Position numbers and translations under genes: made by a program
The notes under the pieces: generated by a model
What the model saw: only the letters and a program-made list of their open reading frames with translations
What the model was told of the DNA's origin: nothing
Database searches by the model: none
In this document: positions 1 through 64,000 of the stretch, piece by piece
Numbering within the stretch: the stretch's first letter is position 1
Layout: the number at the start of each line of letters is the position of its first letter
Assembly (NCBI GenBank): GCA_964016885.1
Contig: OZ024762.1
Span: forward strand, 1,054,001-1,118,000
Length of the DNA stretch: 64,000 nt
Source of the DNA: Eledone cirrhosa
Taxonomy: Eukaryota
Direction: 5' to 3'

Positions 1-492
1 CTCATATGGGACTCTTTCAATATCTTTATATTTGAATTTTGTCTATCTAATAATATCAGATGTTTACAAAAAAACATTTGAAAGCCTTTAGCTATGAATT
101 TTGGGAGCTGACGGCTAACGCCATCTAGTGGATTCCAACAGAAGCAGTAGAGGATAACTGTCAACGTTGTTTCTGGCTTGTGACCATTATCAAGACAGTA
201 AATCCCGTCAAGGTTTACTTTGCCTTTTATCCTTACGGGGTCGATAAAATAAAGTACCAGTAATGTACTGGGATAATTGCTGGCCTTGTGCCAAAAGTAG
301 AAACAATTATCAAGACAGTGCTTCCCCTACACTGTTCTCTGCTGGAATTTAACTAAAAATTTTCCATCATAATTCTATATAAGAACCTTTGATAAGTTAT
401 GCCCCAGTTATCAAATAATGAGATAGTAAAATATTTCACTAAATCTCTTCAAATTGTTTATTATTTCCAAAATTGTATGAAAACTGTAGACA

Positions 493-562
493 GCTGAAAT
501 AGTTTAGTTAGGACAGCGTTAGAGAGATCTAAAGGTCCTTGGTTCAACCCTGGGTTTTGGCA
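493..562 (+). pseudogene. tRNA-Phe pseudogene
   Basis: GCTGAAATAGTTTAGTTAGGACAGCGTTAGAGAGATCTAAAGGTCCTTGGTTCAACCCTGGGTTTTGGCA is colinear with metazoan tRNA-Phe(GAA) as recalled; anticodon loop shortened by 3 nt and several CpG>TpG/CpA changes. Confidence 0.85.
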
Positions 563-940
563 TCCAGAGGTTGGCTCAATCTTTATACTGGTGGTGCTGT
601 AGCATGGCCTAAGCCTGTCGGCTGGAAATCATAGTATAGTAATAGAGAGTCTGCCATTCGAAATACAATAATGAAAAGATAGAAGTGTTTATATATATTT
701 TAAAAAACCTAACACAATTTTATATAAGAACATTTGTTAAGTTATGTTCCAAACACCAGCTTAATATTGAGATAGTTAGTTGTTTTACTAAACCCTTTGA
801 AATTCTTGATTATTTTTTAACCCCATGGCAGTCTCTTTCATAAGAAATATAATAGTGAAAGGGTAAAACATGGAAACCTGTTTATGAGTTACTATTTTCC
901 TACGACACCGCCTTCTCATCGAATTACGTCCCTTATTTGA

Positions 941-950
941 AAAATGGCGG
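941..950 (+). promoter_or_regulatory. YY1-like motif overlapping the POLR2F start codon
   Basis: AAAATGGCGG matches the YY1 consensus, which often coincides with start codons of housekeeping genes. Confidence 0.4.
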
Positions 951-975
951 ATGACGAAAACGATGCCACTGAACA
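944..975 (+). CDS. POLR2F: POLR2F coding exon 1
   Basis: [10 protein letters not shown] then CA|gtaagt; phase fits exon 2. Confidence 0.85.
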
Positions 976-3900
976 GTAAGTGAAATTTATTAACATTCAG
1001 TTCATATCTACTTCTAATTCTGTTAAATATATAAGAATATCCACAGTAAAGGAAATCTCTGATCAGAAATGATTCATTCTTTAAAAAACGGGAGGTTCCT
1101 TTTGATTGATTTGCTGTAGTGCACCCGAGCACTGTACACAATAAGTTTCGTTATTTTTATTACATTTAAAGACAGTTTAGGCAACGACTAAAGTATTTTT
1201 GTTTTAAATCTTATGAAGATAACTTTAAGTTAATTTAATTGAAGTGATATTCCGTGAAATAATGTTTCAGATAAATTATAATTTATTGTAGTAGCTGTAT
1301 ATTTTTTTTAATTTAGTATTATTTTCAATACGTCCACACGTGTTACTCTAAATCAGTGATTCCCAACGTGGAAAGTGATATAACTTCCTCTACACATGTT
1401 ATCGTGTATCTGGCAACACCTACCAACAGTTTGTTTACAATTTGGAGTTGATTCTGATCATCGCAGCTTTGTTTAATTAAAGAATTTCTACTTTATATTA
1501 TATAAAATAAAGTACCAGTAATGTACTGGGTAATTTGCTGGCTTTGTGCCAAAAGTAGAAACAATTATATATACAGTAATTACACTTTTACAAAACTCAG
1601 TTTGTTTTTATATCAAAAGGAAACATAAACATTTGTTATATGTTGAGGCGAGGGGCAGAAGGTTTAGGAACTGATCTAAATAGATCATTCCACCAAATAT
1701 AACGAACGTTATTCATTAAATTAAATAAATATACTTACTATTTGTTATCTAGAATTCATTGTTCAGATGTCACGTATTTTATAATAATTATTCTTTCCTT
1801 CGACCTGCAATAAAATATAGGAACTTATTCTAATATAAGGTGGTGAAATGGCGGAATTGTTAAAGACGTCGGATAGCACCTTAAAAAATGAGTTATATTT
1901 GGGGATGTCCTAATATTGCCAATATATAGTAAAATACACTCACTGGTTGGTTTGGTTTTCGCTTCAGTTTATATATATTTTATATAGTTCTATAAATAAT
2001 AGTGACCATAGGTAGAATATAAACACCAACTGAGACGGGAACACCAGACAACACATGCACGCATGCGCAAACAGACGTAAATAAATAACTGTTTCTACTT
2101 TTGGCACAAGGCCAGCAAATAACCCAGTGTATTACTGGTACTTTATTTTATCGACCCCGTAAGGATGAAAGTCAAAGTTAACCTCGGCGGGATTTGAACT
2201 CAGAGCGTAAAGGGCCGTAACTCTTTGCTGCAAAGCATGGCGTCCGTCCCTCTACCAATACTGCCAATCCACCACAATACAACGACATTTGAGGTAGACT
2301 TTGACAGTTTCGACCCCCTACCAACGGTACTGCTGGTCAACCCGCGGTCACAGCGTCTGACGACACAAGCCAAAGCGCTGTCCAGTGTGTATATATATAT
2401 ATATGTATGTATATATATATATATATATGTATGTGTATGTATGTACACATGTATATATATATATATATATGTATGTGTATGTATGTACACATGTGTATAT
2501 ATATATTGTACTTTGGAGGGTCATATATATGTATATATAATAATAAATGTGAAGACTAAAATACGTATATGTATGTATATATATATGTGTGTGTGTATAT
2601 ACATATGTGTGTATATACATATATGTATGTATATATATATAAATATACATAAGTACCAGTCAAATACTGGGGTCCATTATTCTTCTATATCTCTGCTTAT
2701 TAACTTACTCCTTCACTGGAAGAAATCAGTTGGGCTCCGTCAGGTTTTAAAATGCCCCAAACATGCGCTATGTCCCTACACCTCTCCCACAAGTTACTGG
2801 TCCATATGTACATAACATTCTGATGTGTCCCAAACATGCGCTATGTCCCTACACCTCTCCCACAACTTACAGGTCCATATGTACATAACATTCTGATGTG
2901 CCCCAAACATGCGCTATGTCCCTACACCTCTCCCACAAGTTACTGGTCCATATGTACATAACATTCTGATGTGCCCCAAACATGCGCTATGTCCCTACAC
3001 CTCTCCCACAACTTACAGGTCCATATGTACATAACATTCTGATGTGCCCCAAACATGCGCTATGTCCCTACACCTCTCCCACAACTTACAGGTCCATATG
3101 TACATAACATTCTGATGTGCCCCAAACATGCGCTATGTCCCTACACCTCTCCCACAACTTACAGGTCCATATGTACATAACATTCTGATGTGCCCCAAAC
3201 ATGCGCTATGTCCCTACACCTCTCCCACAAGTTACAGGTCCATATGTACATAACATTCTGATGTGCCCCACGTGGCGATTATTAAAAATATTTCACATAT
3301 TCCCTTTGTTTTATATATATATATATGTATGTGTATGTATGTACACATGTGTATATATATGTATATATTCAAAAATGGGTGAAAGAGTGTGATATGTTTT
3401 GGAGTCACTGTCACAGCCTATCACTAAACTATTTGGAGAACTATGTCTTGCTATTACCTTCCATATTATTCTCACAGTTTCTACAACTGGATGCTCTTCA
3501 CTAACAACCTTTTACAGAGTGTACTGGGTGCTGAAAATTCTAATTGTTGATTCTATTTTCAGATTGGAAGATTTAGACACTGCTTATGATGAAGAACCTT
3601 TAGATGAACCAATTGAAAACCCTGAGGTGAGTATATATACTAGACTATCTCTCTCTCTCTATTATATATATATACTAGACTATCTCTCTCTCTCTATTAT
3701 ATATATATACTAGACTATCTCTCTCTCTCTATTATATATATATATACTAGACTATCTCTCTCTCTCTATTATATATATACACTAGACTATCTCTCTCTCT
3801 CTATTATATATATATATACTAGACTATCTCTCTCTCTCTATTATATATATACACTAGACTATCTCTCTCTCTCTATTATATATATATACTAGACTATCTC

Positions 3901-4782
3901 TCTCTCTCTATTATATATATATACTAGACTATCTCTCTCTCTCTATTATATATATATACTAGACTATCTCTCTCTCTCTATTATATATATATACTAGACT
4001 ATCTCTCTCTCTCTATTATATATATATACTAGACTATCTCTCTCTCTCTATTATATATATACTAGACTATCTCTCTCTCTCTATTATATATATACACTAG
4101 ACTATCTCTCTCTCTCTATTATATATATACTAGACTATCTCTCTCTCTCTATTATATATATATACTAGACTATCTCTCTCTCTCTATTATATATATATAC
4201 TAGACTATCTCTCTCTCTCTATTATATATATATATACTAGACTATCTCTCTCTCTCTATTATATATATATACTAGACTATCTCTCTCTCTCTATTATATA
4301 TATATACTAGACTATCTCTCTCTCTCTATTATATATATATACTAGACTATCTCTCTCTCTCTATTATATATATATAAAATACCGCGTATATATCTTGATA
4401 TGGCCTGCCATTATACATTGAAATGTATGTAGGATTAAAATAATGTTTTAAATAAACTTGTTTATTCTCTCTCCATTTAATAAAACCTTTGAGCTCTGCA
4501 GCCCGTAGCCTAAAAATCTATAACAGAATCAACAACGGTTGAGATCATCCCCAGCCTTCCTGTATCACTGCTGGATCAAAGAAACTGACTAGCATAGAGC
4601 TTCTATTATCTTTACCAGGATCTATATTATAAATTCCAATATAACCATGCATATATGTGTGTGTATATATATATCTATAACCATACATACATACATACAT
4701 AGATAGCTGTCAAAACGGCCGAAGCTCAACTGTCGGGGTCCTGACTCCTCTCCTATATATATATATATATACACACACATAC

Positions 4783-4829
<47 letters not shown>

Positions 4830-7064
4830 TACATATTAGCCAGAAAATATAAACTTTTTTAGAAGGCTACCACAACAAAAACTTCAAAAATATGATAATA
4901 AAGATGTTGTAATGTTACCTTGGGGGTGTTTAATAGTCCTTAATATTTCAGAATAAAATCCTCTTATCAAAAGAAGAGTTAAAGAAACTCAGAATAAGAT
5001 ACTTTATGTTGTCCTTATGCTGTCATTTCATTAAGTAATGTCTCGTTAATACAATTATTTGTTATCTCACCAATGGCTGCTATTAGTGATTGTTTCCTTT
5101 CCTTGATGTAAGAAATTCAGCTTGTACTTCCTTTGTTTTCAGGAATCGGAGAATATTGACATCCTCCCTAGTGGGGAAGCATCCCTTAAAGTGGATCATG
5201 ATAAAAGAATCACCACACCATTCATGACGAAATATGAAAGGGCTCGGGTACTTGGTACAAGGGCCCTACAAATAGCGTGAGTTTCTTATTGTTATAATAG
5301 AAATAATTTTCTAATCTCCGAACTATTGTATTCTCCTGATGAAGGACTAACATCCGATACATCAACATTTTTTTTCAACCTTTCACCCAAAGCATGAAAC
5401 TATTAAGACTAATTGTTTTTGTATTTGTCATTTTTTAATGTATACATATGGTTTACCAACCAGAACCACCAGTTCTACTCTGGTAACCAAACTAAGTTAA
5501 AAGGTATATATATATATTTCTTAGAGATGGCAACATGAAAAGGCTTTATTTTTCTCTTAAAAAAAAAAATGTTCTATCTCCTCAATCTTTCTTCTAATGA
5601 AGGACTAGCGTCCGAAACGTTAAGACTCTTTTCCTACATTATCAAGTGTAAAACTAATAATATATTTCTTCATTGTACTGTGTCATTTGCCTTTTGTGTA
5701 TATATATATATACAGGCTGTCCAAAGAAATGTATGCACATTTCAACAGCATTCTAATCAGTGTGTATACATTTGTTTGGCGGACACCCTATATATATATA
5801 CACACAAATATTATTTGAATAATTGGTTTTCTAGATTGATATGTATTTCAAAAGGTGTTCTATTATATATTTTTGTAAATTTCAGAATGTGTGCTCCAGT
5901 TATGGTTGAACTGGAAGGTGAAACTGACCCCTTACAGATAGCTATGAAGGAACTCAAGTATGTATTACATATTGCTCATCTCTAATTAGATAAGTTTAGC
6001 CAGCTAATGTTGGGGTTAATATTTCAGTTGTGTGAGTTCCTGTCAAGGTTAGCTTTGCCTTTCATCACCGGATTGATAAAATAAAGTACCAGTAATGCAC
6101 TGGGGGTCGATCTAATCGACTTTCTCCTCCCCTAAAATTGTTGGCCTTGTGCCTAAATCAGAAAGAAATATTTTATTTATGGAGGCACATGGCTTAGTGG
6201 TTAGAGTATTGGCCTTGCAATCGAAAGGTTGTGAGTTCAATTCTCAGACCGGGTGATGTGTTGTTTCCTTGAGCAAGACACTTTATTTCACATTGCTCCA
6301 GTTTACTCAGCTGTAGAAATGAGATGATAGGGACTGGGGTCCCTATCATTCCCCTGTAAAGTGACCGTATGAGGTGCCACGGCAAAAAAGCACCCAGCAG
6401 CACTGAAATGAGGTTGGTGTTAGGAAGGGCATCCAGCTGTAGAAATCAAGCCAGAATCAGTTCCTGTCCCACTCTTGCAAGCAGGGAAAAGTGGACGTAA
6501 AATGACGATTATTTATTATTATTAAAGGTGGTGTGAAGGAGTGTGGCTCAATGGTTAGAGAATTGGAGACGTGAGGTTGGGTGATGTGTTATGTCCTTGA
6601 GCAAGACTCTTTACTTCACGTTCTTTGTGACCTGAGTGGTAGATAGTATCAGCAATGGAAACATTGTTTCCTTGTTCTGATTCGAAGAGTTCCATCCAAC
6701 TCTGTAAGGGAATGAGGTCTGGGAACTTGTCTATTGTAGGTTGGCAGAATCGGTAGAGCATCAGATAAAAACATTTTGAAAATAATCAAAGACTTGAAGG
6801 GATTTAATAATAAACTAACATTCTCATTAATAAGCTGGTGTGTGGAACATTACTTAACAAAGGTTCTCATAAGATTATGATGGAAGGGTTTTAAATAAAT
6901 ACAAATAGTTTACTATTGTTGATGCTTTTGTTATTAACATCTCATAGCTTTTGTGTCAATTCTCTTTTTACAGAGCAAGAAAAATTCCAATCATCATTCG
7001 CCGATATTTACCTGACGGAAGCTACGAAGACTGGGCTATTGATGAATTGATTATTACAGAATAA
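944..7064 (+). CDS. POLR2F: DNA-directed RNA polymerases I, II and III subunit RPABC2 (RPB6), spliced, 130 aa
   Basis: join(944..975,3563..3626,5143..5276,5886..5957,6974..7064)=393 nt; all introns GT-AG with matching phases; protein contains [69 protein letters not shown], the RPB6 signature, after an acidic N-terminus. Confidence 0.97.
2088..2270 (-). mobile_element. tRNA-derived SINE, abundant family A
   Basis: Minus strand has B-box GAGTTCAAATCC followed by body GAGGTTAACTTTG..ATCCTTACGGGGTCGATAAAATAAAGTACCAG..TTGCTGGCCTTGTGCC; more than 10 related copies in window (e.g. ~200, 1505, 6030, 14330, 26700, 29100, 31950, 37520, 46605, 46950, 47165). Confidence 0.75.
2753..3270. repeat. 73-bp minisatellite, 7 copies
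   Basis: ACATGCGCTATGTCCCTACACC recurs at 2761, 2834, 2907, 2980, 3053, 3126, 3199. Confidence 0.92.
3563..3626 (+). CDS. POLR2F: POLR2F coding exon 2
   Basis: ttttcag|[21 protein letters not shown]|gtgagt. Confidence 0.9.
3632..4376. repeat. compound (TA)n-CTAGACTA-(TC)n minisatellite, ~37-bp unit, ~20 copies
   Basis: Tandem TATATACTAGACTATCTCTCTCTCTCTAT starting directly after the exon 2 donor. Confidence 0.92.
5143..5276 (+). CDS. POLR2F: POLR2F coding exon 3
   Basis: [44 protein letters not shown]|gtgagt. Confidence 0.96.
5712..5790. mobile_element. tiny Tc1/mariner-type MITE
   Basis: TA-flanked imperfect TIRs CAGGCTGTCC..AAATGTAT / ATACATTT..GGACACCCT; related copy at ~60965-61060. 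Confidence 0.5.
5886..5957 (+). CDS. POLR2F: POLR2F coding exon 4
   Basis: [23 protein letters not shown]|gtatgt. Confidence 0.96.
6181..6511 (+). mobile_element. CORE-type tRNA SINE with RTE-like 3' tail
   Basis: A-box TGGCTTAGTGG, B-box GAGTTCAATTC, central CCTTGAGCAAGACACTT..CAGTTTACTCAGCTGTAGAAATGAG resembling the MIR/CORE domain; tail shared with sequence 3' of the LINE at ~56820-56995. Confidence 0.75.
6974..7064 (+). CDS. POLR2F: POLR2F coding exon 5 (terminal)
   Basis: tttttacag|[32 protein letters not shown]. Confidence 0.96.
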
Positions 7065-7894
7065 TTGCTCACCTCCAACAGCATCATCATCCTTTTTTTT
7101 TTTTCTTCTTGGATCTATTAACCCTTTAGCATTTAAATCGGCTGTATCAGGCCAGAATTCTCTCACCTCTTTGTTCAAACCAGTTGTATCTGGCTCCTTA
7201 TACTGATGTTGAGGTATTGTTCTTAAAATGAATATCAAAATCTCAGATTCCTTATGAGAAATAAAGCCTTTACTGAGAATACCTCAACATTTAAACCAGT
7301 CAGAATTTTCTCACTTCTTTCTGCTCAAACCAGCCACGCATACTGATGTTAAGGTATTATTCTCAAAATGAATAATATTAAAATCTCCTAGATTCGATAT
7401 TATGTGAGGTAAAAGTAAATATAGAGTAATGTGAATGGTAAAACAGTTGTTGCCTTAACTACATTAGAAGTAAACTGAAATAGAATTGGCAACTATATCA
7501 TGGAAGAACCATAGCCATTGATGATCACAAACAATTGTTAACTTCACCTTTTGTCATTTCTTGATGTTAAAATGTTTGTTGGTCACTGACCAAGTTCCAG
7601 TTGTTTGTGACCAGGTCACAAAAAGTGAAGTAAATTAGTTTAGTTTCAACAGTCTCAGATCCAGAAGTCATTCATGTTACAACACAACTTTCCATATCAT
7701 TTCTATGGCTTCATCTTGTATTTATATCACTAAAAATGGAAACCAGGTTGATAAAAACTATTGGATTAATTAATTAATTTAATTAATTAGCTAAAGACAC
7801 TGTAGCACCTGGTTCTAATCACTCCTTTAAAATATGATTTCAAAATAAACAAGATTAATTTCCCTTTTGTTGTTTTGTTTTGTTTATTTTCTGA

Positions 7895-7900
7895 AATAAA
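7895..7900 (+). terminator. candidate POLR2F polyadenylation signal
   Basis: AATAAA preceded by a U-rich tract; another AATAAA near 7260 is an alternative. Confidence 0.4.
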
Positions 7901-9262
7901 ATTTCAGAAAAATTTATATTTGCTGACAGAGTTGGGTGGAGTTCGTCAAATTGGACCAAGGAAACAATGTTTCCATTGCTGATACTATCTACCTGTTGCA
8001 AATCCTAGCAGAAAGAACATGAAATAAAGTGTCTTGCTAAAAAATATAACTCATTGCCCGGTCCAGGAATCGAACCCGCAACCTCACAATTGTGAATTCA
8101 ATTATCTAACCACTAAGCCACACACCTGCTTTATGAAACCAGTTTAAATTCACAAATATTTTTTCTAAACACCCCGATCCCTAGGTTCACAACCATCTGA
8201 AAGGGTGGACTGGATGCTTTTTTTGTCATGTCACCAGCACAACCGTCTTATAGTTAAACTATAAACATGCGACAGTGACTGAAATTGTCCGTGTTACTGC
8301 ATTGGTCTATAGTCTGTCTCAAATCACGCAGCTCGTTAGACCGGTGCTTGTCCTGGTTTCGTGACATGAAGCGACTGAGAGTACAAGACTCCCCCTGGAC
8401 AGGACACCAGTCCATCACAGTCAGTTTCAAACTAGATGGCTTGTCAGGTCAGTACTTATCCTGGTTTAGTGACGAAGTAACAGAGTACAAGACTGTATTA
8501 CTGGTACTTTATTTTATCGAACCCATAAGGATGAAAGGCAAAGCTAGCCTCAGTGGGATTTAAAGTTAGCTTTGCCTTTCACCCTTAATTTTAATAAATC
8601 TCTCAAAATTCCTCATTAATTAAAATAGAATAAATTTCATTAGAATGTGGTCCTGAAAGGGTAATAAAAACTTGGAATATTTTTTTCTCGTCTAAGTCTT
8701 TGGGTTCATCGGAAAAGATGGAGAAAATAGACAAAGTTTCATTTCTTTCTCAATCATTTGATTTTTTTCACTTTATTATCATTATTGTATCTGAAAAATA
8801 AAAAATAAAAAAAAAGCACCATAAATGTCATTAAGATGAGATAGCTCTTAGAAGTCATGGCAACACGTGTTGTGACCAAGATGGGTCAGTGATTGTTCAG
8901 TCCAATTCTTGGTCACTTGTTACAGATCACTGGCATGGTCAATAGGTCAGTGAAGTGGTTGACATGACAGTGTGGTGGTCACCAGGTCACTGTGGTGGAG
9001 GAAGCCAACACAGTCAGTGTTGAGCCCCAGAGGTTGGGTGGTGAACTACACCCCAGACACTGAGGAAGGGCTAGGTCAGTCTTCAAGGGTTCTGCCTCAG
9101 TACCAGTGAAATAAATGTTTTACACAAAGGAGAGAAAGAGATAGAGAGATTATATATATAAAGATAAATAGACAGACAAAATAGAGTGATTATATATATA
9201 TAAAGATAGAGAGAGAGAGAGAGACACAGAGTTTTGAAAATAGGCAAAGTTTGGTTTAACAT

Positions 9263-9268
9263 TTTATT
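9263..9268 (-). terminator. candidate PPP6R polyadenylation signal
   Basis: TTTATT on + (AATAAA on -) about 1.3 kb after the stop, followed by pyrimidine-rich sequence on the - strand. Confidence 0.45.
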
Positions 9269-10570
9269 TCAATCTGTAGTAGTTGTAGTTGTTGCTGTTG
9301 TTACTGTTGTGTGCCACTGAGACATGTAATGGCTTAGAAAAGGATTTCGCACAGATTTTGTCTCTTTCAGTGTCCAGTTTCTTTCTAACAAACCTTTCTT
9401 TGTTTTTTTATACAAAAGAGCACAGATTAAAAATTCTGACCAAATAGGACATTATCGATAGAATAATTACAGAAAAAAAGAGCAACTTATTTCTACAGAT
9501 AATGTTTCCTGTTATAGTTTCAAGTCATTAGATTGCAATAGGGGGGCAGGGGAAAGGAAAGAAAATAATATAAAATGAGATTAATTATTAACAAATGAGA
9601 GAGAGAGTTTGTTCAACAGTATCTACTTTAGTGAGGGCCAGGGAACAGGGTGAACTGGACATGGGCTGGCGTGAGGCCTTGGGGACAGTGTGAGCTGGAC
9701 ATGGGCTGGCATGAGGGTGAGTTGGGCAGGGTGGCGTGAAGCCCTGGGAACAGTGTGAGCTGGACAGGGCTGGGGAGAGTGTGAGCTGGACATGGGCTAG
9801 CATCAAGGCCAGCTGATGTGTGAACTAGACTGGTCGGGGTCAAGGCTAGCGGTTGTGTGAGCTGGACAGGGGGTCGAGGTGAATAGATAGCTTCAACTGG
9901 ACAGGGGTGGGTTCAAGGCAAGCAGAAAGTGTCAAGGCTTAGGCCAGGGGAACGAAGGCCCCAGACGACAGTGTGAGGCTGGACATGGCGAGGGGAGGGG
10001 GTGGCTCCTCCACCAGACGACAGCTCAGGTTTAATAGAATCAATACAAGTTCAGATACTGAGAACAGAAGAAGAGGAAGAAGAAAAAAACCAAAAAATAA
10101 AATAAGTCAAATTTTATAGACAGAGGAGGGGGGGGGGTCCATATGTAAATATTGTAAATAATAATAATAATGATAATAAAAACAGAGAGGGGCTGGGGGG
10201 ATTGTGGACAAAAAAAAAACAAAAAAAAAATATATATATATGATATATATATATATATTTATATATACTACCAAATACTGAAGTGAAACAGCGAGAGTGG
10301 GATGGAGAATGACCATCTATAATAAAACCCCTTCATAGGTGACAGTATGTGTGTGTGTATGTATGTGTGTGATATCGCTGTTACTTCAGACAGATGCTTG
10401 GTTGCCGGCAGTGTTTACTTAGCAATCAAACAGTTAAGCCAACTTTTCTAAAATGTACGACAGGGCAGTAGTAGGGAGGGTGACGGGGGATAGTTATAAG
10501 GCATGTTGAGAGACATTGTTGTTTAAATTGTTGTCTTAGACTCGACATATCATACACCGTCAACAGAATC

Positions 10571-10643
10571 TCAAACTGGTCCGTTCTTCATTGATGCAGT
10601 GATTGCCTTCTCGTATTTCTCCATCGCTTCAATTGCTTGAGAC
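10571..10643 (-). CDS. PPP6R3: PPP6R coding exon 27 (terminal)
   Basis: [26 protein letters not shown]; C-terminal NGPV as in vertebrate PPP6R3. Confidence 0.9.
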
Positions 10644-13600
10644 CTGCAAAGATGGAAACACAAGATTAGCTGCAACAATATATACAATTTCAAATTATAT
10701 ATATAGCCCACACTGTAAAGTGGTCATGTAGGTGACATGACAAAAAGTACCCAGTACTCACTGTAAAGTGGTCATGTAGGTGACATGACAAAATGACAAA
10801 AAGTACCCAGTACCGACTGTAAAATGGTCATGTTGGTGACATGACAAAAAGTACCCAGTACTCACTGTAAAGTGGTCATGTAGGTGACATGACAAAAAGT
10901 ACCCAGTACCCACTGTAAAATGGTCAAGTAGGTGACATGACAAAAAGTACCCAGTACTCACTGTAAAGTGGTCATGTAGGTGACATGACAAAAAGTACCC
11001 AGTACTCACTGTAAAGTGGTCATGTAGGTGACATGACAAAAAGTACCCAGTACTCACTGTAAAGTGGTCATGTAGGTGACATGACAAAAAGTACCCAGTA
11101 CTCACTGTAAAGTGGTCATGTAGGTGACATGACAAAAAGTACCCAGTACCCACTGTAAAATGGTCATGTAGGTGACATGACAAAAAGTACCCAGTACTCA
11201 CTGTAAAGTGGTCATGTAGGTGACATGACAAAAAGTACCCAGTACTCACTGTAAAATGGTCATGTAGGTGACATGACAAAAAGTACCCAGTACCCACTGT
11301 AAAATGGTCATGTAGGTGACATGACAAAAAGTACCCAGTACTCACTGTAAAGTGGTCATGTAGGTGACATGACAAAAAGTACCCAGTACTCACTGTAAAG
11401 TGGTCATGTAGGTGACATGACAAAAAGTACCCAGTACCCACTGTAAAATGGTCATGTAGGTGACATGACAAAAAGTACCCAGTACTCACTGTAAAGTGGT
11501 CATGTAGGTGACATGACAAAAAGTACCCAGTACTCACTGTAAAATGGTCATGTAGGTGACATGACAAAAAGTACCCAGTACTCACTGTAAAATGGTCATG
11601 TAGGTGACATGACAAAAAGTACCCAGTACTCACTGTAAAATGGTCATGTAGGTGACATGACAAAAAGTACCCAGTACTCACTGTAAAATGGTCATGTAGG
11701 TGACATGACAAAAAGTACCCAGCACTCACTGTAAATGAGGTTGGTGTTAGGAAGGACATCCAGCTGTAGAAAGCAAGCCAATATCAGTTCTGTATGAGCA
11801 AGACATGGTCACCTGACCTGGCATTGCCCCACAACAGGACAACTCGTATAACCCATGCTAACGTGAAAAATATGGACGTTAAACAGTGACGATGATGATG
11901 ATATATCATCATCATCATCATCGTTCTCATTATTTTAATGTCAGCTTTCTCTGCTAGCAAGGGTTGGACGAGTCTACCTAGGCTCCCACACAAGCCATGG
12001 ATCTGTCATCTTCCTGATGCATGGTCTCATGTTCTACCGAGTACACAGAGCAGGTTGTCATGTCTTTGACACAACTGAGGGTCCACCAACCCTTTGTTTG
12101 GCAGGTTTTCTACTGCTGGAAACACTTCCTATTACCAACCACTTTACAGTGTTGTTGTGGCCCTGACACAACAGAAGAACCCTCACCAACCACTTTACAG
12201 AGTGTTGTTGTGGCCTCTGACACAACAGAAGAACCCTCACCAACCACTTTACAGTGTTGTTGTGGCCCTGACACAACAGAAGAACCCTCACCAACCACTT
12301 TACAGAGTGTTGTTGTGGCCTCTGACACAACAGAAGAACCCTCACCAACCACTTTACAGAGTGTTGTTGTGGCCCTGACACAACAGAAGAACCCTCACCA
12401 ACCACTTTACAGTGTTGTTGTGGCCCTGACACAACAGAAGAACCCTCACCAACCACTTTACAGAGTGTTGTTGTGGCCCTGACACAACAGAAGAACCCTC
12501 ACCAACCACTTTACAGTGTTGTTGTGGCCCTGACACAACAGAAGAACCCTCACCAACCACTTTACAGTGTTGTTGTGGCCCTGACACAACAGAAGAACCC
12601 TCACCAACCACTTTACAGAGTGTTGTTGTGGCCCTGACACAACAGAAGAACCCTCACCAACCACTTTACAGAGTGTTGTTGTGGCCCTGACACAACAGAA
12701 GAACCCTCACCAACCACTTTACAGTGTTGTTGTGGCCCTGACACAACAGAAGAACCCTCACCAACCACTTTACAGTGTTGTTGTGGCCCTGACACAACAG
12801 AAGAACCCTCACCAACCACTTTACAGAGTGTTGTTGTGGCCTCTGACACAACAGAAGAACCCTCACCAACCACTTTACAGAGTGTTGTTGTGGCCCTGAC
12901 ACAACAGAAGAACCCTCACCAACCACTTTACAGTGTTGTTGTGGCCCTGACACAACAGAAGAACCCTCACCAACCACTTTACAGAGTGTTGTTGTGGCCC
13001 TGACACAACAGAAGAACCCTCACCAACCACTTTACAGAGTGTTGTTGTGGCCCTGACACAACAGAAGAACCCTCACCAACCACTTTACAGAGTGTTGTTG
13101 TGGCCCTGACACAACAGAAGAACCCTCACCAACCACTTTACAGTGTTGTTGTGGCCCTGACACAACAGAAGAACCCTCACCAACCACTTTACAGTGTTGT
13201 TGTGGCCCTGACACAACAGAAGAACCCTCACCAACCACTTTACAGAGTGTTGTTGTGGCCCTGACACAACAGAAGAACCCTCACCAACCACTTTACAGAG
13301 TGTTGTTGTGGCCCTGACACAACAGAAGAACCCTCACCAACCACTTTACAGAGTGTTGTTGTGGCCTCTGACACAACAGAAGAACCCTCACCAACCACTT
13401 TACAGTGTTGTTGTGGCCCTGACACAACAGAAGAACCCTCACCAACCACTTTACAGAGTGTTGTTGTGGCCCTGACACAACAGAAGAACCCTCACCAACC
13501 ACTTTACAGAGTGTTGTTGTGGCCCTGACACAACAGAAGAACCCTCACCAACCACTTTACAGAGTGTTGTTGTGGCCCTGACACAACAGAAGAACCCTCA

Positions 13601-16600
13601 CCAACCACTTTACAGAGTGTTGTTGTGGCCCTGACACAACAGAAGAACCCTCACCAACCACTTTACAGCGTCCACTTCTAAAAAAAGGAAAACAACGAAG
13701 TATTTACCTGATATTTTCTATCATATTAGACTTGGATGGTTCGGCGTCGGCATCAGTGCTGGAAGAGGTTGACTTGGCTACGGAAACATCAATAGGTTTA
13801 TCTTTGTCTTTGCTAAGGTCATCTTTCTGCTGTTTGCCGTCCTCACTGTCAGTGGAGACACCTGAACAGTCTGTTGTGGATACAGTGGAAGAAGGTCCCG
13901 GGGTAGATACATTAGAAGAAGTTTCTGTTGTAGATACACTGGAAGGTTCTGCTGTAGCAACAGTGGGGGCACCAGCAGAAGGAACTTCAAAGGTACGTGG
14001 TTTTATAAGTCCAGCAGAACTCAGGAAACTGAAATTTAAAAAATCAGATATATAATAAAAATTCATTTTATCGTTATGTCCTGTACCACATTAGCAAGAC
14101 ATTTTAAAAAAATAAAAAATAGCACTATAATTCTGTCACATTAACTCTTTAGCATTTACATTACTCTATATATACCATTGTATTTTCATGGTAAAGGCTT
14201 TAGCTCACATAACATTTACATTACTCTATATATACTATTGTATTTTACCAGTAAAGGCTTTACCTCACATAATACGTGAAGTTGTATATCTGGCGACATA
14301 CGGTATGTTTATAAATAAACATTAATCCTTTCATTCTTACAGAATCCATAAATAAAGTACCAGTAATGCACTGGGGACGATTTAATCGGCTTTCCCCCCT
14401 TCCCTTCAAATTTCTGGCCTTGCATCTTGCTTTTCATCCTTGTGAAATCAATAAAATAAAGTACCAGTAATGCACTGGTGTAATTGCTGGCCTTGTGCCA
14501 AAAGTAGAAACAATTTATTTAATACAAAAGTAGAATTTAAAAGAAAGGTGCGACAAGGTGAGCAACTGTCAGAGCAACATGGACGCAAAAATATTCAATT
14601 TGATGAGAAACAAATGTTTAGAAAAATGGAAAGCTCTGGAAAAAATGAAAAGAGGCGGCAAAATATTTGGTGAAAAAGATGCCAATAATTGTAGAACATG
14701 CCTGATTGCTGGAGATCAATATACACTGATCAATTTTATATTAACAGATGAAAGAGAGCTATGCACAATTAACTGATCAATAAAAGAAGAAAAACAGAAA
14801 CTGACATTTGCACCTCTGTAAACAAGATGCAGTGACATTTGCAAACACTGCCATAACTATACACTGCAAATCAACTGCAGTCTGCCATGCAGAAAGCAAA
14901 AAATATTCATTAAAAAAGATAAAAAGTTCCTTGCTGTGAAAATTTCTAACGAAACTTAAAGCAATGAATTTATGATATTTGTTAAACTTAGTAAATTATG
15001 TCACAAATAACTGACAGGTCAGTTGATCTGACCAAATAGATTCTATAGAATTACTACGGTTAGATAGAATATGTTGTAATATTTTATAGAGGTACTATGG
15101 TCAGTTAGAATATGTTGTGGTATTCTATATTTTGGGAGGTAAGAAACAAAAGATACAAAACCAAGGCAACTTTGGTAGACATTACTGTCAGGAACTACAT
15201 CTCACCTCCTCCACACATGTTCTTGTACATCTGACATCACCCATACACTAATTGTTTACACTTTGTAGTTGATCATCGTTGTTTTTATATCAAATATTTG
15301 AGATGTCAAGGTGGGGCCTGGAGCACAAAAGGTTGGGAACCACTGGTCTACACCATTTAACATAAACTTAATATAATTCTAGCAACTAGATCTGGTTGTA
15401 ACGGGTTTATAATAAACTAAATCTGACTGTAATATGCTTATGATAAACTAGATCTGGTTGTAACAGGTTTATAATAAACTAAACCTGGTTGTAATAGGTT
15501 TATAATAATTAATTAAACAACATAAACAAAAGCAATAGAGAAAGTTTAACATTCATAGTACGAACTGGTTGATATAACTTGTAACAGATGTTAGCTGGGT
15601 GATATAACTTATAACAGATGTTAACTGGGTGATATAACTTGTAACAGATGTTAACTGGGTGATATAACTTGTAACAGATGTTAGCTGGGTGATATAACTT
15701 ATAACAGATGTTAACTGGGTGATATAACTTGTAACAGATGTTAGCTGGGTGATATAACTTATAACAGATGTTAACTGGGTGATATAACTTGTAACAGATG
15801 TTAACTGGGTGATATAACTTGTAACAGATGTTAGCTGGGTGATATAACTTATAACAGATGTTAACTGGGTGATATAACTTGTAACAGATGTTAGCTGGGT
15901 GATATAACTTATAACAGATGTTAACTGGGTGATATAACTTGTAACAGATATTAACTGGGTGATATAACTTATAACAGATGTTAACTGGGTGATATAGCTT
16001 GTAACAGATGTTAACTGGTTGATATAACTTGTAACAAATGTTAGCTGGGTGATATAGCTTGTAACAGATGTTAGCTGGGTGATATAGCTTATCAAGATAG
16101 TAGCTGGGTGATTTAAGAACTTATTAAAAGATGCTAACTGGGTGATTTAACCTGTTAAAAATGCTAGCTGTGTGACATGATAACCTGTTAAAAATGCTAG
16201 CTGTGTGACATGATAACCTGTTAAAAATGCTAGCTGTGTGACATGATAACCTGTTGAAAGAGACAGACTAGCTGGGTGACATAACTTGTAGAATGTGCTA
16301 GCTGAAAGCAGTGCAGTAAAAGCAGTTTGCACTTGAATGAAGGGCACAGCCAGCAGAAGCTTTCAAAGAGGAAAACTCACTTAAAGTTCTGATAAAGCTC
16401 TTCTTCACCAGTTTCAAAATGTAACCTTTATTGTGAAGGAGAGAAAAAGAAAGTCTATCTTGACTCATTACCAAGTGAAGAAAAAAAAGAAAGAAAAAAA
16501 TTTGAAATACTGAAAACAAGGGCTGTAGAAACCATGCCAAAAATGAAAAATGTATGAGCAAAATGTGAGAGGGTTGTGAGGGCAGAGTTGTCAAACTCTC

Positions 16601-19600
16601 CTTCCAGAGGGTCCTGGCAGAAGCAATCATCTCCAACTGATCCGGCCAGATCCCCAAGCAAGATCAACCCAGTTCATGGAATGTTATCCAACCAACTTGC
16701 TCAAGAAGGGGTGGAATCTATCTCGGTCTCCTGCTGGTTGGTTTAGCTCCCCCGCAAAATCTGTCTAGAAACCATGCCAAACACTGAAAAATGTACGAGT
16801 AAAACATGGTCCCCTGATACATCTAGTCACAAACTATGGCAACGCATTGATTCCATGACAACATGGACAACAGATGTAAAATGATATTGATGATGATGAT
16901 GATGATGATGAAATACCAAAAACAAGAGCAGAATATTTCATTAGAGTCAAGAGAATTAGGGAGCTGGTAGAAGAACAAGAATCAACTATCGAAGTAATTG
17001 TAATTATTATTTGGAACAAAGAAACTTCCAGATACATTGGTTAGATTGTAAAATGGTTTATATAATTAATATATTACAATGATATAGAATTATATTGGAG
17101 TGATTTACTAAAATTATTATTTCATTACTAAGATAGTAACTTAATGTAAGGTTCTTATATAAAATTATGCAGGATGATTTTAATATAAATTGGAAACCTT
17201 TAAAATAGGTGACTTTATTTCATAGAACAAGAGCTGGTTTTGGTTGGGTTGGTAACTAAAGGGTTAATTTTGACTGTAAAAGATTATGGCATATTTACTA
17301 AACTACTGTATTTGCTGGAGTTGCATTTGGATATTTTTACAGGGTTTATTAGCTAAGAAAACAGCCCCAACAAAACGAGGGGTTGGGGTTGAATGAGAAA
17401 TGTTACCTTTCTCCTCCTGTACAGTTGACAACCTTTTTTGCTTCAGTGTTGTCACCTGCAACAGTGTGGTCTGAGTTTGCGGACTGGTTGCTGTCTGATT
17501 GAACGCTCGCATCTTTAGGGGCCGGCCAATCTTTACTGCTAGAAATTTCTTTTGTCTCACTGCTGCTGGAAATAGAAGACAAAAATTATAAATAAAAAGC
17601 ACCCAGTCCACCCTGTAAAGTGGTGGTGTAGTTCTCACGACAAAAGTACCCAGTCCACCCTGTAAAGTGGTCGTGTAGGTGTCACGACAAAAGCTCCCGT
17701 AGTATCAGAGCTGTGATCACTCAATTCAGAGAAATAGCAGCTCTATCTTGAGTGACTCTCTGATCTCCGAGCTACACACTTTATCAAGTAACGTTACTCC
17801 AAAGACACTTCAGAGGAACCCATTTCGGCTGCTTGTATTCGCGATCGTATTCTTTTAGTCATTACCCAAGATTCCTGACATAGGTAAGGGTTAGCAAGAA
17901 TACCGAATTGAAGAGGGATGTAGTCTAGAGTATATAATGTAGAAAATTATATATTTAAGAAGGCTAAGACTGAAATGGAGAGTAAAAGGAAGGCAACAAA
18001 ACAGTTTGTGTGACCTGCTATTTTTTTTTTTTTGTCCTAATATTTCGGGAGTTAAAAGTTCCTTCCTTGGAGTGTGGTTATATTGTTAAAAGCAGAACAT
18101 AAAACAATAAAAGGTTGTGTGTATATTACTGGTACCTTAAAAGGGCTTCATCTTTAGAGCATTTATCCCCCTCATCTTTGGCAGCAGTTTCAACTGATCT
18201 GATCTGGGGACTTCTTTGAGAACCTGAAATATAGAATTGGTAACATAAGAATGAGGGTGACAGTTGTTAGGGACATCTGTTGGTAGAGTGTTTAGGTTGT
18301 AGGACATCTGGTGTGAAGGCCACAAACACAGTATGACATCTGGTGTGAGGGCCACACTCTACAACATGACATCTGGTGTGAAGGCCACAAACACAACACG
18401 ACATCTGGTGTGAAAACCACACACATCACGACATCTGGTGCGACGGCCACACACATCACGACATCTGGTGCGACGGCCACACACATCATGGCAGATGACA
18501 GCACAACAAGATGATAAATACAGAAAACAGATTATATAAACTGAAATGTAAACTGTACGAAATACGAAACAAGAGTCTAACAATGTACATACTCCTGTCT
18601 CCACAGGCTGAACTCGACACAGCATCACCAGTATCCATAGCAACAGGGGAGCTACTTCGTGGAATTCTACAAAACAAGAGAATGTAATTAGTATATCTTA
18701 AAGATATTACAGTTATATTAGATTCACGCTTGGAGGAAGTGGAGGAGGTTTCAATGTTTCAAACTGAAGTCCTTCTTTAATACATCTTTGACATATTACA
18801 GTGAGACCCTTTAAGATCAACAGATCTCCCTTTCATCTGCTGTTTCCATACAGAGTCTGGACAAACTGAAGGATAAACTGGGTCTAAGAGGGATCTGAAG
18901 TGGTGTGGGTGTGTAGGAGAGAGAAGACTGCGTTGGTATGGACATGTGATGCTGATGGTCAATGACCGTTGGGTGAAACAGTGCCAGGAAATCGCAGTGG
19001 AAGTTACAGATCTAAGGTATCGTAAAATATCAACAAGTTACAGGTGTGTTAGGGTTAGGATCAAGAAATTATAGGTGTGTTGACCTAAGGTGTTGTAAAA
19101 TATCGACAAGTTGCAGGTGTGTTCTTACCGTTCTAATGAGGAATTGAAACTAGAAAAGTCTGCCCAATTGTTTTCCGACATTTTCAGGTTAAAATTAGCC
19201 CATTTCTGTTCTGGGGACTCAGTTGTCACCATTGATGTGTCCCATGGAGATGTCTCCATCGCTGCAACACAACAAAACGTCAATTATATTCGATTTCATA
19301 CAAAATTAACGATCGATTTTATTGATTCTAAATTTATTCAATGATGATGAATACAACACCCAACTACAGCGGTTGTTAGCCATTGATACACTGCCAGCGA
19401 CATATGGCACCATAGAGAGATCTCCCCTTTACAGAGAGTGCAGTGTCAAGGGAAACAATTCATAACAATTACTGGCACGCTAAAGGTTAATTTTAGTAGA
19501 AATAACATCTGTTGTTTTGCATCATCTTAATTATGTGTGTGTGTGTGTATATATATATATGGTTGTGGTGTGTATGTGTATATGTGTGACATGTGTGTGT

Positions 19601-20989
19601 ATATATATATAAGTGTATGTGTGGTGTGTGCATGTGTGTGTGTGGATATAAATATATGGGTGTGTGTGTGTTGATTGCTCTTTGCTTTCATTTGTGTGTA
19701 CATCTAATGGTCTAACACTACTGCTACACTGGTCAAAGAAAACTGACCTTCTGTTGTATCAACGTCCATCTTCTCCTGGGGTTGTTGTAGAATGCACTTG
19801 GGAGAGTCTAGTTCTTCATCGCTGTCGGTGTTGTCCTCCTCCTCTTCTTCCTGGTCATCAGAGCCAAGACTGTCAGTGGACATACTATATATGAGAGGGG
19901 GAAACAGAGACATAGAGAGAGGGGTAGTGAGAGAGAGGTAGAGAGGGGGGTAGTGAGATAAAGAGAGGGGGGTAGTGAGATAAGGTGAGAGAGGGGTAGT
20001 GAGATAGAGAGAGAGAGAGGTAGTGAGATAGAGAGAGAGAGGGGTAGTGAGATAGAGAGAGAGGGGTAGTGAGATAGAGAGAGGGGGGTAGTGAGAGAGA
20101 GAGGTAGTGAGATAGAGAGAGAGAGAGAGGTAGTGAGATAAAGAGAGAGGGGTAGTGAGATAGAGAGAGAGGGGTAGTGAGATAGAGAGAGAGAGAGAGA
20201 GGTAGTGAGATAGAGAGAGAAGGGTAGTGAGATAGAGAGAGAGAGAGGTAGTGAGATAGAGAGAGAGGTAGTGAGATAAAGAGAGAGAGGGGTAGTGAGA
20301 GAGAGAGAAAGGTAGTGAAATAGAGAGAGGGGGATAGTGAGGAAAGTTCAACAAAACAAATATAAAGTTCAATAAAAAATAATATACAATATTAGAGAAC
20401 ATTTTATAGAGGGGGGGGGGGAGAAGGGGAGTAGACAGAAGAAGAGAGGCATAGAAAGACAGTCAGAGAGACGGATTTATAGGGTAAAACTATAAGAAAT
20501 GAGGGCCACACATCCCAAATATGTTCAATATAATCCCTTCCTGGGCCCTTACCCAGTTGGTCGAAGTGGGGAATTTTCAAAGAGAATAACTTCTTTCTTT
20601 TCCCAAATATCTTCATCACTTTCATTGTCATCAAACTGCTGGATTCTTTCATTACAGGCCTGTTCAAACATGGTCGCATTTGGGGCCTAGAAAACAGTAG
20701 AAAATACACAAGTCCTCATTATTGTTGGATATTTTAGTTAAGCTGTTGTAGGGTGTTAGTGTTGTTAAGGCACTAGGGGGACTAATATACACACACATAT
20801 ATATATATATATTATCACTGTTTAATGTCTTATTTTCCACGTTTGGATGAGTTAGACAGGCTGTCATGTCACGAGACTAGTCAGGTCAGGTGACCATGTC
20901 CTGCTGAATGCTGATATGATTTTTGAAACAATTGTAAGCCATTAAATATATTTGTTCAAGAATTTGGTATTGTTTTCTCTAGCATTTAA

Positions 20990-21026
<37 letters not shown>

Positions 21027-24000
21027 ATAATAATAAATGTGAAGACTAAAATCCAAAGAGGGCTCGATAAGGATAAATATATTAGAGTTTAAGCAAAGAA
21101 TCGGTGCTTTCACCCTTAACGGGATCTTTTGTTAAAGGTGAAAGCAGCGATTCTTAACTTAAACTTTAATCTGTTATTCTAATATATATATACACACATA
21201 TTTCAAATTAAAAGATATATGTGTATATATGTATAAATATATATATATTATATATTTATAGAGAGAGAGAGAGAGAACCACATATGAAAATATACAGTAT
21301 ATTATATATAATTGATGTTTTGATACCTTAAATTTATGTGTGTGTGTAGAGAGAGGTAGAGAGGTAGAGAGAGTTATGTGTACTTACACTGTCTTCATCA
21401 GCCCTTATATTAAAATCAATACTAGAGATCTTCTCATTAAACGTTGTGCTGTGGAAAACAATGGAAACAACATCACAACATACAGTAAACTGTTACTTCA
21501 CTATATGACAATGTCACAACTAGAACAATATATAGACGCATATAAACATATATATATACATACAGATATGTGGTATACATACACACACATATATAAGGGC
21601 ACACAAACACGTATATACACATATATTCATACACATTTAGATACATACACACACATATGTGTATGTATGTGTACCACACAAGACAAATTATATTCAAACC
21701 TGTCACACAATAAAAAAAAAAAATCAATAAAATAAATACAAAACTTGAAAAAAATAAGTAATGAAGGTGGGGGGTAATTTGATTGACTAAACCAAGGTAG
21801 TACTCCAGTATGGTCGCAATTAGATCGATTAAACCAAGGTAGTACCCCAGTATGGTCGCAATTAGATCGATTAAACCAAGGTAGTACCCCAGTATGGTCG
21901 CAATTAGATCGATTAAGCCAAGGTAGTACTCCAGTATGGTCGTAGTCTGATGACAGAAACCAGTAAAAGAAAAGAAAGAAATAAACAATAAAGAATAAAG
22001 AGAAAACTCACTCAATTTTGCCATCTTGGTCAGCAAAATCATGTTCACTGAAGCCAAATGTATCAATAAAATTTGATGTCATTTGGAGTTGGTAATCGGA
22101 GAAGGCCTGGCAGGAAATGGGAAGAAAAATAAAGAGTTAAAACAATTAGAACAAAGTTATATAGAGAGAAATAAACTCTATTTTTAGTCTATATTTCTAG
22201 AAATTAATGGCAGGGTTGATTTGATATTAATTGACAAGATCCCAGACTTCAATTGCTTACCAAGTGAGGTGGAACTTGTCAGATGAGACCAAGGAAACAA
22301 TGTTGGAGTAAAGCAAAGATTTAAGACACAGACGTAAGAAAGTTATATAGATAGAAATAAACTTTATTTTAGTCTATATTTCTAGAAACAAATGGCAGTG
22401 TTCATTAAATTTTTTATTTGATCCAAGTCGATAAAAATCCACACCTCCTTCGCCTACCAAGGTGGAACTCGTATCAGATCAAACCAAAGAAGCAATGTTT
22501 CCATTGGTCTTTCCAATTGCTGATAATATCTTCCAGTCACAAGTCAATACAATAGTTAATTTCATTCGTTTAACGTTTAACTCTTTCCATACTAAACTAC
22601 CAACAACTGCTCCTGCTTCTATGGATAAAGAGCTGTTTATTTTTAACTTAATGTACAGTAGTACCATATGGAAGGACATTAGCAAGAAGACAGTTTTGAA
22701 ACCTAACAAAACAGCGACTGCATCACATTGTCTTTACTGCAATACTGCAAATATCAACTACACTGATAGATAGAACTCTAGATAGAGATACACATCAGAG
22801 GAATACGAGAAGACATTCTGAAATGTAAATACATGCAAACAAAGGAAAATTATATATATAGATATATATATATATATATATATATAATAGAAAAAAATGA
22901 AGTTTTGTTTACATATAAGAAATATTTATTGTGTATCAACGAGCAGATCTATAATGGAGTCAGGTCCATAACTCCTATGGGTCACCTTGAGCCAATCTTC
23001 TGTGAAACACGCGTAACAGGTCAATACACAATAAATATTTTTCATATGTAAAGGAAACTTCCTCGTTTTCTTCTATTATATACACTGTCTGTGTATAGAG
23101 TGGTTGATTTGGTACCAACACCAGTATTTCACTGTACTACCTACACTATATATATATATATATATACACACACACATATATTTATATATACATACATATA
23201 TAAATATACATATATACATATATAGACACACACCCACACTCACTGGTATAATTTCAAAGGTACAATTATATTGATATCATAAGTCCCCTAGTTAACAGTA
23301 GACAAAGTACATGCAGGTCGACTAGACATGGAAAACAACTGTTTAAAAACCTCATATGTGGTACCTTCAACATTTATCCACAATAAAATCTGCTCTTGTA
23401 AAAGATAAGACTAAAAGATGGGAGTTTTTTTAGGTCCTATCAATAAAATGCTGGGCTTTTACACAGAGAAGGCCTGCATATATCCAAAATAAAAGCTGCT
23501 CTTGTAAAAAATAAGACTAAAAGATGGGAGTTTATTATGTCCTATCAATAAAATGCTGGGCTTTTTACGCAATCTTTGCCATAGAGACTAGAAATGACGC
23601 CTTAGTCTCACTCATCAATCTCAGTCTCTCTCTAACCATTGTGTATTGGTCATACAACAAGACTGCACCCTATTGTATACTGTACTCAACCTTTTATGTA
23701 AATCCTTGTGACTGTTAAAGAAATTGTTATCATCAATTGCTGGCCTTGTGCCTCAATCAGAAACCATTATTATTATTATTACAGACATACTCTCACCTAA
23801 GTGACAACCCAGATATATACCCGGGCCACCCCCAGTCGTTAAACCCCAACCCCAAAAAATGTTTTTAAATATATATATATCGGTCACAACGAAACAGGAA
23901 CTAGTGCAACGACAACTGAAGATGGTAACAACAACAACAGCAAAATAATAACAGTTATAATAATAATACTAATAATGAAGGTGGGTGGGGGGGGGGTTGC

Positions 24001-25728
24001 TTTGTAAAGAAGTGAGTGAATACAGTTGAGACGGGTGACTGGGGAGGGGGTGTTGGTGGAGAAATAGTACAAGCTACGAGACTAGAAAGTTAATATAGCC
24101 TGCTGTGAGTTGAGGGTATATTTCCAGAGATCTGAAGAAGGGCAGCAAGGCCATTTAAAGAGGGGGGTGTGGTGTGTGAGGCAAAGTGACCACTACTTAC
24201 TTGAGAGTAATTGGGTTTCTGGAAAAAAAAGTAACGATGGCAAAAAAAACATCAGTTGAGAGAAGTTAGAACAGAAGACAGATGGGGGGAGGGGGGGGGG
24301 GGCTAAAGATGGTGATTAGAAAACTAATTAATACTAATTAAAACTAGGGAACTAATTAGAAGGGGCCAGCTAAATCAAGTTAGGTGGGAGATGTAATTTC
24401 CATTCTATTATTTGACATATATTTGAGAGATCCTAGAAGGGTGAAAGGCAAAGTTAAACTCTAGACATAAACACTGTTGTAGGGAAAAACCCTGAACACC
24501 CCCGCGTAACTAGGAGTGGACTAGGCAAAATGTCTCTAAATAATAACTGAAGTCAACTGTCAGGTAGACTGTATATGGAGTGTCGTAGTGATCTTGTTGG
24601 TAGTTTAACATTAGGTCTGGTAAATACCTTGGTTTTACCTTCGTTAGTACAGGTGTACTAACAAGTGTAATACACCTTTATAACATGGCCATAACTAATA
24701 GAGACAATGTATCTAGGAGTAAAGGTGACAAAATGGAGAGAGTATATAGTAAAGAAGGGGGAGAAACTTAATGGAGAGAATGTTGTAAGGTGGACATGTT
24801 GGGGTTAATATATGTAGGGGACATGTTGGGGTTAATATATGTAGGGGACATGTTGGGGTTAATATATGTAGGGGACAGATTGGGGTTAATATATGTAGGG
24901 GACAGATTGGGGTTAATATATGTAGGGGACAGATTGAGGTTATATGTAGGGGACAGATTGAGGTTAATATAATATAGTAAAATAGACAGATTGGGGTTAA
25001 TATATGTAGGGGACAGATTGAGGTTATATGTAGGGGACAGATTGAGGTTAATATAATATAGTAAAATAGACAGATTGGGGTTAATATATGTAGGGGACAG
25101 ATTGAGGTTATATGTAGGGGACAGATTGAGGTTAATATAATATAGTAAAATAGACAGATTGGGGTTAATATATGTAGGGGACAGATTGAGGTTATATGTA
25201 GGGGACAGATTGAGGTTAATATAATATAGTAAAATAGACAGATTGGGGTTAATATATGTAGGGGATAGATTGAGGTTAATATAATATAGTAAAATAGACA
25301 GATTGGGGTTAATATATGTAGGGGACAGATTGAGGTTATATGTAGGAGACAGATTGAGGTTAATATAATATAGTAAAATAGACAGATTGGGGTTAATATA
25401 TGTAGGGGACAGATTGAGGTTAATATAATATAGTAAAGTAGACAGATTGGGGTTAATATAATATAGTAATGTGGACAGTATGATGTCAATTATATATAGT
25501 AAGGTGGACAAAGTTATTGGAGCTGTAGAGAGTGAATGTGGTAAAGGGGAGATAACTGACCTGTTGCATAACTGTATCTTGGTTAAAAGGCAAATCTCCA
25601 AAGTCTGTGTCATCATCTTCACTACTTGAATGTAATGGATGACCTTGAACCTACAAATTACAAAAACTCATCAATATATATATTTATATTTCTCCTTCTT
25701 GTTATATACATCAGAGAACTTGTTTTAC

Positions 25729-25781
<53 letters not shown>

Positions 25782-25843
25782 TTGCTCTTGTGTTGGGATG
25801 TAAACAGAACTGAAGACACTAATGTTTCTGGATGATTACTCTT

Positions 25844-25901
<58 letters not shown>

Positions 25902-26113
25902 GTTAAAATACTGGAGCGTGTTGGAGTAAAACACCCTCTTCGTATTGTAGAAATGACAGTAAAAGGTATAGCTCAATGTAATTAAACAGAGCCGAAGAAT
26001 TATGAAAGTAAAACAAAGAAGCCTTCAATACATCAAAATTCTTTATTAGCCAACAATGTTTCGTCCTATTAAGGACTCATCAGGGCAAATAAAACAACAA
26101 GAAGTATTATCGG

Positions 26114-26158
<45 letters not shown>

Positions 26159-27556
26159 TTATTAAAATAACAGATTAAAGTTTAAGCAAAGAATCGCTGC
26201 TTTCACCCTTAACGGGATCTTATATATGTAATAAGCAATAAGGTAAAGTTAGCAATACATACCAATTCAATTCTATTCTGCTTGTTGGTCTCAGCCAGAG
26301 TGGAGGAAACAAAAGTTGACCATTTATTTCTGTATTCTTCTGGAATCTCTGCAATACAAAATAACATTTGTTAGTGTCTGTGTGTCTGTATGTGTACATG
26401 CATGCCTTTTTGTGTGTATATGTATGTGTGTGCGTGTATATCTGTATGTATGTATGGTATGGTCCCATAACTCCTGATAGAGCTGTAGGGTGCTGTATTG
26501 ACATACAGCGTTTCTTGGGTATTTTAATCCTGGTGGACCCCCATCCCTCCCCAGGCCTGACCTGGTGGACCCCCATCCCTCCCCAGGCCTGACCTGGTAG
26601 ACCCCCATCCCTCTCCAGGCCTGAGTACAGCAGATTTCTTCCAGAGAAAGACAGAAAGTGAGAGAGAGGAAACGAAAAAGAGATATAGAGGAAGAATCGA
26701 CCCCAGTACTCGACTGGTACTTTTTTTTATTGACCTCGAAAGGATGAAAGGCAAAGTTGACCTCGGCAGGATTTGAACTCAGAGAGCAGAGAACCGGAAC
26801 ATATACCATAAAGTATTCTATCTGACGTTCTAATGACTGCCAATTCACCACCTATTCATGTGTATATATATGTATGTATAAAACAATATAATAAAGATAT
26901 TTACCTTTTAAGTATTCTTTAACTAGTTCACTGTTCTCTCCTTTTTCTATACATTCAGTGATGTGGTTGGCTATCTTAGTTAAATGTCCCATGTAACCTC
27001 GACGTCGACCACCGATCCGATGTCTGAAAAGTAATGACCAGAAACATTATATTTACACTGTCTTTTCTGTGGTGTGCATCCAGCTTGGAGTAATTCATAT
27101 TGAAAGGAAAATAAAATGGAATGACATTTACAGCTCACACTTACCGTATATACTAGAACATAAGCCGACCCCCACTATGTTATGTCTGGGAAATGGACAA
27201 TATTAGCCCCCAATATAAGCCGACCCCACTATGTTATGTCTGGGGGAAATGGACAATATTAGCCCCCAATATAAGCCGACCCCACTATGTTATGTCTGGG
27301 AAATGCGCAATATTGACCCCGAATATTAGCTGATACTTACTCATATTGGTCGTTTTCTTCCCAAGAATCAAGAATTCTCTGTATCAAATTACATCTAATA
27401 AATATCTGAATAGAAAGAAACAAAAAAATGAGGATCATATACACAACACATTGGTGTGTATATATATATATATATACAACACACTGGTGTATATATACAA
27501 CAGTACATGACAATCTGTTTAAACCATGCAGGCATGGAAAATAAATGCTAGAACAG

Positions 27557-27600
<44 letters not shown>

Positions 27601-30600
27601 GTGTTGGTTAAAAAGCCCTAAGTCCACTTACTTGTTCTAGAAGGGGGTGTTCCTTTCGGTTATCAATTTCTGTCGGTACATTGGTAAGTATGAAATATAT
27701 ACATTGCTCTACTTGACTATGTAAGAAATTGTTCCATATATACTTGAAATATAAATCCTGCAACAACAAGATGAAGATGCCAAGGTTAGCTTTGCTTTTC
27801 GTCTGTACCGGGGTGGATAAAATAAAGTACCGGTAATGCACTGAGGGTGGATAAAATAAAGTACCGGTAATGTACTGGGGTGGATAAAATAAAGTACCGG
27901 TAATGCACTGGGGTGGATAAAATAAAGTACCGGTAATGTACTGGGGTGGATAAAATAAAGTACCGGTAATGTACTGGGAGTGGATTAAATAAAGTATCGG
28001 TAATGTACTGGGAGTGGATTAAATAAAGTATCGGTAATGCACTGGGGGTGGATAAAATAAAGTACCGGTAATGTACTGGGGGTGGATAAAATAAAGTACC
28101 GGTAATGTACTGGGGGTGGATAAAATAAAGTACCGGTAATGTACTGGGGGTGGATAAAATAAAGTACCGGTAATGTACTGGGGGTGGATAAAATAAAGTA
28201 CCAGTAATGCACTGGGGCTGATTTAATCAACATTCCCCCTCCCCCCAAATTCCTGGCCTTGTGCCTATATAAGAAACCATTATTATTATTATTATTTATA
28301 TTTTTTACACGTTATATATGTACCCCTGCCCCCATTGTCCCCGTCTATTGTATTGTCCCCTATAGGTAGACCGTTGTGGCCAATAAAGAAATTATTATTA
28401 TCATCATCAGTACTCAAGAAATAGTGACAACAAAAGAAAGAGATGCTACTAATATTACTACTACTACTAAAGAAAAGCAATACCTACCAACATTACACCA
28501 ATGGTCCCAGAATTTGCCAATTCCACGTTGACCTCATGAGAATTGGTTTGAATTAAAGCAGTGATCAATTTGGTAATCTGTAATCTAGTATTTCCCAAAG
28601 GTGGTTCAAGAATACCAATGGTTGTTGGCATAGCACAGTACCGGGGCTGAAGATAGAATAAATAGCAATGGTTGTTGGCATAGAAATAGGGCTGAAGTAA
28701 GAAGATAGAATAAATAGCAATGGTTGTGCATGAGGGGGAATATCAGGTGTAGTGTGAGTGAATTTCAGGAAGCATGGAAGTTTTAAAGGATGCAGTGCCT
28801 CGACAATGATGGCGGTAGAGTACGGTTTATCATTTACCAATGACTTTTTACACCTGAGATGAATCTAACGAGCTTCAGTAAGACTTACCTTAGGTGGATT
28901 TAATAAAAGAGAATGGAAGTCCTTGATTCTGGGAGTTATAGCATAAAGAACGTGGTTGACACCCTGTGATAGATGCTCCATATCTAAACCAGATCGCTGG
29001 TCTACTTCACCTTCATATCTACAATACATTGGAATAGAATTGGTTATAAAATAGTACAGGTTACATGAGGCGTCAAATACAGAATAATGGTTACTACTAT
29101 AGGCACAAGGCCAGCAATTTGAAACAAGGAAATCAATTTCCCCCAATGTATTACTGGTACTATATTTTATCAACTCCTTCGTAAGGATAAAAGACAACAT
29201 TGATATCAGTGAGATTGGAATCTCTACCGATTCTACTGCCAGTCTATCACCATCTCTGGCAGATAATATAATAATGGCACAAGACCAGCAGTTTAGGGGA
29301 GGAGAAAGTTGATTAAATCAACCCCAGTGTGTGACTGGTACTTTTATTTTATCGACCATTTTATCGGTACTTTATTTTATCGACCATTGCTCATATGGAT
29401 CTGTATTTTGGCTTTGTTTCTACAGCCGTGTTAATATATGGACTGGGTGTTTTTATCGTGGCACCGAAACAACCATTTTACAGGGTGAACTGGGGGATTG
29501 TATATGTCTCAAGCCCGGAAGATCAACAGGCCGGTGCTTATCCTGGTTTCCTTGGTGTTAAGCAACTGAGAGGTTAAGACTCTCCCTGGACAGGAAGCCA
29601 GTCTATCTCAGGATTAACTTCCCAGCTACTGCTACTAACTCAACTGAATATACTGAAGCAACATGAAATGAAGTGTTTTTCTCAAAAACACAACACAACA
29701 CACATCCCAGTCAAAGAACCAAACTCACGATATTATGAGCAGAAGTTCAACGCCCTTACCACTATTCAATGGTAGACTCCTAGCTGGACATGACACCAGG
29801 CCATCACAGGGTTAAACCCCCAGCTATTGCTGGTACTAATTTCCAGCTGAGTATACTGGAGCAACCTGAAATGAAGTGTTTTGCTCCACAACACACAACC
29901 CAGCCCAGGAATTAAACCCGCAACATTATAATCATAAGTCCAACACCCTCACCACTGGGCCACACTAGACTCCACACCACACACAACCCAGCCCAGGAAT
30001 TAAACCCGCAACATTATAATCATAAGTCCAACACCCTCACCACTGGGCCACACTAGACTCCACACTACACACAACCCAGCCCAGGAATCAAACCCACAAC
30101 ATTATAATCATAAGTCCAACACCCTCACCACTGGGCCACACTAGACTCCACACCACACACAACCCAGCCCAGGAATCAAACCCGCAACATTATAATCATA
30201 AGTCCAACACCCTTACACAAGGTCACACTAGACTCACCCATAAAACACAACATGGCAGAAAGGTTTAGAAGTTCACTTTACAATAAATCAATAAAAAGTG
30301 TTGTTAATTACAGTTTTTTGATATCCAGCAATATCTGTATAACGAGAAGACCATTAACGATGACTGATTCATTCTTTTCCCCATCCAGTATGTTGTACAA
30401 CAGACGGCAGATTACTGTTTCACTGCAAATATAACATATTGTCACAAATCTATTAGAGACACCTGTAGCTGATTGATATTAATTAGACATTGATACATCA
30501 TAGCTTATTGATTTTGATTAGGTATTGATACATCGTAGCTGATTGATATTGATTGGGTATTGATAAATCATCAATGTTAATGGAGGTAAATATTGGAAAT

Positions 30601-31493
30601 TTACATGTCAAAATTAATGGCGAGTAAAATGGTGATTTATGTCAAAGTTAGTGGGAAACAATGGTGAGTGATATGTCAAATTTAATGGGGAAATAATGGG
30701 TGATTTATATGTCAAAGTTAATGGGAAAACAATGGCAAGCTGTGTCAAATTTAATGAGGAAATAATGGTTCCTTTATATGTCAAAGTTAGTTGGAAAATA
30801 ATGGCGAGTGATGTCAGATTTAATTGGGAGATAACAGGTGATTTATGTCAAAGTTAATGGGGGAATAAGGGGCAATTTATATATGTGAAAGACAATAAGT
30901 GAAGCTATTAGAATTGAAAGAAATTGAAAGTGGTTGTGTAGATAACATGGCTGACTTGAGAAACTTGTCTCGGCTAAATTATCAAGTTTAACAAACTGAT
31001 TGATTATACGTACGATTCTAAAGTTGCGAGGAGGGGATAAGGTTGAGGACTCTCCTGAATCTGGGAAGGTTGTTCTCGACCTAATCGGACAATATCACAA
31101 AGAAACTGAGCAGCATTCGTATGAAACTGTAGGGGAAAAGAAGGAGAGAAAACAACAAATAATAAAAGATATATATTATGTGAAGAGTACCTAACAATAA
31201 ATAAAGGCTTAGGTTGGTTGGGGGTTAAATGCTATTTAGTCGGACAAAGGGTAGGGTCCTTAATCTTTACAAACCCTCCCCAAAATGGGTATTGGTGCCT
31301 ATAAACTGATCTTTTATAGAAAATATATCAATAACGAAAGGGATTTTGTAAAAGCAGCGGCTCTGAGAAAGAATTAGATGAAGTGTTTGATGGTGGGGTT
31401 GACACGAGGGGACACTTAGTAAATAGAAAAAGGATCACATACACTAAATACAAAAAAACACATGTGGAGAATGGACGGTAAACGGCGATGATG

Positions 31494-31529
<36 letters not shown>

Positions 31530-33762
31530 AAACACATACACACACAATATAAAAAACACAGTAAATACAAAATACACACACATTATATACAAGGAACACA
31601 CACACTATATACAATAAGGAACACACACACACAAACAGCAATGACAGAGAGACAAAAGGCAAAGGAGAGACAAGACACTGGATGAAGGAAGTTAACTCAC
31701 ATCTTCTTCAATTGATGGAACAACTTGATCTACGAGTCTTTCCACCAGTTGCTGTTCATTTAACCACTGAAATAGGACAGAAAACACGTTTGAAACACTG
31801 TTGTCAACTTTATTTAGGTTTGTCAAAGACAACATTAATGTGTCAACTTAATTTGGGTTGGTCAAAGATACTGTTCCTGTCAACTTCATTTAGGTTGGTC
31901 AAAGACATACCACACCTAAATTTAGGTTGATCAAAGACTCAACATTATTGGCAGTATCGGTAAAGGGTTGAACGCCATGCTTTCTAGCATAGTTACGTCC
32001 CATTACGGACTGAGTTCAAATCCCATCGAGGTTAACTTTGCTTTTCATCTTTCCGGGGGTCAATAAAATAAAGCACCCGTAATGTACTGGGTAATTGCTG
32101 GCCTTGTGCCAAAAGTAGAAACAATTATTACTGTCAATTTAATTTGGTTTCGTCAAAGACAATTAACATTGATCATGTCAATGTAATTTCAGTTTGTCAA
32201 AAATATTTAACTACTGTCAACTTAATTTGAGTTTGACAAAGACACAACTTGGTTCCCAACTTTGGGTATGACAAAGGTACAACACTGTTCCTGTCAATGT
32301 AATTTGGGTTTGTCAAAAAAACACATTATTGATGAAAACGTTATTTAGGCTAAGTTAGATTAGTGGCTCCCAAAGTGGGGTCCACAGAACCCACTGGTTC
32401 CACAAAGGAGTGTCTGGAGTTCCGTAGAATAAGGTAGAGGAGTATAGGTAAAATTCCATTATAACAAAATTTGTTTCAATCCCCGGGGTAATACACTCCA
32501 TTTGTTTCAATCCCCGGGGTAATACACTCCATTTGTTTCAATCCCCGGGGTAATACACTCCATTTGTTTCAATCCCCGGGGTAATACACTCCATTTGTTT
32601 CAATCCCCGGGGTAATACACTCCATTTGTTTCAATCCCCGAAGTAATACACTCCATTTGTTTCAATCCCCGGGGTAATACACTCCATTTGTTTCAATCCC
32701 CGGGGTAATACACTCCATTTGTTTCAATCCCCGGGATAATACACTCCATTTGTTTCAATCCCCGAGGTAATACACTCCATTTGTTTCAATCCCCGGGGTA
32801 ATACACTCCATTTGTTTCAATCCCCGGGATAATACACTCCATTTGTTTCAATCCCCGGGATAATACACTCCATTTGTTTCAATCCCCGAGGTAATACACT
32901 CCATTTGTTTCAATCCCCGAGGTAATACACTCCATTTGTTTCAATCCCCGAGATAATACACTCCATTTGTTTCAATCCCCGGGATAATACACTCCATTTG
33001 TTTCAATCCCCGAGGTAATACACTCCATTTGTTTCAATCCCCGGGGTAATACACTCCATTTGTTTCAATCCCCGGGGTAATACACTCCATTTGTTTCAAT
33101 CCCCGGGGTAATACACTCCATTTGTTTCAATCCCCGGGGTAATACACTCCATTTGTTTCAATCCCCGAGGTAATACACTCCATTTGTTTCAATCCCCGGG
33201 GTAATACACTCCATTTGTTTCAATCCCCGGGGTAATACACTCCATTTGTTTCAGTCCATCTTGTTATAAAGAATTTTTCGTTACAACAAATTTCTTTTTA
33301 TACCTCTTGAATTTCGTTATAACGGAATTTCACTGTATATTTATATTACGACCATATAACAGTATTAGACTTTGGGGTTCCCTAAAAATTTCTAAACACA
33401 CAAAGGGGTTCGACGTGTGAAAAAGTCAGAAATCCTGGGTTAGAAAAATGAAAGAAATATTGCAAGGAAAGACAAATGAAAGGTGAACACGTTACCTCTA
33501 TCATTTCATATTTTAGTTTTGTAGATTCTATACAGGTTATCAATCGTAACAGGAGATCCACCATCGCAGATGTACCAATGTGTGTCAATAAAGTTCCAAC
33601 AAAGTCGGATTTTGATTTCAAATATTTAAATATCTGCAGATAAAATAATAATAATAAAAATAAATAATCCCAAACTTGCTGAATTAGCTTGTAATATATT
33701 TGTAGAAAATGTATGTAGATATATATAGATACTGTATGTTTATTTGGAGAAAATGTATGTAC

Positions 33763-33812
<50 letters not shown>

Positions 33813-34823
33813 AATTCAGTGAGAATCGCATTTCGGCGGGTAGCGAAACGAAACTCAACATCAGAGTTATGCTGGCAAGCGCTCCATAGTTAAAAAACCA
33901 GAGCTAAACGTATGTTAAAACACCATACAAACTGAAAAAGTGGTCAAGAAGGCATTAACCACCTAAGTCAACGTCAAACCCATTCAGCCACGGTGTGTCC
34001 ACAGTTGAGAGAATTCACAGTAGGAGAGTCTTCAAAGAACAATACTTACCATTTCACTTTTTTTAACTGTCAAGAGACCCATCACTTTACTCACAAAGCT
34101 GGCCAATAAGGGGTTTAGTGGGCCCTTCATCTCCAAGAAACCATACAATTTGTTTATATAAACACTGTCTCCAGTGAGACAGTCATTGATCTGTGTGACA
34201 TCACATGTCAGAACTTCACAGCATGTGTTAGGGTATCTAGAGGACAGAGAAATGATAGACAATACCAATATTAATGATCAATAACTGATGATGGACAGAG
34301 AGTGGTTGGAAGGTAGGGGTGTAGAGATAGAGAGAGAGAGAGACAGAGAGAGAGGGGGGGGGGGGGGGTAAAGAGAGAGAGGTTGGAAAGTAGGGGTGTA
34401 AAGATAGAGAGAGAGAGGGGTGTAAAGATAGAGAGAGAGAGAGAGGGGGGTGTAAAGATGGAGTGTTACCTATAGCGTTGTTTCTCTTCAATATCTTCCG
34501 ATGGTTCTTGGGTGACCATGTTGATCATTTCCCTTAAGTTATCCGGACGGATAAGACTGAAATAGAATATCATCATCATCATCATCATCATATCACCATC
34601 ACATCATCATTAACATCATCCTCATCATATCATCACCTCTACCATCACCATCATCACAATAGTCACATCACATCATCATCATCATCATTGTTTAATGGAC
34701 ATCCCCCCCCCCACCCTGCATGGATTAGACAGATTTTCATGTTATGCTCATCATATGGATCTGTATTTTGGCCTGGTTTCTACGACAGGATTCCCTTCCT
34801 CACACCAACCATGATACAGGGTG

Positions 34824-34885
<62 letters not shown>

Positions 34886-35215
34886 GCAGAACACTGGAAG
34901 GTAATATCCGGAGTGGCAGAGCACTCAGTCCATAGGACGAGTTAGGTAGAAGTGGTTTTACACAACAATTAGTTCACCACAGCCTTCTTACATGGTGGAC
35001 TCACACACACACACACACACTCTCAGCCACACCTACTCACCCTAACTCTCCAATATCCTTTACTCATTAAACTGTACAACAACAACAATAACATTACTTA
35101 CAATTCAATGAGTTTTTTATGACTGGCTTTACATTCCTGCAGAATATCATCTTCATCAAGCAGTTCTTGTAGAGTAACATCCTGAAATAGAGAAACACAT
35201 TCTTACAATATACAG

Positions 35216-35255
<40 letters not shown>

Positions 35256-37390
35256 GTGTGTGTGTGTGTGTAGAAGGTGAGTAATATTGTAGAACAATAA
35301 AACTATGCATATATCAGATAAGTAGCACTCAACAGTTGGTAGAACTGGAGTATATATAATAATAAAGAAGAAATTAAAAGATGGTTAAAAGAGTTGTTTA
35401 CAGGAAAGTGCTAAGTCTACATATGACAGAAATATAAGTGTTAAAACTTATATTTCTGTCATAAGTAGACTTAACACTTTCCTGTAAACAAGTGCTATTA
35501 TGCCTCATCACGTTACCTTATTTTATCTGATGAGAACACAATTTTTGTCCCAGGATGATTTTGTATTCGAAATGCGCATAATAAAAAATATGGAACTCTT
35601 TTAACCACCTTTTAATTTCTTCTTTATTATATATATTAATATATCAACATCATCATCGTTTAACGTCTATCTTCCACACTAGCATGGGTTTAGACGGGAA
35701 TTGTCCCACGTGAGACAAGATTGGTTGTCTTGCTTGTATAGGATTATCTGGCAGGTTTTCTACGGCTGGATGCCCTTCCTAACACGAAGCACGTTTACAG
35801 TGTGGACTGGGAGGTTTTTACCGTGACACCTATACGACCTCATTTATTCAGGATATATATATATATATATATATGTATGTATATATATATATGTATGTAT
35901 ACAGAGAGAGAAAGAGAGAGAGATTCTATATACTATACTGTATCTTGAAACATAAAAACACATTTCTTATATCAGCTTCGTTAGAGTACACACACACAAT
36001 TAGAGTACACAGGCATATATATATACATGTGTGTGTACTATAATGACACTATAGTATATATATATAACTACACCATTACTGGTAATGGTAATTAACAAAG
36101 CAACAGATGAAGTCAACACAAGAAACCCAGGGTGGAATTTAAATACAAACATACTGAAACCAACACCACAAGGTACCCTATACAACATTCTAATGATTCG
36201 GCCAGTAAATTACCCTAAACAACTTCTATATCAACCCCTGGAAAGATAAAGGGCAAAGTCGACCCCAGTAAATTACCCTAAACAACTTCTATATCAACCC
36301 CTGGAAAGATAAAGGGCAAAGTTGACCCCAGTAAATTACCCTAAACAACTTCTATATCAACCCCTGGAAAGATAAAGGGCAAAGTTGACCCCAGTAAATT
36401 ACCCTAAACAACTTCTATATCAACCCCTGGAAAGATAAAGGGCAAAGTTGAGACCCGACAGGATTTGAACTCAGACTGCAAGGATCTAGAAACAGGCATT
36501 TCACGGCATTTCAAAGTATTTCACCAGATGATCCCCAACTTCTGCTAAATAGCCACCAAAGTGAGTTATCATTTTCATATAAACTAGCAGAAGAACTGCC
36601 CCCACTTGGCAGTTTTTTGCTAGTATATGTAGTGTATATATTGATATTTTACGAAAATATATATGTATGTTGACATTTGAAAGTTTTAACAGAAGTCATG
36701 AAATAAGCAATACATTATATATAACATTATTTATGTTTCACCCTTTAGCATTTATATAACTCTATATTTCTTATATTTTCATGGTAAAGGCTTTATCTCT
36801 CCAAATATCTCACATAATATCAAATCTATGAGATTTTGATATTATTTATTTTCAGAACATTACTTTAAGATCAGTTAATCAAAGGGTTAATCAAGCGCTA
36901 AGAAATTTAGTAGAAAAATTACATAATATTCATTCATTATTTATTCAAATTCCTCCAACTTATTTTAATAACATGATGTAAAATAATAAACTGGACACAG
37001 TCTCGCGGTTCTGCAATCATTATATAGGAGATTGCTAAACAAAATGTGTTTACACTTGATTGCCTTTCCTAACATTGGTTGCAGATAGAGTGCCGAGTTT
37101 TATTGAACCCCCAGTAGTGTGTAATGTAGAATCTAAACACGGCTAGTAGTATATTTTGTGAATCACTATTGTAGAGACTGATAGCGGCTGATTTTGGTTA
37201 CTCTCATATTGTGGAGGAACAAAAGGTACGCAAAGAAATATGAAAATTTGCTGTGTCAGCTATGAAGAGAGAGAGAGAGAGAGAATTTGTAAGTAAATCA
37301 TACGAAAGTGTATGAATGAAAATAAACACCTACCTCTTTTTCAAGCAAAGAGTCAATGTGGGTTGAGGCAAGGTTGAACTTCCAAAACAT
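10571..37390 (-). CDS. PPP6R3: Serine/threonine-protein phosphatase 6 regulatory subunit (SAPS domain; PPP6R3-like), spliced, 983 aa with microexon
   Basis: 27 phase-consistent GT-AG exons totalling 2952 nt; starts [23 protein letters not shown], contains [63 protein letters not shown] and ends KNGPV, all characteristic of PPP6R/SAPS proteins. Confidence 0.96.
10710..11735 (+). repeat. 48-bp minisatellite (~21 copies) expanded from a SINE/LINE-tail segment
   Basis: Unit CACTGTAAAGTGGTCATGTAGGTGACATGACAAAAAGTACCCAGTACT runs directly into the retroposon tail (11735-11900); the same unit occurs in 1-2 copies at ~37720, 55570, 56770. Confidence 0.93.
12135..13668. repeat. 51-54-bp minisatellite (~29 copies)
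   Basis: Unit CCAACCACTTTACAG(AG)TGTTGTTGTGGCC(T)CTGACACAACAGAAGAACCCTCA with no unique spacers. Confidence 0.93.
13708..14028 (-). CDS. PPP6R3: PPP6R coding exon 26
   Basis: [19 protein letters not shown]...SKSNMIENI; S/T-rich low-complexity segment. Confidence 0.87.
15565..16092. repeat. 30-bp minisatellite (~17 copies)
   Basis: Unit GATATAACTTGTAACAGATGTTAACTGGGT. Confidence 0.93.
16381..16425 (-). CDS. PPP6R3: PPP6R coding exon 25 (45 nt)
   Basis: long pyrimidine tract..aataaag|[14 protein letters not shown]|gtgagt; phase 2-2. Confidence 0.72.
17407..17565 (-). CDS. PPP6R3: PPP6R coding exon 24
   Basis: [52 protein letters not shown]. Confidence 0.8.
17695..17930 (-). mobile_element. 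decayed RTE-clade LINE fragment
   Basis: With frameshifts, the minus strand reads [51 protein letters not shown], typical of the RTE ORF after the RT domain; a related copy lies on + at ~38502-38790. Confidence 0.7.
18136..18223 (-). CDS. PPP6R3: PPP6R coding exon 23
   Basis: [28 protein letters not shown]; phases 1 to 2 fit. Confidence 0.8.
18593..18666 (-). CDS. PPP6R3: PPP6R coding exon 22
   Basis: [24 protein letters not shown]. Confidence 0.87.
19129..19261 (-). CDS. PPP6R3: PPP6R coding exon 21
   Basis: [43 protein letters not shown]. Confidence 0.88.
19748..19884 (-). CDS. PPP6R3: PPP6R coding exon 20
   Basis: [29 protein letters not shown]...MDVDTTE. Confidence 0.88.
19912..20340. 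repeat. purine-rich (GA)n-GGTAGTGAGATA compound repeat
   Basis: Tandem GAGAGAGAGGGGTAGTGAGATA; forms a long pyrimidine tract on the sense strand upstream of exon 20. Confidence 0.88.
20553..20686 (-). CDS. PPP6R3: PPP6R coding exon 19
   Basis: [44 protein letters not shown]. Confidence 0.93.
21388..21448 (-). CDS. PPP6R3: PPP6R coding exon 18
   Basis: [20 protein letters not shown]. Confidence 0.88.
21789..21942. repeat. 42-bp tandem repeat (~3.5 copies)
   Basis: Unit AACCAAGGTAGTACCCCAGTATGGTCGCAATTAGATCGATTA. Confidence 0.85.
22012..22106 (-). CDS. PPP6R3: PPP6R coding exon 17
   Basis: [31 protein letters not shown]. Confidence 0.93.
24201..24218 (-). CDS. PPP6R3: PPP6R putative 18-nt cassette microexon (KPNYSQ)
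   Basis: ttttttttccag|AAACCCAATTACTCTCAA|gtaagt; phase 0-0 matching the flanking exons. Confidence 0.7.
24790..25470. repeat. compound minisatellite with higher-order periodicity
   Basis: Three subunit types built on GACAGATTG(G/A)GGTTA alternate in a recurring order. Confidence 0.88.
25561..25650 (-). CDS. PPP6R3: PPP6R coding exon 15
   Basis: [30 protein letters not shown]. Confidence 0.92.
26042..26093 (-). ncRNA. minimal type I hammerhead ribozyme motif
   Basis: TTTATTTGCC-CTGATGA-GTCCT-TAAT-AGGAC-GAAA-CATTG-TT-GGCTAATAAA: intact core, 5-bp stem II, 9 of 10 pairs in stem I. Confidence 0.8.
26263..26348 (-). CDS. PPP6R3: PPP6R coding exon 14
   Basis: [28 protein letters not shown]. Confidence 0.92.
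26905..27023 (-). CDS. PPP6R3: PPP6R coding exon 13
   Basis: [39 protein letters not shown]. Confidence 0.94.
27341..27405 (-). CDS. PPP6R3: PPP6R coding exon 12
   Basis: [21 protein letters not shown]. Confidence 0.92.
27632..27757 (-). CDS. PPP6R3: PPP6R coding exon 11
   Basis: [42 protein letters not shown]. Confidence 0.94.
27808..28216 (+). repeat. ~37-bp minisatellite (~11 copies) expanded inside a family A SINE
   Basis: Unit GGGGTGGATAAAATAAAGTACCGGTAATGTACTG flanked by SINE body sequence on both sides. Confidence 0.9.
28488..28646 (-). CDS. PPP6R3: PPP6R coding exon 10
   Basis: [53 protein letters not shown]. Confidence 0.93.
28889..29018 (-). CDS. PPP6R3: PPP6R coding exon 9
   Basis: [10 protein letters not shown]...[18 protein letters not shown]. 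Confidence 0.92.
29891..30233 (-). repeat. 88-bp tandem repeat (~4 copies) of a tRNA-like SINE head
   Basis: Minus strand GTGTGGCCCAGTGGTGAGGGTGTTGGACTT..GGGTTT(A/G)ATTCCTGGGCTGGGT repeated at 88-nt spacing. Confidence 0.8.
30312..30422 (-). CDS. PPP6R3: PPP6R coding exon 8
   Basis: [36 protein letters not shown]. Confidence 0.9.
31014..31126 (-). CDS. PPP6R3: PPP6R coding exon 7
   Basis: [37 protein letters not shown]. Confidence 0.92.
31701..31766 (-). CDS. PPP6R3: PPP6R coding exon 6
   Basis: [22 protein letters not shown]. Confidence 0.92.
31949..32128 (+). mobile_element. tRNA-derived SINE, family A, near full length
   Basis: TGGCAGTATCGG (A-box-like), GAGTTCAAATCC (B-box) and the family body. 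Confidence 0.7.
32446..33338. mobile_element. MITE-like element containing a 31-bp minisatellite (~25 copies, 32470-33254)
   Basis: Inverted ends AAATTCCATTATAACAAAATT / AATTTCGTTATAACGGAATTTCACTG-TA; internal unit CCATTTGTTTCAATCCCCGGGGTAATACACT. Confidence 0.75.
33496..33633 (-). CDS. PPP6R3: PPP6R coding exon 5
   Basis: [46 protein letters not shown]. Confidence 0.94.
34050..34236 (-). CDS. PPP6R3: PPP6R coding exon 4
   Basis: [13 protein letters not shown]...[24 protein letters not shown]. Confidence 0.94.
34470..34556 (-). CDS. PPP6R3: PPP6R coding exon 3
   Basis: [28 protein letters not shown]. Confidence 0.92.
35102..35181 (-). CDS. PPP6R3: PPP6R coding exon 2
   Basis: [26 protein letters not shown]. 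Confidence 0.93.
35521..35586 (+). ncRNA. minimal type I hammerhead ribozyme motif
   Basis: TTTTAT-CTGATGA-GAACACAA-(19 nt)-TTGTATTC-GAAA-TGCGCA-TA-ATAAAA; palindromic stem III ATGCGCAT. Confidence 0.72.
36202..36452. repeat. 63-bp tandem repeat (4 copies) at the end of a SINE
   Basis: Unit CCAGTAAATTACCCTAAACAACTTCTATATCAACCCCTGGAAAGATAAAGGGCAAAGTTGACC. Confidence 0.85.
37334..37390 (-). CDS. PPP6R3: PPP6R coding exon 1
   Basis: [19 protein letters not shown]|gtaggt; acceptor 11 nt before ATG (exon starts 37401). Confidence 0.93.
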
Positions 37391-39394
37391 GTCTCACGGG
37401 TCTACAAAAATATTGAAATGAAAACTAAATGAAAAATTAAAATTTACAGTTCAGCTGCCACCCATAATAAAATTTTTGTTACAACAAATTCTTTTTTTTA
37501 TACCTAGGGAATTTCGTTATAACTGGTACTTTTTTTATAGATCTCGAAAGGTTGAAAGGCAAAGTTGATCTCGGTGGGATTTGAACTCAGAGAGCAGAGA
37601 ACCAGAACGAATACCATAAAGTATTCTATCTGACATTCTAACGACCAATTCGCCACCTATATATATATATATATACACACACATTTATATATATATATAT
37701 GTGTAGGTGTCATAACAAAAAGCACCCAGTTCACACTGTAAAGTGGTCATGTAGATGTCATGACAAAAAGCTCCCAGTCCACGCTGTAAATGTGGTTGGT
37801 GTTAGGAAGGGCATCCAGCCGTAGAAAACCTGCCAGATAGTCCTATACGAGCGAGACACGGTCACCCAGCCAATCTTGCCTCAAGGGGGACAATTCCCGT
37901 CTAACTCATGCTAGCGTAGAAGATAGACGTTAAACGATGATGATGATGATAATATATATATTTGGTCAACAGTCATGTCATTTATGATTGTTGTTAGTTC
38001 ATAAATAATTTCGTGGACTTTGAAACTTGAGATAACCCTGTAGTATTTTAGTATTTCTCTGTAAACAAATTAGTCAGAGCAGAAATAATCGGGAAGAGAA
38101 ATAAAACTTATTAAATAGGTTAAAAAAAAAAATGAGAAAACAACAATATAGTTGTCAATAGGAAGTAGAGCGTACAAAATATATGTCGGTGTATTTAACT
38201 CAGTGTAATTTAACCTATAATGTCCTGTACTACATGAAACCACATTGACAAGACATTCTTGAAAAGTACAAAAAGGTGATTGCTTCCTCAACTCCGTTTA
38301 ACGTCCATTTTTCCACGCTGGCATGGGTTAGATTAAAATTAAGGTTTTCGCTCTAATAGTACAAACTTTTATAATGATCTGTCCACTAGTAAAAATACTA
38401 TAAACATTTGAATGAAGTCCTGTACCACATGAAACCACATTAATTAGACACTCTTGAAAACTACAAAATAGCACTGTGATTGAATCATATTAAAAATTAA
38501 GGTCTTTGGAGTAACATCACTTAATAGAGTGTGTAGCTCGGAGATGAGAGAGTCACTCCAGATAGAGCTGCTACTTCTCTGAATTGAAAGATCACAGCTC
38601 TGATACTATAGACATGTGGTTAGAATGTCTCAGGAAAGAATCACTGACAGATTTTACGACAGGAGACTCATGAGTGGTCTCTGAGCAAGATGGTTGGATA
38701 ACATCCATGAGTTTGGCTGGTCTTGCTTTAGGGATCCAGCTGGATCAGTTGTCATTAAAACACCAGAAAACCCCCTAGAGACACCACATCGTAAGGGCCA
38801 GCTAAACCTTTATAAATGTGAACTATAAAAACATACATGCGTGTGTGTATGATAGGACTACAAGCCTGTTTCATTAAAACACCAAAACAAAATCTCCTGT
38901 GAGTTACATCATTGTTGTAACAACATTAATAAATTTTATGAATCTAGTTCAAATTTGATAGGAAGAAATGACCAAGGTTTGATTTAACGATAAGATATAA
39001 TATATATATCCATATACTATATATATATATAAACATACATATATATATTATATATATACATGGTAGTGACTGCCAACTCGTTTTCGAGTACGGCCACTAC
39101 TTTATATCCATGTAGGAGAACCCCTACCGAACCCCTACAAGTGTGACTTTTTAGTCCATCCATTGACTTGAAAACTCTGGTACAAACACTACGCTTGTGA
39201 CAATTATTGACACATAGTGCTGGGCCCATGGAACCATGTGACGACAAGTAAAGGGAGATCTCCAGATATAAAGCAATGCCTGTGCCGTGAAGCTTTTATA
39301 GTGAGCAAAGGCACTGCACAAAGCCAGTCCCACTCTCTTAACCAAGATGATATTTACCAAAAAGAACAAGTCAACATCATATGTATGTATATAT

Positions 39395-39425
<31 letters not shown>

Positions 39426-39435
39426 ATATATACAT

Positions 39436-39478
<43 letters not shown>

Positions 39479-39683
39479 CACATATATATATATATATACA
39501 TACACATATATATATATACATATATATATATATACATACACATATATATACATACACACATATATATATATATACATATATACATACACATATATATATA
39601 TATACACATATATATATACATACACATATATATATATATACACATATATATATATATACATACACATATATATATATATACAT

Positions 39684-39726
<43 letters not shown>

Positions 39727-39750
39727 CACATATATATACATACACATATA

Positions 39751-40099
39751 TATCATCATCATCATCATCATTTCATTTTACGTCCGCTTTTTCCCTGCTT
39801 GCAAGGGTGGGACGGGAACTGATGCTGGCTTGATTTCTACAGCTGGATGCCTTTCCTAACACCAACCACATTTACAGTGAGTGCTGGGTGCTTTTTTTTC
39901 CGTGCACCTCCGCGACCACTTTGCAGTGGAATGATATGGACCCCTGTCCCTATCATCTCATTTCTACAGCTGAGTAAACTGGAGCAATGTGAAATAAAGT
40001 GTCTTGCTCAAGGAAACAACACATCACCCGGTCTGAGAATTGAACTCACAACCTTTCGATTGCAAGGCCAATGCTCTAACCACTATGCCATGTGCCTCC
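39751..40099 (-). mobile_element. CORE-type tRNA SINE, young copy
   Basis: Close reverse complement of 6181-6511 (first ~165 nt almost identical) with a (GAT)n tail. Confidence 0.8.
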
Positions 40100-40169
40100 A
40101 TATATATATACATATATATACATACACACATATATATATATATACATATATATACATACACATATATAC

Positions 40170-40204
<35 letters not shown>

Positions 40205-40261
40205 CATACACATATATATATATACATATATATATATATACATACACATATATATATATAC

Positions 40262-40346
<85 letters not shown>

Positions 40347-40354
40347 TACACATA

Positions 40355-40394
<40 letters not shown>

Positions 40395-40445
40395 CATATA
40401 CACATATATATATATACATATACATATATACATATATATATACAT

Positions 40446-40490
<45 letters not shown>

Positions 40491-40531
40491 CACATATATA
40501 TATATACATACACACATATATATATATATAT

Positions 40532-40566
<35 letters not shown>

Positions 40567-40713
40567 CATACATACACATATATATACATACACATATATA
40601 TATATACATACACATATATATATACATACACATATATATATACATACACATATATATATATATATATATACATACATATATATATACATACACACACATA
40701 TATATATATATAT

Positions 40714-40752
<39 letters not shown>

Positions 40753-40781
40753 CATATATATATACATATATATATATATAC

Positions 40782-40812
<31 letters not shown>

Positions 40813-40873
40813 CATATATATATACATATATATATATATATACATATATATATACATATATATATATATATAC

Positions 40874-40904
<31 letters not shown>

Positions 40905-41297
40905 CATACACATATATATATATATATATACATACATACATATATATATATACATACACATATATATATATATACATACACATATATATATATATACATA
41001 CACATATATATATATACATACACATATATATATACACATATATACACATATATATACATACACACACATATATACATATATATACATATACATACATATA
41101 TATACATACACACACATATATACATATATATACATATACATACATATATACACATATACATACATATATATATACATACACACACACACATATATACATA
41201 CACACACACACACACACACATACACACACACACATATACACACACACATATACATACACACACACACACACACACATATACATACACACACACACAC

Positions 41298-41328
<31 letters not shown>

Positions 41329-41373
41329 TATACATACACACACACACACACACATATACATACACACACACAC

Positions 41374-41418
<45 letters not shown>

Positions 41419-41430
41419 TACACACACACA

Positions 41431-41498
<68 letters not shown>
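40100..41498. repeat. (TA)n/(CA)n compound microsatellite
   Basis: Gradient from TA-rich to CA-rich dinucleotides over 1.4 kb. Confidence 0.95.
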
Positions 41499-41871
41499 CG
41501 ATATTAAACAAATGGAAACTATATTTGTTTAATATCGTATATCTACTCCAAAACTTGTTGAGTGCTTTATATCAGTTATAAAATATTTACTTGTTGTAAC
41601 CCAACAATTTTAAATAAAACTTTTGCATATATATATATATATATTATATATATATATATATATTTTATATGAAACTCACCGAGATGACGAAGGACCGTGA
41701 CAAGTGGAGAGATGCTGGGAGGGAACAGTGGACGTATGATGATGATGATGATGATATATATATTTTATATATAAAAAAAAAGAAAATTTTGCTCTACATG
41801 GCTGAATACAATAAATGTAATCCGAGTTTTTTTAATATTAATAATAATATATACATATATTTTATATATCT

Positions 41872-41902
<31 letters not shown>

Positions 41903-41948
41903 AAATAAAATAAATAAGTCAAATGTTTAAAATTTAGCTTTATTTATT

Positions 41949-42003
41949 ACTGCTATATATATTTCGGTGACAGCCATCTTTGGCTGTGACCTCTTCAGGC
42001 AGT
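41949..42003 (-). ncRNA. minimal type I hammerhead ribozyme motif
   Basis: ACTGC-CTGAAGA-GGTCACAGCC-AAAGAT-GGCTGTCACC-GAAA-TATATA-TA-GCAGT; perfect 5-bp stem I, 9 of 10 pairs in stem II, palindromic stem III. Confidence 0.82.
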
Positions 42004-42093
42004 CTGAATTAGTGTGGTAGAGACAAGTACATATGTTGTTGAGGTGTATAACCTTGTCAATACTCTGATATGCCCAGTTCCTGGTTTGGTTGT

Positions 42094-44801
<2,708 letters not shown>

Positions 44802-45616
44802 TGGTGGCTGCCAACTCGTTTTCGAGTACGGCCACTACTTTATAACCATGTAGGAGAACCCCTACCGATACGCTGAACGAGTGTGACTTTTTAGTCCAGC
44901 CAGCAACTTGAAAACTCTGGTACAAACACTACACTTGTGACAATTATTGACACATAGTGCTGGGCCCATGGTACCATGTAATGACAAGTGCAGAGAGATC
45001 TCCAGATACAAAGCAATGCCTGTGCCGTGAAGCTTTTATAGTGAGCAAAGGCACTGCACAAAGCCAGTCCCACTCTCTTAACCAAGATGATATTTACCAA
45101 AAAGAAGAACAAGTCAACATCATTGGATACCATCAGGGTTGCAGGTGTTATATCAGAGTTTTCCTTCTCCTAGAATTCTGCCTTGACAAAGGCTAAGGGG
45201 TCATCTCTCCCGGTGATTTTGGATGGCCATTGACTCTTAAGAGCTCCTTTGCCCTTTGACAGGTTTTGTTTTTAGTCCTGCAGGATGTCCAAAGTCACCC
45301 TCCTCACCAAGAAACCTTAGTGGGGTTGCCAGTTTAGTCGCCAACGACCCGACCATGAGACAGGTTGTACTGGGATACATGTTACCAGTAGCACCAAGTG
45401 GTGACCTGACATATACATATATAAATATACATACATACATATACATACATATACATATATACATACATATACATATATATATATACATACATATACATAT
45501 ATACATACATATACATATATATATATACATACATATACATATATATATATATACATACATATACATATATACATACATACATATACTTATATATACATAT
45601 ATATATATATATATAC

Positions 45617-45725
<109 letters not shown>

Positions 45726-45870
45726 TATATATACATATATCCATATATATACATATATATATATACACACACATACATATATACATATATATACATATAT
45801 ACATATATATATACATACACACACACATATATACATATATATATATATACATATATATACATATATATAC

Positions 45871-45923
<53 letters not shown>

Positions 45924-45949
45924 TATACATATATATACATATATATATG

Positions 45950-45983
<34 letters not shown>

Positions 45984-46036
45984 TATACATATATATACAT
46001 ATAAATGTATATATACATATATATACATATATATAC

Positions 46037-46106
<70 letters not shown>

Positions 46107-47748
46107 GTATATATATATATATATATATATATAAATGTATATATATATATACATATGTAGAAAAATCTACCAAGAGTTTACGGTAGTGTCCAATCCGTAT
46201 GAAGAACTCAATGTATTCCGGATATCATGGAAAGAAGAAATGTAATGAAAAATCACTTTCGGTGAAAGATAAACGGTATACAGAGTCAAGATAAAATATT
46301 AAACAAATAATGAATAAACAATTCCTTATATTAAACAAAAAAAGTTCATTATTTAACGATCGTTTCTAGGATATATATGTGTTAGAGTTGGCATGCATAT
46401 TCAACAGATCTATGTACAAAATTATACAAACTATCAAGATTAAATATACATACCAACACATATATACGCCGTCTTCAGAAATATATATATATATAAAAGG
46501 CCAGAAAACATCAGTGAAATCCGATACAATCTCATTTTACTTTCAAACTCAGACAAAATGGTTCAAAAGTTATTGACCTGCTTTATCTTGTTTCTCATTA
46601 TCAAAGGTGGATTGGTAGCAAAATCGGTAGAGCGTCGGACATCTTTTGCAGCATAGAGTAATGGCCCTTTACGTTGTGAGTTCAAATCCCACCGAGGTTA
46701 GCTCTGCCTTTCATCCTTACACAGGGTCAATATAATAAAGTAGCAGTAATGTACCCCCCCCAAAAAAAAAATTGTTGGCCTTGTGCCTAAATCTGAAACC
46801 ATTATTGTTATTATTATTGTTTTTACTTTTAACCCCCCCCCCCCCCCATAATGGCAGAGTTTTACTTTTGAAACAGTTTCATAGGTCAGTCATTATAATT
46901 TGATAGCGGTAACACTGACACAGTGTGGTGTGGTGTTACACTTTCAGATTTAGGCACAAGGCCTGCAATTGGGGGGGGGGGGGGGGGGTAATTCGACCCA
47001 AGTGCATTACTGGTACTTTATTTCATCAACCCCGTAAAGATAAAAAGTAAAGCCTCAGCGAGATTTGAACTCAGAACACAAAGGGCCATAACTCTATGCC
47101 ACTAAGCATGGAGTCCGATGCTGCCAATTCACTGATCTAATAATAGTAATAACAATAATGATTTCTAGTATAGGCACAAGGCCAGTAATTTGGGGGGAAG
47201 GAAAAGTCAATTAAATCGACCTGTGTGTTACTGGTACTTTAGTTTATCGACCCTGTAAGGACAAAACGCAAAGTTAACCTCGGTGGGATTTGAACTCAGA
47301 CCGTAAAGGACGATAATAATGAAGCGGGAAGGTGCGTGTGTGTATATGTATGTGTGTATGTGTGTGAAGAGAGAGAGAAGTGAGGGTGGGGTGTTGTGAA
47401 AACTTCTCTCAGTGCAGAGTTGTAAAATAAAAAATACAAAGTAAACAGGTTTTTTTAAAAACAGTTGTTGCATCTGAAGGAACAAAACGGTAAAATTAGT
47501 TCCAGCTATTGTTATCAGGTCATTTACGTCATTACGGCTTTTTAGAAAGAAAACAAATTGAAAAATTAATAAGAAAAAAAAAAGAAAGAGAAAATTAATA
47601 TCTTATCTCGTCTTTTCTTTTTCTTCTCATTTCATTTCTATTGCATCTTTCGAAAAGATTCCTTTTACAAGACATTTCTTTACAAAAGACAATTAATTTG
47701 TTGTGGCGTCATCTGAATGTTTGATAGAATCTTTTGTGTGATATCCAT

Positions 47749-47830
<82 letters not shown>

Positions 47831-47941
47831 TATATATATATATATACACATATATATATATTTTCTAGGTTCAAATTCCACAAAGATATTGTGATATTCG
47901 TCCCATCTTTCTCTCTCTCTCTCTTTCTCTAGATTCTGGGT

Positions 47942-49634
47942 TTAACCCTTTACTATTTACATTACTCTATATATACTATTGTATTATCACAGTAAGGGCT
48001 TTACCTCACATAATATCTCACATAACATTTCCATTACTCTATATATACTATTGTATTATCACAGTAAGGGCTTTACCTCACATAATATCTCGCATAACAT
48101 TTCCATTACTCTATATATACTATTGTATTATCACAGTAAAGGCTTTACCTCACATAATACCTCACATAACATTTACATTACTCTATATATACTATTGTAT
48201 TATCACAGTAAGGGCTTTACCTCACATAATATCTCACATAACATTTCCATTACTCTATATATACTATTGTATTATCACAGTAAGGGCTTTACCTCACATA
48301 ATACCTCACATAACATTTACATTACTCTATATATACTATTGTATTATCACAGTAAGGGCTTTACCTCACATAATATCTCACATAACATTTACATTACTCT
48401 ATATATACTATTGTATTATCACAGTAAGGGCTTTACCTCACATAATATCTCACATAACATTTACATTACTCTATATATACTATTGTATTATCACAGTAAG
48501 GGCTTTACCTCACATAATATCTCACATAACATTTACATTACTCTATATATACTATTGTATTATCACAGTAAGGGCTTTACCTCACATAATATCACATAAC
48601 ATTTACATTACTCTATATATACTATTGTATTATCACAGTAAGGGCTTTACCTCACATAATATCTCACATAACATTTACATTACTCTATATATACTATTGT
48701 ATTATCACAGTAAGGGCTTTACCTCACATAACATTTCCATTACTCTATATATACTATTGTATTATCACAGTAAAGGCTTTACCTCACATAATATCACATA
48801 ACATTTCCATTACTCTATATATACTATTGTATTATCACAGTAAAGGCTTTACCTCACATAATATCACATAACATTTCCATTACTCTATATATACTATTGT
48901 ATTATCACAGTAAAGGCTTTACCTCACATAATATCACATAACATTTCCATTACTCTATATATACTATTGTATTATCACAGTAAAGGCTTTACCTCACATA
49001 ATATCACATAACATTTACATTACTCTATATATACTATTGTATTATCACAGTAAAGGCTTTACCTCACATAATATCACATAACATTTCCATTACTCTATAT
49101 ATACTATTGTATTATCACAGTAAAGGCTTTACCTCACATAATATCACATAACATTTACATTACTCTATATATACTATTGTATTATCACAGTAAAGGCTTT
49201 ACCTCACATAATATCTCACATAACATTTACATTACTCTATATATACTATTGTATTTTCACAGTAAAGGCTTTACCTTACATAATATCTCACATAACATTT
49301 ACATTACTCTATATATACTATTGTATTATCACAGTAAAGGCTTTACCTCACATAATATCTCACATAACATTTACATTACTCTATATATACTATTGTATTA
49401 TCACAGTAAAGGCTTTACCTTACATAATATCTCACATAACATTTACATTACTCTATATATACTATTGTATTATCACAGTAAAGGCTTTACCTCACATAAT
49501 ATCAAATCCAACGAGATTTTGATATTATTTATTTTTAGATCAATGCCTTAACATCAGTATAAGTAGCTGGTTACAGCTGGTTTGAAGAGAAAGAGGTGAA
49601 AGAATTCTGGCTGGTTTAAATGCTAAAGGGTTAA
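47942..49634. mobile_element. piggyBac-like non-autonomous element with an internal ~70-72-bp minisatellite (~21 copies)
   Basis: Ends TTAA-CCCTT ... AAGGG-TTAA; unexpanded relatives at 51402-51584, 57350-57564, 57820-58030 and partial ones at ~7118, 14141, 54627. Confidence 0.75.
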
Positions 49635-50459
49635 AGCCTCCGTATCTGGCCAGTTTCTCTCACCCCTTTCTGTTCAAACTGGCTGTAACTGGCCACTCAT
49701 ATGGTATTTTTCTCAAAAATAAGGTATTTTTCTTAAAATAAATAATATCAAAATCTTGTTGAGATGATATTATGTGAGATAATTACAAGGGATAAAACCT
49801 TTACTGTGAAAATACAATAGTATATATAGAGTAATGTAAATACTAAAGGGTTAAAATGGGTGAGGTTGTTTTTATCAAACCAGAACCGGTTTTGGCTGGT
49901 GTATTTTATTTGAGATATGGCAAGAAATGGGTTAAAGAGATTTAGTTGAAGACATTATCTTGTTCAACTATGAATCACTGAGTTAAGGAACACAAACAGA
50001 CATATATAATCATTCAATGGTTCGTTGAATATCAATGGCATTCCACCAACCCCCACCTATTGCTGGTACCCATTTTCAGCTGTGTATACTGGAGCAACGT
50101 GAAATGGGGTGTTTTGCTCAACACACAACCCAATCCTGATATTGAACCCACCATATTATGATAGTAAGACCAACACCCATACCACTAGACCTCCACTAAT
50201 CTCTCTATATATATATATATCATCCATCATCATCATCATCATCATTTAATGTCCATCCTCCGCACTAGCATGTGTAGGACAGGTTGACCCTCAGGGAGAC
50301 AATCAGGACAGGTTGACCCTCAGGGAGACAATCAGGACAGGTTGACCCTCAGGGAGACAATCAGGACAGAGGACCATACTTAGCTCACCTGGGGCAGATT
50401 TTGAGTTGGTTTTTACAGCTGAATGCCGTGCCTAATGCCAACCACATTTACAATGTGTG

Positions 50460-50905
50460 ATATATATATACGATATATATATACGATATATATATACAAT
50501 TAATATATACAATTAATATATACGATATATATATACGATATATATATACGATATATATATACAATTAATATATACAATTAATATATACGATATATATATA
50601 CGATATATATATACGATATATATATACAATTAATATATACGATATATATATACGATATATATATACGATATATATATACGATATATATATACGATATATA
50701 TATACAATTAATATATACGATATATATATACGATATATATATACGATATATATATACGATTAATATATACAATTAATATATACGATTAATATATACAATT
50801 AATATATACGATTAATATATACAATTAATATATACAATTAATATATACAATTAATATATACAATTAATATATACAATTAATATATACAATTAATATATAC
50901 GATAT
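50460..50905. repeat. AT-rich minisatellite (TATATACGA / CAATTAATATATA units)
   Basis: Tandem 13-14-bp units. Confidence 0.88.
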
Positions 50906-53900
50906 TAACAAATGGAAACTATATTTATAAAACCATATTTATTTCATTATACATATTTCAATTAATATATATATATCAACCACCACCACACCACTACCAC
51001 CACCACCACTACTACTCTAGATTTATCAACCACCACCACACCACTACCACCACTAACAACTACAGTAAGGTAAATACATTGCTGCTGACTTGTTAAAGCT
51101 AACAACATTTGCCTCTTTAAAGCAGCCAATAAATTCTAAAGCACTCAGCTATTATAATAAACCAGTGGACCAAGCCTGTCAAATATGATGGCTAGACTCT
51201 TCACTGGATTTCATTTTCATTGTAAACATATATATATATATGTATATATATATCATCATCATCATTTTACATCCGCTTTTCCCTGCTTGCAAGGGTGGGA
51301 TGGGTCCTATCCAGCACATCACTCCACCTTGAGATTCAGTGAGTACAACAAATATATGTGTGTGTGTGTGGTTAGGTTGGAGATTCAGTATAAGAATAAC
51401 ATTAACCCTTTAAGATTTAAACTGGGCTGAAACCGGTCGCAACTGGCCACTCATACTGATGTTATGGTATTGTTCTCAAAATAAATAATATGAAAATCTC
51501 ACAGATTCAATATTATGTGAGGTAAAGCCTTTACTGTGAAAATACAATAGTATATATAGAGTAATGTAAATGGTAAAGGGTTAAGAAAGATGCTTTATGT
51601 AAACAGCAATGTATGTGTATATATGTGGTGTGGTAACTAAATATATATATATACAGCAGGTCCACCACTATCTCCACCACTGTCACCACCACCACCTTCA
51701 CTGTTAATTGAAATGAAACCATAATCATTGTGTTGTCTCCCTATGAAACATCAACTAACGAGAGAAACAGTCATTGTGTAAAAATCAGGTGTTAATTGGA
51801 AAACTTATGACATGATGATGATGATGATGGTGATGACAAGCTAGTATGGTGATGGTGATGACAAGCTAGTCTAATGGTGATGATGATGACAAGCTATGGT
51901 GATGGTGATGACAAGTGATGGTGATGACAAGCTAGTCTAATGGTGATGATGATGACAAGCTATGGTGACGCTGATGACAAGCTAGTCTGATGGTGATGGT
52001 GATGTGATGACAAGCTAGTCTGATGGTGATGGTGATGTGATGACAAGCTTGTCTGATGGTGATGACAAGCTAATCCGGGTTAAGACATCAAGTTGCTAAA
52101 GTAAAGAAAAACAGCAGAAACTGATTTGAAAAGGTCAGCAGCTGTAGGGAATAACAGTGGTGGTTGTGGTAGTGGTGGTGTAGTGTGGTGATGGTGGTAG
52201 TAGTGGTGGTGGTATAGTGTAGTGTAGTGTGGCGTGGTGGTGGTGGAATGTGGCTGCGTATCATTAAACATTCCGGATATTAACAACAACTGGATGCCAT
52301 TGTTGTTGCTGTGAATCTGATGAATTAAAGTTGATTTAACAGTCCAGTGACTGACATAACGGGGGGGGGGGGGGGGGGAGACTGTCATATACAGAAGTGA
52401 GAGAGGGAGAGACAGCTATTGTCATATTCAGAATAACATTTTAACCCTTTCCATACAAACACATCTGAAACCAACCCTTGTTCTACGTTATACAACTAAT
52501 TTTAAAATGTTCATCCATTCCAATCCAGGACCTTCTCACCCCTGTTGGAGGAACCCCTCCTTGGTTCACCTCCACCATTTTGTTTGGTTTTGATCATGTC
52601 TTCAGGGGAGTAGCTATACTCAACACACTTGGCTAATCACCGCAGGTTGGTGAGGCTATTTAACCCATAGCTGGGGTGAGTTAGGATGGCTGTTGACTCT
52701 GAAGAGTTCCACTTACCCTCCTCGCCAGACAAGGATCTGGTGGGAGGAGCTGGTTTAGTTATCAACCACTCAGCCGTGAAGCAAGTTGTACTGGGTTACA
52801 TGGTATCAGTAGCAGGCAGAAGGCCTAATATGACATACAATGTTCATAGTTGTTATTAAAACCTTCTTGGCCAAGTTATTCCTGAGAGGGTCGTAGGGCA
52901 GAGTCCTCAAACACTCCTCCTAGTGGGTCCTGTCAGAAGGGCCAGCAGCAGGGCTTTACTACATACAATCTTAGATTCAATCAAGTACACAGAGTGTATT
53001 GCATTAGAAATACGGTAACAAAAGGGTTAAATTTTTTTCAGTCTTCTGGCTGTAACAGATCACTGTTACTTCTATTACTTTAGATTGGGCATTGATCTGT
53101 TAAACTGGTATTGATCTTCAGAACTGATTAGGTCTGAAGTGTCAAAAACTAGATTCGTCAGCTCACCAAACCAAACAGTTGAAATTATTTTGGGGAGAAC
53201 TGGAAAAAGGGGGTCCACGTTATTGGGTGAAGGAGGAGTATATTGTAGAGCTACCCTCGGGTACTAAATACCCAGGTACACATTGGAGAGCTAGTCAAAG
53301 GTGTTATATACCCAGGAGTGTGTTAGAGACCTAGCCTAATGTGTTAAATACTCAGGTACATGTTGTAGAGCTAGTCTAGGGTGTTATATACCCAACCAGT
53401 TCACCAGCCTCGAAAGGCAACAACTGTCTATACCCCTGCACCCCCCAAAAAAACTGATAATATAAAATAAGTGTAAAAAAGTGAGATATTTACATAGGGC
53501 AGTTGATTTCCTAGAAAATTATTTTAATGTAAACTCCAGTGGAACATATTTATGATGAATTGATCTGGAAAGATAAAGAAAACAATATGTTAATTAGCTG
53601 ATATACATACATACACATATATACATAGACATATTCATACATATAGACATACTCATACATACAGATATGTTCATACATATACATACACTCATACACAGAC
53701 ATACTGATACAGACCACAAGGTAGTGTTGAAATTATTAAAATACAAATTATTATCATGTAGATTGTGACTTCTACATTCTCTCAGCCAGTCACTTCCATC
53801 CCTCAACACATGACCTAACCATCTCATTCCTCTTCACAACATCCACCACAGGCTCTATTCCTCTCATCTTCAGCAATTCTTACACCAAACATTTCTAAAA

Positions 53901-56195
53901 GCTAAACAAAAAAAAACAGTTTATTTGTTTTGTTTTTTTTTTAAAGAAAGAACCAAAATAAAAAATTTAATAAATTAAAAATAAAAGAGAGGCAATTGAG
54001 CTTTTTAATCGGATCTAACGTTGCCGGGATTGAGTGAAACTAGGAAAGTAGTTTTAACACTCTCATCAATAAATACAGAGATAATCCGTAGCACTTGAGT
54101 TGGTTCCACAGCCATGACTACCACAGACTGACTGACAGACAAACAGACAGATAGATAGATAGAGAGACAGATAAACAGATAGATAAACAGAACTACCACA
54201 GACTGACAGACAAATAAACAGACACAACCACGACTACCACAGACAGACAAATAAACAGACACAAACAACCACGGACACACACACAAACAACCACACTGAC
54301 AGACCACAACACAAACAGACACACACAACAACACACCCAGCCACCATCTAGTCAGTAAAACTAAACAGAAGGAAGACTTTATATACACGAGAGTAGTCAG
54401 CACTGAAAACACATGAAATGTTTGCTTTTTCCTATCTCTCCTTTTTTGTTATTTACCCAATGTTTCATCTTACTTTATAGGTTCATGTAGTTAAGTGACC
54501 CCTACATTACTAGTGGAGTCTAGTAACTAGAAGAACAGGATAGGGAAAAGTTTAGAGGAGGTAGGGGTAGGGTTTAACCCTTTCCTTAGTACAGTTCTAA
54601 TTATAAGACATCATGATCATCACTGTTTAACCCTTTACCATTTACATTACTCTATATATATACTATTGTATTTTCACAGTAAAGGCTTTACCTCACATAA
54701 CATTTACATTACTCTATATATACTATTGTATTTTCACAGTAAAGGCTTTACCTCACATAATATCTCACATAACATTTACATTACTCTATATACACTATTG
54801 TATTTTCAGTTAATATCCATTTTCCCATGCTAGCATGAAAGAATGGACATAAAACGTGATGATGATGATGATGCTACCATATATGATATATATATATGTG
54901 TGTGTGTGTGTGTAATAGTAAATTTGATGTGCCAGTCATGATTTCCTGAGGGGATTTCTAACACTAACAAAGATTATGATTATAACACACAATATCCTAA
55001 TTTTAGTATTTTTTTGTCACTGGCTAATTTAAACCCCCCCCCCCACCACCACCACCACCACCACCACCACCACCACCACCACCACCACCGCCCTTATCTA
55101 CAGCTGATTAATTATTTTGCTGGCATAACATTAACCCTAAGGGGTTAACAAGGACCAGAACAGTGATACTGTAACTACCTTTCCCTTATTAATCCCTCCT
55201 ACACAGTCCCTCTTCTGTCCATCACACCCCGCCATGGCAACCAGGATACACACGGTTTAGCTAGTAACATAACTCTCTTGTTATTAAACTGCTGTTTGGA
55301 ACATAACTTAAAGATTCTTACATAAAATTACAATGGAAGGTTTTTAGATAAAAACTGACCTTGCACACTTACACCTCTCTGACAATGTCACCAGATCGAG
55401 ATCTTTGGCGTTATGCAATAATACAGAAGACACACCTTCTCTTACATACAAACTTAAACCTACAGTCAGTAGGTACCTCTTAACCCAATATATACACCCC
55501 TACTCCATCCTCACACACCACCCTTTCTCTGTAAAGTTATGTTGGTACCACAGAACATCCAATTCACACTAAAGTGGTTGTGTAGGTGTCACGACAAAAA
55601 GCACCCAGTCCACACTGTAAAGTGGTCGTGTAGGAGACAAGGTAAAAAGGCTCCCTGTCCACACTGTAAGTGTAGTCGGCATTAGGAAGGGCTTCCAGCT
55701 GTAGAAAACCAGGCAGAAACAGTCTTTACGAGCGAGACACAGTCACCCGACCAATCTTACTTCAAGTGGGACAAACCCGTCTAACCCATGCTAGCGTGAA
55801 AGACAGATATTAAATGGTGATGATGATGTAAACACTTTAAAATAAATAACTTCGTAGTGTGTTGTAGTTTGCTTGAAGCATTGTTGAATAGGAAATATAA
55901 ATTTTAATAATTTTAAAAGCCATACAATGCATTAGAAAATTAAAGGTGTCAAGATAACAAGAGAATTTTACATCAAGTTTAATTATCCCGAATATTTTAG
56001 ATATGCCATCCTAACAACAACTCATCTCCGACCAATCCTTTAAGACCTTCACAGGGTTAGTCCCTTGATAATGGGTTTTTAAACCCAAAAATATTTGGGA
56101 TAATTAAACTTGCTCAGGCAAAATTCTATCGTTATCTTGGCACCTTTAATTTTCTAATGCATTGTATGGTTTTTTAAATTATTTAAATAACTTTT

Positions 56196-56996
56196 AGGGA
56201 ACTACTACCACTGCTAGCTGCAAAAGGCTTCTCCCTCAGAATGAAAGGCAGACTGTATGATGCGTGTATCCGAACAGCGATGTTGCATGGTAGTGAGACC
56301 TGGGCGCTGAAGGTGGAAGACTTACGTAGATTAGAGAGAAACGAAGCCTGCATGCTCCGATGGATGTGTAACAGTAATATACGTGAACGACAAAGCATAA
56401 ATGAATTGAGAGAGAGACTGAGCATAAGAGGAATCAAATGCTGCGTGCAGGAGAGGCGGTTACGCTGGTATGGACATGTGATGCGTATGAAGGATGACAG
56501 CTGCATAAAAAGGTGCAGAGCACTAGAAGTTGATGGAAACCGCGGAGTGGGGAGACCCAAGATGACTTGGGATGAGGTGATAAAAGCCGACCTTACCCAA
56601 CTACACCTCTCAAAGTCAATGACACACGACCGTGACTTCTGGCGTCACACAGTAATACAGGGTACCCGACCTCCCATGGGTACATGCTGAAGCATATAAA
56701 CGATATGCCCCCCCCCCCCCCACCGCAAGGTGGTCGTGGAGGTGCCACGGCAAAACAGCACCCAGCCCACACTGTAAAGTGGACGTGTAGGCGCCACGAA
56801 AAAGCACCCAGCACTCACTGTAAATGAGGTTGGTGTTAGGAAGGGCATCCAGCTGTAGAAATCAAGCCAGATCAGTTCCTGTATGAGCAAGGCATGGTCA
56901 GCCGACCAGACACTGCCCACAACAGGACAACCCGTCTAACCCATGCTAGCGTGGAAGAACGGACGTAAAACGGTGATGATGATGATGATGATGATG
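56196..56996 (+). mobile_element. 5'-truncated RTE-clade LINE (C-terminal ORF fragment plus 3' tail)
   Basis: [49 protein letters not shown] uninterrupted to the stop at 56690; tail ends in (GAT)n. Confidence 0.88.
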
Positions 56997-58369
56997 AACT
57001 TAATATCGTAAAACTAGGGATGGTTCCAGGCAGTTTGGCACCAAAAGTGAATTTAATCTGCTCTTGTAGAGCTGTCCAACTTTCAAAGTCAAAATACCTC
57101 AGTGACCTCTGTGAAATATAATTAAAATTTTTGAATCTTTTCGTTACCATATTTCTAATGAAATACATTGCCTACGTATTTCAATTAATTCTGAAAATAA
57201 CCAAGAATTTCAAACAATTTAGTAATATGGTTTAACTTTCTCAGTTTGGAACATAACAAAAGTTCTTATATACAACTATAATAGAAGGTTCTGGAATATA
57301 ACAGAAGTTCTTATATACAATTATAATAGAAGGTTCTAATTTAACATTTTAGCATTTAAACCGGCTGTAACGAGCCACTCATACTGATGTTAAGGTATTG
57401 TTCTCAAAATAAATATCATCAAAATCTCATAACTTTGATATTATGTGAGGTAAAGCCTTTACTGTGAAAATACAATAGTATATATAGAGTAATGTAAATG
57501 TTATGTGAGATATTATGTGAGGTAAAGCCTTTGCTGTGAAAATATAATAATATATATAGAGTAATGTAAATGGTGAAGGGTTAAATAAATAATTTTGTAT
57601 GACAGACCAAGGGGCAGTTTATCAAAAGGGTAAATATTCCTACAGGACACACAACATTTTTTTAATGTCCACTTTCCCTGCTAGCAAGGGTTGGACAAAC
57701 TGGTCTACATAGACCAGGTCAGTACTGAAGCAGGGCTACTGATTTCACAGACAGACCAAGAATCTGCACTCTCGCTGATGTACAGTCTCCTGTTCTACAT
57801 ATATCTATTACATCAAGTTCAACCCTTTAGCATTTAAATTGGCCATATCCGGTCAGATTTCTCTCACCTATTTCTGTTCAAACCAGCCATAATTGGCCGC
57901 TCATACTGATGTTGTTCTCAAAATAAATAATATCAAAATCTCGCTGCTGATTCGATATTAAGTTAGATAAAGTGTTTACCATGAAAATACAATAGTAAAT
58001 ATAGAGTAATGTAAATGCTAAAAGGTTAATATAGAAATGGCTTCTACAGGACTAGAACTGTTTCATTCAGAAGAAATCTTCAGGAAAGCCAACTGGACAG
58101 ACCTGGAAAAGAACTCTACTGGCTCTGGACATGACATCATCACTTTCTGTCCATTTTCCATACTGGTATAAGCTGGACAGATCATCACATTCTGAGACTA
58201 GGCAGGAAGCAGGTGACCATGTTTTGTTCATATGTCCATATTTTGGTCAGGTTTCTAAGCTGGATGTCCTTCCTAACATCAACCACTTCACAATAAAGAG
58301 AATAACTGGAACTATATCCATAGAATGGGTGAGTTGTTATTTCATGTGTGGGGTGGGATAGCTATAATC

Positions 58370-58605
58370 ATCCTACCAGGGCCTTACTCTCATTCAACAC
58401 AGTAGCTGCAGGTTGGAAGAAGTCCCTGGGAAAGCCCCGCACCAGGTGGCTGGATATCATCAGGGAAGATCTCCAGAGGCTCGACATCACCTTGGAGGAT
58501 GCAGGGGAGCTGACACGGGACCTCCAGCGATGGTGGATGTGGTTGGCTCTACACACGACAATGCTTTGGGATCACTGGCCTCGACAAACAAGAGCAAGGA
58601 GGTGA
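58370..58605 (+). mobile_element. decayed RTE LINE 3' fragment
   Basis: WKKSLGKPRTRWLDIIREDL motif typical of the RTE C-terminus. Confidence 0.65.
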
Positions 58606-59099
58606 GGGTGTAGGGTAAGGGGTGTGTTGTTGAATTAACAAGACCCCCCCCCCCCCCCATCTATCAACAGATACCCTGCTATTATAGATCCATTTATGAC
58701 TAAGAAACTAGTATGAACTGAAGAGTTAGAGATACCCAAGTAGGTGAATATATTTAGCTGCTGTAATATGAGTCTCATGCTATGATCTAGGTAAACTAAA
58801 GGGTGGATGGAGAGAAGTCTAATGGAGGATTGTTAATGTCTAAATGGTGGATAGATGGTGGATGGTTAAAGTCTAAATGGTGGATGGTTAAAGTCTAAAT
58901 AGTGGATGGTTAAAGTCTAATGGTAGACTAAGGACGTGAAACACCTCCATGGCTGTAACTAATGATTGTTTAACACACATGAGAGAAAAATAACATTCTT
59001 AACAGATGTCAGCTGATGATGATGGTGATGGCTTAATTGAGAAGGCTAGTTATAATACAATACAGGTGGACATACAGCAAACTGGATACCGGTAGATAC

Positions 59100-59723
59100 A
59101 TAAGGGTGGGTACTGTAGAGGGGTAGACAGATTTATAAGGGTGGGTACTGTAGTGGGGTAGACAGATTTATAAAGGGTGGGTACTGTAGAGGGGTAGACA
59201 GATTTATAAGGGTGGGTACTGTAGGGGGGTAGATAGATTTATAAGGGTGGGTACTGTAGGGGGGGGGGGGTAGATAGATTTATAAGGGTGGGTACTGTAG
59301 AGGGGTAGACAGATTTATAAGGGTGGGTACTGTAGGGAGTAGACAGATTTATAAGGGTGGGTAGATAGATTTATAAGGGTGGGTAGATAGATTTATACGG
59401 GTGGGTACCGTAGAGGGGTAGACAGATATATAAGGGTGGGTACCAGAGAGGGGTAGACAGATATATAAGGGTGGGTACCGTAGAGGGGTAGACAGATATA
59501 TAAGGGTGGGTACCGTAGAGGGGTAGACAGATTTATAAGGGTGGGTATTGTAGGGGGTAGACAGATTTATAAGGGTGGGTACCGTAGAGGGGTAGACAGA
59601 TTTATATGGGTGGGTACTGTAGAGGGGTAGACAGATTTATAAGGTGGGTACTGTAGAGGGGTAGACAGATTTATAAGGTGGGTACTGTAGAGGGGTTGAC
59701 AGATTTATAAGGGTGGGTACCGT
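59100..59723. repeat. G-rich ~35-bp minisatellite (~17 copies)
   Basis: Unit AAGGGTGGGTACTGTAGAGGGGTAGACAGATTTAT. Confidence 0.9.
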
Positions 59724-59884
59724 AATACGAGTAGAGATGCAACTAGACTATTTTCTATTTTACATACACACACAAACACATATATATATAATATACACAC
59801 ACACGTATATGTACACACATATATACATAAATATACACACACACATATAAACACATACACACACACATATATGTATACTTAAAT

Positions 59885-59925
<41 letters not shown>

Positions 59926-60726
59926 AACGGTCATAAGAAAGTGTGTCATGAGAGTTTGGGCCGCGTATGTCCTTACACATATACACACATATCTCGTATA
60001 TAGACACATATATCGTATATAGACACATATATACACACATATATCGTATATAGACACATATATACACACATATCTCGTATATAGACACATATATACACAC
60101 ATATCTCGTATATAGACACATATATCGTATATAGACACATATATACACACATATCTCGTATATAGACACGTATATACATACACATATCTCGTATATAGAT
60201 ACATATATACATATACATACACACACACACATCTATATATTATGTAATTCTGTGTGCAATCAACCAACTTTATATACGATGTGTATATGATGTGTATGTA
60301 TGTATATGATGTGTATGTATGTATATGATGTGTATGTATGTATATGATGTGTATGTATGTATATGATGTGTATGTATGTATATGATGTGTATGTGTGTAT
60401 ATGATGTATATGTAGATTTACACACCTGTCTACGTGTGTTAATATGAGATGCCTGAGGGAGACACTGATATGTCAACGAAACGATCATAAACCCTAATCT
60501 GGTGAACCAGATTAGGGTTCGGGGTAAAGTCAGGGTCCCTAGGTCCAGTATACACACATACATATATGCACACACAGATACATTATATATATATATAAAT
60601 ATATACACACACATACATTATATATACATATATATATATATACACACAAATACATTATATATATACATACATTATATATACATACACACATACATTATAT
60701 ATACACACACACACATATATATATAT

Positions 60727-60797
<71 letters not shown>

Positions 60798-60842
60798 CAC
60801 ACACATATATATATATATATACACACACATATATATATATAT

Positions 60843-60895
<53 letters not shown>

Positions 60896-61055
60896 AATAT
60901 ATATATATTTATACACACACAAATATATATATATATACATACCTACACACACACATATATATATACAGGGTGTATCCCCCAAAAATGTATACCAACTTCA
61001 AATAAATATTGCTTGTACAGGTAATCAAAGTGTGTATACATTTTTGGGAGACACC

Positions 61056-61110
<55 letters not shown>

Positions 61111-61336
61111 TTTATTAAAATAACAGATTAAAGTTTAAGCAAAGAATCGCTGCTTTCACCCTTAGCGGGATCTTCCGAAACTAACAAAGATCCCGTTAAG
61201 GGTGAAAGCAGCGATTCTTTGCTTAAACTTTAATCTGTTATTTTAATAAATATTTGCTCTACGGTTCTTATATATTTGATATATATTTATCCTTATCGAG
61301 ACCTCTTTGGATTTTAGTCTCCAAATTTATTATTGT

Positions 61337-61375
<39 letters not shown>

Positions 61376-61425
61376 GTATATATATATAATCGCTTTTACG
61401 TCCACTTTCCCATGCTTGCATATAC

Positions 61426-61509
<84 letters not shown>

Positions 61510-61963
61510 GTGTATGTGCGTGTATGTATATATATATATATATGTGTGTGTGTGTATGTATATGTGTATATAAGTGTATGTGTAAACAGATACAAATAGA
61601 GAACCCTCTACATATGTACAAGAGGACGTGATCTATATTAGAAACGACCATCGGAGGTGGGACCAAAATATGAGATCGATACATTTAATTGAATAAACTA
61701 TATATATATATAAACATACAAACATATATAAGCTATTACTACAAAAACATCGAAAGTGGGAGACATTATATACACATACATGTCTATACAACACACACAC
61801 ATATATGTGTATAGACATGTATGTGTGTATATATATATATATATGTGTATAGATAGATGTGTATATGTATAGATAGATATGTGTATGTATATATATATAT
61901 ATGTATGTGTGTAGGTAGATGTGTGTACGTATGTATATATATGTATAGATAGATGTACGTAGG

Positions 61964-61999
<36 letters not shown>

Positions 62000-62228
62000 T
62001 GTATACATATATTGTATATAATATATATATATATATATGTGTGTATGTATGTATATTGATAGGTAGATTGGCAGTAGTGACCACTAGGTCAACAAAAAAC
62101 ACATCAAACTTTGTGTGTATATATATACACATATATATATACATATATACACATATATATATACACATACATATATATATACACACACATATATATATAT
62201 ATATATATACACATAGTGAGTAGCGAAC

Positions 62229-62460
62229 CTGTATGTAATATTCCACAAGATATCTGGCCATGTTGAAGTGTCGATCGGCTGGAGCAGGCATTCCATAGAC
62301 GAGGAGTTATGAGGCGGGAAATAGTAAAACAACAAAACAACATAAAGAAGAAGAAACAAACAAAAGTACAACAAAACAAAAAAAAACAAGGTGGAATCTT
62401 CGTCAAAATGGCGAGTTTTTGAGAGAGAAGAGGGACAGTGGTGACGAGATTCACGTTAGA
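62229..62460 (-). promoter_or_regulatory. probable 5' exon and promoter of PPP6R
   Basis: Non-repetitive CpG-containing island with a YY1 motif (CAAAATGGCG, 62404-62413) and a minus-strand donor ACAG|gttcgc; the ATG exon has an acceptor at 37402-37403 that needs an upstream exon. The upstream boundary is approximate. Confidence 0.55.
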
Positions 62461-63387
62461 AGTCTCGGAGTCTCGTTGTTACGACGATAGAGACGAAAGT
62501 GAAGGAGGAAGGGGAGGAGATAATGGGGAGAAAGGAAGAGTAAGAGAAAAAAGGACAGAGAAAAGAGGAGTAGGGAGAGTAGATAAAGAGGTGAGAGAAA
62601 GATAAGAGCGAAAGGAGAAGTAGGCAGAGGAGATAAAGAGGATAGAGGAAGAGAGAGAGAAAGATAGAGACGAAGGAGGAGAAGTAGGGGAGGAGATATA
62701 GGGGGAAAGGAGGAGGAAGAAGGAGTAGGGAGGAGAAGGAGGAAAAGGAAGTTAGTGACGAAGGGTAGAAGGGAGAGGAGAGGAAAGAGACGAGGCAGAG
62801 AGAAGGGAAGAAGAGGAGAGAGAGAGAAAGATAGAGAAAAAACAAGGAGAAAGGGAGCAGAGTGAGGAAGAGAAAGAGAGAGACGAAGCGAAGTAGGGAG
62901 AGGAGAGGGAAGGAAGAGGCGTTGTGGTATATTTTTTCAGTGATGACGATGGGAAAAGAAAGAACAAGTATGATTTGGGAGGAGTAGGAGGGAGAGAGAG
63001 AGAGATTAAGACTAAAAGGAGTAGCAGAGAGAGAAAGAGTATAGAACTAAGAGAGGAGGTAGCAGAGAAAGAGAGAGTAAGAAACTGAAAGGAGTAGCAG
63101 AGAGAGAGATAGAGAAACATATTAAACCGAAGGAGTAGTGGAGAGAGAGAGGGGGAGTATGGAACTGGAAGAAAGAAAGATCAAAGTCATTTTGTTATCA
63201 CACACGATGACTGATGACTGATGCGTACGACTATAAATATATATGTGTGTGTATATATATATATATATATGTGTGTGTATATATATATATATGTGTGTGT
63301 GTATATATATATATATATGTGTATGTGTATATATATATATATGTGTGTATATATAAATATATATATATATATATATGTGTGTTTGTG

Positions 63388-63442
<55 letters not shown>

Positions 63443-63511
63443 ATATATAAATATATATATATATATATGTGTGTTTGTGTATATATATATGTGTGTATAT
63501 ATATATATATT

Positions 63512-63565
<54 letters not shown>

Positions 63566-63813
63566 TATTAAAACAATGAAATTAAACACAAAACGGTTAA
63601 TTCATATAAAACTCATTATTTTACGATCGTTTCTGGGGGGTAGTTCCCCGTTTTAAACTTCGCTTCACGACATCTTCTACATACGGATTACATTGAGTTC
63701 TTCATACGTTTTAGACCCTACCATTGATTGGTAGATTTATTTGTGCGTATATATATATAAAAGGGCGGTGCCCGAGCATGGCCTCAGCCAGATGGCTGAC
63801 ACCGGTAAAAGAG

Positions 63814-63849
<36 letters not shown>

Positions 63850-64000
63850 TGAGGGTGGCGTCGTAACTTTCTATCTTTCTACCTCTCCCTGTCATCTCGA
63901 AAACACACGGCATTCCCTTTTCTCTCTCTCTTTCTCTCTCTTTCCCTCTCTCTATATATATAAAGTGAGCGTGACGGACGAACAGACAGACAGACAGACA

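What the first reader, a model, noticed from the sequence alone, without database searches (positions are those of the whole stretch)
26042..26093. Second sense-strand hammerhead, in the intron between PPP6R coding exons 14 and 15
Seen: CUGAUGA-GUCCU-UAAU-AGGAC-GAAA-CAUUG-UU with a 10-bp stem I (one mismatch), inside a ~220-nt unique segment bounded by (TA)n on both sides and followed by one arm of the fold-back family. The triplet is GUU and loop III is only 3 nt, so weak or dimer-dependent activity is expected. Its stems are unrelated to the 41949 motif, suggesting a separate family.
Basis: partly seen in the sequence, partly recalled or inferred. Interest (0 to 1): 0.75.

Follow-up and report, generated by a model that had tools for sequence, protein, structure and literature searches.

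The report
Hammerhead of a truncated Penelope retrotransposon
This is a real hammerhead-ribozyme motif, but it is the cut-off end of a jumping gene (a Hydra-type Penelope-like retrotransposon) whose hammerhead occurs over 2,300 times in this genome, and as a lone copy in an intron that is still spliced out it is likely close to inactive.

Summary
The motif is there as described: a type I hammerhead on the minus strand, sense to PPP6R, in the 612-nt intron between coding exons 14 and 15, cut site 26052|26051. The segment is not unique. It is the 5'-truncated end of a 4.7-4.9 kb Penelope-like retrotransposon with an intact 897-aa RT/GIY-YIG frame and the Hydra-clade motifs, inserted in (TA)n. 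Its 35-nt core occurs 1,249 times with GUU and 1,058 times with GUC; GUU is inherited from mobile lineages and is already recorded in 10 of 25 published Hydra families. The ribozyme is conserved across lineages, so it likely serves the element. The lone copy is predicted to misfold and has no dimer partner; one contig shows the intron spliced. Copies end at two points 101 nt apart, each 6 nt before a bulged hairpin, and inverted insertions use one end each (16 of 16); these likely mark two reverse-transcription starts. The scan has reported Hydra stubs and such hairpins before, on other DNA of this and other genomes. Cleavage is untested. New member of a known kind; interest low.

The parts
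25898..26119 (-). 5'-truncated 3' end of a Hydra-clade Penelope-like element (last ~120 nt of the pseudo-LTR plus the 101-nt tail); no promoter-side sequence, no ORF; 3 nt of microhomology with the TA run at the 5' junction, 1 nt at the 3' junction
26041..26094 (-). type I hammerhead, whole motif with stem I
26077..26083 (-). catalytic core CUGAUGA
26063..26076 (-). stem II and loop II (4 bp + 6-nt loop, or 5 bp + 4-nt loop)
26059..26062 (-). core GAAA
26053..26059 (-). helix III: 2 bp + 3-nt loop as a monomer; a 7-nt odd palindrome that gives 6 pairs in a dimer; the same letters pair with the core in the predicted inactive fold
26051..26052 (-). predicted cleavage site after U17 (GUU); GUC in 1,058 and GUU in 1,249 exact copies
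   Evidence: cleavage not tested
25971..25992 (-). bulged hairpin 1 (GCUC ... UU-GAGC), starting 6 nt after the family's first 3' end (26001-25999); hairpin 2 lies 6 nt beyond the end of this copy and is absent here
25898..25998 (-). 101-nt tail between the two 3' ends of the family; identical in sequence to the start of the 5' UTR in full-length copies
25848..25898 (.). (TA)n target, 3' side of the insertion
26118..26154 (.). (TA)n target, 5' side of the insertion
25651..26262 (-). host intron (GT..AG, 612 nt) between PPP6R coding exons 14 and 15
   Evidence: spliced in one contig of run X6
26263..26348 (-). PPP6R coding exon 14
25561..25650 (-). PPP6R coding exon 15
   Evidence: 33,330 exact 22-mer matches

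Best explanation
The motif is the pseudo-LTR hammerhead of a young Hydra-clade Penelope-like retrotransposon, left in the PPP6R intron as a 5'-truncated end copy in a (TA)n run, where it is likely close to inactive. Shown: family membership, copy numbers, intact full-length relatives with the hammerhead in both flanking repeats, two fixed 3' ends, conservation of the ribozyme. Inferred: the element's endonuclease nicked the TA run and its reverse transcriptase started on the element RNA 153 nt downstream of the cut site, 6 nt before hairpin 2, copied about 220 nt through the uncut or re-joined hammerhead and stopped. In full-length transcripts two hammerheads 4.7-4.9 kb apart likely pair through the palindromic helix III, possibly helped by the element's protein, and cut out a unit-length RNA. 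The lone intronic copy has no partner, is predicted to fold into a core-blocking structure, and would cut the pre-mRNA rarely if at all.
For: Copies share the 3' end and differ in 5' extent, from 235 nt to the 1,718-nt limit of the loci; 28 of the 29 closest copies run into TA-rich sequence at the same point, 1 continues into the element body. Twenty copies picked for long open frames among 150 scored hits carry RT then GIY-YIG; motifs: RW[RKC] 19 of 20, DKT 19, YRDD 19, CxCx5C 20, CxxC 20, CxH 18, two cysteines inside GIY-YIG 0, the Hydra signature of PMC8557442 section 11. Nine of the 20 passed my filter for a hammerhead in both direct repeats, unit 4,742-4,925 nt. Exact 35-mers: GUU 1,249, GUC 1,058, reversed controls 0. 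GUU is inherited, not CpG decay after insertion: the mirror change has 10 copies, both arms share the triplet in 18 of 18 inverted pairs, and 5 of 19 open-frame elements have GUU. In those 19 (of 20; chosen by protein, not by ribozyme) 0 of 39 ribozyme columns other than position 17 carry a variant shared by two elements, against 17 of 72 flank columns (Fisher p 5e-4, columns not independent). Monomer: active secondary structure 4.8 kcal/mol above the core-blocking fold, ensemble share about 1.5e-4; active dimer -28.5 against -28.4 for two monomers. A 3,608-nt contig of run X6 joins exon 14 to exon 15. PLE hammerheads were inactive alone and weak as dimers in PMC4209133; the anole one needed the element's protein and was dispensable for insertion in vitro in PMC11167929.
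Against: No cleavage was measured. Nearest-neighbour energies leave out the loop I-loop II tertiary contact, so the 1.5e-4 share is not a rate, and I ran no known active hammerhead as a control. The best two-strand fold (-31.2) is also inactive, so even the dimer is not the predicted ground state. A monomer with a 2-bp helix III cleaved 22% in one hour in axolotl (PMC7229834 passage), so some monomer activity is possible. The spliced contig is one record of one run whose kind is not on record; it shows that splicing happens, not how much pre-mRNA is lost. Every copy examined spans the cut site, which fits uncut RNA as well as cut-and-rejoined RNA. The unit (4.7-4.9 kb) and tail (101 nt) are longer than described for the clade (<3 kb; 30-40 bp for PLE tails). 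No tree with named Hydra proteins was built; likeness to Hydra-1_Obim was judged by eye.
Confidence: 0.87

Rival explanations
1. The hammerhead is a passenger even in full-length elements: uncut RNA is the template, and cleavage plays little or no part in transposition.
For: All copies examined span the cut site. Lineages with GUU, which I recall as slower than GUC, multiplied at least as well (1,249 against 1,058). Hammerhead mutants did not affect insertion in vitro in the anole element (PMC11167929).
Against: The ribozyme is the most constrained part of the repeat (0 of 39 against 17 of 72 columns), and the only position that varies stays within the cleavable NUH set (GUU listed as active in PMC3138052 passages). 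The constraint could still reflect structure or protein binding rather than cleavage.
Confidence: 0.3
2. The lone copy cuts PPP6R pre-mRNA at a rate that matters, alone through tertiary contacts or in trans with another copy's RNA or the element's protein, and tunes PPP6R output.
For: Sense orientation, complete core; thousands of potential partner copies; contigs of run X6 also lie on the element.
Against: Predicted core-blocking fold; copy is 97-99% identical to dispersed copies, so it is recent, with no time-depth to show host selection; orientation is a one-in-two chance; the 41949 hammerhead cannot complete stem I with it (by inspection); intron spliced.
Confidence: 0.07
3. The ~220-nt segment is a self-standing non-autonomous unit (retrozyme or SINE-like) with its own defined ends.
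For: Size is in the retrozyme range (170-400 nt, PMC7229834 abstract passage); bounded by TA on both sides in the window.
Against: 5' ends vary continuously and run into a 4.8-kb coding element; no short tandem arrays of the unit were seen in the loci examined.
Confidence: 0.03

Closest known systems
Hydra clade of C-terminal EN+ Penelope-like elements, nearest named family Hydra-1_Obim (Craig et al. 2021, PMC8557442; seen: abstract, passages, sections 3, 6, 11, supplement search hits and parts 2 and 53)
   Same: RT then GIY-YIG in one frame; DKT, CxCx5C, CxxC, CxH, no CCHH; (TA)n targets; sense hammerhead near the 3' end with an odd-palindromic helix III; U at position 17 in 10 of 25 listed Hydra families, Hydra-1_Obim among them
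   Different: RWR in place of RWK; unit 4.7-4.9 kb with a 1.9-kb 3' UTR and an 897-aa protein against <3 kb (Hydra-1_Obim 2,507 bp); different stem I and II sequences; full pLTR-ORF-pLTR copies present
Minimal and short-helix-III hammerheads of metazoan PLEs (Cervera and de la Pena 2014, PMC4209133; seen: parts 1-2 of 4 of the text)
   Same: type I, in the flanking repeats, mostly single truncated copies genome-wide, palindromic helix III, predicted dimer use
   Different: canonical 4-5 bp stem II with no extra nucleotide before it; two triplet variants of about equal number
Poseidon element of the green anole, PAc (Frangieh et al. 2024, PMC11167929; seen: parts 1-2 of 4)
   Same: two internal 3' ends downstream of the hammerhead with the tail between them; AT-rich targets
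   Different: tail of 101 nt rather than 30-40; both ends lie upstream of the start codon; each end is followed by its own copy of one bulged hairpin rather than lying in one AC-rich stem-loop
Rfam RF00163 Hammerhead_1 (type I)
   Same: full model matched, core and stem II nearly identical to the consensus
   Different: 28.2 bits, under the gathering score of 34; U at 17; 3-nt loop III
Animal non-LTR retrozymes (PMC7229834, passages; bioRxiv 10.64898/2026.07.22.740005, part 1 of 5)
   Same: type I hammerhead derived from or related to PLE repeats
   Different: not a short tandem unit; part of an autonomous coding element

Membership tests
Type I hammerhead ribozyme | CUGANGA and GAAA core around stem II, stem I open-ended, N-U-H site | tested here: met
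Type I hammerhead ribozyme | Rfam RF00163 gathering score of 34 bits | tested here: not met
   28.2 bits, E 7.1e-5; a curated cut-off, not a functional feature
Type I hammerhead ribozyme | active fold accessible as a monomer | tested here: inconclusive
   4.8 kcal/mol above a core-blocking fold, tertiary contacts not modelled
Type I hammerhead ribozyme | site-specific self-cleavage | not testable with these tools
   needs an in vitro assay or raw nascent reads
EN+ Penelope-like element | single ORF with RT and GIY-YIG endonuclease | tested here: met
   897 aa; YRDD in 19 of 20 and GIY-YIG-type motif in 20 of 20; Pfam GIY-YIG weak, E 0.003-0.015, under cut-off, not seen for L089; homologue P0117 hits RVT_1
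EN+ Penelope-like element | partial tandem (pLTR) and inverted 5'-truncated copies, one-sided tail | tested here: met
EN+ Penelope-like element | hammerhead in the pLTR, sense strand | tested here: met
Hydra clade | DKT in place of DKG | tested here: met
   19 of 20
Hydra clade | RWK motif near the N terminus | tested here: met
   present as RW[RKC] in 19 of 20, RWR in L089; Hydra-1_Crog also reads RWR
Hydra clade | CxCx5C linker, CCHH absent, CxxC and CxH near the end | tested here: met
   20, 0, 20 and 18 of 20
Hydra clade | (TA)n insertion preference | tested here: met
Hydra clade | generally under 3 kb (typical, not defining) | tested here: not met
   4,742-4,925 nt in 9 units
Hydra clade | placement in an RT tree with named Hydra families | not tested
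   reference proteins seen only as cut text in a supplement
Neptune / Nematis / Poseidon | CCHH with two cysteines between GIY and YIG | tested here: not met
   0 of 20
Naiad | N-terminal endonuclease, no canonical hammerhead | tested here: not met
   endonuclease is C-terminal
Non-LTR retrozyme | short non-coding tandem unit with fixed length | tested here: not met
   variable 5' ends running into a coding element
Host-conserved intronic hammerhead | same position and sequence kept across distant species | not testable with these tools
   no related genomes are held for this window

The most novel reading that the evidence does not exclude
Hydra-clade elements set their two reverse-transcription start sites with twin bulged hairpins (GCUC-stem-loop-NN-GAGC) placed 6 nt downstream of each start, a boundary signal like that of a telomerase RNA, and one insertion event fires both starts, one for each arm of an inverted insertion; this family's 101-nt spacing and intact proteins make that directly testable, and its GUC and GUU lineages are a natural test of how much cleavage a PLE needs.
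Probability: 0.5. Interest if true: 0.6.

Novelty: new member of a known kind. Interest (0 to 1): 0.24.

Why it matters
As an intronic ribozyme of PPP6R it matters little: it is one of thousands of retrotransposon ends. The family is useful as material. It is young, has many open 897-aa frames, two sharply defined 3' ends with a matching hairpin behind each, and two equally successful lineages that differ at the cleavage nucleotide while the rest of the ribozyme is fixed. That bears on two open questions about Penelope-like elements, the closest relatives of telomerase: what the hammerhead is for, and how the reverse transcriptase picks its internal start.

Tried and rejected
Rfam at gathering threshold over the window: 0 matches. 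The repeat finder on the window was swamped by TA arrays. Naiad and Nematis, my first guesses for the clade, were rejected on domain order and the missing CCHH. GUU as CpG decay after insertion: rejected. No RNA holder listed for the stretch; no raw reads, so no coverage step at the cut site could be sought. Runs X1 and X2 gave only short low-identity pieces near 25642-25695 and say nothing on an empty site. Laying X6 and X3 on a full-length copy showed no GT-AG joint in the 5' UTR and no informative ends; contigs cannot show absence. Identity of the two repeats within an element (0.986-1.0 over 142 nt) exceeds the mean between elements (0.853-0.958), but the closest other element reaches 1.0 in three cases, so this does not separate a circular from a linear template. 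Mean divergence within the GUU and GUC samples was alike (0.895, 0.901, inflated by deletions), so I cannot say which lineage is younger. The protein search returned 316 unnamed relatives at 34-45% identity, no names; Pfam did not recognise the RT of L089. A paper giving GUU against GUC rates was not found; that GUU is slower is recalled. The search on intronic cleavage and splicing gave a listing only, not read. The whole-intron fold lacked the first two intron bases.

Full report
Observation. The minus strand reads stem I, CUGAUGA (26083-26077), stem II, GAAA (26062-26059), C-AUU-G-U, U17 (26052), stem I. Rfam RF00163 matches it at 28.2 bits, E 7.1e-5 on 501 bases, under the gathering score of 34; the fold has z -3.07. 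PPP6R is on the same strand. Fifteen coding exons, placed by eye from the start codon near 37390, put the motif between exons 14 and 15. A 3,608-nt contig of run X6 joins the two exons and skips 612 nt with GT..AG ends, 25651-26262; the run's kind is not on record and this is one record.

What the segment is. A search of the genome with 25899-26116 gave 2,050 candidates; all 40 scored were full length at 97-100% identity. Among the 30 fetched, 28 of the 29 others pass into TA-rich sequence at the same base and 1 continues into unique sequence; shared sequence extends 5' for 235 nt up to the 1,718-nt limit. Longer stretches showed an RT/GIY-YIG frame upstream. A search with its N-terminal part scored 150 of 15,789 candidates; I fetched 20 with open frames of 912 codons or more. 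They hold an 897-aa frame that starts about 230 nt after the cut site of a 5' repeat and ends about 1.9 kb before the hammerhead of a 3' repeat. Nine of the 20 passed my filter for both direct repeats, with units of 4,742-4,925 nt. The window copy is the last 220 nt or so of such a unit.

Clade. Section 11 of PMC8557442 defines Hydra by RWK, DKT, CxCx5C, no CCHH, CxxC and CxH, and (TA)n targets. In the 20 frames: RW[RKC] 19, DKT 19, CxCx5C 20, two cysteines inside GIY-YIG 0, CxxC 20, CxH 18. By eye the N terminus and RT motifs follow Hydra-1_Obim, but hammerhead stems and length differ, so this is another family. No tree was built. File S2 of that paper lists U at the cleavage site in 10 of 25 Hydra families and the same odd-palindromic helix III, so neither GUU nor the short loop III is new.

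The triplet. Exact 35-mers number 1,249 with GUU and 1,058 with GUC; 2,634 keep core and stem II; reversed controls are 0. C17 is part of a CpG, but the mirror change on the other strand has only 10 copies, both arms share the triplet in 18 of 18 inverted pairs, and 5 of 19 open-frame elements carry GUU. GUU therefore spread from active masters. In the 19 of 20 protein-selected elements that gave a copy, none of 39 ribozyme columns outside position 17 has a variant shared by two elements, against 17 of 72 flank columns. The ribozyme is constrained in the element's lineage; that the constraint is for cleavage is inferred.

Activity of the lone copy. The minimum-energy fold pairs the helix III letters with the core; the active secondary structure lies 4.8 kcal/mol higher, ensemble share about 1.5e-4, alike in the window copy, the whole intron and two full-length members, one GUC and one GUU. 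In a dimer helix III has 6 pairs and the active form scores -28.5 against -28.4 for two monomers, though the best two-strand fold, -31.2, is inactive too. These energies ignore tertiary contacts. Published PLE hammerheads were inactive alone and weak as dimers (PMC4209133) or needed the element's protein (PMC11167929); an axolotl monomer with a 2-bp helix III cleaved 22% in an hour (PMC7229834 passage). The 41949 hammerhead belongs to another repeat family (2,091 candidates; no similarity at its hammerhead region) and could not complete stem I with this one. I conclude the copy is likely close to inactive and of no use to the host; this is inference.

Two ends and twin hairpins. In 40 copies taken as every fifth of the first 100 listed for each triplet, 23 end about 53 nt after the cut site, 16 about 153 nt after it, and 1 runs into the ORF. 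The window copy has the longer end. Of 18 inverted pairs, 16 had both ends in view and all 16 have one end of each kind; 9 of these came from hits selected for the long end, 7 did not; one search shows the rule in 8 of 8 sampled pairs by alignment, partly the same ones. Earlier notes of this scan (e1-9570883, e1-9815236) led me to look for hairpins. A GCUC...UU-GAGC bulged hairpin occurs exactly twice per unit in 9 of 9 units, none on the other strand, starting 6 nt after each end, 101 nt apart (100 in L100); the inner stems of the two differ in sequence and both pair. By eye, Hydra-1_Ajap begins with two such hairpins and Hydra-2_Ajap ends with one. In the anole element the tail is the stretch between two internal RT starts, so the hairpins likely mark the starts here. 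The main text of PMC8557442 has no 'hairpin', 'stem-loop' or 'palindrom', and two searches listed no paper that describes such hairpins in Hydra elements by title or abstract start; I did not read those papers beyond the ones named, and the library misses most subscription journals. Supplements of the bioRxiv preprint were not seen.

Mechanism in brief. Shown: origin, copy number, ends, conservation, splicing of the intron. Inferred: nicking of (TA)n, reverse transcription from the downstream start through the uncut or re-joined hammerhead, early stop after about 220 nt; dimer- or protein-assisted cleavage in full-length RNA only.

Verdict. A real motif with an ordinary origin: new family of a known clade. 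The host organism was not determined. Interest 0.24; the part worth following is the element's priming signal and the GUC/GUU pair, which the scan has in part noted before on other DNA.

Noticed in passing
window 41930-42090 (-), loci L101-L120: The 41949 hammerhead belongs to another young TA-inserting repeat (2,091 candidates, 40 scored at 96-100%), often in inverted pairs; its copies also stop at a fixed point or continue into a stretch that begins with a short ACTC/GAGT palindrome.
   Followed up: partly
window 26155-26221; also 21081-21183 and 61114-61247: End piece of a very abundant repeat (33,330 exact 22-mer matches) that forms fold-back pairs in the window and sits beside copies of the Hydra family in L085 and L141 too.
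   Followed up: partly
L089, oriented 3640-3665 (just before the start codon): A pyrimidine-rich stretch ending in CAG directly before the ATG looks like a splice acceptor, as in the 5' UTR intron of other PLEs; no matching joint was seen in contigs.
   Followed up: partly
ORF of L089, about residues 490-640: A long Asn/Ser/Gly-rich insert between the RT thumb and the linker makes the protein 897 aa, against mostly 670-810 aa in the listed relatives.
   Followed up: no
loci L001-L100: At least five other hammerhead-like families with different stems turned up in the flanks of the fetched loci.
   Followed up: no
run X6 on window 26022-26093: One contig carries A at position 17 (GUA), a third triplet variant.
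   Followed up: no
window 20000-48000: PPP6R introns hold many minisatellites of 31-106 nt period and TA arrays up to 4.7 kb.
   Followed up: no
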